Part shown: in pieces, positions 1 to 64,000 of the stretch
Numbering within the stretch: position 1 is the stretch's first letter
How the letters are laid out: each line of letters opens with the position of its first letter
From: Candidatus Iainarchaeum sp.
GTDB lineage: Archaea > Iainarchaeota > Iainarchaeia > Iainarchaeales > JACQJH01
DNA length: 64,000 bases
Assembly (NCBI GenBank): GCA_016205145.1
Contig: JACQJH010000002.1
Location: 489,696-553,695, forward strand
Direction of reading: 5' to 3'
Notes under the pieces: generated by a model
What the model was told of the DNA's origin: nothing
What the model saw: the letters and a program-made list of their open reading frames with translations, nothing else
Database searches by the model: none
Translations under genes and position numbers: made by a program

Positions 1-414
1 CGGGTCCTTGTTCATGCGCGCGCTGCCGATGTTTATTCCGGCAAGCGTGAAAATCCTTTTCACCCCAAGCTTCTGGCAGGCCCCCACAACGGTTTCCGCG
101 AACTCGTAGTGTTCCTCTGAAAAGCCGCCGGCCATGTCAAGCGACGGCTGAACAGGCCCGGCCAAAAAAATGAAAGCCGTGCCCTTCACGTTTGACGCGA
201 ACATCTCGTCCTTGATGAGCTCGACAATGGAATCCTTTGTGTAAACGCTCGGCGGGAACGAATCGGAATAGATTTCCGCGACCTTCTCGGTTTTCAGCTG
301 CTTCAAAAGGTAATCGACGCAGATTTTTCCGACCAGGCCTATGCCGGGCAGGCCGGTTATCATGACCGCGTTCTTGAATTTTTTCTTTTTCAGGAATTTT
401 ATGACAGTGGCCAT
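1..414 (-). CDS. PAC2-family proteasome assembly chaperone-like protein (3' end truncated by window edge)
   Basis: The reverse-complement translation starts MATVIKFLKKKKFKNAVMITGLPGIGLVGKI..., an N-terminal glycine-rich motif typical of the PAC2/DUF75 family. The ORF is open to the window edge. Confidence 0.55.
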   Translation of the reverse strand, partial: MATVIKFLKKKKFKNAVMITGLPGIGLVGKICVDYLLKQLKTEKVAEIYSDSFPPSVYTKDSIVELIKDEMFASNVKGTAFIFLAGPVQPSLDMAGGFSEEHYEFAETVVGACQKLGVKRIFTLAGINIGSARMNKDP

Positions 415-421
415 TCCAGCA

Positions 422-1189
422 TCACGCCCTCTTGAACTCAAAGCTGCCGTTGGGTTTCACAGCCGACTCGATTGCCGAAGACACCTGCTTCAATGCGTGC
501 TCGGAAACCTTGAAATCATGCGACGTAATCTTCACGGAATACTTGCCGCCGCCCGAATAAAAGAGTTCGACCTGCACGCCTTTCGGGGAAGCGGACTCGC
601 CTTTCAGCATCGCATTCCTGACGACGCTCACGCCGTCAGAATCAAAGCTGTGCAAAACAAAAAATCCGCCGACCGACTTTTTCGGAATCTCAATGCTTTT
701 TTTGACAAGCTCGACAAACTGCTTGCGCACCGATGAATCGACCGATGACGCGGCTTCCTCGCCGTGAATCGCAATCTCAGGCATTGCGTCAAAAAAAGTG
801 CCGTACTCGGCTTCAAGGGGCTTGACGATTTTCAGCTGGGCGTCGGCAATGGAAATCCCCGCCAGCCTTGCAAACTGCTCGAGGAGCTTTGCAGACCTTT
901 TCTCCTGCTTCACGGATTCGATTTTCTGCCTCTGCTGTTCAGTTGAAACCTTTGCGAACGACAATTCGACCTGGCCTTCTACCTTGCCGCGCCCCATGAC
1001 CTTTGCAGCGCGCACCTGGCCTTCCTTGACAAAATTGCGGATATTCTTAATCCAGCTCGTGGCAACCTGGGAAATGTGCACAAAGCCCTCTATGCCGGGA
1101 TACTCTTCGAGTTCCACCATCACGCCGAAGTTCATTACCTTGCGGATCTTGCAGACGACTATTTCGTTGACTTCAGGCATTTTCGGCAT
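422..1189 (-). CDS. eif2a: translation initiation factor 2 alpha subunit (aIF2-alpha)
   Basis: 255 aa. N-terminal S1 domain (PEVNEIVVCKIRKV...GIEGFVHISQVA) followed by the helical and C-terminal alpha-beta domain architecture of e/aIF2-alpha. Confidence 0.85.
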   Translation of the reverse strand: MPKMPEVNEIVVCKIRKVMNFGVMVELEEYPGIEGFVHISQVATSWIKNIRNFVKEGQVRAAKVMGRGKVEGQVELSFAKVSTEQQRQKIESVKQEKRSAKLLEQFARLAGISIADAQLKIVKPLEAEYGTFFDAMPEIAIHGEEAASSVDSSVRKQFVELVKKSIEIPKKSVGGFFVLHSFDSDGVSVVRNAMLKGESASPKGVQVELFYSGGGKYSVKITSHDFKVSEHALKQVSSAIESAVKPNGSFEFKRA

Positions 1190-1237
1190 AAAAACCAGAA
1201 CAAAAGAATTGCAACAAAAACAGTATTTTAAAGGAAT

Positions 1238-1445
1238 ATGTAGCCGTCACGCCCGGCTAGTGCGAACTAAGGCTTATCATGGCAAAATCGCGATTTTGCC
1301 ATGTGCCCGGAATCTTGGGATTCCGGTGCATGCCGCTGCAATAAGCCGAGTAAGCTTTTTGCAAATAAGTGGCGTTGCAACAGCAACGCCACGCAAGGGG
1401 CGTGCGAGGGGCGAAAGCCCCTGCCTGCGCGCTGTTGCGCGTGAC
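1238..1445 (-). repeat. interspersed structured repeat family, copy (inverted orientation)
   Basis: Contains CCGGCTAGTGCGAACTAAGGC (compare copy 35745-35920 in reverse), GAGTAAGC, and the hairpins GGCGTTGCAACAGCAACGCC and GGGGCGTGCGAGGGGCGAAAGCCCC. Confidence 0.6.
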
Positions 1446-1488
1446 AAACCAAACAATAGATGAGACTCGCGAAGGAAGTAGCAAGATT

Positions 1489-2046
1489 TTATTTTTCAAC
1501 TACAAGCTTTCTTGACATAAGCAGTTCCGCGATCTTCTGCGGCAGTGGAATGACTTCGCCCTTCGAAAACGGCCCGTATTCCTTCATGTCGGTTCCGACA
1601 AAAGCAGGCACGTCCTTCAGCACGGAAAACAGTTCGCCGGAAGACGCCTCGGCAATGGAAAAGCTTTGGGTTTCACCGTCAAACAGTTCGGCAAGCGACT
1701 TCCTGTGCTCCGCCATCAGTTTGAGCAGTTCAATGAACGTCGCCTTTTCTTCGGAGGACACTTTCTGCAGGGCAACATCCCCGGTCCTTGACGCCACAAG
1801 CGCGCGGTTCAGGAGCTTTTTTTCGCGCAAGGCAAAGATTTCCTGCACCATTTTCTTGAGGTTCGAAAAATTCCTCGCCTTTGAAGTGGAAATGTCGCGC
1901 AAAGACTTCAGGTATTCCTCTTTTTCGGCTTTCATGAAGGCGTTGAGCTTTTCGAAGAAATCGTCGTCAACTTCGACAAGCTTGGAAGTGTTCTTTTCAA
2001 GCCTGTAAATGCGCCTAAGCTCGTCGTATGAAACGTTCAAAGCCAA
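1489..2046 (-). CDS. GINS complex subunit (Gins15/Gins51)
   Basis: 185 aa. The N-terminal YDELRRIYRLEK...DDFFEKL A-domain signature is typical of archaeal Gins51, and it lies immediately upstream of priS, the conserved archaeal arrangement. Confidence 0.7.
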   Translation of the reverse strand: MALNVSYDELRRIYRLEKNTSKLVEVDDDFFEKLNAFMKAEKEEYLKSLRDISTSKARNFSNLKKMVQEIFALREKKLLNRALVASRTGDVALQKVSSEEKATFIELLKLMAEHRKSLAELFDGETQSFSIAEASSGELFSVLKDVPAFVGTDMKEYGPFSKGEVIPLPQKIAELLMSRKLVVEK

Positions 2047-2094
2047 CCCCGAACAAAGAATGCTACAAAAACTGTTTAATAGATATTGCAGGGC

Positions 2095-3306
2095 CTAAAC
2101 AGGCTTTGCCCTGCCCGAAGCGACCAAAAATATCGCAGCGGACAGCGGAAGTTCCGTTTCAGCCTTGCGCATTTCCGCAAACTTTTCCCCTTTCAGGGAA
2201 AATTCCGGCGAAAAATCCACGAAAACCTTGGCGGGCTCGCGCCCGAAAACAACCGCGTCGGAGAAAGGGTCAAACTGTTTCAGCGCATCCAATGAAACTC
2301 TTTTCGCCTGGAAGCCCGTGCCGCCATGCAAAGTGTCGGGAACGCGCAGGATCTTGCTCTTGTCAAGCGAAGTCTGCCTGTCGACATTGAATGATTCGCA
2401 CAAAACCGTGAAATCGAAAATCTTTGGCCAGAAATCCTTTGTGTTCCTGCCCGAAGGCGAAACGAGGATGCCTTGCGAAAGCTTTTCAAGAAAATTGTCC
2501 CTTCCAGCCAAAAGTTCTTCGGCTTTTTTCTTGCTTATCCCGCCGATTGCCGCGACCTTTTCCGCGTTGCCCGCGCTGAAAAGGCTTTCAATGCCGGACA
2601 GGATTTTTTTCTGCCAGCCGAGGGCAATCTTCTTTTGCGGGCAATGGAATGCCTTGCCGATGCGCACAAATCCAAGTGCAGTGAGGTTGACGGAATGGCC
2701 AGTTAGATAGTCGAGCAGTTCTATGCGCCCGGCATGCGGCAAAGCGTTGATTTCCTCGCCGCGCAAATGCACGTGGTATCCGGCATTGCCCGAGAAGTTC
2801 ACGTCAAAGCCTGAAAACCCGAAGTCTTCCTCAAGCGCTTTGACAAGGCGAAAAACCTGGCTTTTGGTTTCGCCAAGGCATTCGTTGCAGAACATCTGCT
2901 TTACAGAGACAGGCGAACCGCAGGACGTGCAGTTCTCCACTTTTCCCGGGCCGCTGGAAAAACATTTCGGGCACAGCCAATAGTCATGGCGCTGCTTGCA
3001 GTCTGTCTGAATGTCGTCGGCGTCGAATTCATAGACGAGGTCGGCTGAAATGAAGCCTTTTGCTTCAATCGGCCTCGCCGCCGGCATTTTGTATTTTGCG
3101 CCCGAATAGGATACGAACAGCGGCACTTCTGAGCGGAGGAAAGCGTTGAATGCGTCATGGCTTGGAAATGCAAGGTGCCTCTGCGAAATCTTCAGGCCGA
3201 AAATGCCGCAGCCGAACTCCCTTTTCTCCGGTTCGGGCGGCTGGGAAACGAAATTTTTTTCGTAAAACTGCCTGAAATGCTGTTTCAGGAAATCCTCGGC
3301 ACGCAT
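2095..3306 (-). CDS. priS: DNA primase small (catalytic) subunit PriS
   Basis: 403 aa. Catalytic acidic motif (YEFDADD), a zinc-knuckle CPKC...CTSCG and the archaeo-eukaryotic primase fold signature; followed by priL. Confidence 0.85.
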   Translation of the reverse strand: MRAEDFLKQHFRQFYEKNFVSQPPEPEKREFGCGIFGLKISQRHLAFPSHDAFNAFLRSEVPLFVSYSGAKYKMPAARPIEAKGFISADLVYEFDADDIQTDCKQRHDYWLCPKCFSSGPGKVENCTSCGSPVSVKQMFCNECLGETKSQVFRLVKALEEDFGFSGFDVNFSGNAGYHVHLRGEEINALPHAGRIELLDYLTGHSVNLTALGFVRIGKAFHCPQKKIALGWQKKILSGIESLFSAGNAEKVAAIGGISKKKAEELLAGRDNFLEKLSQGILVSPSGRNTKDFWPKIFDFTVLCESFNVDRQTSLDKSKILRVPDTLHGGTGFQAKRVSLDALKQFDPFSDAVVFGREPAKVFVDFSPEFSLKGEKFAEMRKAETELPLSAAIFLVASGRAKPV

Positions 3307-3337
3307 GCAAGCATTCTTTGCCTAAAAGTAATAAAAA

Positions 3338-3425
3338 AGGTGCCGGGCACCCAACACAAAGCAGATGGGTATTGCAATGGCAATACCCGTCGTCGAACCA
3401 GCCGGACGAAACCGGCTTCAGCCGC
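3338..3425 (+). repeat. interspersed structured repeat family, short copy
   Basis: AAAGCAGATGG, hairpin GGGTATTGCAATGGCAATACCC, then CGTCGTCGAACCAGCCGGACGAAACCGGCTT. Preceded by the palindrome GGTGCCGGGCACC. Confidence 0.6.
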
Positions 3426-3642
3426 GCTTTGAGCCTATTATGGACGCAGATGAAAGTATTGCCGCCGACAGCACAACAAAGTTCGCTTCGGGCGAGAAAC
3501 CCAGGAGCTTTGCCGCAATCGAGATTATCGCAAGGTTTATGCCGAATGAAACCAGTCCGACGACCAGAAGCACGAACGCAGTCAAAACCACAAACGCAAG
3601 AGTTCCGACGCCAAGAGAAGCCCAGAAGCCCATCAAAACCAC
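3418..3642 (-). CDS. small hypothetical membrane protein (2 TM helices)
   Basis: 74-aa ORF that is hydrophobic throughout; the opposite-strand ORFs look like translation noise. Confidence 0.35.
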   Translation of the reverse strand: MVLMGFWASLGVGTLAFVVLTAFVLLVVGLVSFGINLAIISIAAKLLGFSPEANFVVLSAAILSSASIIGSKRG

Positions 3643-3690
3643 CCCAAAAAAAGCCGAAGCTTTCAGGAAGAATGAAAAGCGGAAAAATTT

Positions 3691-4857
3691 TTAAACGCTG
3701 TTTTCCGTGCTTTTTGGAAGCGGGGTTGCCGCAGTGCCATCATTGGCTGCTTTTTCCACGCCATTGGCGTTGCCCGTGCCATCCGTGCCGGCCGGGGCTG
3801 GCGGGGCGTTTTTTTTGCCGGAATCCTTTTTCAGTTCGCGCTGGTAAAACGAGACGGGATGGGAAACATTGCAGTCTTTTCCTTTCGGGCAAAAGCCGTA
3901 TTCCCTGACTTTTTTGCACGCCGGCGCGGACATCTGCTTTCCTACAATCCTCTTGACCTGGTATGCGGTCATCTTGCGGCTGAAATTCGGGGTTTTCGAG
4001 TAAAGCTCGACTATGTCCTCTTCGGGCATGCCGATTGACGACAAGAAGGCGGCAATGAAAAACCTGCCCATGTGCGGAACGTTTTTCCCTTCCAGCAAAT
4101 CAGAGTAAAGCGATGCCATGCAGTCCGGAAAAAGGTTGGGGTCGATTTTGCCCGACAGCTTGAGCTCGAAATCGCGTTCGCGCAAAGAGTTGAGGTGCGA
4201 GGAAACCTGCGACGCAATGCGCTTGAACGCGTTCGGCACTGCCGGCTGTTGGCCGGAAACGGATTCGAAAACGTTCCAGTAAACCTTTTCCGCCAGGAAA
4301 TGGCAGAACCCATTCTCGTCGAAAAAAACCCTGCCATCGGAAACCTTCTGGTTGACAAGCTTGAGGCTTTCGTCCCTGAAGCCTATGGACAGAAAATCCG
4401 GCAATGCAACTGAAACGAAAAAATCGGGGGAATCGGAAAGCGATGCGCTTATGCCAAGTTCGCCTGCAAGCTCCTGCGATGCCTTGCCGCGGTCCGGCTC
4501 ATCCTGCAAATTCTTAAACGTGTTTTTTGCGGTCCACGAGGCGAACTTCTTGTCCGCCTGCCCGTTTTTCATCTGCCCGAGAATGATTTTGGCGGCCGGA
4601 AAAGCCATTATTTCGCGTTCAAGGATTTCCTCCGATGAAACGTGTTCCAGGGGCTGCTGCTTGTCCTTCCACGCGCTCACGATCATGAAGACCGCGCGCT
4701 CTATTACGGGCCTGTTCTCGGCGGTTTCGTCAAGCGAAACATTGCTGTCCTTCAGTATGCGCATTGCGGCTGAGGAAAAAGGGTATTTCTGCGCGAACAA
4801 AAGATCCTGCGAAACCGGCATACAGGGAAGAATGCCTGAAAAACAATAAATAACCAT
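3691..4857 (-). CDS. priL: DNA primase large subunit PriL
   Basis: 388 aa. The C-terminal cysteine cluster (PACKKVREYGFCPKGKDC) fits an Fe-S domain, and it is adjacent to priS. The start is uncertain, and an unusual low-complexity Ala/Gly/Thr/Asn-rich tail follows. Confidence 0.75.
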   Translation of the reverse strand: MVIYCFSGILPCMPVSQDLLFAQKYPFSSAAMRILKDSNVSLDETAENRPVIERAVFMIVSAWKDKQQPLEHVSSEEILEREIMAFPAAKIILGQMKNGQADKKFASWTAKNTFKNLQDEPDRGKASQELAGELGISASLSDSPDFFVSVALPDFLSIGFRDESLKLVNQKVSDGRVFFDENGFCHFLAEKVYWNVFESVSGQQPAVPNAFKRIASQVSSHLNSLRERDFELKLSGKIDPNLFPDCMASLYSDLLEGKNVPHMGRFFIAAFLSSIGMPEEDIVELYSKTPNFSRKMTAYQVKRIVGKQMSAPACKKVREYGFCPKGKDCNVSHPVSFYQRELKKDSGKKNAPPAPAGTDGTGNANGVEKAANDGTAATPLPKSTENSV

Positions 4858-4924
4858 CCCGGACGCTAAAAGCTTAAAAGCCGGCAGACGAAAATGCTTA
4901 TGGCCGAAAGGCGAAAACCTGAAC

Positions 4925-5287
4925 GTGGAAGAAATGCCAGCAAGAACAGAGAGAAACGGAAACAGAAACGGGCGGCCGGAAAAGCCAAAGCCGGCAAGAC
5001 TCGGATTTTTTTTGCGAAGGAAAGCGGTTTCCGCCGAAAGAAGACTTTCAGCACAGGTGGCCGATGTTCAACTGCTGGAAAAGCGACTTGCCGGGGAAGA
5101 AAACGACGACAAGCGCAACGCCCTGCAGGCAATGCTTGGCTTGCGCCGGAAACAAGCTGCTTCGGCAATCCGCAGGGAAATGCCCGCACTCGAAGAAATG
5201 GCGGGAAGGCTCGAAGGCCTGCAGTCGGAAGAAGCGGAGCGCATTGCGCAAAAAATCAGGCAAATCATTGAATTCGGGCAGAATTGA
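4925..5287 (+). CDS. hypothetical highly charged coiled-coil protein
   Basis: 120-aa ORF in the priL-PCNA intergenic space. The second half is a plausible charged helix (LEKRLAGEENDDKRNALQAMLGLRRKQ...). The start is uncertain and an alternative Lys/Arg-rich frame (4894..5271) exists. Confidence 0.3.
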   Translation: MEEMPARTERNGNRNGRPEKPKPARLGFFLRRKAVSAERRLSAQVADVQLLEKRLAGEENDDKRNALQAMLGLRRKQAASAIRREMPALEEMAGRLEGLQSEEAERIAQKIRQIIEFGQN

Positions 5288-5303
5288 AAACAAAAAAAAA
5301 CGG

Positions 5304-6029
5304 TCAGAGTATCATGTGCGCCAGGTAAAAGTTTATTTCGGAGTCGCCGATCGGATACGAGATTTTCATCGGCGAATCGGTCTTGAGCTCAAGCAGGATT
5401 TTTTTGTCCGCGTCGGCCTCGCGCACGATGTTCTGCAAAAAATTCAGGGAATACTTGCTTTGGGTGTCGGCCGAGCTTTTCACGGAAACGCTTTTCCCGT
5501 TCGACTGGTCGCTGCGCATAGTTCCCTGGCTGCCCTTCGCCTCGATTGAAAGCTTGCCTTTTTTCACGTTTATGACGGCTGCGCTGCCGAACAAGGCAGC
5601 GTCTTTCAGGACTTCCCTGAAAATGCGCGCATTGATCTCGATGTGCGAGTCGAAGCCCACCTGCGGAACCTTCGGCTCTTCCTCGGAAACGTCTATGAGC
5701 GGCAGGCTGAATTTTCTCACCAGGTCGCCTTCAAAGGTCAAAGCCATCTCGTTTTCCGTAAGGTCGAGAACCATCCTGTCGCCGGGCAGTGCGCGCAGCA
5801 TTATTTTGGACAGCTCGGAAATGTCGACTCCTGCAAAAGCCGGCTCGACAGCATACCTGTCAAAAATCTTTTTGTCAAGGAAAAGGTCGACCAGCACAAT
5901 CTGGCTTGGGTCGATTGCCCTGAACAAAACGCCCTTGTCGGAAAAATGGAAATTGCCCTCCGAAATGAACGATGAAATCGCCTGCACCGCCTTCTGCCAC
6001 GAATCAAGCTTTTTGAGTTCAATCGCCAT
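5304..6029 (-). CDS. pcn: DNA polymerase sliding clamp PCNA (paralog 1)
   Basis: 241 aa, with PCNA-family motifs (FRAIDPSQIVLVDL, ...VRKFSLPLIDVSEEE...) across a two-domain clamp of the right length. Confidence 0.85.
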   Translation of the reverse strand: MAIELKKLDSWQKAVQAISSFISEGNFHFSDKGVLFRAIDPSQIVLVDLFLDKKIFDRYAVEPAFAGVDISELSKIMLRALPGDRMVLDLTENEMALTFEGDLVRKFSLPLIDVSEEEPKVPQVGFDSHIEINARIFREVLKDAALFGSAAVINVKKGKLSIEAKGSQGTMRSDQSNGKSVSVKSSADTQSKYSLNFLQNIVREADADKKILLELKTDSPMKISYPIGDSEINFYLAHMIL

Positions 6030-6071
6030 TCAAGTCAGAGATAAGTAAAGCAAAATATTGTTTAAATTGTT

Positions 6072-6539
6072 TTGCTGGCAACCATCTGCATGAAATCAGG
6101 CGTTTTCGCGTTTTTTATGCTGATGCTGGCACTTTCGGCATGCGTTGCGCCCGCCCAAAACAAATCAACAGCCGCAGGCGCCTGCCTTGAAAACGGGAAA
6201 TGCATTGACATCAGGATTGCGGATTCCGCTCAGGAACGGGAGCAGGGCTTGATGTTCGAAAAAAGCCTGCCGGAAAGCGGAGGCATGCTGTTCGTTTTCG
6301 AAAACGAAGGCCCGCACGCTTTCTGGATGAAAAACACGCTGATTCCCCTTGACATCATCTGGCTTGACACAGAAGGCAAAATAGTTTTCATGAGAGAAAA
6401 CGCTTTGCCGTGCAGGGAAGAGCCATGTGAAACATTTTTCCCGGACGCAAACGCCAGGTTCGTTCTGGAAACCAATTCAGGCTTTGCGGAAAAAAACGGC
6501 CTGGAAAAAGGGCGGAAAATTTCAATCAGCATTGGCTGA
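6072..6539 (+). CDS. DUF192 family protein with lipoprotein-like signal peptide
   Basis: 155 aa. An N-terminal hydrophobic segment ends in LSAC, and a DUF192 core is present (GLMF...LPE..GMLFVF...WMKNTLIPLDIIWLD). Confidence 0.65.
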   Translation: MLATICMKSGVFAFFMLMLALSACVAPAQNKSTAAGACLENGKCIDIRIADSAQEREQGLMFEKSLPESGGMLFVFENEGPHAFWMKNTLIPLDIIWLDTEGKIVFMRENALPCREEPCETFFPDANARFVLETNSGFAEKNGLEKGRKISISIG

Positions 6540-7346
6540 GCCCTGCGCTTTCAGGCACGCGCCTATCGCGGTTGCGATTCCTGCGTTTTTAGGAAAAACC
6601 AGATTTTTGCTGTAATAGCCGGCAACGGTCTGCATGCGTTTCCTGAACCCTTTGACTTCAGGGGTTTTCCCGACAACGACAATTTCATCCAAGCCTGCCG
6701 CGCGGCTGGCAAAAATTATCGAGACCGCGTTCACTTCAGCAACCATCTTCACGAGCGCTGCCGCAGCGTCCTCTTTTTTGGATGATGAAAGCTTCGCAAA
6801 ATTCGAGCCTGTCGCGCCGACCGGAACAACGCCTATGCCTTTGCCCATGATGTCGCCGACTGACAAATCGATTTTTTGCGCTCTGCCTTTTGCCGCAAGC
6901 GCCTCCAATTCAAAAACGTTTTTGGCGCCAAGCAGAAGACTTGCGAGGCCGAGCAGCGTTCCGCCGCCAACTCCGGTGCCGCCAAAATGCCTTGACTTCC
7001 CGTTCCGCATTTCAACTATGCAGGTGCCCGTGCCGAGGCTTGCAACCAAACAGCTCTTTTTGCCCGCAAGGAACGCGCCGCCCAGGCCGATCGCATCGAT
7101 TTCGGAAACGTGCCTGACAGGAACGCCGAAAACCTTTTTGCCGTGCAATTGCATTGACCTTCCGCCGGTGACCGCAACCGCCCGTATTTTTTCAAACGGC
7201 ATGCCGAGCGATTTCAGGAATTTTTGCATGCCGCGCACGGGCATTGCAGGAAAACTCCACGAACGCACGATTTTTCGTTTGCCGAACAGCACTATGTCAG
7301 TCGTCGAAGCGCCGAAGTCAATTCCCAAGACAAATAGTTTGCCCAT
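6522..7346 (-). CDS. type II (Fumble-family) pantothenate kinase-like ASKHA kinase
   Basis: 274 aa. ASKHA phosphate motifs GIDFGASTTD, GTGTCIVE and GGGTLLGLASLL (Fumble GGGT-LGL signature); it clusters with panC and panB. Confidence 0.5.
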   Translation of the reverse strand: MGKLFVLGIDFGASTTDIVLFGKRKIVRSWSFPAMPVRGMQKFLKSLGMPFEKIRAVAVTGGRSMQLHGKKVFGVPVRHVSEIDAIGLGGAFLAGKKSCLVASLGTGTCIVEMRNGKSRHFGGTGVGGGTLLGLASLLLGAKNVFELEALAAKGRAQKIDLSVGDIMGKGIGVVPVGATGSNFAKLSSSKKEDAAAALVKMVAEVNAVSIIFASRAAGLDEIVVVGKTPEVKGFRKRMQTVAGYYSKNLVFPKNAGIATAIGACLKAQGSANAD

Positions 7347-7363
7347 TTATCAGTTTCAGCCCT

Positions 7364-8857
7364 TTACGCATTTTCCTGCACGAACTGCACCAGGAGCCTC
7401 ACGCCGAATCCCGTCGCCCCGACCCAGGAGTATTGTTTCGGCGCCTTTTCGTTCCACGCAGTTCCCGCAATGTCCAAATGCACCCACGGCGTTTCGCCGA
7501 CGAATTTTGAAAGGAAGCCCGATGAGACGATCATGTCCGCAAACATGCTTTTGCCCAGATTTCTTACATCCGCAACGTCGCTTTTCGTCTGCTCCTTGTA
7601 TTCGTCATACAACGGCATTCTCCAGACGCGCTCGAAAATCTCCTGGCCGGTTTCAAACATTTTTTCCGCGAACTTGTCGTTGTTCGAAACCATGCCCGCG
7701 ACAAAATCGTCGAAAGTGCCGATGCAGCTTCCCGTGAGGGTTGCCGCGTCAACAATGAGCTTGGGCTTGATTTTTTCCGACGTGAACGCAAGCGCGTCCG
7801 CGAGAATAAGCCTTCCCTCGGCGTCAGTGTCAGCCACTTCGACGGTTTTGCCGGAATAAGACTTGATTATGCTGCCCGGCTTGTAGGATTTCGCGCCGAC
7901 CGCGTTTTCGACTATCGGCAAAACCGCGACGACGTTCACTTTCGCCTTCAGCTCAGCCAGGGATTTCACCGCCGCAAACATTGTTGCCGCGCCGGCCATG
8001 TCAAGCTTCATGTCCTTCATGTCCCTTGTCTTTATGTCCAAGCCGCCTGTGTCGAATGTTACCCCTTTGCCGACCAGAGCAATTTTGTCCTTTTTTGACT
8101 TGTTGCCGTTGTATTCCAATATGAGCATTCTTGGCGGGAATTCCGCGCCCTTGCCCACTGCAAGAATGAGGTTGAAGCCCTGCTTTGCAAGCTGTTGCGC
8201 CGTGAGTTCCCTGCATGAAACCCTCGCCCTTTTCGCCAAAGCCTTTATCTGCCTTGAAAACGTTTCGGTGTTCTTCTGCCAGGGGCTCTCGTTGACCATG
8301 TCGCGCACAAGGCAGACGTTGCTGCACACTATCGCGGTTTCCTTCACCGCCCTTTGCGCGGCGGCAATGTCCCCGGACTTCAGGATGACGGTAAAGGTTT
8401 TCACGTTGGAGCGCTCCTTCGCATCCTCAAGCAGATATTTGTCGAAACTGTAATGGCCGAGAATGGCGCCTTCAGTGATTGCCTGCAGTTCCTTTCCCTT
8501 TCCCTCGCCGAAGCCCTCAAGCGGGAACGCAACGGACGGATGCTCTATGCCGAGGCTTCTGCATGCCCTTGCAACGATTGCCGAAGCCTTGCGCAGCTTT
8601 TCAAGCGACAGCTCCTTCCTCTTGCCGAGGCCGAGCAAAAAAACGTTTTTTATTTTAGGAAGCGGTGCATTCGGAATGAGAAAGGCCTGGCCGTCCTTTC
8701 CTTCAAAGCCCTTTTTCGGAAGCGCCGCCTTGAACCTTGAAAAAAAGCCGTTGCCGGATTTTTTGAGTTCCTTCAGCTTTTCCTCTGAAACAAAAATTGC
8801 AAGCAGTTCAGTTTCCGCTTTTTCAAAATCCCCGGACTTGACGCGAACCTCGACCAT
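7364..8857 (-). CDS. pepA: leucyl aminopeptidase (M17 family)
   Basis: 497 aa. M17 catalytic signature VADTDAEGRLILADAL and the conserved C-terminal domain. Confidence 0.85.
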   Translation of the reverse strand: MVEVRVKSGDFEKAETELLAIFVSEEKLKELKKSGNGFFSRFKAALPKKGFEGKDGQAFLIPNAPLPKIKNVFLLGLGKRKELSLEKLRKASAIVARACRSLGIEHPSVAFPLEGFGEGKGKELQAITEGAILGHYSFDKYLLEDAKERSNVKTFTVILKSGDIAAAQRAVKETAIVCSNVCLVRDMVNESPWQKNTETFSRQIKALAKRARVSCRELTAQQLAKQGFNLILAVGKGAEFPPRMLILEYNGNKSKKDKIALVGKGVTFDTGGLDIKTRDMKDMKLDMAGAATMFAAVKSLAELKAKVNVVAVLPIVENAVGAKSYKPGSIIKSYSGKTVEVADTDAEGRLILADALAFTSEKIKPKLIVDAATLTGSCIGTFDDFVAGMVSNNDKFAEKMFETGQEIFERVWRMPLYDEYKEQTKSDVADVRNLGKSMFADMIVSSGFLSKFVGETPWVHLDIAGTAWNEKAPKQYSWVGATGFGVRLLVQFVQENA

Positions 8858-8906
8858 CCAATACCACCTTCAAAAAAAGAAAGCCGCACATTTTTAAAAG
8901 CCAACA

Positions 8907-9758
8907 TCATGCGGGAACGGAAACGGCAAGGTTGTCTATGAGCCTTGTCTTTCCGATGCGGCACGCGCAAAGCAAAACAGCCCCGCCTCGGATTTCCTTC
9001 AGCTCCGACAAATCCTTGGCATCGCGCACGGCGAAATACTCGGGCTTTGCCAGCGGCTCTTTCCCAAAAAAGCCTTTTGCAAAACCTTCAACCTCTGCGG
9101 GGCTTTTTTCGCCCGCCAGAATTTTTTCCTTTCCAGCGTTGAGCGCGCGGAACAAAACAGTTGCCGCTTTCCTCTCCCGCGCATCCAGGCGCGCGTTCCT
9201 GCTCGAAAGTGCCAAACCGTCTTTTTCGCGCACTGTCGGGCACACGACAACCGTGACAGGCAGGCTATGCGCGCGGACCATTTCTTTGACAACCAAAAAC
9301 TGCTGATAATCCTTATGGCCGAAGTACGCCTTGCCCGGAGAAACAATTTCGAAAAGCCTTTTGACGACCGCGCACACGCCCGCAAAATGCCCCGGCCGGA
9401 ATTTTCCCTCAAGCGTTTCCGCAACGGCGGGCGGCTTTACATCGGCATTGGTGCCGTGCGGATAGATTTCCTTTTCGGTTGGCGCGAAAACAAAATCAAC
9501 TTTTTCCTTTTCCAGCAGGCCGAGGTCTCTTTGCAAATCGCGCGGATAATTTTTCAGATCGCTCTTGTCGTTGAACTGCATCGGATTCACAAAAATCGAC
9601 ACTACGCAAAAATCGTTTTCCTGCCGGCATTTGCGCACCAATGACAAATGGCCTTCGTGCAAGGCGCCCATTGTGGGAACGAAGCCGACGCTTTTTCCCG
9701 GCTCATTCAGACGGGCGGCAGCCGCACGCATTTCCTGCGCGGATTTTACGACCTGCAT
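8907..9758 (-). CDS. panC: pantoate--beta-alanine ligase (pantothenate synthetase), bacterial type
   Basis: 283 aa. HIGH-like motif PTMGALHEGHLSL and a KMSKS-like region, colinear with bacterial PanC. Confidence 0.85.
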   Translation of the reverse strand: MQVVKSAQEMRAAAARLNEPGKSVGFVPTMGALHEGHLSLVRKCRQENDFCVVSIFVNPMQFNDKSDLKNYPRDLQRDLGLLEKEKVDFVFAPTEKEIYPHGTNADVKPPAVAETLEGKFRPGHFAGVCAVVKRLFEIVSPGKAYFGHKDYQQFLVVKEMVRAHSLPVTVVVCPTVREKDGLALSSRNARLDARERKAATVLFRALNAGKEKILAGEKSPAEVEGFAKGFFGKEPLAKPEYFAVRDAKDLSELKEIRGGAVLLCACRIGKTRLIDNLAVSVPA

Positions 9759-9786
9759 GGAATAAAGCTTGCGGAAAAAGGATTTT

Positions 9787-10554
9787 TTAATAGCTGTATT
9801 TTTTGCTTGGAAATTTCCCGCTTTTTACCTGATTGCCGAATTTTTCCGCTGCGCCGGAAATCTTTCCCCCGAGGTTGTCGAACCGCTTCACGAATTTCGG
9901 CTGGAAATCCGGCAGCAGGCCGAGAATGTCGTGCAGCACCAAAACCTGTCCATCACAGTGCCTTCCCGCGCCGATGCCGATTGTCGGAATGGCAAGGCAG
10001 TTAGTGATTTTTTTTGCGAGGCCGGACGGAACGCATTCCAGAACAAGCGCGAAACAGCCTTCCCTTTCAAGGCAGAGCGCGTCCTGCATAATTTTTTCCG
10101 CTTCTTCGGCATTCCTGCCTTTCACGGAAAAGTTTTCCGCTGTCTGCGGAGTCAGGCCGAGATGGCCGATGACCGGAATGCCGGCATCGCGGATGGCTTT
10201 TGCTATGCCATCGGAAAAGCCTTCAATTTTCACGCAATGGCAGCCTGCTTCCGAGAATTTTTTCGCGTTCTCGCCTGCAAGGTTTGAGTTCGTGAAAGAG
10301 CCGAACGGCATGTCCCCGATCACAAAGGATTTTTTGCACGCCCTTGCGACAGCCGCGGAATGCCGGAGCATTGTTTCCATTGAAACCGTCGAGGTTTTCG
10401 GCTCGCCGTAAACCACGTTGTTCAGGGAATCTCCGACAAGCAGGGCGTCAACCTTCGCGTCGACAAGCCGTGCAAAGGCATGGTCGTAGCAGGCAAGCAC
10501 GGAGATTTTTTCGCCGGACTTCTTCATTTCGGCAAACTTTTCGGAAATGTGCAT
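9787..10554 (-). CDS. panB: 3-methyl-2-oxobutanoate hydroxymethyltransferase
   Basis: PanB signatures (GDMPFGS, GIGAG..CDGQVLV). The likely start is the Met at MHISEKF, 16 codons inside the listed ORF, which avoids overlapping PCNA paralog 2. Confidence 0.8.
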   Translation of the reverse strand: MHISEKFAEMKKSGEKISVLACYDHAFARLVDAKVDALLVGDSLNNVVYGEPKTSTVSMETMLRHSAAVARACKKSFVIGDMPFGSFTNSNLAGENAKKFSEAGCHCVKIEGFSDGIAKAIRDAGIPVIGHLGLTPQTAENFSVKGRNAEEAEKIMQDALCLEREGCFALVLECVPSGLAKKITNCLAIPTIGIGAGRHCDGQVLVLHDILGLLPDFQPKFVKRFDNLGGKISGAAEKFGNQVKSGKFPSKKYSY

Positions 10555-10598
10555 GAAAAGCTTGTGCTGGAACAATTTGAAAAAGCTATTTGTCCCGC

Positions 10599-11345
10599 TC
10601 ACTCTGATTCTATGCGCGGCGCAAGGAAATAGGTTATGTCGGCCTTGCCGACCTTGTAGTTGACCTGGATGGGCGCGTTTGTTTTGAGGAAAACCTTGAC
10701 TTCGGTGTCAGAGGAAGCGGTTTTGAGCATGTCGGAAAGGTAGTCCAACGGGAACATGCTTTTAGCCTCGTCTTTCACTTTCATTTCGGTTATCGCCTTG
10801 TCGTCCTTCTGGGTTTCGCTGTTCAGTTCGCCCTTGCTTGAATGCGCCCTGACAAAAAACTTTTTGTTCTCGATGCCCAACGAAACGTGCGTTGAAATGA
10901 GCGCGGAATCCTTGAGCGCGTCCTGCAGGACCGAAGCCTTCATTGAAAGTTCCGCGTCGAAGTCTATGCGCGGACTCGGCAATTCGGAAGCGGAAATGTC
11001 TATCAAAGGCATGGAAAATTTTCTCACGGAAGAGCCCTTGAACGTGACGCTCAGATAGTTCTTGTCGTCCTCCAATGCCAGGTGCAGTTCGTCGCCGGCC
11101 TTCGACCTGGACATTATCTGGCCCAGGTAATCGAGGTCCAGGCCGAGCTTGGTTTTGCCGTCCAAATCGAATTTTTTGAAGGAATCCTTTTTGAGCGAGA
11201 AGTCGACCATTGAAATCTGGCTTGGGTCGGTCGCCCTCAATGACAAACCATTGGCGTCGAAGATGAATTCGGCCTCGTCGATCAGGACCGCGATTGAGTC
11301 GATGCATTTCTTGAAATCGTCGGCCTTTTCGAGCACTACGTCCAT
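10599..11345 (-). CDS. pcn: DNA polymerase sliding clamp PCNA (paralog 2)
   Basis: 248 aa. PCNA motifs (LRATDPSQISMVDF, VRKFSMPLIDISASE); only about 30% identical to paralog 1. Confidence 0.8.
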   Translation of the reverse strand: MDVVLEKADDFKKCIDSIAVLIDEAEFIFDANGLSLRATDPSQISMVDFSLKKDSFKKFDLDGKTKLGLDLDYLGQIMSRSKAGDELHLALEDDKNYLSVTFKGSSVRKFSMPLIDISASELPSPRIDFDAELSMKASVLQDALKDSALISTHVSLGIENKKFFVRAHSSKGELNSETQKDDKAITEMKVKDEAKSMFPLDYLSDMLKTASSDTEVKVFLKTNAPIQVNYKVGKADITYFLAPRIESE

Positions 11346-11399
11346 GAACAGATTTTACGGGAAGAGGTTTTAAAAAAAGAACTTAACCTCGTGGCAAAA

Positions 11400-11541
11400 A
11401 TCTACCCCGCAGGCACATGCATACTCGGCGTGCCGCACAGCGGCACGCCTTGGCTCCGAACCAGCCGCAGTTGCGAAGCCAGCGCCATGCAATGCATGGT
11501 GCGCGTACCAGCCGGACGAGACGGCTGCGGACGGAAGCGGC
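11400..11541 (+). repeat. interspersed structured repeat family, copy
   Basis: CATACTCGGCGT, hairpin GGCGTGCCGCACAGCGGCACGCC, ...GAACCAGCCG..., hairpin CCATGCAATGCATGG, ...GTACCAGCCGGACGAGACGGCTGCGG. Confidence 0.6.
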
Positions 11542-12315
11542 TCAGCAAATCAGGTCGTAGTCCGCCGGCAGCCTTCCGGTCGAAGCGAGGCCGAGCAGGT
11601 TGTCGAAAATCCAGAGCTTTGCGCAGCCGAGCACAGGGATCTGGAAGATTGCCTTGCCCTGCACTTGAGAGGCGTTGACCGGATAGAGCGTGATGCATGC
11701 CTGCTGTGAAACGCCGTTCACGATTTTGCCGCAGTCCGCGTCAAGAGTGTAATTCTGCTCGCTGTCGCCTTTTGTCAGGAGAAACGTTCCATCATTTGCA
11801 GCGAGTTTTGCCACGACGCGGTGGATTATCGGCCTGCCTGACGGGACAGCCGTGTAAACGACAATCGACCCGGTCTTTTCAACCGGAATTGTTTTGCCGT
11901 CCTTGAAAACGATTTTTTTCGCCTGCGGAATGCCATTCTCCATTTCAAACCTCAGCGACGCGAAATCGGAAAAAGGCGTGTTCGAAAGGCTTTGGCTTGG
12001 CATGGAAACTTCCGTTGCCTTGATGCCGTCCGGTCCGGCGCCGGCAAGCATTATGATGTCGCCGCGATGGTACAACGGTTTCATGGAGCCGGAAACGACT
12101 ATCATGAAAGGCGATTGCGTCTGCAGGATCATGCCCGCAATAGTGTATGCGAGCCAAGCGAAAACGAATGCGGAAACGATGTAAACTATTGTCGAGATTG
12201 CCGCGTTGTTTTTCGGGTTGACTGCCGGCATGACAAAGAGGTCGACGTAGTGGAACGGATCGAGCCATTTCAGCTTCTGCAGGATTGCATGGAATGGGCT
12301 TTGCTTGGCCGGCAT
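11542..12315 (-). CDS. signal peptidase I (archaeal/Sec11 type, S26 family)
   Basis: 257 aa. An N-terminal TM anchor is followed by the catalytic Ser motif VVSGSMKPLYHRGDII. Confidence 0.8.
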   Translation of the reverse strand: MPAKQSPFHAILQKLKWLDPFHYVDLFVMPAVNPKNNAAISTIVYIVSAFVFAWLAYTIAGMILQTQSPFMIVVSGSMKPLYHRGDIIMLAGAGPDGIKATEVSMPSQSLSNTPFSDFASLRFEMENGIPQAKKIVFKDGKTIPVEKTGSIVVYTAVPSGRPIIHRVVAKLAANDGTFLLTKGDSEQNYTLDADCGKIVNGVSQQACITLYPVNASQVQGKAIFQIPVLGCAKLWIFDNLLGLASTGRLPADYDLIC

Positions 12316-12341
12316 TTTTTCACGTCGGGCAGCCGGAAAGG

Positions 12342-12614
12342 CTACTTCGCCTTCTTTATTTCTTTCTTGAATTCGTCAAGCTTTTCGTCGACCCTTTTCA
12401 GGGCGTCGGAAAGCGCCTTTTTCGCCTGCTTGCCTTCCGTCTTCACAATGAACCTGCAGTCGTGGTCCATTGGATGATTGAGGGAATACGCCGCAAAGGA
12501 CACTTTCTCGTCTTCCAGTAGGGCTTCCCTCAGGAGATTGGGGAAAGTGTGCCTTTCGCCCTTGATTATGAATTCGGCAGAATTGTCCGAAGAATTCAGC
12601 ACTTCAAGTTCCAT
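12342..12614 (-). CDS. rpoL: DNA-directed RNA polymerase subunit L (Rpb11 homolog)
   Basis: 90 aa. RpoL signature (GERHTFPNLLREALLEDEKVSFAAYSLNHP); adjacent to csl4, as in many archaea. Confidence 0.8.
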   Translation of the reverse strand: MELEVLNSSDNSAEFIIKGERHTFPNLLREALLEDEKVSFAAYSLNHPMDHDCRFIVKTEGKQAKKALSDALKRVDEKLDEFKKEIKKAK

Positions 12615-12624
12615 TTATCGCACC

Positions 12625-13191
12625 TCATTTCAAAATATAATCTGAAGAAATTTTCCGCTGCTGCGTTGAGCCGCATGACAGGCATTTCAGGCCCTGGCCG
12701 AAAAGATGCAGCGGCTGCCTGCATTCCGTGCAGTAAGCCTTTATCACGCCCAGTGAATCGTCATTCGTGCTCACGTCGATCGCGAAAGGCGAGACCATTT
12801 CGGCTTTCCCCTTGACAAGGTCGCCTATCCTGAAAAAGTCTTTCAGGCTTTTCACGTATTCGCGCGCTACCATCCTGACCGGAATCATTGCAACGCCGAT
12901 GTGAACTGCCTTCTTTTTGCCGTCCTTTTCAGCCGAAATGATGTCAATCAGCACGGATGAGTCCTTGACAAGCCTGACTTTGCCGTAAACTATCGAGCCC
13001 CTGTCAAGCAATGCAACTTCGCGCTTTTTTTCGACGTTGACTTCCTTGAACCTTTGGTCAAACGAGACAAGGCCGATGGAATTGGACAGGATTTCGCCCT
13101 CGCATTCAAAGACGTTGCTGCCGGGAACGAATTCCTCGGCCGTCGACACGGCTTCGCCCGGCACGACGGGCTTTTGAGCATGTTTTTGCAT
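12625..13191 (-). CDS. csl4: exosome complex RNA-binding subunit Csl4
   Basis: S1 domain plus a C-terminal Zn-ribbon (CTECRQPLHLFGQGLKCLSCG). The start is probably the Met at MQKHAQKP, 23 codons inside the listed ORF. Confidence 0.7.
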   Translation of the reverse strand: MQKHAQKPVVPGEAVSTAEEFVPGSNVFECEGEILSNSIGLVSFDQRFKEVNVEKKREVALLDRGSIVYGKVRLVKDSSVLIDIISAEKDGKKKAVHIGVAMIPVRMVAREYVKSLKDFFRIGDLVKGKAEMVSPFAIDVSTNDDSLGVIKAYCTECRQPLHLFGQGLKCLSCGSTQQRKISSDYILK

Positions 13192-13293
13192 TGTATAACC
13201 CCAAAAATGGCGTTTTTGCGTTTTTCGGCCTGACCAAAAAAAACAGCTGAAAAACCGCAAACCGCAGAGAAAACCATTAAAACTGGTTAATAC

Positions 13294-13300
13294 TTTATAG
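13294..13300 (+). promoter_or_regulatory. archaeal TATA-like box for the SpoIIM-like gene
   Basis: TTTATAG lies about 28 bp upstream of ATG 13328. Confidence 0.35.
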
Positions 13301-13327
13301 AAATGGTAAGGAATTTAAAGGAACGGG

Positions 13328-14224
13328 TTGCCCTTGGTTTTGGAATCACTGATAGACACGGCCGCGGCAAAACGGCACCCTTTGGCCATTTTCCTGCTCG
13401 CCCTGGCCCTTTCCTCCGCGGCTTTCTGGATGGCATTTTTCACTTTCCCGGACTCGGCGAGCATACTGGCAATAGCATTCATCACCATAGCATTCGTGCC
13501 CATAATCCACTCCATCCTGGCTGAAACCGAGGAAGAGGAAGCGTTGGTGCCAAGCTGGTCGGTCGGCTTCCTGAGAAGGCATTTCGACGTCATCAAGATT
13601 TACGCCTGGCTTTTCCTCGGCGTTGTCGTAAGCTATTCGTTCTGGTTCGTGATCCTTCCAGGCGACGTGCACGCATCATTCTTCCAGGTCCAGGAAAAGG
13701 AGCTTGGGAAAATCACCACCATGAAGTCCACGCTTTCCGGAAACGCAAGCGGCGTGAAAAGCGTTGCCGAAAAGTGCGGCAGGGAATTCAGCTGCTGGTT
13801 CAACGTCATTTTCGTGAACAATGCGACAGTCCTGTTCTGGGCCGTGCTGTTCTCATTTGCAATGGGCGCCGGCGCGATTTTCCTGATAAGCTGGAACGCA
13901 TCAATAATCGGAGTTGTCATCGGCCGTGACATAATGGCGTTGTCATCGGCTTATTCGAATCTGGGCGAATACAGCCTTGCCGCGGCATTCCTGCACGGCC
14001 TGTTCAATGCAATTGGCTTCATTCCGCACGGCTTGCCCGAGATAACGGGCTATTTTTTGGGCGCAATCGCCGGCGGCATAATCAGCGCCGCGATTTCCAA
14101 GAAAAAGTTCCGGACCCACGAATTTGAAATAGTCGCAAAGGACGCCGCAGTGCTGGTGATGGCCGGAATACTGCTGCTGCTTCTCGGCGCCGCAATAGAG
14201 GCAAGCATAATAGCGGCTGTTTAG
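13328..14224 (+). CDS. SpoIIM-like membrane protein (DUF95)
   Basis: 298 aa, multi-TM. Conserved C-terminal motif LFNAIGFIPHGLPEITGYFLGAIAGG, typical of the stage II sporulation protein M family. Confidence 0.7.
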   Translation: MPLVLESLIDTAAAKRHPLAIFLLALALSSAAFWMAFFTFPDSASILAIAFITIAFVPIIHSILAETEEEEALVPSWSVGFLRRHFDVIKIYAWLFLGVVVSYSFWFVILPGDVHASFFQVQEKELGKITTMKSTLSGNASGVKSVAEKCGREFSCWFNVIFVNNATVLFWAVLFSFAMGAGAIFLISWNASIIGVVIGRDIMALSSAYSNLGEYSLAAAFLHGLFNAIGFIPHGLPEITGYFLGAIAGGIISAAISKKKFRTHEFEIVAKDAAVLVMAGILLLLLGAAIEASIIAAV

Positions 14225-14263
14225 TCTTGCTAAAAAAAAAGATGCAACGCACGTTTTGCAGCA

Positions 14264-15250
14264 TCAGGCATTCGCGTTTTCCAAAGCCATTTTTTTGAGC
14301 TTTGCCTCAACTGCTGAATCCACGGCTTTCTCAAAGGTTTTCTGGAACGGCGCAATCATCTGCTCGATGTCCTTTTCCCCCGCGGTTGAAGCGCCAATCT
14401 TGTCTGAAATGGAGTTGGCAATCCTGCTCAGCTCAAGCGGCAGGACAAATTTCGTGCTCTGGCCCCTTGAAAGCTCTTCAAGCGCCTTGATGTAGTAATA
14501 CGCGACCGTCTTGTCTGAAAGCTCCTTTGCCGCGGCATTGACTGCGCTGATTTCTTCCCTGTGGGCCTCGGCTTTCTGGATGCGCGCCAGTTTCTCCTGT
14601 TCCGCTGCCTTGAAGGCGTTGGTTGCGGCGAGGATTTCCTGCGGAATGTCGACGTCCTCGATTTCGACTTTCACTATCGATATGCCCCAGTCCTTTGATA
14701 TTTCCTCGACCTCGGATTTCAGGGCGCGGTTTATTTCCTCGATTTTTGAAACGACTTCGGGGACTTCCATGTCACCTATGACGTCACGCGTCGCTCCGAT
14801 GACATTCGCAACAACCGCTTCCTCGAAATTCTTGATGTTCACCACAGAGCTTACAACGCTCCCGTCATCCCTGCCCACATTCAGGAAGATTGCCTCCTTG
14901 ACCTTGAGCTCGATGTTGCCTTTTGTTATGACCTCGTACTTGGGCGTGAAAAGCGTTTTCGTGCGCAGGTCGACAATGACAAAGCTTTCAATGAATGGAA
15001 TGACAAAAGTCCAGCCCCTTCCCACCCGGTTCACTTTTCCGAAGCGGAAGATGACGGCGCGCTGGTAGTCCACGAGCAGCAGAAGCACCGGATACTTTGT
15101 GACCGCGAAAAGGAAAACTCCCAGGACAATTATCCACGGCAGGCTTGCCATTGCCGCGTCAAAGTTGACCATGAGCCAGACCGCGGCAAGAAGGAATGCC
15201 GCGAAAGCCCCTGCAATGATGCCGGATTTTACGCTTTTGCCCTCAACCAT
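14264..15250 (-). CDS. SPFH/band-7 (stomatin/prohibitin-like) membrane protein
   Basis: 328 aa. An N-terminal TM segment, then the band-7 domain (YQRAVIFRFGKV...), then a coiled-coil tail. Confidence 0.75.
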   Translation of the reverse strand: MVEGKSVKSGIIAGAFAAFLLAAVWLMVNFDAAMASLPWIIVLGVFLFAVTKYPVLLLLVDYQRAVIFRFGKVNRVGRGWTFVIPFIESFVIVDLRTKTLFTPKYEVITKGNIELKVKEAIFLNVGRDDGSVVSSVVNIKNFEEAVVANVIGATRDVIGDMEVPEVVSKIEEINRALKSEVEEISKDWGISIVKVEIEDVDIPQEILAATNAFKAAEQEKLARIQKAEAHREEISAVNAAAKELSDKTVAYYYIKALEELSRGQSTKFVLPLELSRIANSISDKIGASTAGEKDIEQMIAPFQKTFEKAVDSAVEAKLKKMALENANA

Positions 15251-15290
15251 GCCAATCAGCCGATACGGTTAATCAGTTAATACAGTATAC

Positions 15291-15298
15291 TTTATATA
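15291..15298 (+). promoter_or_regulatory. archaeal TATA box for the DUF373 gene
   Basis: TTTATATA lies about 30 bp upstream of ATG 15328, and the region just upstream of the TATA is purine-rich (BRE-like). Confidence 0.45.
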
Positions 15299-15327
15299 TT
15301 TCATGCAAAAATTTATTAATAAGCGCG

Positions 15328-16566
15328 TTGGCTTTTTGTGATAGCATGGCTGAAGAAAAAATCCTCGTCATCTGCGTTGACCGCGACGACGACCTTGGAA
15401 GGAAAACCGGGATACAGGGGCCGGTCATTGGCAGGGACGCAAACATCAAGGCCGCGACAAGGCTCATTCTCAAGGACCCCGAAGAAAACGATTCCAACAC
15501 AATGTTTGCGGCCGTGAAAAAATTCGACGAGGTAAGGAAATCAGCCGCTGCATGCGAGGTGGTGACGCTCACGGGCTACGGCAAGGCCGGCTTCAAGTCC
15601 GACAGGATTGTGGCGCAGCAGCTTGACGCCGTGCTCGAAAAATTCCCGGCCAACGGAATAGTGCTTGTAACCGACGGCGCCGAAGACGACCAGGTCATTC
15701 CCATACTGCAGGGCAGGGCAAGAATCATTTCAAAGGAAACAGTCATCATAAAGCAGGCGCAGGCAGTCGAATCAACGTTTTACACGATAAAAGAGGCGCT
15801 GAAAGACCCTTTCATTGCAAGGATTGCATTCGGAATTCCCGGACTGCTGTTATTGCTTTTCGGCCTGCTCGGCAACCTCAGCTTCCAGGTCATAGCATTC
15901 ATCGGCGGAACATATCTGCTGGTGAAAGGCTTCGGCATCGAGGAATGGGCCATAAGGGGATTCCACAGCGTCACTTCCTCGATTTCCGCGCAGAGAATCT
16001 CCTATCCGCTTTACCTTTCCGTGATTTTCATTCTCGGCTTCGGCGGAATGACCGCTTTCAACAAGTTCAACGAGCTTTCGGGCATAGAGCTTGTTGCAAG
16101 GGCAGTGATCACGGCGCAGTCAACATATCTTTTCATAGCGATTTCCGCTTTGCTCATTGTCGCGGCGAAAAGCGTCGACCTCATCCACCTCAAAAAGGCG
16201 CAGCACCTGCGCAAAATGCTTTTGTACGCGACCTCAACGCTTCTGGCGTGGTTCATACTCGACTCCGCAACACTGGTGGTGTTGGGCAGGGCCGACCTCA
16301 ACTGGTTCCTGTTCAGCGTGGGCTTCAGCATGTTCCTGCTGCTGCTTGCATTCAAGCTCTCCGAGATAATGGAAGTCAACTCGAAAGTGACGAGGCTGCT
16401 CGTCGGCCTGTCTGTTTACGCGAACGACGGAAGGTGGCTGGGCAAGGTAGAAAACGTCGACCGCGAAAAGCAGGAGATACTGTTCAAGGACAACGCGTCA
16501 AAGAAAAGCGTTTCCCTGAAAAAAAAGGAATTCGAAATAACCAAGGGCAGGATCCTGATAACCTGA
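15328..16566 (+). CDS. DUF373 family membrane protein
   Basis: 412 aa. N-terminal signature ILVICVDRDDDLGRK, a multi-TM core and a C-terminal soluble barrel-like domain. A TATA box at about 15291-15298 lies upstream. Confidence 0.7.
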   Translation: MAFCDSMAEEKILVICVDRDDDLGRKTGIQGPVIGRDANIKAATRLILKDPEENDSNTMFAAVKKFDEVRKSAAACEVVTLTGYGKAGFKSDRIVAQQLDAVLEKFPANGIVLVTDGAEDDQVIPILQGRARIISKETVIIKQAQAVESTFYTIKEALKDPFIARIAFGIPGLLLLLFGLLGNLSFQVIAFIGGTYLLVKGFGIEEWAIRGFHSVTSSISAQRISYPLYLSVIFILGFGGMTAFNKFNELSGIELVARAVITAQSTYLFIAISALLIVAAKSVDLIHLKKAQHLRKMLLYATSTLLAWFILDSATLVVLGRADLNWFLFSVGFSMFLLLLAFKLSEIMEVNSKVTRLLVGLSVYANDGRWLGKVENVDREKQEILFKDNASKKSVSLKKKEFEITKGRILIT

Positions 16567-16595
16567 TTCTTTCACATTGCCTGAAATTTAATACA

Positions 16596-16715
16596 AAAAA
16601 AGCAGACGGGTATCGGGCAAGCGGAATCGTCCAACCAATCACGCGCAACAGCGCGCAGCTCCATGCGAATGAAATGAGCATGGGGCGTCGGACCAGCCGG
16701 ACGAAATCGGCTTAA
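16596..16715 (+). repeat. interspersed structured repeat family, copy
   Basis: AAAGCAGACGGGTAT..., hairpin CGCGCAACAGCGCG, hairpin CCATGCGAATGAAATGAGCATGG, GGCGTCGGACCAGCCGGACGAAATCGGCTTAA. It supplies the stop codon of lonB. Confidence 0.6.
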
Positions 16716-18655
16716 TGCGCGGATTTTTGGGAGACCTTTTCAATATTTACGCCGCTAATCGACGGCAGGCTTTTCAGTATTTTTTTGAGCGACAGCAGCA
16801 TTGAATCCTTTTTCCTGGATTTCTCGAAAGCGTTCGCCAGCACGTCGGACAATGTCGAAACGGAAATTATTTTTATTTTGGCGAGTTCGGCTTCAGGCAG
16901 GACTATGTCCTCGCGGTTGGCCTTGGGCACGATGACTTCCTTGAAGCCCGCGCGGATTGCGGCGTGCACTTTTGAAGTAACGCCCCCGACGGGAAGCACT
17001 TCGCCGCGGACGGAGAGGCTGCCTGTCATTGCCAGGCTCTGCTTTACCGGAATGCCTTCAAGCGCTGAAATCACTGCCGTTGCGACGGACACCGAAGCGG
17101 AATCGCCTTCGACCCCTTCATAAGTCTGCAAAAACTGTATGTGCAGGTCGTGCTGGCTTATGTCCTTGCCGGAAATGCGCTTGATTATTGCGGAAACATT
17201 CTGCACGGCTTCGCGCGCAATCTCCCCAAGCTTTCCGGTCGCAATGACCCGGCCCTCGGACTTTGAAGCTGCCGGCGCGATTTCGGCCTCGATCGGCAGC
17301 ACAGTGCCCGCACTCCCGTCACCGGAAACTGCGAGGCCGTTGACCCTGCCGACAACCGCGCCCTCTGAAAGGTAAACTTCGTATTCGCGCTTGCTGTCGA
17401 TTATCTTGTCAACCATCTGCTGTTCCAGCGTTCTTGCGGACATCTTTGCCTCGATGACGTCCTGCGCCTCGACAAGCGAATGGCTTTTCTCCTTTGCAAT
17501 GTCGCCGGCCGCCCTGACAAGGCCGCCCAAATCGCGCAGTTTCAGTGTCAGCCTGACTTTCCTGTCGGCGCGCCTGCGCGCCTCGAAAATTATCAGGTCA
17601 ACGGCTTCCCTTGAAAAGTGCGGAATCTTGCCGTCCTTTTTGATTTCCTGGCAGACGAACTGCACTATCTTTGACCTGTTTTCGGGCGTGTCCGGCATGT
17701 CAATGTTCATGTAAACCTCGTAGCCGTAGCCCCTGATCCTTGAACGCAGGGCGGGATGCACTTTTTCCAAATCACGGTAGTTGCCCGCCGCGACAAGCAC
17801 GAAATCGCACGGCACGGGCTCGGTTCTCGTCATGGCGCCGGAGGACATTTCGCTCTGCCCCGTAATCGCATACTTTTTTTCCTGCATGGCCGTAAGCAGT
17901 TCCTGCTGTGCCTTGTATGAAAGCGTTGCAAGCTCGTCGACAAACAATACTCCGCCCGAAGCCTTGTGAATGAGGCCCGGCTCGACGCGCAGATGCGGGG
18001 GCGTGCCGAGGCCGCCTGACTGTAACGGGTCGTGGCGGACGTCGCCGAGCAGTGAGCCGGCCCTCGCGCCCGTTCCTTCAAAAAACGGCGCAAGCTTTTT
18101 GCCTGCATTGTCAACCAACAGCTTGGGCGTCCTTTTTTCCTCGCGGCTCCTCATCTGGTTGCCGACTGCAAAGCCCACTATCAGGAAGCCGCCCAGAATC
18201 ATCATCGCAGCCACGATCACGTCAGGCGCCCACTTGAAAAAATAGACGACCCAGACAATCAAAAACCAGCCCAGCGGAAACAGCATTGAAACGAGCCTGA
18301 AATTGTCGTCCGCGTGCTGTGCTTCAATCCTTTCCTTGTTCAAAATTTTCTGGCCCTCGCCCGCAGGAACCGGCCTCACCTTGGGATTGTTGGGATCAGT
18401 GTCGTTCGGGTAAATGAGTATGTCGCTCAGCTTCTGCACGGGCAGGACTTCCGACATTGCCAATGCAAGCATGCTCTTGCCTGTTCCGGGCTCGCCCACC
18501 AGAAGAACGTTTCTTTTCTGCGCGGCCGCCTTTCGGATGATGTCAACGCTCGAATCCTGGCCGATGACCTGGTTTATGGTCTTGTCGGAAACCGGGATTT
18601 CGGCTGTGGACCGGAAATTGAGGAAATCGGCCTTGTGCGGGGAAGACTTAGGCAT
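16712..18655 (-). CDS. lonB: archaeal-type Lon protease LonB (membrane-anchored)
   Basis: Walker [13 protein letters not shown], two TM helices inserted in the AAA+ module, and a C-terminal Lon protease domain with catalytic Ser ([16 protein letters not shown]). The start is set at MPKSSPHK; the listed ORF runs 104 codons further upstream into noise. Confidence 0.85.
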
Positions 18656-18664
18656 TAAAAGAGT

Positions 18665-18800
18665 TAGCCAAAAAAACATTAATAAATCAATCGCAGGCCC
18701 GGCGAAAAAACCGGAAAAATACGGCAAAACGCGAAGGCAAAAAAAGCGGAAAAACAGCCGCAAAAAAAAACAGGGCGGATGCGGGTAAAAAAGTCTCAAG
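18665..18800. promoter_or_regulatory. divergent promoter region with helically phased A-tracts (lonB / rnz)
   Basis: ccggcgAAAAAAccggAAAAAtacggcAAAAcgcgaaggcAAAAAAAgcggAAAAAcagccgcAAAAAAAAAcaggg: A-runs recur at about 10-11 bp intervals. Confidence 0.4.
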
Positions 18801-18809
18801 GGTTTTTGA

Positions 18810-19718
18810 ATGAATGCCAAAATAACCGTTCTGGGCACGAGCTGTTCTAATCCCACAAAGGAAAGGAACCTTTCAAGCGTCTGCCTCGAATTTGCAGGCA
18901 AGACGCTTTTGTTCGACTGCCCGGAGGGAACGCAGAGGCAGATGATGCTGGCAGGCGCGTCATACATGTCCGTCGACTATGTTTTCATCAGCCACTTCCA
19001 CGCCGACCACGTGCTCGGCCTTCCCGGAATGCTGGCAACAATGAGCATGCAGGGCAGGGACTGGCCGTTGCACGTCTTCGGGCCGCACGGCATTGAAAGG
19101 CAGATGGAAAAAGTGCTGAGCCTCGGCCTGCTGAAGCAGGGCTTTGAAATAATCTGCCACGAAGCGAAAAACGGCGGGATTCTCGCTGAAAAGGATTTCA
19201 CCATCGAAGCTGTCGGGTTAAGGCATGAAGTGCAGTGCTTCGGCTTCGTTTTCAGGGAAAAAAACAAGAGCGGCGAATTCCAGAGGCAATGGGCGGAAAA
19301 GCTCGGCATACCGGAAGGGCCGTTGTGGAGCAAACTGCAGAAAGGCGAAAACGCCGAGGCGAACGGAAAAACTTTCAGGCCCGAAGACGTGATGGACTAT
19401 TCGAAGGGAAGGAAGGGAAGGAAAATCTCCGTCATCATGGACACTTTGCCGGACGAAAAATATTTCCAGGCGATAATGGATTCCGACCTTTTGATTCACG
19501 AGTCAAGCTTTTTGCAGAAGCATGCGGAAAGGGCGAAGGAAACGAAGCACTCCACTGCAAAGCAGGCCGCGGAAGTCGCAAAAAAAACCAATGCGAAAAA
19601 ACTCCTGCTTTTGCACATCAGCCCGCGCTACCGCGGCGAAAAGGAAATGGAAGAGGAAGCGGAAAAGGTTTTCCCGCACGCGATTGTGGCGAGGGACCTC
19701 ATGCAAATCGAAATCTGA
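18810..19718 (+). CDS. rnz: ribonuclease Z (tRNA 3' endonuclease)
   Basis: 302 aa. Metallo-beta-lactamase motif ISHFHADH and tRNase Z length and architecture. Confidence 0.8.
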
Positions 19719-19753
19719 ACAAAAAAAGTTTCACTTCAAGCGGAAGGCAATTG

Positions 19754-20464
19754 CTATTTCAAATTGAAGGTTTGCCCCGGCGCGAGAATGACCGGCTTTG
19801 TTTTCAGGATGCTTTTCTCTATTTTCTGCCTGAACTCCTGCGGGTCCTGCTTTATGGTCTCGAAAGTGTTGTAGTGCATCGGAATCACATAATCCGGCTT
19901 CATTGTCTTGGTCGCGCGCACAGCATCGACGCAGTCCATTGTCTCGTTGCCGCCGATGGGCAGCAATGCGACGTTCGCCTTTATCTGCGAGAAGGTGTCC
20001 AAAAGCTGGGTGTCGCCGGCATGGTAAACCGTTGTTGTGTCGTCCGAAATCAGGAAACCCATCGGATAGAATGACTGGGGGTGATGCGCGTGCACGGCTT
20101 CGATGTGAAGGCCCCTGCAATTGATTTTTTTCGCAGTGTCAATCGAGTGCATCATCGGCTTCTGGAGCGAAAGCTGGTTCAGGATGGAATCGTGCGCCAC
20201 AACGCACGCGTTCGTCGACCTTGAGAGCCTTTCCACCATCTTCGGCTCGAAATGGTCGAAATGCTCGTGCGTTATGAGTATGACATCGGCCTTTTTCACG
20301 TCTTTTTCGGCGACCGGGCACTTTACGATGCGCTTGAACTCGCTGTTATGCGCGCAGACAAAAAAAGGGTCCACAAGGACGGTCTTGCCGGAAAAGTTGA
20401 GTTTGAAAAAAGCGTGGCCCAAAAACTGTACTTTCAGCGCCAAACAAACCACACCATTAATCAT
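19754..20464 (-). CDS. metal-dependent hydrolase (metallo-beta-lactamase fold, UPF0173-like)
   Basis: 236 aa. Motifs LITHEHFDH and YHAGDT. Confidence 0.7.
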   Translation of the reverse strand: MINGVVCLALKVQFLGHAFFKLNFSGKTVLVDPFFVCAHNSEFKRIVKCPVAEKDVKKADVILITHEHFDHFEPKMVERLSRSTNACVVAHDSILNQLSLQKPMMHSIDTAKKINCRGLHIEAVHAHHPQSFYPMGFLISDDTTTVYHAGDTQLLDTFSQIKANVALLPIGGNETMDCVDAVRATKTMKPDYVIPMHYNTFETIKQDPQEFRQKIEKSILKTKPVILAPGQTFNLK

Positions 20465-20504
20465 ATTGAACCGAGAGGAATATTAATACCTACTTTTCCT
20501 GCAG

Positions 20505-20706
20505 GCAAAAAAAAGCAGATGGTTACTGGGCGAATGCGACGCACCGGAACCCCAAGATTCTGGACACGTCCAAAGCAGATGGGTATTGCATCAGCAATGC
20601 CCCAGAATCCTAAGATTCTGGGCACGTCGCAAAATCCAAGATTTTGCGAAGTACCCGTCGTCGCTCCACGCAGCCGAAACTGCGTCCGGACGGAATCACC
20701 GGCTTG
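20505..20706 (+). repeat. interspersed structured repeat family, long copy with internal triplicated 20-bp motif
   Basis: AAAGCAGATGG, then AAAGCAGATGGGTATTGCATCAGCAATGCCCC, then three copies of C(C/T)AAGATT(C/T)TG(G/C)(G/A)... (ccaagattctggacacgtc, cctaagattctgggcacgtc, tccaagattttgcgaagtac), ...CGTCGTCG..., GCAGCCGAAACTGCG...CCGGCTT. Confidence 0.55.
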
Positions 20707-20755
20707 GAAAACTATTTATACAATAAATGCAGTTGAATTATCTGGGTGGATTGCA

Positions 20756-21571
20756 GTGGAATGTGCTGTTTTGAGCCGGCGGAAACTCTGCCTTGCAGTA
20801 TTGTTGCTTGCCGTCTTTTTCTCCGGGCTTGCGTTTGCCCAGTCCTATGAAATCCAAAAGCACGAAATAGAGATTACGCTCGGCGAAAACGGCGAAACCT
20901 CTGTTGCCGAAAGGTATTACCTGGACTTTCCGAACAGCCTCCAGCTCGAGCGGTTCAAGCAGAAAAGCGAGGAACTCGGCGTCGACCTCCAGAAATGGAG
21001 GGAATTCGACCCGAACATCAGGGTTTTCATCGGCGGCGAGGAGGATGTGAGAAGCGGGGTGCTCAGCTTTGACGGCGCGAAAAAGTTTTTGCAGCTGAGC
21101 TACGGCCTTGAAACCCCGGTCGTTTCAAAGACAAGCGAAACCGGCAGGATAACGACGTTCGAACTCAAAAAAAGCGCGCTCAAGGACTTCCGGACAGGGG
21201 ACACGACTGTCATTCCGGCAGGAACAAGCATAAAAATCAATTTCCCGAAGAATTCGGAAATAATCCAGCCGGTCCAGCCTGCCGCAAAAACAAGCGGCGA
21301 TTCAATCCAATGGACTGGCTATACGCGCTCGAACGCAGTCACGTTGTCATACAGGGTTTTCAAGGAGATTGCGCCGCAGTTCGAGCTGTCCGGCCTGCTC
21401 AAAGGCGCATTCGCAAGCAACGTCTTTCCGCTTGTAGTGCTTTTTGTCATCATCGTGAGCGCGATCGCTTATTCAAGGCGCAGGGCAATCGCGGACCGGA
21501 TCGAGGAATACGTTGTAGAGCACTCCGACTTGGAAGAGGAAACCTTCGAACAGGAAGAGGAAAACCAGTAG
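20756..21571 (+). CDS. hypothetical secreted protein with C-terminal TM anchor and acidic tail
   Basis: The listed ORF 20252..21571 overlaps the upstream hydrolase gene. An in-frame GTG at about 20756 gives a classical signal peptide (MECAVLSRRKLCLAVLLLAVFFSGLAFA-QS). A C-terminal TM helix is followed by EEETFEQEEENQ. Confidence 0.5.
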   Translation: MECAVLSRRKLCLAVLLLAVFFSGLAFAQSYEIQKHEIEITLGENGETSVAERYYLDFPNSLQLERFKQKSEELGVDLQKWREFDPNIRVFIGGEEDVRSGVLSFDGAKKFLQLSYGLETPVVSKTSETGRITTFELKKSALKDFRTGDTTVIPAGTSIKINFPKNSEIIQPVQPAAKTSGDSIQWTGYTRSNAVTLSYRVFKEIAPQFELSGLLKGAFASNVFPLVVLFVIIVSAIAYSRRRAIADRIEEYVVEHSDLEEETFEQEEENQ

Positions 21572-21599
21572 GCCCTGCCTTCAAGACCGCTGCTGAAGT

Positions 21600-21797
21600 T
21601 CAGCTTCCGATTTGTTCCAGTGAAAACGACGCGAAAAGCACGTTCGCCAGTATCCAGAAAAAAGCGACCGCGATTCCAAAACCGGTGAAGGCGGAGCTTT
21701 TCATGAAGCCGTGGCCTGCCCAGCCGAAAAGCACGGCGATTGCGTAAAGCAGCATGAGGAAAAAAAGCGACTGCACTGCGTTGCGTAGAAAGTTCAT
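21600..21797 (-). CDS. small hypothetical membrane protein
   Basis: 65 aa with two hydrophobic helices, immediately downstream of the tandem membrane-protein paralogs. Confidence 0.35.
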   Translation of the reverse strand: MNFLRNAVQSLFFLMLLYAIAVLFGWAGHGFMKSSAFTGFGIAVAFFWILANVLFASFSLEQIGS

Positions 21798-21806
21798 CGG
21801 GCCGCC

Positions 21807-22178
21807 TCAGAAGTTTATCCAGATGTTGTAAACGATTATGAGGAAAATCGCGGAGAATGCCACGACAAGGGGAAGGTAGGGCCTCAGCACGTCCACGTTT
21901 TCCGTGAAAATCGCGGTCGACATCCTTGTCAGGTACATCAGCGACAGGAAGGCGGCGGTGAAATAGACAAAGCCCGTGAAAGTGATGAAGTCGAAGAAGA
22001 CTATGAAAAGGAAGCCGTAGAGGATTGCGCCCATTGCGAAGTTTTTGCCGCTGAAAAGATAGTATGAGCCGGCGAGAAAGCCAAAAACCCAAATAATGTT
22101 GTTGGCGAAGAACAGGAAGATGTAGCCCAGGTCGAAAGCGAGAAGGTGCATCACCAAATCGAGGAAAACGAACGCCAT
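21807..22178 (-). CDS. hypothetical polytopic membrane protein (paralog A)
   Basis: Starts at the internal Met (MAFVFLDLVMHLLAFDLGYIFLFFANNIIWVFGFLAG...). It is a clear paralog of the adjacent 22342..22749 protein; the longer listed ORF upstream is Ser/Cys-rich noise. Confidence 0.55.
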   Translation of the reverse strand: MAFVFLDLVMHLLAFDLGYIFLFFANNIIWVFGFLAGSYYLFSGKNFAMGAILYGFLFIVFFDFITFTGFVYFTAAFLSLMYLTRMSTAIFTENVDVLRPYLPLVVAFSAIFLIIVYNIWINF

Positions 22179-22341
22179 GGTCACACCTTTATCAGCAGGC
22201 TCTCCACAAGCACCAGGAAGAAAACCACGATCAGTCCGGGCAGAGAGAAAAGCGCGTCCGCCACTATCCTGAAGAACAGCGCGTTGATCGCCGCCGCGGC
22301 CGCAAAAATCATTATTGTCCAGATGAGGATGTTGGCGAGGT

Positions 22342-22749
22342 TCATATCCTGATCCACCCCAGGAGCAAGGCGACGTTGAAGAGGATGAAGAAGCCGAAAG
22401 CGAAAACCTCGTTCCAGAGCACAAGGCTGCCGGACATTTCGGCATTGCTTTCAACGAAGTTGAGGAATGAAATCTTGGCCATGTAGTTGAGGAGCAGGAA
22501 TCCTCCGACAAGGAAAACCCAGCCTGAAAGGAAGGCGAAGGAATCCACAAGCGCGATTGAAAGGAAAATCAGCAGGCCTGCATACACGAAATTTTTTCCT
22601 CCGGCAACAAAAAAGGCGAGCGCAAGGAACGCGAAAACCCAGAGAAGGTTGTTCATCATGAAGACGAATAGCCAGCCGAGGTCGAAGGAAAGCAGGTGCC
22701 AAAGGATTTCCAGAAACACGACAACCGTAAAAAAATAGCCCAAAACCAC
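22342..22749 (-). CDS. hypothetical polytopic membrane protein (paralog B)
   Basis: 135 aa. Shares the HLLSFDLGWLFVFMMNNLLWVFAFLA motif with paralog A. Confidence 0.55.
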   Translation of the reverse strand: MVLGYFFTVVVFLEILWHLLSFDLGWLFVFMMNNLLWVFAFLALAFFVAGGKNFVYAGLLIFLSIALVDSFAFLSGWVFLVGGFLLLNYMAKISFLNFVESNAEMSGSLVLWNEVFAFGFFILFNVALLLGWIRI

Positions 22750-22866
22750 CTTAAATAGTTAACTAATTAATCAAATATAGTTATTGGCTGACCTGGCCGA
22801 TTGCCAGAAACCAGCCAAAAACAAAGGCTTAAATTTAGTTATATTGATATAATTATTTGGTTTTTT

Positions 22867-23088
22867 ATGGCTGAAATCACGGCACAGGTAAAGGAATGGG
22901 GGAAGTCTCTCGGCATAATCATACCGAAAAAGTCCGCGGACAGGGAAAAAATAAGGGCCGGCGACAAGGTAAGGGTATTGCTGCTCAGGCAGGCCAATCC
23001 GTTGCAGGAAACTTTCGGCATCGCCAAATTTTCGAAAAGCACGAAGGAAATACTTGACGAAGTCGATAAAGAGGCCTGGGATGCCTGA
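22867..23088 (+). CDS. vapB: AbrB/MazE/SpoVT-type antitoxin (VapB-like)
   Basis: Begins MAEITAQVKEWGKSLGIIIPKK (swapped-hairpin beta-barrel signature). Its stop overlaps the start of the downstream PIN gene. Confidence 0.65.
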   Translation: MAEITAQVKEWGKSLGIIIPKKSADREKIRAGDKVRVLLLRQANPLQETFGIAKFSKSTKEILDEVDKEAWDA

Positions 23089-23443
23089 AAACCTTTTCTT
23101 TTTCGACACCTACGCGTTCTTTGAAATTCTCGCGGGCAATCCGGCTTACAAAAGGTTTGAGTCGGCCGACGCCATAACCACTATTTTCAACCTCGCCGAA
23201 CTGAACTTTGCCCTGAAAAGGGAGGGCAAGGGCTTTGCAGACAAGATAACCAAAAAATACGAAGTCCTGCTTGTGGACGTCACAGCCGAAGACGTCTGCG
23301 AAGCAATGGACTTGCGCATGAAAAACAGAAAACTGTCCATTCCCGACGCAATCGGCTACACCGTGGCAAAACGGCATGGCGCAAAATTCCTGACCGGGGA
23401 CATGCAGTTTGAAAAAATGCCCGACACGGAATTCGTGAAATGA
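23081..23443 (+). CDS. vapC: PIN-domain ribonuclease toxin VapC
   Basis: Begins MPENLFFFDTYAFFEIL with the conserved acidic residues of a PIN domain. Its start overlaps the vapB stop by 8 nt. Confidence 0.65.
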   Translation: MPENLFFFDTYAFFEILAGNPAYKRFESADAITTIFNLAELNFALKREGKGFADKITKKYEVLLVDVTAEDVCEAMDLRMKNRKLSIPDAIGYTVAKRHGAKFLTGDMQFEKMPDTEFVK

Positions 23444-23444
23444 C

Positions 23445-23867
23445 TCAGGCTTGGGCGCGCTTTTTGCCGAAAACCCGGAGCTTTTTGATTTTGCCCTGGA
23501 AGGCAGGTTCAAACGGCAGTTTGAGCAGTTTCAAAAAGTTCTGCACCAGAAAGTCGTCCGTGACGACAGAAAAAGAAGCGCCTTCCGCCTTCAAATCCAT
23601 GGCCAGCGCGACAACGCAAAGGTCTGCTTTGCTGAGCTTGAAATAGTTTTTTTCCTTTGCAATCGCAGCCGCCTTCAGCAGGCTTTCTTTTGAAGGGTCG
23701 CGCACAAAAAGGCTGCCCTGCCTCATGCCAGTTTCAGCAACGCTTTTGGCGCGGAAATCCTTAAGTTCGTCAAGGCACACGTTCGCCATCACGTACTTTT
23801 CATTTTCGCGCAACTCGAAGTTCAAATCATTGATTATGGCGGAAGAATCGAGAAGGTAAAGCATCAA
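23445..23867 (-). CDS. PIN domain protein
   Basis: 140 aa. Begins MMLYLLDSSAIIND..., a PIN/Nob1-like fold signature with conserved Asp residues. Confidence 0.55.
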   Translation of the reverse strand: MMLYLLDSSAIINDLNFELRENEKYVMANVCLDELKDFRAKSVAETGMRQGSLFVRDPSKESLLKAAAIAKEKNYFKLSKADLCVVALAMDLKAEGASFSVVTDDFLVQNFLKLLKLPFEPAFQGKIKKLRVFGKKRAQA

Positions 23868-23921
23868 AGAAAGCTTATTAAAAAAAGGCTTTATATTATA
23901 GTGTTTTAACCCGGTGAAAAA

Positions 23922-25394
23922 ATGGAAAGCATCGAAGGCACTGCAAGGGCTTTGAGCGAAATCGAAAGGAAGGCGCTCAAACAGCTTGCCGGCGGAAAGG
24001 AAAAAACCGAGGAAACCGTTTGCTCGGAAGGCGGCATCAACATCGACTCAGTGCGGAGGGCGTTTGCCTGGCTGCAGCAGAAAGGCCTGATTGGGGTCAG
24101 GGAAGAAAAGGCACGCTCGGCCGAACTCACTCCCGCGGGAAAGGACTGCCTTGAAAAAGGCCTGCCCGAAAAAAGGCTTTTGAACTCGGTCCGGAAAAGC
24201 GGCGGAAAGCTTGCAATGAAGGACGCGCTTGCAAAAAGCGGCCTTGGAAAAGCCGAATTCGGATTCGCGCTCGGATGGAACAAGGCGAAAGCGTTCATCA
24301 TGGTCTTGCCCTCGGAGCAGGGCCCGGTGCTCGAACTCACGGAAGTCGCAAAAGAATTCGCGCAAAAAAAATCCGCTGAAGAGCAGGCGCTTGAAGCAAT
24401 TGAAACAGGCAGTATGCCGGAACAGGAAATTCTCGCAGAATTGGTGAAAAGGGGCATCTGCCAGGAGAAGGAAACTACGACGCGCACCGCCAAAATCAGC
24501 GATGCCGGCAGAAAGGCGCTTGAAATAATCGAAGGCAAAAGCGCCGCGGAAAGAACTTACAACATTTTCGACCCTGTGCCGAGAATGCTTGCCGGCAAAA
24601 GGCAGCCTTACATCCAGTTCCTTTCGCAGATCCGCAGGAAACTCGTCGAACTCGGCTTCCGGGAAATGCCCACCCGCTTAGTCGAACTGGAATTCTACAA
24701 TTTCGACGTTTTGTTCCAGCCGCAGAACCATCCCGCGCGCACCTGGACCGACACTTACCAGCTCAAGCGGCCGGTGCAGGGAAAACTGCCGGACAAGAAA
24801 CTGGTTGCATTGGTGAAACAGGCGCACGAAAGCGGCGGAAAAACGAAAAGTGCCGGGTGGAAATACGGCTGGAGCGAACAAATCGCGCAAAGGCTCATGC
24901 CATGCGCGCACGGCACTGCCGCATCTGCAAGGCAGGTTGCAGGCGGAGTGGAAGTGCCGGGAAAATACTTTGCATTGGCGCGCTGTTACAGGCCCGATGT
25001 TGTCGATGCGACGCATTTGAACGAGTTCAACCAGATGGAAGGCTTCATTGTCGACGAGAGCTTCAATTTCAGGCACCTGCTTGGAATGCTGAAACAGTTT
25101 GCAACCGAAATCGCGGGCGCGGAAGAAGTCAAATTTTATCCCGATTACTATCCTTTCACCGAACCATCGGTTCAGCTTTCCGCAAAGCACCCTACGCTTG
25201 GCTGGATTGAATTCGGCGGAGCCGGCATTTTCAGGCCGGAATTCACCGAACAGTTGGGAGTGAAAGGAAAATGCCTTGCATGGGGCCTCGGCATCGACAG
25301 GCTGGCAATGTTCAAGCTCGGAATCAAGGACATTCGCCAATTGTTTTCAACGGATTTGGAATGGCTGCGGAACGAAAAGATGGTGAGAGTTTGA
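23922..25394 (+). CDS. pheS: phenylalanine--tRNA ligase alpha subunit (archaeal/eukaryotic type)
   Basis: 490 aa. N-terminal winged-helix repeats, then a class II aaRS core (motif 2/3 region ...FNQMEGF..., GAGIFRPEF..., GWGLGIDRLAM). Confidence 0.85.
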   Translation: MESIEGTARALSEIERKALKQLAGGKEKTEETVCSEGGINIDSVRRAFAWLQQKGLIGVREEKARSAELTPAGKDCLEKGLPEKRLLNSVRKSGGKLAMKDALAKSGLGKAEFGFALGWNKAKAFIMVLPSEQGPVLELTEVAKEFAQKKSAEEQALEAIETGSMPEQEILAELVKRGICQEKETTTRTAKISDAGRKALEIIEGKSAAERTYNIFDPVPRMLAGKRQPYIQFLSQIRRKLVELGFREMPTRLVELEFYNFDVLFQPQNHPARTWTDTYQLKRPVQGKLPDKKLVALVKQAHESGGKTKSAGWKYGWSEQIAQRLMPCAHGTAASARQVAGGVEVPGKYFALARCYRPDVVDATHLNEFNQMEGFIVDESFNFRHLLGMLKQFATEIAGAEEVKFYPDYYPFTEPSVQLSAKHPTLGWIEFGGAGIFRPEFTEQLGVKGKCLAWGLGIDRLAMFKLGIKDIRQLFSTDLEWLRNEKMVRV

Positions 25395-25831
25395 CGAAGG
25401 AACCTGGCAGGCGAGTCAAACACCTTCCGTCAACGCAACTCAATGCAGAACTTGGCAGGACAGCGCAAACATTGCGAGAATTGAGCGAAGACCCGTTCCA
25501 GGGAAACGGGACAATTGTTGCAGAAAACCTGAGAGCGTTGGCCGAACTGTGGGCGGAGTATAATGCAAGGAACCATGTTGTCAGGATAAGAAACCCGGAA
25601 CTTGAAGCAATGGTTATCAACACGGTCGGCGAAGTTCTGGGAACATATCGCAACACCCGTCAACTGATAGCTTTAGAGAACACTTGGGGAATAAGGTTCG
25701 GGACGCATTCCGACATGGCGAGGGCCACAGAGCAGGCGCAAAACCACGGAGCCGCGCCGCGAAAGTCTTGGAGAGAAAGGCTAAAGCGGGTTGCCGGAAA
25801 AATTCTGCCGCACAGGAACCTGGGGAAGTGA
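25361..25831 (+). CDS. hypothetical protein in the pheS-pheT spacer (uncertain)
   Basis: An uninterrupted 186-codon frame fills the 440-bp pheS-pheT gap. The only ATG (about 25361) overlaps the pheS 3' end. The product is hydrophilic with no recognisable motifs; this could instead be an ncRNA locus. Confidence 0.25.
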   Translation: MAAERKDGESLTKEPGRRVKHLPSTQLNAELGRTAQTLRELSEDPFQGNGTIVAENLRALAELWAEYNARNHVVRIRNPELEAMVINTVGEVLGTYRNTRQLIALENTWGIRFGTHSDMARATEQAQNHGAAPRKSWRERLKRVAGKILPHRNLGK

Positions 25832-25836
25832 AAAAA

Positions 25837-27516
25837 ATGCCCACACTTGAAATCTCAAAATCCGATTTGGAAAGCCTTTGCGGAAAAAAGTTTTCGCCTG
25901 CCGAGCTGGAAGAGGCATTGCTTTGCGTGAAAGGCGAACTGGAATTAGTTGAGGGTGACAGGCTGCGCGTTGACGTCAAGGAAACCAACCGCCCGGACTT
26001 CTGGAGCACGGAGGGAATTGCGAGGCAGGTAAAAGGTTTTTTGGGAAAGGAAAAGGGCCTGCCAAAATTTTCCGTCAAAAAGGGAAGGGTTGAAATCTTT
26101 GTTGACAAAAGCGTTGAAAAAATCCGCCCGAAAATCGCGGGCGCGGTCGTCTGGGACGTGAAGGTAACGCCGAAACTGCTTGAGCAGATGATCCAATTGC
26201 AGGAAAAGGTCACGCTCACTTTCGGCAGGCGCAGGAAAGAGGCTGCGATCGGATTGTACGATTTTGACAGGATGAAGCCGCCAATACATTACAAGGCATT
26301 CCATCCGAGAAAGCTGAAATTCACTCCGCTTGACTTCAAAAACGAATTGGACTTGGACGAGATTCTGGAATTGCACCCCAAAGGCAGGGAATACGCGCAC
26401 CTTCTCAAGGACTTTCCTGCTTATCCGATTGTCATCGATTCCGCGAAAAATGTTGCAAGCATGCCGCCGGTAATCAACTCCGATTTCACGGGCAAGGTCA
26501 CTGAAAATACAAGAAACCTGTTTGTCGAAGTTACAGGTTCCGACCAGAACGCGGTGAACGTCGCGTTATGCGTGATGGTTTCCGCCTTGGCGGACAGGAA
26601 AGGCATTGTTGAAAGCGTTTCCGTGAAATACGGGAACAAAAAAATCGTTACACCTGACTTTTCCCCGAAAAAAATTCTGATAGGGCTGGATTACATCAAC
26701 GATATTTCCGGCCTCGAACTTTCGCAGAAGCAGGCAATCGAACTGCTCAAAAAAAGCCGCGTGGACGCGAAACCGAAAGGCAAAAGCATCGAAGTTTCGT
26801 ATCCTTCTTTCAGGCAGGACATACTGCATCCGGTCGATGTGGCAGAGGACATAATTGTTGCGTTCGGATACAACAAAATAAATCCGCTGCCGGTGAATGT
26901 TCCGACGATTGGCGCGGAAATGCAGGAAGCGAAACTGCATGAAATTGCCAGGGAAATTTGCGTCGGATTGTGCCTGCAGGAAGTCCTCACGTTTACCTTG
27001 ACGTCAAGGGAAAAGCAGGAGAAACTGATGGGGCTCAAGGGCGAAAGCTTTTCGGAAAAGCTTGCAAAAGAGGCCATGGGCGAAAGCTTTGTCGAAATCC
27101 TCAACCCGGTTTCCGAAAACTGGGCCGTTTACAGGAAAATGCTTGTGCCGGAACTGCTCGACTTCCTGGCAAAAAACAAGAACGTCGAATACCCGCAGAG
27201 GATATTTGAAATCGGAAAGGTTGTCAGCGAAAACCCGGAGAACGACAACGGAGTCGAGGAAAGAAATGTTCTGGCGGTTGCGATTGCAGGCCGCAAAACC
27301 AATTTCACTGAAATAAAGTCACTGCTCGAGGCAGTATGCTCAAACCTGGGCGTGAAGTGCCGGCTCGCGGAATCAAAAAGGGGGTTCCTCAGGAAGGGCA
27401 TGTCCGCGGAAATAACGGTTGAAGGAAAAAAAGGGTTTTTAGGCGAAGTCTCGGAGGAAACCCTGAAAGCCTTCGGGTTGGAGATGCCGGCAACGGTACT
27501 GGAAATGGAAATCTAA
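25837..27516 (+). CDS. pheT: phenylalanine--tRNA ligase beta subunit (archaeal type)
   Basis: Starts MPTLEISKSDLESL. B3/B4 and B5 domains followed by the catalytic-like domain, 559 aa. Confidence 0.85.
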   Translation: MPTLEISKSDLESLCGKKFSPAELEEALLCVKGELELVEGDRLRVDVKETNRPDFWSTEGIARQVKGFLGKEKGLPKFSVKKGRVEIFVDKSVEKIRPKIAGAVVWDVKVTPKLLEQMIQLQEKVTLTFGRRRKEAAIGLYDFDRMKPPIHYKAFHPRKLKFTPLDFKNELDLDEILELHPKGREYAHLLKDFPAYPIVIDSAKNVASMPPVINSDFTGKVTENTRNLFVEVTGSDQNAVNVALCVMVSALADRKGIVESVSVKYGNKKIVTPDFSPKKILIGLDYINDISGLELSQKQAIELLKKSRVDAKPKGKSIEVSYPSFRQDILHPVDVAEDIIVAFGYNKINPLPVNVPTIGAEMQEAKLHEIAREICVGLCLQEVLTFTLTSREKQEKLMGLKGESFSEKLAKEAMGESFVEILNPVSENWAVYRKMLVPELLDFLAKNKNVEYPQRIFEIGKVVSENPENDNGVEERNVLAVAIAGRKTNFTEIKSLLEAVCSNLGVKCRLAESKRGFLRKGMSAEITVEGKKGFLGEVSEETLKAFGLEMPATVLEMEI

Positions 27517-28919
27517 AAGAGCTTTGTCTGCTTTCCGGTTTCTTCTTCCGGCGCAGCCTGTTTTTCTTCCGCTTTTTCTGCCGGCTCGGGCACTTGCGTT
27601 TTTTGCAGGAATTTTCCGTCTACTCCCGCAAGGGCAGTCCTTTTTTCCAATAAGGATTTTGCCCTGATTTCCTGCGCCTGCTCCAGAATTGTTTTCACTT
27701 TTTTTGTTTCCGGTTTCGTTTCAAGCATGAAAGCGATTTCGTTTTCGTCCAGGTCGAAAGCCGCGGCGAGCCTTGGCGCAAACTCCTTGTTTTCGAACAG
27801 CATTTTGATGAAGGCGAGGTCGTGCACCATCACTTCTTTCGACGACGAATGCATTTTGCCGCCGATTTTTTTGCACATTCCCGCCTTGAGGGCCTTTTCA
27901 GCGCGGCCCGAGGAAAGCGTTCTCAGCAGCCTTGGGAACTGGTATTTTGCCCAGCCATGGTAGTCGTTGCTCCGCGAAAGCGCAACCCCCGCAGTGGAAA
28001 GGTCGGCGGCGTATTTCATCAGCACGTAATTCTGGCGCCGGAAAATCCTGCCGTTGAAAATGCTTGCCTTCGACAGGCAGTCGAAGCCCGCGGCCAGGTC
28101 TTCCTGCTTGGTGAACTCAACGGGAATGTTTTCCTCGACCCATCTTTCAAGCAGGTCCTGCGGAACCTCGCTTTCAAAGCGCGCACTCTGGCACTCGGCA
28201 AAGGTTTTCGCGCGGAAAATGCGCTGGAGAACGCTGAAAATGTTGTCCTGCCTGTTCCTTGAACCGAGGCCTTTCACGCTTTCCATTGAAACCCCGTCTG
28301 CGAGTGCCTGCAAATCAAGCAGTGCCGAGCGCAAATCACCGGCAGAGTTCTTTGCAAGCTCTTTCAGGGCTTCGTGGTCGAATGGAATGCTTTCCTTTTC
28401 GCAGATCTCGCCAAGGCGCTTTGCAATTGAAAGGTAATTTATTTTCTTGAACTGCACCAACTCCGCGGCCTGGCGCACAGGCCCGAGCTTCTGGTTCTCG
28501 TAAATGTCGTTTGCCGTGAGAATGACCGGGTTCTGCGATTCGCGGATGATTGAAAGGATCGCCCCAGCGCCGCCCCTGTCAACTGATTGCAGGCCGTCGA
28601 TTTCATCCAGCAGCACAAGCCGTTTCTGCCCTGAAAGGCTTGAGCCCTGCGAAGCCGCGCCTGCAAGCTTTTCGATTACGTCCTTCGAGCGCAGGTCGCT
28701 TGCATTCATTTCAAAGACCGACCAGCCGGAAAGTTTCGCGGTCAGCAGTGCAAGGCACGTTTTTCCCGTTCCGGTTGAGCCATACAAAAGCAGTGCCTTG
28801 CCTTTTTTGCCCGCATTCCAGTCGTCAGCCCATCTTCGCACGAATGAAACGGCTTCGGTGTTGCCCACGAATTCCGGAAAGGTTTGCGGTAAAAATTTGT
28901 CTGTGAAAAGCTCAGACAT
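27513..28919 (-). CDS. rfcL: replication factor C large subunit
   Basis: AAA+ clamp-loader motifs (LLYGSTGTGKT, DEID, sensor regions) and a charged C-terminal tail with a PCNA-binding-like end (...QTKLF). The start is set at MSELFTDKF. Confidence 0.8.
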   Translation of the reverse strand: MSELFTDKFLPQTFPEFVGNTEAVSFVRRWADDWNAGKKGKALLLYGSTGTGKTCLALLTAKLSGWSVFEMNASDLRSKDVIEKLAGAASQGSSLSGQKRLVLLDEIDGLQSVDRGGAGAILSIIRESQNPVILTANDIYENQKLGPVRQAAELVQFKKINYLSIAKRLGEICEKESIPFDHEALKELAKNSAGDLRSALLDLQALADGVSMESVKGLGSRNRQDNIFSVLQRIFRAKTFAECQSARFESEVPQDLLERWVEENIPVEFTKQEDLAAGFDCLSKASIFNGRIFRRQNYVLMKYAADLSTAGVALSRSNDYHGWAKYQFPRLLRTLSSGRAEKALKAGMCKKIGGKMHSSSKEVMVHDLAFIKMLFENKEFAPRLAAAFDLDENEIAFMLETKPETKKVKTILEQAQEIRAKSLLEKRTALAGVDGKFLQKTQVPEPAEKAEEKQAAPEEETGKQTKLF

Positions 28920-28980
28920 GAAACAATCTTGCCGGCAAAAGGGTATTATTTGTTTTGCAGGCAAAAATTGTGCGATTTGC

Positions 28981-30171
28981 ATGCTGTCAGGCATTGTCGG
29001 AAAACCGAATTCGGGCAAGAGCACTTTTTTCTGCGCTGCAACAATGGTTGACGCGGAAATCGGCAACAGGCCGTTCGTAACGATAAAGCCGAACCACGGC
29101 GTCGGCTACGTCGTTTCGGAAAATCCCGGAGTCGAAAGCCACAAGGTTCCGCAGCCCGTGAATTACAAATTCGAAAACGGCAAAAGTTATATTCCCGTGA
29201 AACTGCTTGACGTTGCCGGCCTTGTCGAAGGCGCCTGGCAGGGAAAAGGATTGGGCAACCAGTTCCTCAACGACCTGATACAGGCGGATGCCCTCATCCA
29301 CGTCCTTGACGCCTCCGGCTCCACCGACGCGGAAGGCAATGCAGTCGGCGCGGGAAACCACGATCCCGCGAAAGACGTGCTGTTCCTTGAGCGCGAAATG
29401 GATTACTGGATCAAAAGCATCCTGACGAAAAACTGGCAGAAGATTTCCAAGCAGGCGACCGTCACGAAAAAGGCCGCGGAAATCCTCGCATTGCAGCTCA
29501 CGGGTTTGGGCATAACCGAGGATGACATAAAAGAGGTGCTGAAAAAGGAAAATTTTTCCGCAGTGCCGGATGAATGGAACGAGGATGAAATTCTTCGGTT
29601 CAGTTCGAAGATTCGCGAAAAAAGCAAGCCCATGCTTATAGCCGCGAACAAGATGGATTTGCCGGCCGCGCGCGAAAACCTTGACAGGCTCAGGCACGAT
29701 TTTCCCGGCAAAATTTTCGTGGAATGCTGTGCCGAAGCCGAGCTTGCACTGCGGAAGGCGGACAGGGCCGGCGTGATAAAATATCTGCCGGGCGCAAAAG
29801 GCTTTGAAGTGCTCAAGGACCTGCCCGAAAAGCAGGTGAAGGCGCTTGACTTCATCAAGGCGGCTGTTCTCGAAAAGTTCGGTTCGACCGGCGTGCAGGA
29901 CTGCCTGAACAAAGCGGTTTTCGAACTGCTGGACCTGATAGCAGTATATCCCGTGCAGGACCAGAACAAATGGGTTTCAGGCAAGGGAAATTGCCTGCCG
30001 GACGCGTACCTTCTGAAGCGCGGCTCGAAGCCGAAAGACCTTGCGATAAAGATTCACACCGATTTCGGGCCGAAGTACATCGGCGCAATCGACTGCAAAA
30101 CGGGATTGAAGCTGGGAGAGGACGCGGAACTGAAGCACAACGACGTCGTCAAGATACTGCTCAAGAACTAA
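28981..30171 (+). CDS. Obg-like ATPase / YchF-family GTP-binding protein with C-terminal TGS domain
   Basis: Starts MLSGIVGKPNSGKSTFF (G1), G3 motif DVAGLVEGAWQGKGLGNQFL, and a C-terminal TGS-like domain. Divergent from rfcL. Confidence 0.75.
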   Translation: MLSGIVGKPNSGKSTFFCAATMVDAEIGNRPFVTIKPNHGVGYVVSENPGVESHKVPQPVNYKFENGKSYIPVKLLDVAGLVEGAWQGKGLGNQFLNDLIQADALIHVLDASGSTDAEGNAVGAGNHDPAKDVLFLEREMDYWIKSILTKNWQKISKQATVTKKAAEILALQLTGLGITEDDIKEVLKKENFSAVPDEWNEDEILRFSSKIREKSKPMLIAANKMDLPAARENLDRLRHDFPGKIFVECCAEAELALRKADRAGVIKYLPGAKGFEVLKDLPEKQVKALDFIKAAVLEKFGSTGVQDCLNKAVFELLDLIAVYPVQDQNKWVSGKGNCLPDAYLLKRGSKPKDLAIKIHTDFGPKYIGAIDCKTGLKLGEDAELKHNDVVKILLKN

Positions 30172-30277
30172 ACAGGAAAAAAAAGAACTAAAAAAAAGCA
30201 AAAAAAAACAGGAAAAGAAAAAAAAAGAAAATAAGAAAGAAACCGGGAAAGAAAAAACCCGGCAAATGAAAATCTAT
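30172..30277 (-). terminator. oligo-T (A-rich on + strand) tract downstream of the H1-like/coiled-coil gene
   Basis: About 100 bp that is more than 75% A on the + strand, so the minus-strand transcript is poly-U-rich, which is the archaeal intrinsic termination signal. It contains the CCGGG(n10)CCCGG mini-hairpin. Confidence 0.4.
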
Positions 30278-31969
30278 TCACTGGTTTTCTTTCTTGAACT
30301 TCTGCGCCTTTATTTCAGATTCGATCATTTCCGGCGTCACTGTCTGGTGGGCCAGAAGCTTGTTGCGCACGAACTCGTATGCCTTTACCGTGTCTTCCAG
30401 GTCAAGCTTGCGCTTGAAGCCGAGGCGCGCGATTTCCCTGAAGTACAGGTCGACAATGTCGTGCGCCACTTCGTCAACGCTTTTCTTTGCGATTGTCACT
30501 GTTTCCGGCTGCACTACAACCTTGGAGTCAATGACTTCCTTCAATTGCTGCTTGACTATGTCGAGCTCGTCGAAAATCCTTTTTTCGGTGAGCTTTGCCC
30601 TGTCATCATCCGATTGTGACAGGAACCTGTCCTCGAACTCGAGCATTTTGCGCCTGAGGTCGTCAACCTGCCTTGGCGAAGAATAGTCAGCCGGCAGAGC
30701 CGAAACCTTTTCTTCAAGGTCCGAGACTTTCAGCCTGATTTCCTTGACGCTTTCCGCTGAACCTGCTGTTGCAGAGGCTTCGCCGAGCTCGCTTTTCAGC
30801 CGGTCAAGCTTTTCGAAAATCCTCGCTTCGATGCCGTCGACCCTCTCATTGCTTGGCAGGCCAGCAACCTTTTCTTCAAGGCCGGAAACCCTTGCCTTCA
30901 GGTCGTTGACAGTGTCGTGCAAAGCTATTTCCTTGCTTGTCGGCGGAGCCGGCAATGGAATCGCTTCCGCAACTGCTTCCGGCTTTTTAGGCTCGGTTAT
31001 TTCGGTTTCGTTAACGGATGGCTTCGCTTCAGCCAGCACGGCAGGCCTTGCTTCGGCAACAACCGCAGGGGTTGGCCTGGCTTTTTCTTCAACCGGCGCT
31101 TCAAGCCTGTCGAGCCTGCTTTCGATTTTGCCGATCCTTATGCCGTGCACTTCCAGAGCAGAGGAAAAGTCGACAAACTTGCCCCGGATCAAAGTCTTTA
31201 TTTCCTCGACCGTGCCCTTCGTTTCCTCAGGCGGCCTTGAAACAAGCGCCTTGATTTCTGTCAGGCTCCTGGTGTTGGCTTCGACTACTCTTTCAACCTC
31301 GCCGAACTTGTCGGAGAAGCCTTTCAAATTATTTTTTGTCTGTGTTTCAAGCTTGTTGAGCGTGGTGGAAACCTTTGAAACCTTCAAAATTTCCTTTTTC
31401 AGCTTTTTCAGGGAACCGGCCTGCCTTTTTTCGCGCTTCAATGCAGCCTTCTTGTTGGCGTCAATCGTTTTTTTGACTGAGCCGACCCTTACAGCGAAAA
31501 TCTTCGAGCTGACCGGAAGCGGCTTCCTTCTCTTCACCGGCTTTTTCTGCGCGGGCCTTTTTGCAACCGCCGGCTTTACGACAGCAGGCTTTATTGCCCT
31601 TGCTTTCGCCGGCCTTGCAATCTTTCCTGCAGCCCTGGCGGGCCTTGGTTTTGCAGCAGCCCTTTTAACAGCCCTTTTAACAGAAGCTTTCACGGGCCTT
31701 GCAGTTCTTATGGCGGGTTTTTTCGCGGCCTTTCGCCTTGAAGCTCTTTTCGGCACGGCCTTTGCGACAGGCTGCCTTGCAACACCCTTTGTCTGCTCAA
31801 GCTGTTTCAGCGCCTTTTCCGCCGCCTTCCCGGCTTCAACGGCTTCCTTCACAACCGGCTTGATGTTTTCAATAGCTACCTTTTTTCGGATAAGAGCTCT
31901 CTTCGCCAAAACACCACCCCAACAAAAATTATAACATGAAGTATAGCGCATGTTTATGTTTAAAAACAT
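30278..31969 (-). CDS. histone H1-like basic (Ala/Lys/Pro/Arg-rich) N-terminal region fused to a long coiled-coil; hypothetical chromatin or structural protein
   Basis: 563-aa ORF. Residues about 60-150 are KAVPKRASRRKAAKKPAIRTARPVKASVKRAVKRAAAKPRPARAAGKIARPAKARAIKPAVVKPAVAKRPAQKKPVKRRKP. The rest is coiled-coil with an internal repeat of about 50 aa (RVSGLEEKVAGLP... / KVSDLEEKVSALP...). The true start may be a TTG about 75 nt inside, downstream of a TATA-like box at about 31925. Confidence 0.7.
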   Translation of the reverse strand: MFLNINMRYTSCYNFCWGGVLAKRALIRKKVAIENIKPVVKEAVEAGKAAEKALKQLEQTKGVARQPVAKAVPKRASRRKAAKKPAIRTARPVKASVKRAVKRAAAKPRPARAAGKIARPAKARAIKPAVVKPAVAKRPAQKKPVKRRKPLPVSSKIFAVRVGSVKKTIDANKKAALKREKRQAGSLKKLKKEILKVSKVSTTLNKLETQTKNNLKGFSDKFGEVERVVEANTRSLTEIKALVSRPPEETKGTVEEIKTLIRGKFVDFSSALEVHGIRIGKIESRLDRLEAPVEEKARPTPAVVAEARPAVLAEAKPSVNETEITEPKKPEAVAEAIPLPAPPTSKEIALHDTVNDLKARVSGLEEKVAGLPSNERVDGIEARIFEKLDRLKSELGEASATAGSAESVKEIRLKVSDLEEKVSALPADYSSPRQVDDLRRKMLEFEDRFLSQSDDDRAKLTEKRIFDELDIVKQQLKEVIDSKVVVQPETVTIAKKSVDEVAHDIVDLYFREIARLGFKRKLDLEDTVKAYEFVRNKLLAHQTVTPEMIESEIKAQKFKKENQ

Positions 31970-32005
31970 TTCACCGCGCAGAGTTAATCTGGGGGAGGCG
32001 TTTTT

Positions 32006-32386
32006 ATGGTTTTGGACAAGCAGGAACTCGCTTTGGAGATAACAAAAATCTACTATTACAATCTCGCATCAAAGGGCGCCAAGGAAAGCATCAACGCCGA
32101 AAACATCCTTGACACTTACAATTACGCATTGCTTTTGCTCAACGAAAAGTTGCAGGAAAGAAAGGAAACTGCAAAAGCCGCAACGGAATTGAAACTGCCG
32201 GCGGCGCCGCAGGTTTCCGAAAGCGGTTTTTCGTACACAAACCAGAAGGGCATAACATATTATCTGCACCAGAAGGGCAGGCTGTTTTACTTCTCAAAGG
32301 ACAGCAGAAGCTCAATCGTTGTCCCGCAGGGCTACCGCATAAAGGAAAACCCGCGCACCGGCCTGCCGTTCATAACGAAAAAGTGA
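32006..32386 (+). CDS. hypothetical protein
   Basis: 126-aa ORF divergent from the H1-like gene, with no recognisable motifs. Confidence 0.45.
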   Translation: MVLDKQELALEITKIYYYNLASKGAKESINAENILDTYNYALLLLNEKLQERKETAKAATELKLPAAPQVSESGFSYTNQKGITYYLHQKGRLFYFSKDSRSSIVVPQGYRIKENPRTGLPFITKK

Positions 32387-32389
32387 GGG

Positions 32390-33244
32390 CTATTCGCCAA
32401 TTGACTTTGTCAGGTCGGGCCTCACAAGCCTTCCGAGCACGTTCAGGCGCCTGAGGCTTTCAAGCAGCTGTTCCCGTGAAATGCCCAGGCGCATGACATG
32501 CGGCTCGGAAAACAGGCCGTCAAGTGTTTCAATGCCTTCCGTGCGGCACGCGCGCAAAACTTTCAAATCCTGCATTGCCTTATGCCGCGCCGGGTCGTTT
32601 GTTTCAAGCGAAAACACTGCATGGCTTTTCGGCTCCGGCCGACCGGAAGCAAACGGGCCTTCCCTGACAAGCAAATCGAATTCCCTTTTGTTCCAGGACG
32701 CGCCATAAGCGCGCGCAATCACAGCCAGTACATTCCGTTCAAATCCAACATTATCCGGATTGGAAATAACTATTTTTGCCCCTTTGCGGTTCAGAAGGCT
32801 GCGCAACAACGACAATGGCAGGCCACCGCCCCAATACAGCGGAAAAGGCTCGAATGAAACGCTCCAGTCAAACCTGTTTTTGGAAAGTGGAATCCTTGAC
32901 GCTTCACGCGTCCTGAACGAACGGATGCGCGTGCCCTCAGGATTCTGCTCCTGCAAAAGCCTTGCACGCCGCACCATGCCGGCGGAAGCGTCCGTGAAAT
33001 GGACTTCCGCCTGTTCCGCCAAAGCCTTTGCCCAATTGCCGGTGTAGCCGGCGAAAAAAAGAATTTTGCTGCCAGGCTCAATGCCGAGATGATGTAAAAG
33101 GCGCGGATCCGCAGGCACTGTTGCCTGGGCCGCTCTCACGCTCGGCACAGACCAAGGATCCGCATCAGCAAAGATTTTCACCTCGTGCGGAACAAGAAAA
33201 CGCCGTCGCCTTGCACGCGGTGGTTCCGAAGCCAAACCAATCAC
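32390..33244 (-). CDS. hypothetical protein, possible Rossmann-fold SAM-dependent methyltransferase-like
   Basis: 284 aa, Arg-rich and relatively GC-rich. Weak motif-I-like segment GSKILFFAGYTGNWAKALAEQAEVHFTDAS; immediately downstream of orc1/cdc6. Confidence 0.4.
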   Translation of the reverse strand: MIGLASEPPRARRRRFLVPHEVKIFADADPWSVPSVRAAQATVPADPRLLHHLGIEPGSKILFFAGYTGNWAKALAEQAEVHFTDASAGMVRRARLLQEQNPEGTRIRSFRTREASRIPLSKNRFDWSVSFEPFPLYWGGGLPLSLLRSLLNRKGAKIVISNPDNVGFERNVLAVIARAYGASWNKREFDLLVREGPFASGRPEPKSHAVFSLETNDPARHKAMQDLKVLRACRTEGIETLDGLFSEPHVMRLGISREQLLESLRRLNVLGRLVRPDLTKSIGE

Positions 33245-34416
33245 GCCTTTTTCTGCGCGCCGGCAACATTCGGGGAATTTCCTGCCGCGTGCAGCTTTTT
33301 CATTTCCTCTGAAAGCAATGCTGAAGAAACCGCGAGTGAAATCTTGCGGGACTTGCCATGCATTCCGCTTTCAACGAGCGGCGCGCTGACAAGGTTCAAA
33401 TGCTCAAGCTTTGAAACAATGTCGCGAAATCTCCTCAATGAAAGCTTTTGCCCGGACTTCTCCGAAAACGCCTTGAAAAGCTCGCCTGACAGCGCATCGT
33501 CATGCGAACAAAGCAATTGCAAAACCAGGAGTTCGGAATCATTCAGCGAGGGAAGGACTTTTTTGAACGGGTGCTCGTCGACAAGCGCGAACGCCTTTTT
33601 CAGGTGCAGAATGGAAACCTTCTGCGAATTCTCCTTTTCAGCTTCCTTGCCCGCGCGCCACAAACATTCAATCGCAATCCTCGCGTCCCCGCCAAGGCGC
33701 GAGGCATGGCCGGCCGCGACGTTTATGACTTCATCGTCAAGGCTTCCCGGCAGGAACGCATACTTGCACCTTTCCGCAAGTATGTCCTTCAGCTGCTTCG
33801 GTGAATAGGGGTTGAAGGCAATGTCCTGCACGTGCAATGAACTTCTCACGCGCTCGTCAAGCCTTGAAACCAGTGCGGGGTCGTTTGAAATCAGTATGAG
33901 GCCGAAGCGCTTGTCGCAAAACTCTATGACGCGCAGGAGGTCATAGAAAACCTTGGCCTCTTCCGGCTCGGCAAGCAGCTGTTCCGCCTCATCCAGCACA
34001 ACTATCGGAGCAAAATCCGCTTTTTTGAGCATTTCAAGGATTTTCGAATACACCTCGTCGGTTGCGATCCCGCGCCTCGGCACAGCCGCCTTCAAAAAGT
34101 TTGCGATTGCCGACAGGATCGAGTGGCGGGAATTGTACTCAAAGCAGTTCAGGTAAAGGCCTTTCGCCCTGTCCGAAAATTCCTCAAGCTCGTTCAAAAC
34201 GAATTTGACGCTCGCGGTCTTTCCCGTTCCGGTTTTCCCGAAAACAAAAACGTGCTGCGGCTTCTTGCCCTCTGAAACCGGTTTCAATGCAAAGACAAGC
34301 GCGTCGATTTCCGCATCCCTGTGCGGCAGGACAGCCGGCACATGCTCAGGGTACAGCACTGCCTCGCTGCGGAAAACCTGAGCTTCCCTGCCCTTTCTCT
34401 CGAAAACATTCGGCAT
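33241..34416 (-). CDS. cdc6: Orc1/Cdc6 replication initiator
   Basis: 391 aa. AAA+ Walker A VFVFGKTGTGKT, Walker B VVLDEAE, and a C-terminal winged-helix domain. Confidence 0.85.
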   Translation of the reverse strand: MPNVFERKGREAQVFRSEAVLYPEHVPAVLPHRDAEIDALVFALKPVSEGKKPQHVFVFGKTGTGKTASVKFVLNELEEFSDRAKGLYLNCFEYNSRHSILSAIANFLKAAVPRRGIATDEVYSKILEMLKKADFAPIVVLDEAEQLLAEPEEAKVFYDLLRVIEFCDKRFGLILISNDPALVSRLDERVRSSLHVQDIAFNPYSPKQLKDILAERCKYAFLPGSLDDEVINVAAGHASRLGGDARIAIECLWRAGKEAEKENSQKVSILHLKKAFALVDEHPFKKVLPSLNDSELLVLQLLCSHDDALSGELFKAFSEKSGQKLSLRRFRDIVSKLEHLNLVSAPLVESGMHGKSRKISLAVSSALLSEEMKKLHAAGNSPNVAGAQKKA

Positions 34417-34449
34417 GCAGAAAAGATATTGCTTAAAACGGATAAAAAT

Positions 34450-34630
34450 GCATCGGGCGGCGGTTTCGTCCGCAGCCGGTTCCGTCCGGCTGGTTCGGAA
34501 CCAAGGCGTATCACTGTTGTGATACGCCGAGTAAGTAACATTAAAGTTTTCGGGGGCGTGCGAGACGCGGAGCTCCCTGGTCGGGATTAAGGCTTATTGC
34601 TGCTACAATAAGCCGGGTAAGCGACAGTAA
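34450..34630 (-). repeat. interspersed structured repeat family, copy or copies (inverted orientation) upstream of orc1/cdc6
   Basis: CAGCCGGTTCCGTCCGGCTGG, GGCGTATCACTGTTGTGATACGCCGAGTAAG, GGGGCGTGCGAGACGCGG, GGCTTATTGCTGCTACAATAAGCCGGGTAAGC. Confidence 0.55.
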
Positions 34631-34730
34631 AAAAAATTTGGAGCTGCAGTAAAAGTACCCGCTGCGCGAGAGCCCGTCTGCCCGCAAAAAAAAAACAAGC
34701 TTTTAATACAACCTGAAACAAGATTATTGG

Positions 34731-34900
34731 CATGAGGTTCGGCGAAGGCATTTTTGACAGGGTTTCGGCTGAAAAAATCATGCTCGGCATCGTTCTGCTT
34801 ATTGCAATAATCGCCTTGCTCGCAATAATCGCGAATTCCGCGAACACCACGGTTTCAAGCGCCTCGCATTCGGTTTCCGCGATTTCCGGCGGCCTCAACA
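34731..34900 (+). CDS. small hydrophobic peptide (56 aa), hypothetical
   Basis: ATG at about 34731; product MRFGEGIFDRVSAEKIMLGIVLLIAIIALLAIIANSANTTVSSASHSVSAISGGLNKLA. It sits between orc1 and nfo, below the ORF-track length cutoff. Confidence 0.25.
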
Positions 34901-34915
34901 AGCTTGCGTGATTGC

Positions 34916-35743
34916 ATGGCAAAACAGGGACTTTTGTTTGGCACGGCGGGAATGCCCCTCTCCTACAAAGGCAGGAGCGAGGGCGCAATGCCTTTCATCA
35001 AAAGCCTCGGCCTGGATGCAATGGAAATAGAGTTCGTGCGCGGCGTTTACATGAAAGAGGCGCAGGCGGAGGCATTGGGAAAGGCGGCGGAGGAAAACGG
35101 CATCACTTTGACGGTGCACGCGCCATATTACATCAACCTGAATTCGGAAAAAAAGCAGACTGTCGGCATGAGCAAAAGCTTCGTCTTTGAAAGCGCGCGC
35201 ATCGGCGCGATAGCCGGCGCAAAATCCATCTGCTTCCACGCAGGCTATTACGTCAAGGCGACGCCGGAGGAAACGTACGCGAACATAAAAAAGGCGGTCT
35301 CGGAAATACTTGACAAAATGAAATCGGAGGGCGTGAAAACCGTTCTCGCGCCGGAAGTCAGCGGAAAGAAAAGCCAGTTCGGGTCGCTCGAAGAAGTCAT
35401 TGCTTTGGGAAAGGAACTGGATGGCGTGCAGCCTTGCATCGATTTCGCGCACCTGCACGCGCGGACCGGCGGCAAAATGACTTCGCTGCAGGAATTCGAA
35501 GCAGTGCTCAGGCAGTTGCCCAAAAAATGGCTCGATTTCCTGCACGTCCACATGTCAGGCATGAATTTCGGCGAAAAAGGCGAAAAAAACCACCTCGTTT
35601 TCGGCGACCCCGGCAACAGGTTCCACTTCGAGCCGGCAATCCAGGCATTCAAAAAGCTCGGAGTGAAAGGCGTTGTGGTCTGCGAATCGCCGAACGTCGA
35701 GGAAGACGCATTGAAAATGAAAAACTGTTATTTACAGAAATAA
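34916..35743 (+). CDS. nfo: apurinic/apyrimidinic endonuclease, endonuclease IV family (xylose-isomerase-like TIM barrel)
   Basis: Begins LLFGTAGMP...; metal-binding motifs HAPYYINLNS and SICFHAGYY; about 275 aa. Confidence 0.65.
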   Translation: MAKQGLLFGTAGMPLSYKGRSEGAMPFIKSLGLDAMEIEFVRGVYMKEAQAEALGKAAEENGITLTVHAPYYINLNSEKKQTVGMSKSFVFESARIGAIAGAKSICFHAGYYVKATPEETYANIKKAVSEILDKMKSEGVKTVLAPEVSGKKSQFGSLEEVIALGKELDGVQPCIDFAHLHARTGGKMTSLQEFEAVLRQLPKKWLDFLHVHMSGMNFGEKGEKNHLVFGDPGNRFHFEPAIQAFKKLGVKGVVVCESPNVEEDALKMKNCYLQK

Positions 35744-35744
35744 T

Positions 35745-35920
35745 CCAGCCAAGCCGGATTTCGCCACCAGTCCGGCCTATGCGAGCAGGGCAGTGCCTTG
35801 CAAACCCCTTGCGTGGTATTGCTTGCGCAATACCACTTATGCACAAACAGCATACTCGGCGTATTGCAACAGCAATACGCCTTAGTTCGTACCAGCCGGA
35901 CGAGACGGCTGCGGGCGAAA
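35745..35920 (+). repeat. interspersed structured repeat family, copy
   Basis: Hairpins GTGGTATTGCTTGCGCAATACCAC and GGCGTATTGCAACAGCAATACGCC flank CATACTCGG, then TTAGTTCGTACCAGCCGGACGAGACGGCTGCGGGCG. Confidence 0.6.
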
Positions 35921-35964
35921 CCGCCGGGAAATATATATAAACATGGCCGCGAAATAATTATTCT

Positions 35965-36243
35965 ATGCACTATTCGCCAGGCAGCCCGGCTGACCGGTGG
36001 TATAACCGGCTTGGGGCATGGATAACGAGGAGCATCCAGCGCTTTGTCGGGTTCCTGTTCCTGCTGCTTGCAGCCGGCATAATCATCGGCGTCTTTGTCG
36101 CGACAAACAGGCCCCAGTACATAATCCCTGTTGTTCTCGCGCCAATCCTTATCGCATTGCTGTCCTATTATAGCAGGGGCATCGCAATCCTGATTTTTAT
36201 ACTGTTCATTCTGGGCTTTTTCGGTTTCTTTGCAGTACTGTGA
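35965..36243 (+). CDS. small hypothetical membrane protein
   Basis: 92 aa with two hydrophobic helices, immediately upstream of the ArsR-like regulator. Confidence 0.4.
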   Translation: MHYSPGSPADRWYNRLGAWITRSIQRFVGFLFLLLAAGIIIGVFVATNRPQYIIPVVLAPILIALLSYYSRGIAILIFILFILGFFGFFAVL

Positions 36244-36253
36244 GCGGAGCAAA

Positions 36254-36814
36254 ATGGACGTAACATTGTCGCACAGCGATTTCAAGGCGTTGTCCTCGGG
36301 CACGCGCGCGAAAATCCTGAAGCTGCTCGCGGAACGCAATCACACTATGTCCGAGATTTCAAAAAAGCTCGGCCTTGCAGCGCCCACAGTGAAACAGCAC
36401 CTTGACATGCTGTCCGGAGCCGGGCTCATAGAACCGGTCGGGGAAAACAGGAAATGGAAGTATTATGCTCTGTCAAGGAAAGGCAGGGGCATAATCCAGA
36501 AAAACGACTCTACAAACATCCTCATTGTAATGGCGGCAACGTTCGTTGCATTGGTTGTCATGCTTTTCAATCTTGTCGGCCAGTTCGGCAGAACTGCCGT
36601 GCCATTGCAGGCAATGCAGAAGACCGCCTCCGAAAGCGGCATTGCCGGAAGCGCCGCCGATGCCCTTCGGACGGAAACTGCCACAGTGCCGCAGACGATT
36701 CCTGCACCGGCGGGCTTCGACCCAATTGTCCTGAACGCCATAATAGTCATTGCCCTTGTGATTGCCCTGGCATATCTTCTTTCGCGATTGTCGAAAAAAG
36801 GCGAAGGAATTTAA
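36254..36814 (+). CDS. ArsR/SmtB-family winged-HTH regulator with C-terminal transmembrane segments
   Basis: HTH region (SDFKALSSGTRAKILKLLAERNHTMSEISKKLGLAAPTVKQHLDMLSGAGLI) and two predicted TM helices. The start is set at MDVTLSHSD. Confidence 0.65.
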   Translation: MDVTLSHSDFKALSSGTRAKILKLLAERNHTMSEISKKLGLAAPTVKQHLDMLSGAGLIEPVGENRKWKYYALSRKGRGIIQKNDSTNILIVMAATFVALVVMLFNLVGQFGRTAVPLQAMQKTASESGIAGSAADALRTETATVPQTIPAPAGFDPIVLNAIIVIALVIALAYLLSRLSKKGEGI

Positions 36815-36835
36815 GGTTGGCCTTCCGGCAATCCT

Positions 36836-37417
36836 TTGATGCGCGGAAAAGGCTTTTTCGCTTTTGTTCTGGTAATTTTCTTCCTGCTCGCCGCAACGGA
36901 GTCGGCGGGCAGGCAATCCTCCTCGTTCCGCTCGTTCTCCGAAGCGCATCGCATTGCAATGGAGCTTGAAAGCCAGAACATGCTCCGGTCGAACGTTGAA
37001 AACAACCTCGATTTTGTCGTGGAAAAAACAATGCGCAGGCAGATTCTCCTCGGAAGCACGGATCCGGCGCAATTGAAGCTTGCGCTGGACGAAAAGGTTT
37101 TTTCCTTTTTCCTGGAAACGCAAAAAAATGCACGGCCGCGAAACCTCGAATTCTCCGGAGCAACGGTTTACGGAAACCGGTATTCTGAAAACGCCGGCGC
37201 GGCGGCGCAGGAAAAACTTTCAATGGAATTCATTGGCCGGAATTCGGTTGCGTTCGTGGAACTGGCCGGCGGGGCATGGATTGCGGAATACCATTTTTCC
37301 GGCGGGCTTTACAGGAACAGCGCAGTGATTGGCCGGATTGTCTCCGAAGACAATGAAACCATGACGGTTTTTTTCCTGCCTGCAGGGTACTCTAAAACAG
37401 TTGTGGTGGTCGGTTGA
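36836..37417 (+). CDS. type IV pilin-like protein (class III signal peptide)
   Basis: The N-terminus MMRGKG-FFAFVLVIFFLLAATE has a basic residue plus Gly followed by a hydrophobic stretch. It is first in a block of four overlapping + strand genes. Confidence 0.45.
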   Translation: MMRGKGFFAFVLVIFFLLAATESAGRQSSSFRSFSEAHRIAMELESQNMLRSNVENNLDFVVEKTMRRQILLGSTDPAQLKLALDEKVFSFFLETQKNARPRNLEFSGATVYGNRYSENAGAAAQEKLSMEFIGRNSVAFVELAGGAWIAEYHFSGGLYRNSAVIGRIVSEDNETMTVFFLPAGYSKTVVVVG

Positions 37418-37755
37418 GCAATGGCCAGGCAAGCGTGGAAGCGATGGCCGCGATTGCGCTGATTCTTTCCGCTGCGGCGTTTTTCCTGTCCGGGCAGGCG
37501 CTTTTGGAGAACGCGGTTTCCGAAGCCGAAAAAAAGCTTGTCGCGAAAGCCGAAGCGCAGTCATGCGCGATTGTGGCGGACGCGGTTTTCAGCAATTCCC
37601 TCGGCTTTTCCGGAAAATACGGATGCGCTCCAACCGCCGGGGGAGTTGAAGGAATGGCTTTCGGAAAAACCGCTTCGGAAAAAACCCTGTCGGAAAAGTC
37701 CGCGGCATCAGGAGATGGGGGCCTTGAAACAATGGCACCGGAACATTATGCCTGA
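37414..37755 (+). CDS. type IV pilin-like protein (class III signal peptide)
   Basis: N-terminus MSNGQASVEAMAAIALILSAAAFF, with the characteristic GQ(A/S)..E motif cleaved by prepilin peptidases. Confidence 0.6.
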   Translation: MSNGQASVEAMAAIALILSAAAFFLSGQALLENAVSEAEKKLVAKAEAQSCAIVADAVFSNSLGFSGKYGCAPTAGGVEGMAFGKTASEKTLSEKSAASGDGGLETMAPEHYA

Positions 37756-38215
37756 ACAAAACCAGGGCGGGGCATTCTTTTCCGCCGACCTGGCGATAGC
37801 GTTCGTGAGCCTTGCGTTCCTGTTTTTCCTGGTTTCCGAAACGCGCATTTCAGGCCTCAACGAAAAAACCGCGGAAAGCGAAAGCGTTTCCATGCAGAAA
37901 ACCGCGTTTTTCCTCGCCGACTCCATGGTGAAAAACCGCGATGAAAACAACGCATTGCTTGGAATGGCTGCATTCAATGCCGGGGCGGGGCGCGTTGAAA
38001 GCAATGCCCTGCCTGAAAGCCTTGAAGGCATGCGGTTTGCGCAGTTGCGCGGAAGCATTTTTGTCGAAAGCGTTTCAATCGCGTATTTTGACGGGAACTC
38101 CGTGGAAATATTCCGTGATGCGCGTGCCGGCGCGAAAAACTGCATTGCGACCGAAAGGCTTGTTCTCAGAGGCATGAAAAAGGCGCTTCTCAGGGCAAGG
38201 GTTTGCGGTGAATGA
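37748..38215 (+). CDS. type IV pilin-like protein (class III signal peptide)
   Basis: Start at the internal Met (MPEQNQGGAFFSADLAIAFVSLAFLFFLV). It overlaps the previous stop in an ATGCCTGA arrangement. Confidence 0.5.
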   Translation: MPEQNQGGAFFSADLAIAFVSLAFLFFLVSETRISGLNEKTAESESVSMQKTAFFLADSMVKNRDENNALLGMAAFNAGAGRVESNALPESLEGMRFAQLRGSIFVESVSIAYFDGNSVEIFRDARAGAKNCIATERLVLRGMKKALLRARVCGE

Positions 38216-38588
38216 ATTGGGGAAAGGATTTTACCTGTCAATGGAGGCCGCAGTGAGCCTCCTGCTGTTTTCGGCTGCGGTCCTGGCACTCCAGCCGCCG
38301 CCCGCCAAAAGCCTCTCTGATTTATACGTGCTGCAGAAGGAAAACGACTTGCTGAAAATCTGGGTTAAAGAGGCAAAATTTGAAATTCAGGAAATGGAAA
38401 AAGATTTCCTGTTTTCCTTTCCCGGCCGCCATGGTTTTGTCTCAATCAACGGGAAAACATTTGAAGCAGGCACGCCTGAGAATGCCCGGGAATGCGGGGA
38501 TTTTGCCGTGTCTCAAGCGTTTTTCCTCGACGAAAATCTCAAAAAAACCGTGTTAAGGGTCGGCGTTTGCGCGGACAACGCCGCCTGA
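38208..38588 (+). CDS. type IV pilin-like protein (class III signal peptide)
   Basis: N-terminus MNELGKG-FYLSMEAAVSLLLFSAAVLAL (KG then a Glu at +5, classic prepilin). Confidence 0.6.
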   Translation: MNELGKGFYLSMEAAVSLLLFSAAVLALQPPPAKSLSDLYVLQKENDLLKIWVKEAKFEIQEMEKDFLFSFPGRHGFVSINGKTFEAGTPENARECGDFAVSQAFFLDENLKKTVLRVGVCADNAA

Positions 38589-38972
38589 CTTTTCAAGCGC
38601 CACAACGGATTTTGGCGGAAGAAAAAAATCAAAGTCTTCCATCCGGCCCGAAAGTTCAGTTGAAAGTGTTTTGGAGAATTCTTCCCCGCTGCCGGACGCC
38701 GCGTTCAGGGAAATTTCGAGCATTCCTGCATTTGAGGATGCGCGCCATTCAGCCGAGTTTTGCGCGGCAATCGTTTTCCTTGACCCGTCCGCCAGGACAG
38801 CGAGTTCCATTGAAGCTGCCGAAAGCCTGTCCGCGAACGACCTTGCCTTGGCGGTTTCAGAAGAAGCCTGGGCAAGCCAGAGCGTTTTGTCCCACGCAAA
38901 GGCAAAAACAGCGAGAAGTGCAAGGCCTGCCGCAAGCAGGAGCAGGAATTCCATGCTCGCCTGCCCCTGCAT
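38553..38972 (-). CDS. type IV pilin-like protein (class III signal peptide)
   Basis: Internal start MQGQASMEFLLLLAAGLALLAVFAFAW. Convergent with the + strand pilin block. Confidence 0.55.
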   Translation of the reverse strand: MQGQASMEFLLLLAAGLALLAVFAFAWDKTLWLAQASSETAKARSFADRLSAASMELAVLADGSRKTIAAQNSAEWRASSNAGMLEISLNAASGSGEEFSKTLSTELSGRMEDFDFFLPPKSVVALEKSGGVVRANADP

Positions 38973-39036
38973 GCCCTGCCCGCGTTTTGCGGGGAGAATG
39001 GCCGTTGTCTCACACGCAGCCACGCCAAGCACCACT

Positions 39037-39228
39037 TCAGATTTCGTCTATTTTCTTGAAAATTTCGCCGGTCTTCTTGTTTATGACCTTTGCGCCCTCG
39101 CTGCCAGTTTCCTGCAATTGCGAGACGAGCAGCAAAACCATTGCGACCACCGCGGCCAAAACTATTATGAGTTCGACGGAAATCTGGCCGTGCTCTTCGG
39201 AAAAAATTTGCGAAAGTGCCCGAAACAT
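39037..39228 (-). CDS. short type IV pilin-like protein (63 aa)
   Basis: ...HGQISVELIIVLAAVVAMVLLLVSQL, a prepilin-type signal with a short mature domain. Confidence 0.5.
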   Translation of the reverse strand: MFRALSQIFSEEHGQISVELIIVLAAVVAMVLLLVSQLQETGSEGAKVINKKTGEIFKKIDEI

Positions 39229-39348
39229 GACGGAACCGTTTGCGGAAAAGTTTTAAAGGCAACGCAGGAATTCGACGATTGCCATACCGCGCCGGCGGTA
39301 TTGGAAAAAAAACGGGAAAAAAGTTATTAATGGTTCGATGCAATATCC

Positions 39349-39990
39349 TTGCCTATGGAAGCCAAATTAAGCGTATTCGACTGGCCGTCGCTGATTGATG
39401 ACAGGGAAAAACGGGATTTGCTTATTGCGTGGGTTGCCTTGTCAATCGCGTTCGGATTGAGCTTTGCCCGTAACGGCGGCCTGCTGTTTTCCTTTGCGAC
39501 AAGCTTTCTCGCGGTCGGCACCGGCTTCATTTTCCATGAGCTCGGCCACAAGTTTGCCGGCATACATTACGGCGCAAGCGCGGGCTTCAGGAAATGGGAT
39601 TTCGGCCTGGGCCTGGCCTTGCTGCTCGGCGCGATGTCTTTCTTCACGGGCTTCGGATTCATTTTCGCGGCTCCCGGCGCGACGTACATCTATTCCGAAA
39701 GCATTTCAAGGAAGCAGAACGGCTTAATCTCGCTTGTCGGCCCGGCAATCAACATTGCCCTGGCGCTAGCGCTTTTCCTGTTGAGCATTTTTTCCGCGAT
39801 GTTTTTCCCTTCCGGGCTCATTGCCGGCGTCCTGCTGTTTGCCGCGATAATCAACCTCTACCTTGCGTTTTTCAACATGCTGCCGATTCCGCCGCTTGAC
39901 GGCAGCAAGGTCATAGTCTGGAACCCGGTAATCTGGGGCGTTGTTTTCGTGCCGCTGCTTTTCCTGTTCTATTTTTCGGGCATACTTTGA
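39349..39990 (+). CDS. site-2 protease family (M50) intramembrane metalloprotease
   Basis: 213 aa. HELGH zinc motif, a multi-TM core and the LPIPPLDGSKV motif. Confidence 0.8.
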   Translation: MPMEAKLSVFDWPSLIDDREKRDLLIAWVALSIAFGLSFARNGGLLFSFATSFLAVGTGFIFHELGHKFAGIHYGASAGFRKWDFGLGLALLLGAMSFFTGFGFIFAAPGATYIYSESISRKQNGLISLVGPAINIALALALFLLSIFSAMFFPSGLIAGVLLFAAIINLYLAFFNMLPIPPLDGSKVIVWNPVIWGVVFVPLLFLFYFSGIL

Positions 39991-40137
39991 AATCAGAATT
40001 AGAAATTAATCGTGCAGAATTTATCTGACGTAAAAACTATCTGACATAGCTCGGCCTGAAATCAAAACTATGGCAGGGGGCTCCGCCCCCTCGCACGCCC
40101 CTGGAAAAAAAACTATCTCACGTAGCTTGGCCTGAAA
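39991..40137. repeat. tandem degenerate repeats at the convergent M50/cdc48 gene ends, including a recoded duplicate of the last 8 codons plus stop of cdc48
   Basis: Three copies of (C/T)TATCT(G/C)AC(G/A)TA and three of TGAAATC(A/C)(G/A)AA(T/C). The segment 40035-40062 on the minus strand reads gat ttc agg ccg agc tat gtc aga tag (DFRPSYVR*). That matches the real cdc48 terminus at about 40112-40138 apart from 4 synonymous changes. A GC hairpin GGGGGCTCCGCCCCC lies between the copies. Confidence 0.55.
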
Positions 40138-42506
40138 TCCGAATAGTGGTCTTCGAAGCTTTCGTAGGCTTCCTCGGTTTCTTCGTTGACGGATGGCCTG
40201 ACTTTTTTGAGCGCATCCGCAAAGTCTTCCGGAAGAACCTGCTTTGCCTTCATCTTGTTCTTGTCCAGGGAAATCAGCGCGGCTTCCCTCACCAACCCTT
40301 CCAGGTCGGCGCCGGAAAACCCTCTTGTCTGGCCGGCAATGGCCTCAAGGGAAACTTCCTTTGACAGTGGAACGTTTCTTGTGTGGATTTTCAGGATTGC
40401 AAGCCTGCCTTTCTCGTCCGGAGCATTCACCTTTATGAGCTTGTCAATCCTGCCCGGCCTGAGCAAGCCCTGGTCGATTAAATCCGGCCGGTTCGTCGCG
40501 GCGATGAAGACGACGTTTTTCAGCGCCTCCACTCCGTCAAGCTCGGTCAAAAGCTGGTTCACCACTCTTTCGGTCACTCCGGAATCCGTTACCGAGCCGC
40601 GCCTTGATGCAATCGAATCGATTTCGTCGAAGAAAACTATGACGGGCGCGGTCTGCCTCGCCTTCCTGAAAATCTGCCTTATGCCCTTCTCGCTTTCCCC
40701 CACCCATTTGCTTATAAGTTCGGGGCCTTTCACTGAAATGAAGTTGGCCTCGCTTTCCGTTGCGACCGCCTTCGCCAGAAGCGTCTTTCCCGTTCCGGGC
40801 GGGCCGAACAACAATACTCCGGTCGGAGGCCTTATCCCCATTTTCTTGAAAACATCAGGGTATTTGAGCGGCCATTCGATTGCCTGCATCAGTTCTGCTT
40901 TGACTGCGTCAAGCGCCCCGACCTGCGACCATTTCACGTTCGGAATCTCGATTGTTATCTCGCGCAAGGCGGATGGCTGCACGTCCTTCAGTGCGTCCTG
41001 GAAATCGCGTTTCATTACTTCCATGCTTTCAAGCAATTCAGCGGGAATCGTGTCCTCGTTGAGGTTGATTTTCGGAAGGTAGCGGCGCAATGCCTTCATT
41101 GCCGCTTCCTTTGTCAGGCTTTCAAGGTCAGCGCCGACAAAGCCGTGCGTTATCCCCGCATAATAGTCGAGGTCGAAATCGTTTTCCTTGACAAGCTTTT
41201 CCTCGACAAGCGTTTTCAGGCACGGAAAATACGTTTCATCGAACGCCTTGTCCCGTTCCCTTGCATTCAGCTCTTTTTCGCGCAATGCCCTCTTCAACTC
41301 GTCCTTTTCAAATTTGGAGTTGGAATTGAAGGCGTCAAGGATTTTTTCCTCGGTTGCGGAAAGCCTGCGCTTGGACTCGTTGCCGTGCGAAAAGAATTTC
41401 GCCAGGGGCATGCCGCGCGTGTGGATCTGCAGAATGTTCTTGCGCGAGTTCCTGTCAGGGACCCCGAACTCTATTTCGCGGTCAAACCGCCCCGGCCTGC
41501 GCAGTGCCTCGTCAATCGAGTTGACCCGGTTTGTGGCGGCAATCACGACAACGTTCCCCCGCGCCTCGAGGCCGTCCATGAGTGAAAGGATTTGCGCCAC
41601 AACCCTGCGCTCCACCTCTCCAATGACCTCGTCGCGCTTGGGCGCAATCGCGTCGATTTCGTCGAAAAATATTATCGAAGGCGCGTTTTCCTCGGCTTCC
41701 TTGAAAATGTCCCTGATCCTTTCCTCGGCCTCGCCGACAAACTTGCTCATTATGCTCGGAGAGCTCACTGAAATGAAATGCGCGTTGGTTTCATTTGCCA
41801 CGGCTTTTGCGAGCAGTGTCTTTCCGGTTCCGGGCGGGCCGAACAACAGCACTCCTTTTGGCGGAATGATGCCGAGCTTGCGGAAAATCTCAGGATGCTT
41901 CATCGGCAGTTCTATGAGCTCGCGCACCTTGGTTATCTGCTCGTCCAATCCTCCGATGTCCTCGTATGCGACCTGCGGAATCCCCTCCAGCTCGCCTTTC
42001 ACCGGCTTGTCTTTCAGCACAAGCTGCGTAAAATCAGTTATTTTGACAATGCCTTTCGGCGCGGTTTCAATGACCTTGTAGACAAAGCCGGAGCCGAAAG
42101 CCGAAACCCAGACGCTGTCGCCCCTTACAACCGGCCTGCCGAGAAAGCTTTTTTTGAGTATGCGGTCGTAGCCTGACGCGATTATGCGGACTTCCTGAGT
42201 CGGGGCAAGGGTTATTTTCTGCGCCTCCCTTACCTCAGCCTTGCGCACTGAAACCTTTTCGCCCAGGCCTACCCCCGCATTGCGCCTGATGTAGGAGTCC
42301 ATGCGGATAACGCCCTTGCCTTCATCCTCGGCGCGCGCCGGCCAGATGACTGCGGCGGTGCGCTTTGAGCCCTCGATTTCAACGATGTCGCCGGAAGTGA
42401 CGTCAAGAGACTGCTTTGTCACCCTGTCAAGCATGACAATGTTGCGGCCGACGTGAGTGGGGTCGGCTTCCTCGACTTTCAGGACAATTTCCCTGCTTTC
42501 AGGCAT
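40113..42506 (-). CDS. cdc48: Cdc48/VCP-like AAA+ ATPase (N domain plus two AAA modules)
   Basis: 797 aa. Two Walker A/B sets ([17 protein letters not shown] twice; DEID twice) and the C-terminal motif DFRPSYVR. Confidence 0.9.
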
Positions 42507-42557
42507 AAAAGCTCCCGAAAAAGATAGAACATGAAAAGGATTAAAAAACGGAGCCGG

Positions 42558-43391
42558 TCAGTTCACTGTTTTCACTTCGATGCCGCCGTTCGGAAGCATT
42601 GACATTATCTCGTCAAGGGCAACGCATTTCCTGCCGAACTTTTTTTCGAATTCGGACAGGATTTTTTTAGCGCAGTCGCTTTTCTGCATTGCGCCCTGCC
42701 TGAGCAGTACGGAAAAAGCCGCGTGTTTTTTCACCGCCGCACCAGGCCCGGAAACAACGCGCAGCCCTCCATCGGTCTTTTCCACGCCGATTGAAAGGCC
42801 GATGGGCGTTTTCCTGAACCACTGCCTGTCGCCGTAAACCATGAACGCGCCTTTTCCGATGCTTTCCCCTGATTTCGCGGACTTTGAAACCTGTTCCGGG
42901 GAAGCCGAATAGACGTCGACGCTGGAAAGCTTCTGCTCCCATGCCTTTGAAAAGGATGCCGCGAAAATTGCCGCTTCCTCAAGCGTCTGCCGGGGCGCAT
43001 TGCCGCTTTCGCATTTCACTATGCAGTGCGGGGCGCCGAAAACCTCGGCGTGGAAAAAAACGTCGGCCGGAAGCATGTGCTTTTTGATTGCTGTTTCATT
43101 GCTTTTCGCGTCCCTTCCGCCGATGACAAGAAAGTTGTCGCTTGAAAAAAACCAGTGGAAGGCCTCGAACCATTCCTTTTTGCGTTTCCTTGAAGGCACC
43201 AGCCTGCCTGACTCGGCTGAGAGGCCCAGCGTTTTTTTCTCGAGGGCTGCAATCCTGTCCCTTATCGCGCTTTCGGCTTCCGCCAGCCCTTCAAGCTTTT
43301 TTTTGGCGGCCTTGCCCCTGCCGAAATAATCGGATGCGTTCTGCTGCAAAGACTTTGAAAGGCTTAGTTTCAGGCGCATGTTCTCACTCAA
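42558..43391 (-). CDS. NFACT-R (DUF814) domain protein, short RqcH/NEMF-like
   Basis: 277 aa. Coiled-coil, then WFEAFHWFFSSDNFLVIGGRDAKSNETAIKKHMLPADVFFHAEVFGAPHCIV (NFACT-R core), then a C-terminal domain. It lacks the N-terminal half of full-length NEMF/Rqc2 homologs. Confidence 0.6.
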   Translation of the reverse strand: MSENMRLKLSLSKSLQQNASDYFGRGKAAKKKLEGLAEAESAIRDRIAALEKKTLGLSAESGRLVPSRKRKKEWFEAFHWFFSSDNFLVIGGRDAKSNETAIKKHMLPADVFFHAEVFGAPHCIVKCESGNAPRQTLEEAAIFAASFSKAWEQKLSSVDVYSASPEQVSKSAKSGESIGKGAFMVYGDRQWFRKTPIGLSIGVEKTDGGLRVVSGPGAAVKKHAAFSVLLRQGAMQKSDCAKKILSEFEKKFGRKCVALDEIMSMLPNGGIEVKTVN

Positions 43392-43908
43392 GGCCGCGCT
43401 TCAGTTTGACAAGCTGCACTATCGACTTGGTGCGTGAAACGTTTTTATAATGCGGTTCCGTCGCGTAAATAATCTGCTTGTCCTTTATCAGGTCGTACAT
43501 TCCGGGGATCTGCTCGTAATAGCGCTGCATGTTGTGGTGATAGCTTTCAACGTCCTTGTAGATGTGCCTCAGCATCAGGTTCCACGTGCCGGAACCGATT
43601 ATCGGGGAGACGCGATAAATGTGCGGGTCCTTCTGCGCCATTGCCTGCAATTTCGCAAAAACGTCCTTCTTGGACAAGTCAGCCTGCACTATTTCCATTG
43701 TCTCGAGATTGTAGCCCATTTTCCTGAAATTGAATTTCGGGCCGAAGCCTTCAAGCATGCCCTGCGCTTTCAAAAAGTCAATCGAAGACACAATCGTTGC
43801 CTTGTGGAAGCCCGTGAGCCGCTTTATTTCACTCAGATTGGGCGCAACTGCATTCTTCGAAAGCAGAGCCTCAAGAATCTTTATCCTGACGTCGTCGTCA
43901 AACCGCAT
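43384..43908 (-). CDS. Lrp/AsnC-like transcription regulator (HTH plus RAM-like domain)
   Basis: Start set at MRFDDDVRIKILEALL; winged-HTH followed by a small alpha/beta domain. The upstream region is AT-rich. Confidence 0.55.
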   Translation of the reverse strand: MRFDDDVRIKILEALLSKNAVAPNLSEIKRLTGFHKATIVSSIDFLKAQGMLEGFGPKFNFRKMGYNLETMEIVQADLSKKDVFAKLQAMAQKDPHIYRVSPIIGSGTWNLMLRHIYKDVESYHHNMQRYYEQIPGMYDLIKDKQIIYATEPHYKNVSRTKSIVQLVKLKRGLE

Positions 43909-44029
43909 CCCGGTAGGCAAAAAAACACCTCTTTTATATCCAATAAGCATAGTAGAACTTATTATTAATGTAATTTTATTGCATGCAAAAACGGACAATA
44001 CTTATTAATGCAGACACCGAGTATTTTAT

Positions 44030-44170
44030 TGTGAATTACTAAGGGGGGATCAAATCCTAAATCAACAGAATTCACAACTGAAACAAAAAAGGGACAGGTA
44101 GGGAACGCTCACCAGGCGGTTTGGAACAAGTGTCCATTTGAAGGCTCCCTACCTCTGTCTCTTAAAATCT
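44030..44170. other. two stem-loops in the topA/lrp-like intergenic region (possible terminator, regulatory element or small RNA)
   Basis: Inverted repeat TTGTGAATT(...30 nt...)AATTCACAA, and the long hairpin GGGACAGGTAGGGAAC(...about 40 nt...)GGCTCCCTACCTCTGTCTC. The flanks are AT-rich. Confidence 0.4.
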
Positions 44171-44191
44171 TTTAAAAAAAACAGCCCATTT

Positions 44192-46276
44192 TTAGCTTTT
44201 GTCCGCCGCATTTCCGGGTGCAGCTTTGCTTTTATCTGAATTGTCGTCCTTCTTTTTCCAGTCCTTTTTCGAGACGCACCCCATGTTCAGGCACATCGTG
44301 TAGGAAAAGCGCTGCGACAAAACCTTCACCATGGGCGCATTGCATTCCTTGCAGAACTCGTTCAACGGGGTTATGCTGCCCTTCTGCGGTAAAGGATACG
44401 AATTCGTGCACTTCGGGTAATTGGAGCAGCCCACGAACCTTTTCCCGGTTTTGCCGTGCCTCAAAATGAGGTTGCCGCCGCAACCATCCTTGTTGCAGGC
44501 GCTGACAATCGAGTCGTCGCGCAAGGCGCTTCTTAAGCCGGCCGCGATGCTGTCGCGGTGCTGGAGCAGTATTCCGAGGTTGGCGAGCAGTGAATCAGTG
44601 CTTTGGTCCACGACCTCCGCTTTCGTCTTCTTTCCCGCCGCAATGAAATCCATTTCGGTTTCAAGGTCGGCAGTGAATTTCGGCCTCACTATTTCCTTGT
44701 CGTATTTTTCAATCGAGTCGATGACCGCAAATGCTATCTTGTTTGGAACAATCGATGACTTGCCGGAAACGTACTTTCTCTGGAACAGCTTCTGGATTAT
44801 CGCGGGCCTTGTCGATTTCGTGCCGAGGTTGTGGCTTTCCATCAGCGAAATGAGCGAGCCCTCCGAATACCGGCCGGGCGGCTCGGTCTGCTTTGAAAGC
44901 AGGTCGAGCTTTTTCAGCAGCACTTCATCTCCTTCGGCGAGCGGCGGCAGTATAACCTCGCTTGCCTTTGAATAAGGATAGAATTCCTTCCAGCCCTTTT
45001 TTATGAAAACCTGGCCCCTTGCGACAAAGGGTTCGTCTTTCATGAGGATTTCCACTGAAAGGTTTTCCGTCTGGGCGTCCTCGGCGAGGGTTGCGAAAAA
45101 GTGCCTGCATACAAGCTCGTAAACCTTCCACTCGTCAGCCGAGATTTTTTCGCGCTGGCACGCCGAAACCGGGTGGATTGGCGGGTGGTCGGTTGTTTCC
45201 TTCGGCCCGCGCGACGGAACAGGCTCTTTTTTTGCCAGAAGCTGTTCTGCCATTGAATGGAATTCGGAAACCTCGCGCAAGGCCTGCAATATCTGCCTCA
45301 GGTCGAGGTTTTTGGGATAGACCGTGTTGTCGGTCCTCGGATACGAAATGAAGCCGTTCGTGTAAAGGCTTTCCGCAAGCGACATTGCCCTGCTTGCGGA
45401 AATGCCGATGCCCGTGGCGGCGCGCAAAAAGCCAGTGGTGTTGAATGGAATCGGCCTGCTAAGCGTCTTTTTCGTCTTTGAAACCTTCGAGACAACGCAT
45501 TTTTCCTGCCTTTTCGCCAGAACCTTTTCGGCTTCCTCCCTTTTCAGGAACCTGCCCTTCTTGTGCGAGGCCTCGAACCCCTTTTTGTCCTTTTCAAACA
45601 ATGCCAAGAGCTCCCAGTAAGGGGTTGACTCGAATTTCATTCTCGCCTTTTCCCTTTCGACTATTAGCCAGAGGGTGGGGCCCTGCACTCTCCCCATTGA
45701 CAGGAATTCCTTGCCCATCCTGCCCGCCATCAGCGAAAGAAATCTTGTGAGAACGGCGCCGAATACAAGGTCTATTTCCCTGCGCGCATCCGCGGAATCC
45801 GCAAAATTGTAGTCTACGTTGCCGAGCCTGGAAAAAGCCTCCTTTATGTCCTTGTCGATTATCGCGGAAAAATTGGCGCGCTTTATTTCGGCCTTGCCGT
45901 TTTTTTCCTTCACAAAGCGCAACGCCTCCACTCCGATGCTTTCGCCTTCCCTGTCGGAATCGGTTGCGACAATCACCGTGTCAACCTGCTGGCCGGCCCT
46001 GCGCAGCAAATCGCAGATGCGCTTTTCCGTTTCAACGTAATCAATCGGCGCCTTCGCCAGCTGCTTCAGGTCGGTGCCAAGCCAGCTTGAAAATTTTTTC
46101 GGGAAGTCCACGTCGACAATGTGGCCGCGCAATGGAACGACCACTGCCTTCCTGCCGGAATAATCGAATTCAAAAAGCTGGGCCATTCCTTCAATCTTCG
46201 TGGCAACCCTGCCGCCGGCAAGGATTTCCGCAATCCTCTTGCCGGCAATGGCCTTTTCGGAAATAATCAGTATCAT
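44192..46276 (-). CDS. topA: DNA topoisomerase, type IA (Topo I/III family) with C-terminal zinc ribbons
   Basis: Start at MILIISEKAIAGKRIAEIL; TOPRIM motif IVATDSDREGE; C-terminal Cys4 ribbons (CNKDGCGG...CSNYPKC, CKECN...CLNMGC). The listed ORF extends 26 codons further upstream. Confidence 0.85.
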   Translation of the reverse strand: MILIISEKAIAGKRIAEILAGGRVATKIEGMAQLFEFDYSGRKAVVVPLRGHIVDVDFPKKFSSWLGTDLKQLAKAPIDYVETEKRICDLLRRAGQQVDTVIVATDSDREGESIGVEALRFVKEKNGKAEIKRANFSAIIDKDIKEAFSRLGNVDYNFADSADARREIDLVFGAVLTRFLSLMAGRMGKEFLSMGRVQGPTLWLIVEREKARMKFESTPYWELLALFEKDKKGFEASHKKGRFLKREEAEKVLAKRQEKCVVSKVSKTKKTLSRPIPFNTTGFLRAATGIGISASRAMSLAESLYTNGFISYPRTDNTVYPKNLDLRQILQALREVSEFHSMAEQLLAKKEPVPSRGPKETTDHPPIHPVSACQREKISADEWKVYELVCRHFFATLAEDAQTENLSVEILMKDEPFVARGQVFIKKGWKEFYPYSKASEVILPPLAEGDEVLLKKLDLLSKQTEPPGRYSEGSLISLMESHNLGTKSTRPAIIQKLFQRKYVSGKSSIVPNKIAFAVIDSIEKYDKEIVRPKFTADLETEMDFIAAGKKTKAEVVDQSTDSLLANLGILLQHRDSIAAGLRSALRDDSIVSACNKDGCGGNLILRHGKTGKRFVGCSNYPKCTNSYPLPQKGSITPLNEFCKECNAPMVKVLSQRFSYTMCLNMGCVSKKDWKKKDDNSDKSKAAPGNAADKS

Positions 46277-46350
46277 CGGAAACAAAGCAAATTCAAGAGC
46301 AAAAGGAATAAAAACCGGAAAGAAAAAACGGCGAACCGCGAAGCCAAAAG

Positions 46351-47097
46351 TCAAAGCCGGGCATTTCCGGAATTAAATTCTATGACCTTATTCCACAGTA
46401 TAGCACCATTTTTGTTACAAAAATCGTTAATGAACTCTCCGGTAAACTTGTTTATAACTTCGCTCTTGCGTTGTCTGAAAGAATCATTGAGTTTTTTAGA
46501 TCGATATCCTATCGGGTCAACTATCAGAATATAGAAATCCTTGGTTCCGCTTATCCTATTCCAGAAATTCTGACCGCACATTTGGGTTATGAAACCTTTC
46601 TTCACCAATGTTTTCTGATTTCCATACGATATGCCCAAAATGCACTGAACATCAGATATATTCCTGTTCTGCTTCACTATACGCATTGCGGTTTTGAAAT
46701 CATTTTCCAATGCTTTCCATTGGCTGCTATTGCCCCAATTCAATCCAGACTTTACAGATACCAGATGTCTCGTTTTCTTTGTTTGAAATTCAAAATCAAT
46801 CCCTGATGCAGAAGATTTCGTTGCGTTAAGGGTTTTTTCCGCGACAAAAATTGCCAAGTGCTCCAAAAATTCTCCAAAAATCTCTTCCTCTGATGAAGAT
46901 AACTTGGCGTCCAGTATAGATGTAACTAGCTCGCTTGCGGTTACAAGATTTTTCGCCCTATATAAGTAAGGATTCTTCCGCTTCAAGAGTTCTTTGAGGC
47001 TTGTTTTTTCCAAACTCTGTAGGCGTGCGGTGTGAAATTCTGCTATGTGTTCTTTCACAAAATCTTCCACTTCGTCCAATTGGATTTTTTTCATCAA
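46351..47097 (-). CDS. putative type II restriction endonuclease (hypothetical, AT-rich)
   Basis: 248-aa ORF immediately downstream of, and overlapping, a DNA methyltransferase in a sharply AT-rich segment. No family-diagnostic motif was recognised; the call rests on context. Confidence 0.45.
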   Translation of the reverse strand: MMKKIQLDEVEDFVKEHIAEFHTARLQSLEKTSLKELLKRKNPYLYRAKNLVTASELVTSILDAKLSSSEEEIFGEFLEHLAIFVAEKTLNATKSSASGIDFEFQTKKTRHLVSVKSGLNWGNSSQWKALENDFKTAMRIVKQNRNISDVQCILGISYGNQKTLVKKGFITQMCGQNFWNRISGTKDFYILIVDPIGYRSKKLNDSFRQRKSEVINKFTGEFINDFCNKNGAILWNKVIEFNSGNARL

Positions 47098-47992
47098 ATA
47101 ACCTCTTTTCTGCTACCTTTTTATATTCTGACAATATGTCAATCATAAGGTAATTTCTGTTGAGCCTAAGGCATGCTACTCCCGTAGTCCCAGAACCTGC
47201 AAAAGGGTCCAAAACCAAATCATTTTCTTTTGTAAATAGGCGGATAAACCACGTCGGGAGGTCAACCGGAAACACAGCACTATGGTTCTTGTTGCCGCAT
47301 TCCGTCGGCATGTGCAGAACATTTGAAGGATAAACTTTGGATTTACCGACCCAGTTTGCTATCTTCTTGCCAAATCCGCTGCCAACCTTTGAGGTGGCGC
47401 GTCTCAAATCACTGGCGCTTAAATTCGCGAGACGCGTTTTGGACCATTCCCCAACAGGCACCATGACCTCTTCCTGATACATTCTGAACTTTTTTGATTT
47501 GTTGAACTGCAGGCACCGTTCCCAAGCATCCCTAAACCTGTTCGGCCACTTGCCAGGGTGGGTATTCTTCTTGTGCCAAATGAACTCTTCAGTCCATAGC
47601 CAACCCTGAGTCTTTAACTCTTTTATCAAATCCAAGACGTAAGTATGGCGTTCCCCGTTTTCAACCCTTTCTTTGATATTAAGAATAAATGTGCCTGTGG
47701 GCTTCAAAACCCGCAAAAATTCTTTTGATTTAGGCAAAAACCATTCCACATATTCATCCGGTGCGATGCCCCCATACGTGTTTTTCCTGCTGTCGGCATA
47801 TGGGGGGGAGGTCACAATGAGATTCACTGAGTTATCGGGAACTTCTTTTAGCATTTGCCCACAGTCGCCAGTGAGATACTGGTTTACGAATGCATTGGGC
47901 GCGTTTTTACCCATATTTTCTATTATGCCGGATTGTCCTATTAAAGCATAGTTATCAGGATAAACCGTTTTTGTTTCAGAACTACCCAACAT
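46958..47992 (-). CDS. DNA methyltransferase, N6-adenine/N4-cytosine class (beta group)
   Basis: 344 aa. Motif IV (N)LIVTSPPY precedes motif I DPFAGSGTTGVA (beta-class order), with a ParB/N-terminal-like target-recognition region. Confidence 0.8.
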   Translation of the reverse strand: MLGSSETKTVYPDNYALIGQSGIIENMGKNAPNAFVNQYLTGDCGQMLKEVPDNSVNLIVTSPPYADSRKNTYGGIAPDEYVEWFLPKSKEFLRVLKPTGTFILNIKERVENGERHTYVLDLIKELKTQGWLWTEEFIWHKKNTHPGKWPNRFRDAWERCLQFNKSKKFRMYQEEVMVPVGEWSKTRLANLSASDLRRATSKVGSGFGKKIANWVGKSKVYPSNVLHMPTECGNKNHSAVFPVDLPTWFIRLFTKENDLVLDPFAGSGTTGVACLRLNRNYLMIDILSEYKKVAEKRLFDEKNPIGRSGRFCERTHSRISHRTPTEFGKNKPQRTLEAEESLLI

Positions 47993-48088
47993 TATCCACC
48001 CATAAAAAATTGCAAAAGTGATTTTTAAATGCTTGCATGGCGGATTTCCGCTCAGATTAAATAAACCGATTGGCGCGGCTACCGCGGA

Positions 48089-48571
48089 CTACAATTTTTT
48101 CTGCAGGCTCTGGCTCGGCAGGATTGCGGTCTTGGAAATTTCCGACATTACGACAAGGGTTTTCACGTCGATTATGCCGTCGACCAGGCCGACCTTGTTT
48201 ATGAGCGATTCCGCGCTTTCAAGGTCGGAAACGACTATTTTTGCGAGAAGGTTGTATTCGCCCAGGACCTGGTAAAGCTCGACAATGGAATCCATTGCCA
48301 GCAGTTTTTTTATCACGTCGCGGTTCTTGGAGATTTCGGAGCGCATCTGCACGTAAATCGGGTTTTCGAAGCCCAGCGCCTTGAAGTTGAGGTTGGCCGT
48401 TATCGATGAGACGATTCCGCGCTTTTTGAGCATTTCAACGCGCTTCTTGATCGCGACGTCCGTCAGCTTCGCCTGGCGGGCAATCGCGGAAAACGACGCC
48501 CTGCCATCCGAAAGCAGCGCTTCCAAAATGATGCGGTCTATCCTGTCAAGCTCGACGCGCCTCAAAACCAA
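48089..48571 (-). CDS. lrp: Lrp/AsnC family transcriptional regulator
   Basis: 160 aa. HTH (DRIDRIILEALLSDGRASFSAIARQAKLTDVAIKKRVEML) plus a RAM domain. Confidence 0.8.
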   Translation of the reverse strand: MVLRRVELDRIDRIILEALLSDGRASFSAIARQAKLTDVAIKKRVEMLKKRGIVSSITANLNFKALGFENPIYVQMRSEISKNRDVIKKLLAMDSIVELYQVLGEYNLLAKIVVSDLESAESLINKVGLVDGIIDVKTLVVMSEISKTAILPSQSLQKKL

Positions 48572-48698
48572 CCCCGTTAACTATTCTAACTACAAGTGCT
48601 TAAAAATTTAGCTTTTCTAAATGCGCCAGCCGGCTTCGGGGGATAGCAAACCAAAAAGCCCGCTGGTGTTTAATCTGTTTGCTGGCAGGATTTATTGT

Positions 48699-50321
48699 AT
48701 GCCGGGCGAAAACGTCGTCATCGACGAAATAATCGAGAAAATCGCAAAGGAATGCGAGGAAGCCAAGGCGACAAAATGGGACATAATCAGGATTGTGAAG
48801 GAACTCGAAAGCGAGAAAGGCGCGGACATGGAAAGCATGCGCCAGAAGGCGCTTGAAATCCTTGAAAGGCTCAATCCGGAAGCGGCGAGGATTTACGCCT
48901 CATTCTACAGGATGTCCGTGCACAACTCCCAGCAGGAAATAAGGCCTTTTGACCGCGGCAACATCGTGAAGTCATTGCTGCGCGAAACAAAGATTTCGAG
49001 GAGCGCGGCCGAAAAAATCGGAAGCGAAGTCGAGGACAGGCTCAAGGACCACAAAATAGCCTATCTTACAACCTCGCTCATCAGGGAAATGGCGAACGCA
49101 AAGCTCCTCGAATACGGCCTTGAAGACGTGCGCAACGAGTACGCGAGGGTCGGGCTGCCGGTGTTCGACTTGGAAAAAAAAATACTCAAAAACGAGACAG
49201 GCCTGGAGGAAGCGTTCGAGGAATTCAGCCTTGTCAGGGCAATCCCAAAAGAGCTCAGCGAACTCCATTTCAATTCCGAAATTTTCATAGACGACCTTGC
49301 GGGCTTCGCGAGCAGGGCGCTCGCATGCTCCGTTTCAGTCGGCAGGCAGAAAACCGCCTTGCACGCGCTCAGGGAATTTTCGATGAAAAGCAGGCAGCTT
49401 GACGGCCTTTTCCTGCACAACGCGTGCTTCGATTCGTTCAACCATTCGTTTTCCGGAAGCCCTGACTGCCAGCAGGCATTCGTTGCGGCTGAAACCTGCC
49501 AGTCGCTGCTGCAGAGAAACGGTTCCAGGGGCTGCATCGGCCTGTCCCTGTTCGCGCCCCCGGAATTGAAGCTCAAGGACGCGGAAAAAAAGGCCGCGGC
49601 AGATTTTGCCGAGGCCTTCGCATCCGAATCCGCGAAAAATCCGCAGGACTGCTTTTCATTGAAGGCATCTGTTGACGACCAGTTCAAGCACAAGCTGTTG
49701 AGCGATGGCGCGAAAAGGAAAATCACGTTCATCAACTGCACCGAACGCAACAACCTTGCGTTCTGCAACGACCTCTGCTCGGAAAAAAACGCAATTCTCT
49801 GCTCGGTTTCAATCAACCTGCACAGGATTTGCCTCGAAAGCCCGCGCAACGAAACAGTGTTTTTTGAGGGCCTGACGGAAAGCATGGCGGCCGCAAAACA
49901 ATTATGCGAACTCAAGGCGGGGCTGCTCGCAAAAAAGCCGGATTTTGAGAAATTCTCGTTCCAGCCCGACGGAATGGAAAAAATAGTTGCCTTGTCGCCG
50001 CCAACCGAGGCGGCCGGCATTCTTGCAGAAAATGCGGATGCCCATGAGCGGGTGGCGTTGGCGGAAAAAATCGTGAAACATGCGATGGCGGAGTTCCCGG
50101 AAGCGCAAATAAGGCCCCTGCATTCCCAGGAAGCCAGGAAGAGATTCCAGAAGGCCTGCAGGGAAAAATTCGGGTTCGAGGCGGAAATGGATGACCGGCC
50201 ACAGCTTTGCCAGAAAAGCGGGTTCCTGGCGAAAAACTTTGTTGCCGTTGCACAGGCGAGGAGCGTCAATGAATTCGAAGAACTGCTGAAAAAAGGCGTG
50301 CCGCTTATAAGGCTCGTTTAA
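48699..50321 (+). CDS. ATP-cone domain-containing protein, uncharacterized (540 aa)
   Basis: Residues about 95-175 match the ATP-cone pattern (RPFDRGNIVKSLL...YLTTSLIREMANAKLLEYGLEDVRNEYARVG). The remaining about 370 aa are Cys-rich with no glycyl-radical or P-loop motif. The start is set at MPGENVVIDEII. Confidence 0.6.
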   Translation: MPGENVVIDEIIEKIAKECEEAKATKWDIIRIVKELESEKGADMESMRQKALEILERLNPEAARIYASFYRMSVHNSQQEIRPFDRGNIVKSLLRETKISRSAAEKIGSEVEDRLKDHKIAYLTTSLIREMANAKLLEYGLEDVRNEYARVGLPVFDLEKKILKNETGLEEAFEEFSLVRAIPKELSELHFNSEIFIDDLAGFASRALACSVSVGRQKTALHALREFSMKSRQLDGLFLHNACFDSFNHSFSGSPDCQQAFVAAETCQSLLQRNGSRGCIGLSLFAPPELKLKDAEKKAAADFAEAFASESAKNPQDCFSLKASVDDQFKHKLLSDGAKRKITFINCTERNNLAFCNDLCSEKNAILCSVSINLHRICLESPRNETVFFEGLTESMAAAKQLCELKAGLLAKKPDFEKFSFQPDGMEKIVALSPPTEAAGILAENADAHERVALAEKIVKHAMAEFPEAQIRPLHSQEARKRFQKACREKFGFEAEMDDRPQLCQKSGFLAKNFVAVAQARSVNEFEELLKKGVPLIRLV

Positions 50322-50328
50322 GCGAAAA

Positions 50329-51078
50329 CTAATGCCTGACGTTGCGCGGCCTCAGCTTCTCGTGGTGCTTTATTATCTCAAACTTCATCATGTAAACGTA
50401 GGTTTTCAGCATTTCCGTGAACGGAACAATGAAAACCAGCACCAAAAACAGCGAAACGAATTTTCCCAACAGCAAAAAGGAGTCGAAGGCGAATTCCAAA
50501 ACCAATGCGGCGGCCATCAGCGCGGTCGGCACAACCAGGGAAACAAGGAACAGCCTCGGGTTCCTGAGCGCGAACTCCGCGCTGCTGTAAACCGAGTTCT
50601 CGACTGATTCCTCGTCCACGACAATCGCCTGCGGCACGAAAAAAACCGCGGATGAAACCAGGAAAACGATTATTGCCGCAACCCAGACCGGAAGGCCCGC
50701 GAAAACAATCCCGAAGGAGACAAGAGAAAGGAAAACCGTGTAGAGAAGGAAAAACGCGAAAAGCTTTGACGAGAACTTCTGCACCATTTCGGACAGGTAG
50801 TATTCGACGCGCATGGAACTCAATTCCTTGCGCACCGAGAAAACCGTCAGGGAAACGAAAAAGGCGAAGACCGCGGTGAAGATTGCGAGAGCCGCGAACT
50901 CAAGTATGAGGATTTCAGGCGAATATGCGTTGAAATTGTAGTCGAAAAGCAGGCTTCCGGATGAAATGAAAACATTGGGAAACAGGGAGAAAACGAATGC
51001 GAAAACGAGGAGGATGGCAAATGCCAGTGCAACCTTGAAGTTCTTTTTGTAAAGCTCGAAAACGTCCGACAAAACCAT
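50329..51078 (-). CDS. hypothetical polytopic membrane protein
   Basis: 249 aa with about 6 hydrophobic helices and no recognisable family motif. Confidence 0.55.
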   Translation of the reverse strand: MVLSDVFELYKKNFKVALAFAILLVFAFVFSLFPNVFISSGSLLFDYNFNAYSPEILILEFAALAIFTAVFAFFVSLTVFSVRKELSSMRVEYYLSEMVQKFSSKLFAFFLLYTVFLSLVSFGIVFAGLPVWVAAIIVFLVSSAVFFVPQAIVVDEESVENSVYSSAEFALRNPRLFLVSLVVPTALMAAALVLEFAFDSFLLLGKFVSLFLVLVFIVPFTEMLKTYVYMMKFEIIKHHEKLRPRNVRH

Positions 51079-51236
51079 GCGAAAACCGGAACAATAATAG
51101 CATCAAAAGGGAATAAAAAACGTGTTGGATGGCTTTCATGGCATTCCAGCCGGATTAACGCGAAGGCCAGAACGCAGCATGCCTTCAACGAAGGCCTTCT
51201 GGCAGGGAACAAAAAAAAGCCGGATTCCCGCGAGGG

Positions 51237-51839
51237 CTAGAAGAAGCCTTTTTCTTCAAGTTTCGCGATTATTGCAGCCGAAGCCCATGCAAGGATGCCG
51301 GACCACATGAACAGCGCGAACGGGCTTGACTGGAAGCGTTCGGAAAAGTTTTCAACCATGAACTGCTTGCCCTGGCTTGCAAGCGATTCGCGCAATGCGT
51401 TGCAGTGGTCGTTTGAAAAGCAGAATGCCTGGCCCTGCGCGCCGGAAAGCTCGACAATGTTCTGCACGTACCAGAAAAACGCGATGTAAAATGCAAGAAA
51501 GCAAAGTATGACAAGGGCGATTGGAAAAACGGGGGAGAGGCCCTGCTTTGTCTCGAAGTAATCGTCGTACCAGCCTATGAAATAATATGCGAGGAAAAAT
51601 CCTGCCAGCGGAACGAGCCAGAACATGAGGCTCTGGAATTCCATGAGCGGCAGAAGGAAGTTGAGCGGCGGAATGTTCTGCACAACCGCGCGGAGGGAAT
51701 CGCGCGCCATGGAAAAGCCCACGAGTATGCCGTAAGAGAAAAGGAAAAGGCAGGCAAAGACTATTTTCCTGCTGGCGGAGCCGCCGCCCTTCTTTTCATT
51801 TGATTCGCCTTTTGACATGCCATCACAAAAAAAAGTCAT
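51237..51839 (-). CDS. hypothetical polytopic membrane protein
   Basis: 200 aa with 4-5 hydrophobic helices and aromatic-rich loops. The start is uncertain (MSKGESNEKK is an alternative). Confidence 0.5.
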   Translation of the reverse strand: MTFFCDGMSKGESNEKKGGGSASRKIVFACLFLFSYGILVGFSMARDSLRAVVQNIPPLNFLLPLMEFQSLMFWLVPLAGFFLAYYFIGWYDDYFETKQGLSPVFPIALVILCFLAFYIAFFWYVQNIVELSGAQGQAFCFSNDHCNALRESLASQGKQFMVENFSERFQSSPFALFMWSGILAWASAAIIAKLEEKGFF

Positions 51840-52180
51840 TTAGCCTTTTCAAGCTTTACAGCCGTGCCGTAAACAAGGAATTCCACGCCGCCTGGAACAA
51901 CTACTGAGGAGACAAAGCGCACGTCAATGATTGCGTCAGCGCCGACAAGCTCAGCGTTCCTCCGCAGCTTTTCAATGGCGTTGTGCCTGACCTCGTCGAA
52001 AAGCGAGGCATATTCCTTTATTTCGCCGCCCCCAAGAAAGCGGAACATCGCCACTATGTCCTTGAAAATTGACCTTGCGCGGATGTCCGAACCCCACACC
52101 AATCCGAGCACTTCGGAAACCCTTTGGCCAGGCAAAGCGCTTGCCGTTATTATCGGCAGGAAATCCTTTTCGTTTTCCAT
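51836..52180 (-). CDS. YbjQ/UPF0145 family protein
   Basis: 114 aa. Family pattern ...GLVWGSDIRARSIFKDIVAMFRFLGGGEIKEY...AELVGADAIIDVRF...VYGTAVK. Confidence 0.7.
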   Translation of the reverse strand: MENEKDFLPIITASALPGQRVSEVLGLVWGSDIRARSIFKDIVAMFRFLGGGEIKEYASLFDEVRHNAIEKLRRNAELVGADAIIDVRFVSSVVVPGGVEFLVYGTAVKLEKAK

Positions 52181-52271
52181 TGCACCACCAAGATATTGGT
52201 CAGGTGGAGTTTTTAATTGTTATCCAGAAGAGTTTTAGATTAGCCCTTGGTGCGGCAAAAAGGTTTTTGGC

Positions 52272-53237
52272 ATGACGATTGAACTGCCCTGGATTGAAAA
52301 ATACAGGCCGACCACGCTGTCCGAAGTAGTGGGCCACGAGGAAATAACCCGGCGCCTGAAAAGCTACGTTGACAGGAAAAACGTGCCCAACCTCATGTTT
52401 TCCGGTCCGGCGGGGGTGGGAAAAACCTCCGCAGCAGTCTCCCTTGCAAAAGAGCTTTACGGAAAAGAATTCGAGCGCAACTTCCTTGAGTTAAACGCGA
52501 GTGATGAAAGGGGCATTGATGTCGTAAGGAACACAATCAAGGACTTTGCGCGGACGCTTGCGTTTGACGCGAACTTCAAAATCATTTTTCTCGACGAAAG
52601 CGACGCCCTGACAACCGATGCGCAGCAGGCCCTTCGCAGGACAATGGAACGGTATACGAGAACGTGCCGCTTCATCCTGTCATGCAACTATTCAAGCAGG
52701 CTGATAGAGCCGATACAGAGCAGGTGCGTTGTTTTCAGGTTCACGCCTTTGCCTGCAACGCAGGTAGCGAACAAGCTTAAGGAAATAGCGGAAAAGGAAA
52801 AAGTTGAAATCGAGGAAGACGCTGTCAAGGCCATGATTTACGTCAGCGAAGGCGACCTGCGAAAGGCGATAAACATTCTGCAGGCGTCGGCAAGCCTTGA
52901 GGGAAAAGTGAAAGAGGAAACAGTTTACAGCGTTTCAAGCCGCGCCAAACCAAAAGAAGTGAGGGAAATGATTGCATTCGGCCTGGAAGGAAAATTCAAG
53001 GAAGCGCGGGAAAAGCTCGACACGCTCATGTTCCAGCACGGAATGTCGGGCGAGGATGTCATAGGCCAGCTTTACAAGGAAACAATGGCTTTGCCGGAAG
53101 AGGAACTGCCAAGCAAAACAAAAATCGAGCTTGCAAACATCATAGGCGAATACAATTTCAGGCTGGTTGAAGGCGGGAACGAGCGCATACAGCTTGAAGC
53201 GCTCCTGGCGCAGTTCGGAAAATTCGCGAAAAAATAG
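52272..53237 (+). CDS. rfcS: replication factor C small subunit
   Basis: 321 aa. The RFC box starts PWIEKYRP, then Walker A SGPAGVGKTS, DEAD-like FLDESD, the SRC motif (SCNYSS) and sensor 2. Confidence 0.9.
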   Translation: MTIELPWIEKYRPTTLSEVVGHEEITRRLKSYVDRKNVPNLMFSGPAGVGKTSAAVSLAKELYGKEFERNFLELNASDERGIDVVRNTIKDFARTLAFDANFKIIFLDESDALTTDAQQALRRTMERYTRTCRFILSCNYSSRLIEPIQSRCVVFRFTPLPATQVANKLKEIAEKEKVEIEEDAVKAMIYVSEGDLRKAINILQASASLEGKVKEETVYSVSSRAKPKEVREMIAFGLEGKFKEAREKLDTLMFQHGMSGEDVIGQLYKETMALPEEELPSKTKIELANIIGEYNFRLVEGGNERIQLEALLAQFGKFAKK

Positions 53238-53273
53238 CTGTTTTTAAATATGCGTTGTAATACAATGTATTAC

Positions 53274-53567
53274 ATGGAAACCGTTTCTTTGAGGCTTGAC
53301 CCGGCTCTGGCGAGGCGCATCGAAAAGGAGATGGCCTCCGCAGGATATTCCACTAAAACCGAATTCATCCGTGAGGCAATACGGAACCGGCTCTCGGAAA
53401 TCGAAGAGCGCAGGAAAGCCGAATGGGAACGGCTGGCGGCAATGCGCGGCATCCTGAAAGGCAAGGGAAAAGCCAAAACGGATGAGGAATTCAGGAAAAT
53501 AAGAATCGAGGCAGCCGAGAAATACATTAATGAATTGGAAAAAAAGTTTGAACTCAATCAAAAATGA
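53274..53567 (+). CDS. ribbon-helix-helix (CopG-like) protein, putative antitoxin
   Basis: Starts METVSLRLDPALARRIEKEM...TKTEFIREAIRNRL, an RHH DNA-binding signature, with a charged C-terminal tail. Confidence 0.55.
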   Translation: METVSLRLDPALARRIEKEMASAGYSTKTEFIREAIRNRLSEIEERRKAEWERLAAMRGILKGKGKAKTDEEFRKIRIEAAEKYINELEKKFELNQK

Positions 53568-53976
53568 CTTCTTCCGGCAAAAGCACTTCAACAATTCCCG
53601 TCAGGCTTTGAAAATGCCCGTCCCTTGAAACCATGACCGCCCTGTTATCCCTCGCGACAAGTGCGTGAAGGATATCGGCATAATGCGCCCCTTTTATCTC
53701 CAGGGAAAGCCTTTTTGCTTCGGAAATCTGCCCCGCGGAAATTTCAAGCCGCAGGATATTCTCATTGAAAGGGGCAAACATTTGCCCAATCCGCTCGCTT
53801 GAATAATCGTGCCCAAGCTCCATGACAACCAAATCAGAATACAAAATAAGCGAATCGTTTTCAACGCACTGTTTCAAAAAATCAAAAGCGAACATTCCAA
53901 GCGGCCTCAACCCGTCACTTCTGTCCTCAAAGTAGTCGCGCCAGACGGAAGTGTCAACGTAAAAGCGCTTTTCCAT
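53554..53976 (-). CDS. PIN domain protein (VapC-like)
   Basis: Start at MEKRFYVDTSVW with conserved PIN acidic residues. It converges on and overlaps the RHH gene by 14 nt. Confidence 0.55.
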   Translation of the reverse strand: MEKRFYVDTSVWRDYFEDRSDGLRPLGMFAFDFLKQCVENDSLILYSDLVVMELGHDYSSERIGQMFAPFNENILRLEISAGQISEAKRLSLEIKGAHYADILHALVARDNRAVMVSRDGHFQSLTGIVEVLLPEEVIFD

Positions 53977-54052
53977 GACCGCTTTGGCAGGCAACACGCA
54001 TTAAAAGGCTTGGTGAATTTCGGCGATTGCAGAAGCGCATTGCCGCAAAAAG

Positions 54053-55306
54053 TCAAACCCATTGAAGGATTTTCTTCTGGTGTTTCAGGGCGTCGTACAA
54101 AACGCTTTTTTTCCTGTAAGTTTCAATGGGCACGACAAGCTTTGACTTCAGGAAAGCGAATGCCAGGTCAATGCCGGAAAATGCAAGCGGTTTTTTCTGC
54201 AGGGCGTGGCGCACGTTCTCGCGGATTTGCCAGGTTCCAAGAGGAACGTCGTAGCCCTTGCCTATTTCCCTGAAAACAATCGCCGCGCCCTGCCTTTTCT
54301 CCCTGCGCAAATACTCGCAGACAGCAAGCCTCGCCGAATAGTATGCGCCCGTAATGTTGTCGGCATAGTTTTTCCTGCCCGAAAAAAACTCGAAATCGTG
54401 CGCGACGTGGAAATCGGTTGCGTTCGGCGTCCACACCCCGCCCGGCATCCATGTTTCCATCATTTCAAACGACCATTCATTCGGCAGAAGCATCACCCAG
54501 AAATTGTTGTCAAGGTAATTGGAATTGAACAGCCTGATTTCGGAAAGCTGGGGAAGATATTTGACTTTTTCAAGCAGCTGTTTTGAAACCGTGTCGTCCA
54601 CTGCAGTGATCGACCACCTGGTCGGGACGAATTTCCTGTTCTTTTTCACGCCCAGGGTGCCGGCGGACAAAAGCTTGTAAAGGAAATGCACCGGCAGGCC
54701 GTCAGTATAGAGTTCCTGCATTGCGGTCGTTGATTTTGCATCCGTGTCCGAGACAAGGTAGTCGACTTTTGTCGGAATGCTTGGGTTTGATTCGAACGAA
54801 AATTTTTCCATGGCGGCTGAGGGGCCCATCGGCGCGAAAAGGTCGGAAAAGGAAGAGCCGAGTTTCGGCTTGTCCTTGAGTTTGACGTCAAGGTCAACCT
54901 GTTTTTCGGACATGGCGATTTCCTGTATGGCGGCAACGTCATATGTCGGGTTTGACGCGGAGTGCACGGAAACTTTTTTGTTGGAGCGGAACAGCTGCTG
55001 GCGAAAGCCTAGAATTTCGCTTGACGGAAGCCCATACCATTGTTCGGGATTGTCAAGAAACGCGGCGTCTTCGACGAGTTGCGGCGGAGACAATGGTGCG
55101 ATGTCAACCTGCGGATAGTTTTTCCACGCAACGAAAATTGACGGAGGGGAGGAGCCGACAAACTCCTTGGCATCGAATAGCCTCTGCGTTGCCCGCTTTT
55201 TTTCAAAGCGGTCAAGCAATGGGCAGGACGGAAGATTGCACCACAGCCTGCCCTTGCACGGAACGCAGATGCCCGGCGTTGGCACGAATGAAGGCGAAGC
55301 CTGCAT
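54053..55306 (-). CDS. Nre-family (DUF650/DUF651-like) putative DNA repair protein with N-terminal Cys cluster
   Basis: 417 aa from the internal Met (MQASPSF...). N-terminal CVPCKGRLWCNLPSCP looks Zn-binding, about 400 aa, next-but-one to rfcS. The family call rests on architecture and context. The listed ORF extends 233 codons further into the oppositely oriented spermidine-synthase-like gene. Confidence 0.4.
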   Translation of the reverse strand: MQASPSFVPTPGICVPCKGRLWCNLPSCPLLDRFEKKRATQRLFDAKEFVGSSPPSIFVAWKNYPQVDIAPLSPPQLVEDAAFLDNPEQWYGLPSSEILGFRQQLFRSNKKVSVHSASNPTYDVAAIQEIAMSEKQVDLDVKLKDKPKLGSSFSDLFAPMGPSAAMEKFSFESNPSIPTKVDYLVSDTDAKSTTAMQELYTDGLPVHFLYKLLSAGTLGVKKNRKFVPTRWSITAVDDTVSKQLLEKVKYLPQLSEIRLFNSNYLDNNFWVMLLPNEWSFEMMETWMPGGVWTPNATDFHVAHDFEFFSGRKNYADNITGAYYSARLAVCEYLRREKRQGAAIVFREIGKGYDVPLGTWQIRENVRHALQKKPLAFSGIDLAFAFLKSKLVVPIETYRKKSVLYDALKHQKKILQWV

Positions 55307-55421
55307 GAAATAGTGAAGTTTTGAAGGTTTTTTAAGCCGCTCCAAGCAGGTTTCCCATGAAAGAGGATCTATGGCTGGACACACAACAAATTTAATAATC
55401 GAATAACGCATAGAATATTGA

Positions 55422-57449
55422 ATGAGAAAATCTGACGTTTTCGGCTTGTTTTTGATCAGTTTTTTGACGCTTTTTTTTGAACTGGCCATGATCCGGTGGA
55501 TTCCTGGAACCGTTGCCGCAATCGGATATTTCACCAACCTTATTCTGATTTCAAGTTTTCTTGGAATGGGGCTCGGCTGCCTGCTTGCCGGCAGGAAGGA
55601 TTTTTCGCGCTTTTTGCCGGCACTTTTTTTCGCAACGGTGATTGTTGCAGTGCTGATAAAAAAAATCGGGGTTGCCCCGAGCCAAAACCTGTCGGATTTC
55701 ATTTTCGTGGATTTTTCCGGCCAAGCCCTGCCGTTGATTCTTGTCATGCCGCTTGTGTTTTTCGTCAATTTCCTGTTTTTTGTCCCACTGGGACAAATCC
55801 TGGGCAGGTTCTTTGAAAAATTCCAGCCACTGAGGGCATATGCCATAAACATTCTGGGCGCAATAGCGGGCATAGTGGTTTTCACTTTGTTGTCGTTCCT
55901 GTCAGTTCCGCCGGTCGCATGGTTTTCCGTGGGCGCAGCCTGCACTCTCTGGTTCCTCAGGGGCAAAAAAATCCATTTTGTTTCCGGAATCCTGTTTTTT
56001 GCCATAGCGCTGTCGGTAATCGTAATTGTTGCCGAAAATGAGGTCTGGTCGCCTTACCAGAAGCTTGTCGTGACGCCGGAAACCGGAAACAATTATTTTT
56101 CTTTGACCGTTAACAACAATTATTACCTGAGCGCAACCAAATTCGACCAGCAGACGATAAAAAAATATGAGATAAACAAGGCATGGGCCGAAATATACAA
56201 TCTGCCATATGAATTTGCCCAGCCAAAAGATGTCCTAATCCTTGGAAGCGGCGGTGCAAACGACCTGTTTTTTGCGCTGAAAAGCGGGGCCGAACACATT
56301 GATGCAGTTGAAATTGACCAAAAAATAGTCGAAATATCATCCCAAAAAAGAAAGGACGGTGCATATGGCGATTCCAGAGTCAGCATAATCGTGGACGATG
56401 CCAGGACATACCTTAAAAGCACGGACAAAAAATACGACCTCATAGTCTACGGTTTTCTGGACTCGCACAGGCTGTTTTCCACGATGGCGAACGTCCGGCT
56501 TGACAACTTTGTTTATACTCTGGAAGGAATAAACGAGGCCAAAAAGAGGCTTAAGGACGGCGGGGTGATTTCCCTGTCTTTTTTTGCCAACAGGGAATGG
56601 GTGGCGCAGAAGCTCTTCGACCTGTTAAGCGAAAATTTCGGGCAGAAACCTCTTGTTTTCGAGTCAGCCGCCATGCCATCGGAAAAGGTAATGCTTGTAA
56701 CCAACACGTCCGGCGGGCTATTGAAGGAAAACGTCCCGAATTTCAATGAAACTTCAGGGGCATATGCGAAAAACAGCGGAAAATACAAGGTGCCGAGCGA
56801 CAACTGGCCTTACCTGTACCTTGAAAACAATTTCATTCCGCCGGAATACATAATAATCCTCATCATCATATTTGCTGCAAGTGCGGCGGCTGTTTTCTTT
56901 TCAATCAAATCAGGCGCTGATGCAGGCATCCTTGGCAACCTGCAGTTTTTCTTTTTGGGCGCCGCATTCATGCTTTTGGAGACCAAAAGCATCGTGGAAT
57001 TATCCCTGATTTTCGGAACAAACTGGTTTGTGAACGCCGTGGTCATAACATTCATACTAGTCATGATTTTGGCCGCAAACTTGTTCGTAATAAAATTCAA
57101 TCCTAAAAAAATCCGTTACTTTTACGCATTGCTGTTTTTGACCCTGATTTTCAATTTCATTTTTCCGCCAAAAAACATTCCGTTTGACAATCCGGTGATA
57201 AGGCTTATTGCCCCGGCGTTCATTGCCACGTTGCCCATATTTTTTGCAGGACTGGTTTTTTCCTCGCTTTTCAAAAAAACCAAAAATGCAAGCCTTTCTT
57301 TGGGCCTGAATATCCTTGGCGGGGTACTTGGCGGGTTCCTGGAGTACGCCTCGCTCATTTTCGGCATAGGGCACATCATATTATTGGCGGTTATCCTATA
57401 TGTTCTCTCAATGGCGTTCGCTGGATTGCTGGGTTTCGGAAAAGATTAG
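55422..57449 (+). CDS. membrane-bound spermidine synthase-like protein (polytopic TM domains flanking an aminopropyltransferase/SAM-MTase fold)
   Basis: 675 aa. A central Rossmann region (DVLILGSGGANDLFFALKSGAEHIDAVEIDQKIVEIS...YDLIVYGFLDSH) is flanked by about 7 N-terminal and about 6 C-terminal TM helices. Confidence 0.7.
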   Translation: MRKSDVFGLFLISFLTLFFELAMIRWIPGTVAAIGYFTNLILISSFLGMGLGCLLAGRKDFSRFLPALFFATVIVAVLIKKIGVAPSQNLSDFIFVDFSGQALPLILVMPLVFFVNFLFFVPLGQILGRFFEKFQPLRAYAINILGAIAGIVVFTLLSFLSVPPVAWFSVGAACTLWFLRGKKIHFVSGILFFAIALSVIVIVAENEVWSPYQKLVVTPETGNNYFSLTVNNNYYLSATKFDQQTIKKYEINKAWAEIYNLPYEFAQPKDVLILGSGGANDLFFALKSGAEHIDAVEIDQKIVEISSQKRKDGAYGDSRVSIIVDDARTYLKSTDKKYDLIVYGFLDSHRLFSTMANVRLDNFVYTLEGINEAKKRLKDGGVISLSFFANREWVAQKLFDLLSENFGQKPLVFESAAMPSEKVMLVTNTSGGLLKENVPNFNETSGAYAKNSGKYKVPSDNWPYLYLENNFIPPEYIIILIIIFAASAAAVFFSIKSGADAGILGNLQFFFLGAAFMLLETKSIVELSLIFGTNWFVNAVVITFILVMILAANLFVIKFNPKKIRYFYALLFLTLIFNFIFPPKNIPFDNPVIRLIAPAFIATLPIFFAGLVFSSLFKKTKNASLSLGLNILGGVLGGFLEYASLIFGIGHIILLAVILYVLSMAFAGLLGFGKD

Positions 57450-57500
57450 ATTCAAATGCCAAATCAACATTTTTATGCGTTTCACTGAATAGGTTATACC

Positions 57501-59414
57501 ATGGCCGAAAAGCAGATTGAACTTGAGTTCCCCGACGGCGGCAAAAAGAAATTCGCGAAAGGCATTACCGGCGCGGAAATTGCCAAGGGAATAGGCGAAG
57601 GCTTGGCACGCGCGGCGCTTTCCGTGAAAGTTGACAATGAAGTCCTGGATTTGTCAAGGCCGATTGAAAAAAGCGGGAAGTTTGAGGTTCTCACGGAAAA
57701 AAGCCCCGACGGCCTGAGGACAATGTGGCATTCCACTTCGCATGTCATGGCCGAGGCAGTGCTGGAACTGTTTCCCGAAGCCAAGCCGACCATCGGCCCT
57801 TCGATTGACGAGGGATTCTATTATGATTTTGATGTGAAGCATCCTTTTTCGCCCGAAGACCTGGAAAAAATCGAAGGCAGGATGAAGGAGATTGTGAAAA
57901 AAGACGAGCACTTCGAGCGCAGGGAAATCAGCAGGAAGGAAGCCCTTGAAATGTTCAAAAAAAATTCTTACAAGGTTGAATTGATCAAAGAACTGCCGGA
58001 AGGCGAAACCATTTCAGTTTACCAGGACGGCAAGTTTACCGACCTCTGTTCCGGGCCGCACATTCCAAACACCGGGCGCATCAAGGCGGTCAAGCTTTTG
58101 AAATCGTCCGGCGCGTATTGGCGGGGCAGTGAAAAGAACAGGATGCTGCAGAGGATTTACGGCATCAGTTTCCCCGAAGAGAAAAAGCTGAAAGAGTTTG
58201 TGGCGCAAAAGGAAGAGGCCGCGAAAAGAAACCATTTGAAGCTTGGCAGGGAGCTTGACCTTTTTTCGATGCAGGAAGAGGCGCCCGGCTGCGTTTTTTT
58301 CCATCCGAACGGAATGGTAATCTGGAACGAGCTCATGAAATTCTGGCGCGAAGAGCATTTCAAAGCGGGATATGACGAAATAAAGACGCCAGAAATAATG
58401 AAGCAAAAGCTCTGGGAGAAGTCGGGGCACTGGGACCACTACAAGGACAACATGTATTTCACGAAAATCGACGACGAGGATTTTGCCGTAAAGCCCATGA
58501 ACTGCCCCGGCGGAATTCTTGTATTCAGGTCGAAAAGGCACAGTTATCGCGATTTGCCTTTGAGGCTTGCCGAAGTGGGAACAGTGCACAGGCACGAAAA
58601 GTCGGGCGTTTTGAATGGGCTGTTCCGTGTGAGAAGGTTCACTCAGGATGACGCGCACCTCTACTGCACCGAGGAGCAGATAATGCAGGAAGTCAATGGC
58701 ATCATCGGCCTCATCGACAAGATGTATTCCGTTTTCGGTTTCTCTTACCGCGTCGAATTGTCGACGAGGCCTGAGAAGGCGATGGGTTCGAAGGAGGCAT
58801 GGGACCACGCCGAAGGCGAACTCAAAAAGGCGCTGAACGAGGCGGGCGTGGAATTCAAAATCAATGAAGGCGACGGCGCGTTCTACGGCCCGAAAATAGA
58901 CTTCCACATCCGCGATTCTTTGGGGAGAACATGGCAGTGCGCGACAATCCAGCTCGACTACCAGATGCCCGAAAAGTTCGAACTTTATTATATTGGAAAG
59001 GACGACAAGGAGCACAGGCCGATCATGCTGCACAGGGTTATCTTCGGCTCTGTTGAAAGGTTCATCGGCATACTCATAGAGCATTTCGGCGGAAATTTTC
59101 CGTTATGGCTTTCCCCGGTGCAGGTCAAAGTGCTTCCTGTGAGCGACAAGTTCAACGATTATGCGAAAAAAGTGCATGGACAATTGAGGCAAAATTTTAT
59201 CCGCAGCGAACTCGACGACAGGCAGGAAACCGTTTCCTACAAGGTCAGGGACGCGGAACTGAGGAAAATTCCTTTCACGCTCACTGTGGGGCAGAGGGAA
59301 GAGGAATCAGAAACTGTTGCCGTAAGGGACAAAAGCGGAAAGGTTTCCGTGCAAAAACTCGATACATTCACTGCCGGGCTTGCGGAAAAAACCGGTAAAA
59401 GGGAAAATGCCTGA
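57501..59414 (+). CDS. thrS: threonine--tRNA ligase, bacterial/eukaryotic-type (TGS plus N2 editing domain)
   Basis: 637 aa. N-terminal TGS, editing-domain HxxxH (HSTSHVMAEAV), class II motifs (FRVRRFTQDDAHLY, GPKIDFH..., HRVIFGSVERFIGILIEHFGG) and an anticodon-binding domain. Confidence 0.9.
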   Translation: MAEKQIELEFPDGGKKKFAKGITGAEIAKGIGEGLARAALSVKVDNEVLDLSRPIEKSGKFEVLTEKSPDGLRTMWHSTSHVMAEAVLELFPEAKPTIGPSIDEGFYYDFDVKHPFSPEDLEKIEGRMKEIVKKDEHFERREISRKEALEMFKKNSYKVELIKELPEGETISVYQDGKFTDLCSGPHIPNTGRIKAVKLLKSSGAYWRGSEKNRMLQRIYGISFPEEKKLKEFVAQKEEAAKRNHLKLGRELDLFSMQEEAPGCVFFHPNGMVIWNELMKFWREEHFKAGYDEIKTPEIMKQKLWEKSGHWDHYKDNMYFTKIDDEDFAVKPMNCPGGILVFRSKRHSYRDLPLRLAEVGTVHRHEKSGVLNGLFRVRRFTQDDAHLYCTEEQIMQEVNGIIGLIDKMYSVFGFSYRVELSTRPEKAMGSKEAWDHAEGELKKALNEAGVEFKINEGDGAFYGPKIDFHIRDSLGRTWQCATIQLDYQMPEKFELYYIGKDDKEHRPIMLHRVIFGSVERFIGILIEHFGGNFPLWLSPVQVKVLPVSDKFNDYAKKVHGQLRQNFIRSELDDRQETVSYKVRDAELRKIPFTLTVGQREEESETVAVRDKSGKVSVQKLDTFTAGLAEKTGKRENA

Positions 59415-59442
59415 AAAACACGCGGGCAGTAAATCTTTTTTT

Positions 59443-59853
59443 TCAGGAAACCACTTGGACTGTCACAGGATCATAACCTGTGGTTGCCTTGACCTTTGCC
59501 GCTGTGCCGGAAACAATGTCGGAGCGGATGTCGCTTGGCAGGCCAGCCGGGCTGATGTAGGCTGTTATCGTGATGCGTTTCCCGGAAGCGGGCGGGGCGT
59601 TCGCATGTTCTTGGAAGTCAAGCTTTTCAAGCAGGAAAACCGTGTCGGCTTTCTGCAGCCTTGCGAGAATGTCGGTTTTCGCTGTCAGCAAAGCCTTTGT
59701 CGAATCGTTGATTGCCAGAAAATAGCTTAAAGCGACAAGCGAGAGGCCGATGACGACAACCGCTATAAGCAATGCCTCAAAGCTAATCTGTCCTTTTTTG
59801 TTCAAGAGAGCACCTTCAGATCGGCACGTTAAGCGAAACCCCGCCGGAGTCAT
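59443..59853 (-). CDS. type IV pilin-like protein (class III signal peptide)
   Basis: ...NKKGQISFEALLIAVVVIGLSLVALSYFL. The start is probably an internal TTG just before NKKGQ (about 59808). Confidence 0.55.
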   Translation of the reverse strand: MTPAGFRLTCRSEGALLNKKGQISFEALLIAVVVIGLSLVALSYFLAINDSTKALLTAKTDILARLQKADTVFLLEKLDFQEHANAPPASGKRITITAYISPAGLPSDIRSDIVSGTAAKVKATTGYDPVTVQVVS

Positions 59854-60322
59854 TCTGGATTGCTATGCGCAGGCTTGCGGGACCGGTTATGGGTGCGGAA
59901 ATGTTGCCGCAGGAATTGATATTTTTTATGAACGTTGCCTCGCCCACGCACTTGTTGATGTTGCCCGTGCCGTCATTCTGGCATGCCGGCGGCTCTTTTC
60001 CCGGGCCGAGCTTTGCGCTGAGGCTTGCCTTAAACGTGATTTTTGACGGACTGCATTCTATCGTTGCTTCTGCCGGAATGAAGACGTTGATCGTTTCCTT
60101 CGCCTCGCCAGAGGAAGTGAGGATGGCATTTGTGGCCGAAGCGATTTTGTCCGCGGCAAGCCTCGCCTGCCCGACCCTTGCAACGTCTTTCGCGGATTCA
60201 GCCGCAATAGTGATGTTCGGCTGGACGTAGCCCACGATGTAGACAAGCGAAATGAGCACAATCATTATGAATTCGATTGACGCCTGGCCCTTCCTGTTTT
60301 TCAGAAACCCAAAATTTTCCAC
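59816..60322 (-). CDS. type IV pilin-like protein (class III signal peptide)
   Basis: MENFGFLKNRKGQASIEFIMIVLISLVYIVGY..., followed by a Cys-containing mature domain. Confidence 0.6.
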   Translation of the reverse strand: MENFGFLKNRKGQASIEFIMIVLISLVYIVGYVQPNITIAAESAKDVARVGQARLAADKIASATNAILTSSGEAKETINVFIPAEATIECSPSKITFKASLSAKLGPGKEPPACQNDGTGNINKCVGEATFIKNINSCGNISAPITGPASLRIAIQNDSGGVSLNVPI

Positions 60323-61422
60323 AGCAAATCACCCGCAATGCCAAGCAAGACGAACGCAATCAGGACCGAGGGCGCAAAGGCCGCGCTCTTCTTGACCAGG
60401 ATTTTTTCCGGAATGCGTTTTTCCATGCATAATTTTTTCAGCTCCGAAAGCTCTTCTTCAGTCAGGCCGCGCGCCTTGATGCTCGACGCAATCTCCCTTC
60501 CCTGGGGCTTTAGCTCGGACAGAAGGGATTCTAATTTATTGGCTTTTAAGTGGTTAATAATTGTTTTTATTGAAAGCGGCTCCTTTTCCGCCACATTGCC
60601 GTCGGAAAGCAGGAAAAAGCTTTTCGCGGGAATGTCGCCTTCCGCCAGCTCGCTGACGGGCTTCTCCTCAACCAAAAACCGCTTTGAAACCGCGAAAAGC
60701 TTTAAGAAAATGTAAACAAGCGAAATTGCCGCGGTTGAAGCCAGAAAGCCGGAAAGCGCCGGCAAAAGGCTCTGCCACAATGCAAACGCAAACAATCCCG
60801 CCGACACTGCCGGTTTTGCCTTGGCCGGCAGGAAAGCCGCAATGAAAAGCAGCGGCAGCACCAGAATCTGCGGCAAACCGAACAAAACCAGGACCGCGTT
60901 CAAGCCCAGGGCAAGGGCAATGATTTTTGCAGTCGAAACAACCGTGCCCCTGACGCTTTCAAAGATTTCCCTGCGCGCAACCGCGTCCGATTGCAGGCCG
61001 CGCACGGCAATCATCGCGCCGAAAGGCATGACCGAAAAAACCGAGAAAATGAAAAGCGTGAGCGGAAAAATTGGAAGGGGAATCGCCTGCAGCAGCGGAA
61101 TTCCAAGCAATGCGCCGGCAACCGCGGGATTGAACGGGTTCGCGAAGGCAAGCGCCGTGAACAGTTTCACGTCCCCGCCGGCCCAGACGCCGAGCTTCCA
61201 CAGAAGCCACGAAACGCAAAAAGTCGCAATTCCCAAAGCAATCGAAAACCCCAGAATTGACCAGTCGGATTTCACAAACGATTCGGTTGTTTTGGATGCC
61301 AGCGCAAAAGCAATCAGCGAATACGTCAATTTGTTCGGGATTAGCCTTTCTCTCAAATCAATGATTGACGCAACGGCAAGGACTGCAAGCGAAACAAGGT
61401 AGTTTGCCAGAACAAAAAGCAT
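60301..61422 (-). CDS. prepilin/preflagellin peptidase (A24 family) with C-terminal extension
   Basis: Start at MLFVLANYLV. The two catalytic Asp motifs are present (IIDLRERLIPNKL and WAGGDVKLFTALAF); about 8 TM helices, then a soluble C-terminal domain. Confidence 0.75.
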   Translation of the reverse strand: MLFVLANYLVSLAVLAVASIIDLRERLIPNKLTYSLIAFALASKTTESFVKSDWSILGFSIALGIATFCVSWLLWKLGVWAGGDVKLFTALAFANPFNPAVAGALLGIPLLQAIPLPIFPLTLFIFSVFSVMPFGAMIAVRGLQSDAVARREIFESVRGTVVSTAKIIALALGLNAVLVLFGLPQILVLPLLFIAAFLPAKAKPAVSAGLFAFALWQSLLPALSGFLASTAAISLVYIFLKLFAVSKRFLVEEKPVSELAEGDIPAKSFFLLSDGNVAEKEPLSIKTIINHLKANKLESLLSELKPQGREIASSIKARGLTEEELSELKKLCMEKRIPEKILVKKSAAFAPSVLIAFVLLGIAGDLLWKILGF

Positions 61423-61524
61423 TGCATTCCACACCTGCACAAAAAAAACTTGCCTATTAAAAGAAAGGGCGGCGCAAATAAAAGGCTTATGAAGGCCACG
61501 CAATCATTTTGTGAATAGGCAGGC

Positions 61525-61716
61525 TTACTGCATAAGCGAAGTGATGGTTTCGCTGCGGTAGGTCAGGATGTCAGCCTGCGCCTTGGTTGCAACGGAAACG
61601 ATTGCATTGATTAGAAGCGCGGCTGCAATCGCAAGGAGGATTCCGAACAATGCCGTCAGAAGGTATTCAAAAGCCGTTTGGCCGCGCTCATCCACTGGCA
61701 ACACCTTAAACTCCAT
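61525..61716 (-). CDS. short type IV pilin (63 aa)
   Basis: MEFKVLPVDERGQTAFEYLLTALFGILLAIAAALLINAIV..., a class III signal peptide. Confidence 0.55.
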   Translation of the reverse strand: MEFKVLPVDERGQTAFEYLLTALFGILLAIAAALLINAIVSVATKAQADILTYRSETITSLMQ

Positions 61717-61870
61717 TGACCGTGTTGAGGAAATTCGTCAGCTGCTGGTTTCCCTGCTGCTTGGTCGGCCCGATGAAGTTCGTGATAACCACGATTACAA
61801 CCGCGGCAATCAAAACGGCTGCCGCAATCAGCAGAAGGTATTCCAGTGCGCCTTGACCTTTCGAATCCAT
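61706..61870 (-). CDS. ultra-short Flp-like type IV pilin (tandem copy 1)
   Basis: MDSKGQGALEYLLLIAAAVLIAAVVIVVI... The N-terminus is almost identical to the next two genes, and the C-terminus is variable. Confidence 0.6.
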   Translation of the reverse strand: MDSKGQGALEYLLLIAAAVLIAAVVIVVITNFIGPTKQQGNQQLTNFLNTVNGV

Positions 61871-61884
61871 TGGTTTCACCAAAA

Positions 61885-62061
61885 TCATGCGACGTTCCCC
61901 AAATTTGCAAGACTTGAGTTGTACGTGCCCTGGGAATTTTCAATGCTGCCTTTGCCGCTGCTTGCAGAGCTTGTCAGCAGTATTATGACGACTGCCGCAA
62001 TCAGCACAGCCGCACCAATCAGCAGCAGATACTCCAATGCCCCTTGACCTTTCGAATCCAT
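61885..62061 (-). CDS. ultra-short Flp-like type IV pilin (tandem copy 2)
   Basis: Internal start MDSKGQGALEYLLLIGAAVLIAAVVIILL..., about 58 aa. Confidence 0.6.
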   Translation of the reverse strand: MDSKGQGALEYLLLIGAAVLIAAVVIILLTSSASSGKGSIENSQGTYNSSLANLGNVA

Positions 62062-62123
62062 TTCAACACCACCGGTTTTTTTAAGAATAAAAAAAAGGCC
62101 AGCGAGTGGCCTTCTCTGCCAGT

Positions 62124-62306
62124 TCATGGAGTGAGCTGGTTTTGCAGGTTTGACTGCGCTTCCGTAGCGGTATTAGCCGATGTCTCAGCTGTGGTTTTGC
62201 CCGACTGCCCTATGTTCGTCAGCAGCACTATTACGACTGCCGCAATCAGCACAGCCGCACCAATCAGCAGCAGATACTCCAAAGCGCCCTGTCCATTAGA
62301 ATCCAT
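62124..62306 (-). CDS. ultra-short Flp-like type IV pilin (tandem copy 3)
   Basis: Internal start MDSNGQGALEYLLLIGAAVLIAAVVIVLL..., about 60 aa. Confidence 0.6.
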   Translation of the reverse strand: MDSNGQGALEYLLLIGAAVLIAAVVIVLLTNIGQSGKTTAETSANTATEAQSNLQNQLTP

Positions 62307-62322
62307 TTTTTCAACCTCCAAT

Positions 62323-62487
62323 TTAACCGTTTAAAACCTGTTGCTCCCTGTTGGCGAGTTCGTTCTGAACCGCTTTTGGCACAGATTTTAAGTATAAAGC
62401 AACGACCAAGGCTACGACAATGGCTGCGGCGATCATAAGCAGCACTTCGATTGAGGCCTGCCCGAGTTCCTCCGAAAAAAGGCTCAT
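62323..62487 (-). CDS. short type IV pilin-like protein
   Basis: Internal start MSLFSEELGQASIEVLLMIAAAIVVALVVALYL... Confidence 0.5.
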   Translation of the reverse strand: MSLFSEELGQASIEVLLMIAAAIVVALVVALYLKSVPKAVQNELANREQQVLNG

Positions 62488-63416
62488 ATCACGCCACCAA
62501 ACAGTCCAACCGACAGGATTTTTGCCGCAAAATAACAAACAAACGCAAGTAATAGAAGGATTGGGATGTATATAATACTTTTGCTCATTTTTCCGTCGCG
62601 CATAAGCGAAAGCATGAATCCGACGGCAAGAATTTCAACTGCGATATACGCCTGCATGAGCAGCACTATGAGGTCCTTAACTGCGACTGCCTGCGCCCTT
62701 GCCGCGAGGCCGATGTCAAGGCCCTGTGAGGCCGAAACCACAAGGAACGAAATGATTGTCGAAACGATGCCGAAAATGAGCGGCGCCACAATCGCGCCGG
62801 CGGCAACCATGAACATGACCTGCATCGTGGTTTTCGCCTTGCGCTCCTGCCCTATGCGGTAAATTTCGCGGATGTCGTCGGAAATCTCCTCAAGAACGTC
62901 GGCAAGGCCCGCGCCTGCCTTGATCGAATCGATTATGACGATGATTGACCTGCTTACAAGCCTTGAATCGATGTTTTCGGAAAAGCTTTTCAGGGAATTC
63001 TCAAGGTTTTCGCCTTCCTCAAGCTTCCTCAAAACATTGTTCATCTCCTTTGCCAAAGGCCCGTATTCGGCGTTCGCAATCTCCCGCAAAGCATATTCGT
63101 ATGTGCCGCCCGCGTTAAGCGTGTCAGCCATCTGTTTCAGGGCTTCCGGCAGTGCCTTTTCAATGGCGTCAATGCGCTGCATTGCCTTCAGGTAAGGATA
63201 ACCCAAAAACAGGTCCAATGCGACAATTGGAATGACCGCGACAAAAATCCTGAGCTCGTCGAACAAACCGGCAACGCTGAGGAAAAAGAACGTGAGAACC
63301 GCGAAGATGATTGCGAGCGCCACGGCCATGGCGATGAAAACCCCCGCGTCCACTTTCAGGCCGGCCTGCTTCAAATAGCCCTGGTACTTTTCAACTAGTG
63401 TCTGCTCCTGTTCCAT
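62484..63416 (-). CDS. type II secretion system F-domain membrane protein (TadC/FlaJ-like pilus platform)
   Basis: 310 aa. T2SS-F domain architecture: TM helices, a cytoplasmic helical domain (...LKQMADTLNAGGTYEYALREIA...) and C-terminal TM helices. Confidence 0.7.
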   Translation of the reverse strand: MEQEQTLVEKYQGYLKQAGLKVDAGVFIAMAVALAIIFAVLTFFFLSVAGLFDELRIFVAVIPIVALDLFLGYPYLKAMQRIDAIEKALPEALKQMADTLNAGGTYEYALREIANAEYGPLAKEMNNVLRKLEEGENLENSLKSFSENIDSRLVSRSIIVIIDSIKAGAGLADVLEEISDDIREIYRIGQERKAKTTMQVMFMVAAGAIVAPLIFGIVSTIISFLVVSASQGLDIGLAARAQAVAVKDLIVLLMQAYIAVEILAVGFMLSLMRDGKMSKSIIYIPILLLLAFVCYFAAKILSVGLFGGVI

Positions 63417-63419
63417 ATT

Positions 63420-64000
63420 TCAAGACCTCGGCTGGCTGATTGCAATGTACGCTATGAGAGTTGCAAGCACTATCGGCATTATGACAAGATAAATGACCGC
63501 GATGTTCTCCGGCGCGAGCGGCAGAACCGAGAAAATGCTGCTGCCGCTGCCGATCTGCAAAGGCGTGTTCCTGACTCCGCCGAGAATTGCGATGAAAACC
63601 GGCAGGACAATGGCGATGAAAATGAATATGACCCCGAAAAAGTTGAGCGCTTCCGCAAAGGCCTGGATTCTCGCCCTCAATTCGAACGAAACGTCTTCCG
63701 CGATTGTTTCCATGACATCGGAAAGGTTGCCCCCGGTCTTCAGCGCCCTGATTATGTGCAGCAGGGCACTCCTCAACGCAACGGACTGCGTGCGCAAGGC
63801 GAGGTTCCGCAACGCATCCTTGGTGTCGGTGCCCTCCTCTATCTGCGTGACAACCCACGAGAATTCCTCGGACAAAGCGCCGTAACCTGCGGTTGCAATC
63901 GCCTGGATTGTGCGGTAAAGGCTTATCCCGGCTTTAAGCTCGGTCGCCATGTGCCTCAAAGCGAAAGGCATTTCCCTTGTCACCGCCTCGCCGCGCATCT
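63420..64000 (-). CDS. second T2SS-F domain membrane protein (TadB-like), 5' end beyond window
   Basis: ORF open to the window edge. Contains ...LRHMATELKAGISLYRTIQAIA...LRSALLHIIRALKTGGNLSDVMETIAE..., typical of T2SS-F. Confidence 0.6.
   Translation of the reverse strand, partial: MRGEAVTREMPFALRHMATELKAGISLYRTIQAIATAGYGALSEEFSWVVTQIEEGTDTKDALRNLALRTQSVALRSALLHIIRALKTGGNLSDVMETIAEDVSFELRARIQAFAEALNFFGVIFIFIAIVLPVFIAILGGVRNTPLQIGSGSSIFSVLPLAPENIAVIYLVIMPIVLATLIAYIAISQPRS

Follow-up and report, generated by a model that had tools for sequence, protein, structure and literature searches.

Gene content of the locus

The window analysed here is a 64,000-nucleotide stretch of a Candidatus Diapherotrites/Iainarchaeota MAG. 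Positions 59443–64000, on the minus strand, hold two single-domain T2SSF platform genes, five genes for prepilins of 54–60 amino acids, an A24 peptidase gene and two larger pilin-like genes, with every open reading frame (ORF) recovered at the coordinates given in an earlier note on this DNA. From upstream to downstream, the features are:

63420..64000, minus: platform protein 1 (TadC-like, N-half type), C-terminal 192 codons in window; PF00482 T2SSF 3.5e-22
62484..63416, minus: platform protein 2 (TadB-like, C-half type), 310 aa; PF00482 2.2e-19
62323..62487, minus: short pilin A, 54 aa (MSLFSEELG/QASIEVLL...); PF04021 9e-4
62124..62306, minus: pilin p1, precursor 60 aa, mature 55 aa (MDSNG/QGALEYLLLIGAAVLIAAVVI...); PF04021 30.5 bits
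62091..62117, minus: hairpin GGCCA-CTCGC-TGGCC then T8 in the p1–p2 spacer; candidate terminator or attenuator
61885..62061, minus: pilin p2, precursor 58 aa, mature 53 aa; PF04021 32.7 bits
61706..61870, minus: pilin p3, precursor 54 aa, mature 49 aa; PF04021 34.9 bits
61525..61695, minus: short pilin B, 56 aa if the GTG at 61695 is the start (MDERG/QTAFEYLLTALFGI...); G/Q...EY motif
60301..61422, minus: prepilin peptidase, 373 aa; PF01478 Peptidase_A24 2e-14, PF06819 Arc_PepC 1e-13
59816..60322, minus: pilin-like protein, 168 aa (...KNRKG/QASIEF...); beta-rich, Cys-containing C-terminal domain
59443..59805, minus: pilin-like protein, 120 aa from TTG 59805 (MNKKG/QISFEALL...); PF04021 0.032

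Both proteins that the earlier note had called T2SS-F/TadBC-like match PF00482. The full gene for platform protein 1 encodes 388 amino acids (L001, 8831–9997), reaching the equivalent of window position 64586, and its product aligns to the N-terminal half of UpsF (residues 42–252 of 484). Platform protein 2, with a dN/dS of 0.05 against strain L087, aligns to the C-terminal halves of ArlJ (194–463 of 465) and UpsF (264–448 of 484). A platform split into N-half-like and C-half-like genes is a hallmark of Epd/Tad systems (Denise et al. 2019, PMC6668835); two platform genes are also noted for DPANN loci of subsystem 4A in a 2026 preprint (bioRxiv 10.64898/2026.04.22.720090).

The assembly ATPase, presumed in the earlier note to lie just past the window edge, was found there: a public contig 100% identical over 1,748 nt runs past that edge and encodes a T2SSE ATPase immediately upstream of the platform genes. 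The spliced protein has 576 amino acids, and its Walker A and His box motifs are intact. Among solved structures, its nearest match is the Tad motor CpaF (264 bits), followed by A. fulgidus GspE2 (255) and FlaI (197). The ATPase is interrupted in the His box (TGHDG/.../SLGSVHA) by an intein of 460 aa, which begins with Cys1, ends in ...GN/S and includes a LAGLIDADG endonuclease domain. This intein weakly matches 2JMZ by sequence (E = 5.6e-6) and is sporadic among relatives: L004, L005 and L086 lack it, and L003 has two inteins.

The peptidase is of the EppA-type long form: its A24 aspartic protease core is accompanied by additional transmembrane segments and by a C-terminal domain of archaeal type. 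When it was aligned to FlaK (3S0X), both catalytic aspartates, noted earlier, proved to be conserved, in IIDLRER and GGDVK. With these residues, approximately nine hydrophobic segments and the Arc_PepC domain, the protein matches the 9-TM EppA form, which is confined to clade 1 (PMC4858521), in place of the FlaK/PibD-type processing that had been envisaged. Its best NCBIfam matches are EppA and FlaK, both far under their cut-offs (52.6 against 450 bits for the EppA equivalog), and the NCBI name of an identical protein is 'prepilin peptidase'.

Class III signal peptides with the pattern G/Q...E are encoded by all seven pilin-like genes, with Gln at +1 in 7/7, a residue that EppA needs (PMC4390842). 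The earlier note had correctly counted seven such genes but placed them consecutively; five lie upstream of the peptidase gene and two downstream. The PF04021 (Class_IIIsignal) gathering threshold of 23.7 bits was exceeded by the three tandem genes p1–p3, and four of five other pilin-like ORFs, 62323–62487 among them, fell under it; 61525–61716 had no Pfam match and was assigned as pilin-like by its G/Q...E motif. When all six frames of the 64-kb window were searched with a regular expression for [GAS]Q...[ED] preceding a hydrophobic stretch, nine matches emerged: six in the pilus locus, two in another small cluster at around 39 kb, and one, within a membrane protein, that is a false positive. 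With six of nine matches in one locus, the signal peptides are clustered far beyond chance. The pilins match neither the bacterial Flp HMM nor, by sequence, any solved pilin.

Outside the tandem array, short pilin A (dN/dS 0.05) is a candidate conserved minor pilin. Its start overlaps the stop codon of the platform gene (ATGA), and 59 Iainarchaeota loci have an orthologue in the corresponding position after the platform genes. The longest ORF of short pilin B (dN/dS 0.02) begins at 61716, and its true start is likely to be the GTG at 61695, giving MDERG/Q; an orthologue of 51–53 aa lies directly upstream of the peptidase gene in 59 loci. The 168-aa protein is a candidate minor pilin or tip. 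For the last gene, the longest ORF begins at 59853 and the likely start is the TTG at 59805, which is preceded by AGGTG just past the upstream stop codon and gives MNKKG/Q; L003 and L004 have homologues of 119–125 aa at the corresponding position.

An archaeal type IV pilus operon

In this DPANN archaeon, the locus forms a complete, compact and intact type IV pilus operon, an ordinary member of an already described kind. The same operon occurs in approximately 60 Iainarchaeota species. Its gene order runs from the secretion ATPase (with its intein, beyond the window) through the platform N-half, platform C-half, short pilin A, p1–p2–p3, short pilin B and the EppA-type peptidase to the two larger pilin-like proteins. 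No accessory ATPase of the FlaH/KaiC-like or MinD/FleN/TadZ-like type is present in the operon. Positions 59443–64000 very probably represent the distal two-thirds of an 11-gene operon of Candidatus Iainarchaeota that falls within the archaeal Epd-like / 'System 1' class, to which bacterial Tad pili are the sister group; the Tad-like locus of the earlier note, borne out by domains and gene content, is refined accordingly. The p1–p2 spacer hairpin is the strongest terminator-like site of the scan (11 pairs), and its stem and T-run are kept in L088 and L089; it may act as a terminator or attenuator.

Three tandem pilins with a shared N terminus

Pilins p1–p3 agree at 25–26 of 26 N-terminal residues, and each has its own Shine–Dalgarno-like site (GGAGGT 8 nt upstream of the p1 start). 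At the DNA level, the near-identity described earlier holds for p1 and p2 (91%, including a 50-nt perfect tract) but not for p3, which reaches only 76–79% against either. The leader is only five residues long (MDSKG/Q), leaving mature lengths of 55, 53 and 49 aa instead of the approximately 45 aa first estimated. These pilins are Flp-like in their length of approximately 50 aa and their G/QGALEY motif, which corresponds to the Flp motif G/XXXXEY, and the AF2 model of p1 is a single helix over residues 3–58 (pLDDT 85) without a globular domain. The tails had been called completely different; that of p3 (GPTKQQGNQQLTNFLNTV) is distinct, but those of p1 and p2 have LLT..SGK in common, with approximately 37% identity when aligned by eye. 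Orthologues of p1 were found in L088 and L089, and p2 has orthologues of 83% identity. The p3 tail type (PTKN..N.L..FL..I) recurs in the peptidase-proximal copy of L003, L007, L008, L010, L013, L014, L018, L030 and L035.

Every small gene of the operon is under purifying selection, which is strong in the three short tandem ORFs. The first 30 codons of p1–p3 have dN = 0, and p3 as a whole has a dN/dS of 0.06. Tails evolve faster, at a dN/dS of 0.15–0.64 that is approximately 3- to 30-fold over neighbouring genes but rests on small counts and never exceeds 1; the diversification proposed for these pilins is borne out only in part. The p2 tail reaches 0.58–0.64 while its N-terminal dN is 0 and neighbouring genes lie at 0.02–0.06; the p1 tail has a dS of 1.3–2.2 against 0.2–0.5 in its flanks. 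N-terminal DNA of p1–p3 clusters by orthologue and not by genome, implying no concerted evolution since these strains split. Pilin p3 is a conserved paralogue of old origin whose synonymous divergence is saturated. Because orthologues rather than paralogues cluster and the synonymous sites of p3 are saturated, the common N terminus is taken to be the product of family-wide purifying selection and not a sign of ongoing gene conversion; the alignment that the earlier note had proposed for quantifying conversion tracts yielded the 50-nt p1–p2 tract.

The array itself varies. L087 and L089 are the same strain (931/933 nt across the platform gene, 346/346 nt across p3 and short pilin B). L089, L088 and the window hold all three genes, whereas L087 has a p1-head/p2-tail chimera with its crossover inside a 29-nt identical tract, a product either of recombination or of a collapsed assembly. 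The missing copy in L087, along with the very short, tandem ORFs and their common 5' segment, is what decaying duplicates of one functional pilin gene might produce. That reading is highly improbable, given that p1–p3 are intact in three independent assemblies with no nonsynonymous divergence (dN = 0) in the first 30 codons, that each has its own ribosome-binding-like site and that p3 is constrained, with orthologues in many species. The same chimera, set against the three-gene array of L089, could instead indicate a variation system in which invariant 5' segments serve as recombination substrates creating, deleting or shuffling variable tails. Pilin copy number (0–4) and gene order do differ among relatives (L086, for example, is type1-type2-type1), and the elevated p1 tail dS and p2 tail dN/dS point the same way. 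We nevertheless consider such a system unlikely: the chimera may be an assembly collapse, N-terminal DNA groups by orthologue, dN/dS never exceeds 1 on small counts, and p3 is stable and old. Were it real, the filament surface would change within populations, with consequences for host or surface specificity or for phage and immune evasion.

Assembly and role of the pilus

In the assembly pathway that we propose, the peptidase would cut after Gly-1, leaving Gln+1 and removing a leader of 5–12 residues (five on p1–p3). The mature all-helical subunits of 49–55 aa would retain Glu5 and Tyr6, in line with the Flp motif, and the ATPase and two-part platform would extract them from the membrane and polymerise them through the invariant hydrophobic helix. 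Pilins p1–p3 may be alternative or co-assembling major subunits with variable tails forming the filament surface, and the conserved minor or priming subunits would be supplied by short pilins A and B together with the two larger proteins.

Adhesion to surfaces or partner cells is the most likely role. Attachment is the phenotype that has been characterised for Epd and Tad pili (Denise et al. 2019, PMC6668835). The Methanococcus Epd pilus serves both adhesion and DNA uptake, and Epd-type pili and eppA are needed for natural transformation in M. maripaludis, in which TctA-like proteins are also implicated (PMC10133366). A device primarily for DNA uptake (competence) or nutrient scavenging would suit a small-genome DPANN archaeon, and a TctA-family gene lies just downstream of the operon in the relative L004, but the operon and its surroundings in the window revealed no DNA-binding or translocation component; we regard this primary role as rather unlikely, although the two roles are not mutually exclusive. 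Far more remote is a bacterial Tad locus, whether a binning contaminant or recent horizontal transfer, or an archaellum operon. The CpaF-like ATPase and the two of 80 related loci that fall in bins labelled Chloroflexi or Falkowbacteria would fit a bacterial origin, but gene context and homologue taxonomy contradict both identities. The genes flanking the operon (aCPSF with a KH domain, proteasome, Nre, CDC48) are archaeal, the operon has the same GC content as the remainder of the window, the peptidase carries Arc_PepC and the close homologues are all archaeal. Searches gave no HMM match for secretin, TadZ, TadD or TadE/F and no archaellin at the PF01917 threshold, and FlaC–H and FlaX genes are absent.

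Relation to known systems

The class to which we assign the operon has been named archaeal T4P clade 1 (Makarova 2016), 'Epd-like' (Denise 2019) and 'System 1' (bioRxiv 10.64898/2026.04.22.720090), the last reported in some DPANN; bacterial Tad pili are thought to derive from it. The system, with its EppA-type long peptidase, fits this class rather than FlaK/PibD or bacterial Tad systems, an assignment based on architecture and not on phylogeny.

Like the M. maripaludis Epd pilus, it has two separate single-T2SSF platform genes beside the ATPase, a long prepilin peptidase of its own with additional transmembrane segments, signal peptides of the PF04021/DUF361 type bearing Gln at +1, a (here presumptive) major pilin of approximately 6 kDa without a globular domain, several minor pilins, and an operon of approximately 11 genes. 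It differs in forming one compact operon, whereas the EpdE major pilin and the ATPase/platform genes of M. maripaludis lie at separate loci; in a leader of five residues instead of the 12 of EpdE; in the low EppA equivalog score of its peptidase; in the ATPase intein; and in having no FlaH/MinD-type accessory ATPase, adhesin-domain or S-layer-like genes or transglutaminase-like peptidase.

With the bacterial Tad/Flp pilus (type IVc; Caulobacter CpaF/PilA, Aggregatibacter Flp-1) it shares the TadB-/TadC-like split platform, an ATPase closest to CpaF, pilins of approximately 50 aa with the processing motif and without a globular domain, a peptidase without a methyltransferase domain, and tandem pilin genes adjoining the peptidase gene. 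In contrast to Tad/Flp loci, it gave no HMM match for secretin (RcpA/CpaC), TadZ, TadD or TadE/F/G and no Flp_Fap match for the pilins, its peptidase has an archaeal C-terminal domain, and its host is a single-membrane archaeon.

The KlbA intein of Methanocaldococcus jannaschii MJ0781 (VirB11/KlbA-family ATPase) likewise interrupts a secretion ATPase of the same superfamily; by comparison, the intein here is 460 aa long with a LAGLIDADG endonuclease domain and sits in the His box. Haloferax volcanii adhesion pilins PilA1–6 (Esquivel et al. 2013), of which any one or combination reportedly builds adhesive pili, resemble p1–p3 as paralogous pilins with an essentially identical hydrophobic N-terminal domain and divergent C-terminal parts, but are larger with a globular domain, scattered in the genome, PibD-processed and members of another T4P clade (clade 2).

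Gene content of the pilus operon

Ten closely spaced ORFs on the minus strand, between 59443 and 64000, make up the portion of the pilus operon inside the window; with the ATPase gene upstream of the window the operon totals 11 genes. Its GC content is the same as that of the remainder of the window. The ORFs are listed from the 5′ to the 3′ end of the operon, with a slash marking the prepilin cleavage site.

Genes of the pilus operon within the window
63420-64000, minus strand: T2SSF platform gene 1, 3′ part, cut at the window edge (Pfam T2SSF)
62484-63416, minus strand: T2SSF platform gene 2, 310 aa (Pfam T2SSF)
62323-62487, minus strand: pilin A, very short ORF, G/Q...E pattern
62124-62306, minus strand: pilin p1, very short ORF, PF04021 above gathering threshold
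61885-62061, minus strand: pilin p2, very short ORF, PF04021 above gathering threshold
61706-61870, minus strand: pilin p3, very short ORF, PF04021 above gathering threshold
61525-61695/61716, minus strand: pilin B, fifth small ORF, no Pfam match, G/Q...EY motif
60301-61422, minus strand: A24 prepilin peptidase, Peptidase_A24 and archaeal C-terminal Arc_PepC (Pfam)
59816-60322, minus strand: larger pilin-like ORF, 168 aa, G/Q...E pattern
59443-59805/59853, minus strand: larger pilin-like ORF, G/Q...E pattern

All seven pilin-like proteins share the arrangement leader, G/Q-x-x-x-E, hydrophobic stretch, and all seven have Gln at +1, a residue that the archaeal prepilin peptidase EppA requires (PMC4390842). 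In Pfam, the Class_IIIsignal family (PF04021) is matched above its gathering threshold by the three tandem pilins p1–p3 and below it by four other pilin-like ORFs; the ORF at 61525-61716 has no Pfam match, and its assignment as a pilin comes from the G/Q...EY motif. A six-frame regular-expression scan of the entire window for the G/Q...E pattern returned nine matches, with six in this locus, two near 39 kb and one false positive. The true start of the 61525-61716 ORF is probably the GTG at 61695 (MDERG/Q), and that of the 59443-59853 ORF probably the TTG at 59805 (MNKKG/Q), which has AGGTG just before it.

An earlier note on this DNA had described seven consecutive pilin-like genes; all seven are present, but they are split five and two around the peptidase gene. 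The mature tandem pilins, which it put at about 45 aa, are in fact 55 (p1), 53 (p2) and 49 (p3) aa long after a 5-residue leader. The near-identity that it reported for the N-terminal DNA holds between p1 and p2 (91% over the first 26 codons, with a 50-nt perfect tract) but drops to 76–79% against p3. The p1 leader (62294-62306) has Asn at −2 (MDSNG/Q), where Lys or Arg is found in p2, in p3 and in most of the family; the p1 orthologues of two close-strain assemblies, L088 and L089, keep the Asn. Pilin A of the window strain has Leu at −2 (EELG/Q).

ATPase, platform proteins and prepilin peptidase

We extended the operon upstream by an exact-sequence look-up of the 310-aa platform protein, which retrieved Logan contig L001 (SRR12113384). 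This contig is 100% identical to the window across a 1748-nt overlap and continues upstream, where it carries platform gene 1 at its full length of 388 aa and, directly upstream of that gene, a 1036-aa T2SSE ATPase ORF (L001 5708-8818; window-equivalent 64599-67709). The secretion ATPase that had been predicted to lie just past the window edge is thus present. It is interrupted in its His box (TGHDG/C…GN/SLGSVHA, slashes marking the intein boundaries) by a 460-aa intein with a LAGLIDADG domain, which starts at Cys1, ends in Asn and is followed by Ser+1. The predicted spliced ATPase is 576 aa long, with Walker A (GGTGSGKTT) intact. Among solved structures it is closest by score to CpaF, the Caulobacter Tad motor (264 bits), followed by A. 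fulgidus GspE2 (255) and FlaI (197); by NCBIfam score FlaI ranks first and the TadA family second. Each platform protein (388 and 310 aa) has one PF00482 domain, and platform 1 aligns to the N-terminal half and platform 2 to the C-terminal half of UpsF/ArlJ, in that order.

In the intein the penultimate His is replaced by Gly, and the element is weakly similar to the MJ0781 KlbA intein (2JMZ, E = 5.6e-6). Inteins vary in relatives: the ATPase of locus L003 is 1560 aa long and holds two, and those of loci L004, L005 and L086 hold none.

The peptidase matches PF01478 with 54.2 bits against a cut-off of 26.5, and both of its catalytic aspartates (IIDLRE, AGGDVK) align to the catalytic positions in the sequence of the FlaK crystal structure 3S0X, so that profile and alignment agree on an A24 peptidase with both catalytic Asp residues, as the earlier note had it. 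GGDVK is invariant across 34 peptidase homologues, and the homologues at 30–45% identity come almost all from Iainarchaeota/Diapherotrites metagenome-assembled genomes (MAGs). The best NCBIfam match is EppA, at 52.6 bits against a cut-off of 450 and over the C-terminal domain only; a crude hydropathy scan gave about nine hydrophobic segments. ORFs, Pfam domains, signal motif and FlaK-aligned aspartates together confirm the pilus locus that the note had proposed.

The operon is bounded upstream by archaeal CPSF (aCPSF) and downstream by a convergent gene for ThrRS. The genes 5′ of the ATPase encode aCPSF (KH and beta-CASP domains), a proteasome subunit and FKBP. The ThrRS gene (57501-59414, plus strand), convergent with the operon 3′ end, is of bacterial type (TIGR00418). 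Relatives L003 and L004 have it immediately 5′ of the ATPase gene and in the same direction, a difference which indicates that the operon or a flanking segment has been inverted or rearranged.

Conservation across Iainarchaeota

Gene order in three long contigs from relatives (L003–L005) is the same as in the window: ATPase, T2SSF, T2SSF, small pilin, one to three QGALEY pilins, small pilin, peptidase, and pilin-like proteins of about 170 and 120 aa. We surveyed the layout by script in 66 loci that a scan of GTDB species genomes had yielded; this set of representatives excludes the window's own species, and the best peptidase identity in it is 44%. Nearly all of the 66 loci have a conserved layout, with pilin A (QxSxE…LK[SN]) after the platform genes, then one to four pilins with the N-terminus QGALEYLLLIGGAVLIAA, and pilin B (QVSxEYLL[TS]…, 51–53 aa) immediately before the peptidase. 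Over the first 21 mature residues the mean pairwise identity is highest in the QGALEY type (76%), intermediate in pilin B (58%) and lowest in pilin A (44%); the tails are 22–30% identical. The 'identical signal peptides' of p1–p3 are therefore a family-wide invariant rather than a peculiarity of this array.

The QGALEY pilins (n = 83) comprise 38 short forms (46–58 aa mature, no Cys) and 45 long forms (75–130 aa, with 4, 6 or 8 Cys). Short copies number zero in 29 of the 66 loci, one in 28, two in 3, three in 5 and four in 1. Long forms occur in about half of the Iainarchaeota species (loci L012, L015–L017, L020, L021, L023, L025 and others), with the Cys residues in the C-terminal part; their sequences suggest that the same invariant helix carries a globular head with disulfide bonds. 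The p3 tail (GPTKQQGNQQLTNFLNTV) is of the same type (PTKN..N.L..FL..I) as the tail of the copy closest to the peptidase in nine other species, which makes p3 an old paralogue and p1 and p2 a younger pair.

The organism belongs to Archaea; Nanobdellati (DPANN); Candidatus Iainarchaeota. An NCBI MAG, 'Candidatus Diapherotrites archaeon', encodes identical copies of the peptidase, p1, p2 and the 168-aa protein on a 637-kb contig with HY394_ locus tags, under the names 'prepilin peptidase', 'class III signal peptide-containing protein' and 'hypothetical protein'. As a kind the operon is unexceptional; part of it already carries annotation, and it is conserved throughout the phylum.

Evolution of the tandem pilins

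Three further assemblies from close strains (L087–L089), about 93% identical in DNA, were recovered. L088 and L089 have the same p1–p2–p3 array, with the p1–p2 spacer conserved too. We compared the window with the close strains by Nei–Gojobori estimates.

dN/dS, window against close strains
Platform gene 2: 0.05
Pilin A: 0.05
Pilin B: 0.02
p3, whole gene: 0.06
p3 tail: 0.19
p2 tail: 0.58-0.64
p1 tail: 0.15-0.25

Across the first 30 codons of p1, p2 and p3, dN was 0. In the p1 tail dS reached 1.3–2.2, against 0.2–0.5 in the flanks. This pattern of selection indicates that the short ORFs are functional genes in which the helix is immutable and the tails evolve fast. The earlier note's view of diversifying pilins is upheld for the speed of tail evolution, but the tail dN/dS values (0.15–0.64, from small counts) never exceed 1 and positive selection is not demonstrated. 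By eye, the only N-glycosylation sequon is an NSS in p2, where L087 and L089 have DSS.

Gene conversion could in principle account for the shared N-termini. For p3 we reject it, because its N-terminal synonymous sites are saturated against p1 and p2 (dS about 1.9 or uncomputable). Between p1 and p2 the corresponding divergence is 0.37, and in a comparison of three strains the N-terminal DNA groups orthologues together and not the copies of one genome, which rules out ongoing conversion or other concerted evolution. An older p1–p2 conversion event is possible, and the 50-nt identical tract may mark it.

One close-strain assembly departs from the three-gene array. L087 and L089 represent the same strain (931 of 933 nt identical in the platform gene, 346 of 346 in p3 plus pilin B), and L087 (1996-2172) lacks about 245 nt present in L089 (1696-2115). 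The first pilin of L087 begins with the p1 5′ flank and first codons and continues as p2, the switch falling inside a 29-nt tract identical in both genes. Either recombination between the conserved 5′ segments has produced a polymorphism here, or the assembly has collapsed; both window-strain Logan assemblies, L001 and L002, end inside the p1/p2 repeat, showing that it is hard to assemble. We regard it as unlikely that the conserved 5′ segments act as built-in recombination sites in populations that carry structural variants alongside unusually old, divergent tail alleles. Were this so, the structural variants would be arrays of three genes or of two, the latter with a p1/p2 chimera, and a DPANN archaeon would have a mechanism of pilin-surface variation that might relate to host or surface specificity. 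This possible recombination-driven variation is the sole thread here with some novelty.

Expression signals and pilin structure

The start of pilin A overlaps the platform gene stop codon (ATGA), and sites of the GGAGGT or GGTG type precede each of p1, p2 and p3. A hairpin followed by T8 after p1 (62117-62091) is the strongest terminator-like site of the region and is kept in L088 and L089. Terminator-like sites are not enriched (6 found against 5.9 expected from shuffles), and the p1–p2 hairpin alone is notable because of its position and conservation. We infer that it may attenuate transcription after p1, in which case p1 would be the most abundant subunit. A sigma-70 promoter scan is irrelevant to an archaeal host. 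An AlphaFold2 model of p1 built from 35 family sequences is one continuous helix over residues 3–58 (pLDDT 85), and as modelled p1 leaves no room for a globular domain.

Other features of the window

A second cluster of pilin-like ORFs lies at 36836-39228 on both strands, and neither ATPase nor platform genes are close to it.

Second cluster of pilin-like ORFs
39037-39228, minus strand: …EEHG/QISVELIIVLAAVV…, 49 aa mature
38553 to about 38966, minus strand: …MQG/QASMEFLLLLAAGL…
37414-37755, plus strand: MSNG/QASVEAMAAIALIL…
36836-37417 and 38208-38588, plus strand: possible ORFs with KG/F…-type N-termini

None of these ORFs has a Pfam match; the proteins are presumably further substrates of the operon peptidase. 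Elsewhere, two genes overlap by about 580 nt when each is taken as its longest ORF: 54053-56005 (minus strand), of the archaeal Nre family (DNA repair-associated), and 55422-57449 (plus strand), for a 675-aa membrane protein that has a spermidine-synthase-like domain. The Nre-family Pfam match begins only at residue 256, and the true start of that gene probably lies downstream of the ORF start.

Function

By analogy with Epd and Tad pili, the most likely role of the pilus would be attachment. DNA uptake is a live alternative, as Epd pili are required for natural transformation in M. maripaludis (PMC10133366). TctA-like proteins are also linked to natural transformation in that species (PMC10133366); relative L004 has a TctA-family gene (10620-11249) a short way downstream of its pilus operon. 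Iainarchaeota is a phylum without cultured members, in which surface filaments could mediate attachment either to surfaces or to a partner cell. The comparison yields a pattern of three elements: a helix for assembly that does not vary, putative minor pilins A and B, conserved on either side, and putative major pilins that vary and are either short without Cys or long with many Cys. This pattern offers a template for annotating such loci and choosing structural targets.

Comparison with known pilus systems

An archaellum is rejected: PF01917 gave only sub-threshold N-terminal matches (19.2 bits against 29.5), there are no FlaC–H or FlaX genes, and the platform is split instead of being a single two-domain FlaJ. 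Bacterial Tad systems differ in having a secretin (RcpA/CpaC), TadZ, TadD and TadE/F/G, none of which match the operon proteins in Pfam or NCBIfam; with no Flp_Fap match either and an archaeal genome context, we reject this assignment too. The pilins gave no Flp_Fap match at E up to 0.1 and no TadE match in Pfam, and a pilin-family profile searched against the PDB retrieved no solved Tad pilin and gave chance matches only (E ≥ 0.9). They are like bacterial Flp in their mature length of about 50 aa and in G/QGALEY, which fits the Flp motif G/XXXXEY (Glu5, Tyr6). Judged by sequence, the pilins resemble Flp in size and motif and are not demonstrable Flp_Fap members.

By its architecture, the locus is an intact archaeal Epd-like (Tad-related) pilus operon. 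The Epd-like clade, sister of bacterial Tad, has short major pilins and, as the product of a fission, two platform genes side by side with one T2SSF domain each (Denise et al. 2019, PMC6668835). The 9-TM peptidase form (EppA) is confined to these clade 1 systems (Makarova et al. 2016, PMC4858521), and a 2026 preprint that names them System 1 reports them from methanogens, Thermococcales and DPANN and describes their major pilin as having no globular domain (bioRxiv 10.64898/2026.04.22.720090). The operon shares with this class two adjacent platform genes of one T2SSF domain each, and short PF04021 (DUF361) pilins of 49–55 aa mature length with Gln+1 and no globular domain. An accessory ATPase is, according to the literature, frequent but not universal in Epd-like loci; none of the FlaH/KaiC-like or MinD/FleN, TadZ-like kind is encoded between aCPSF and ThrRS. 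The operon reveals no new kind of machine; its value is as a clear and minimal case, all in one operon, of the archaeal type of pilus from which bacterial Tad pili are believed to descend.
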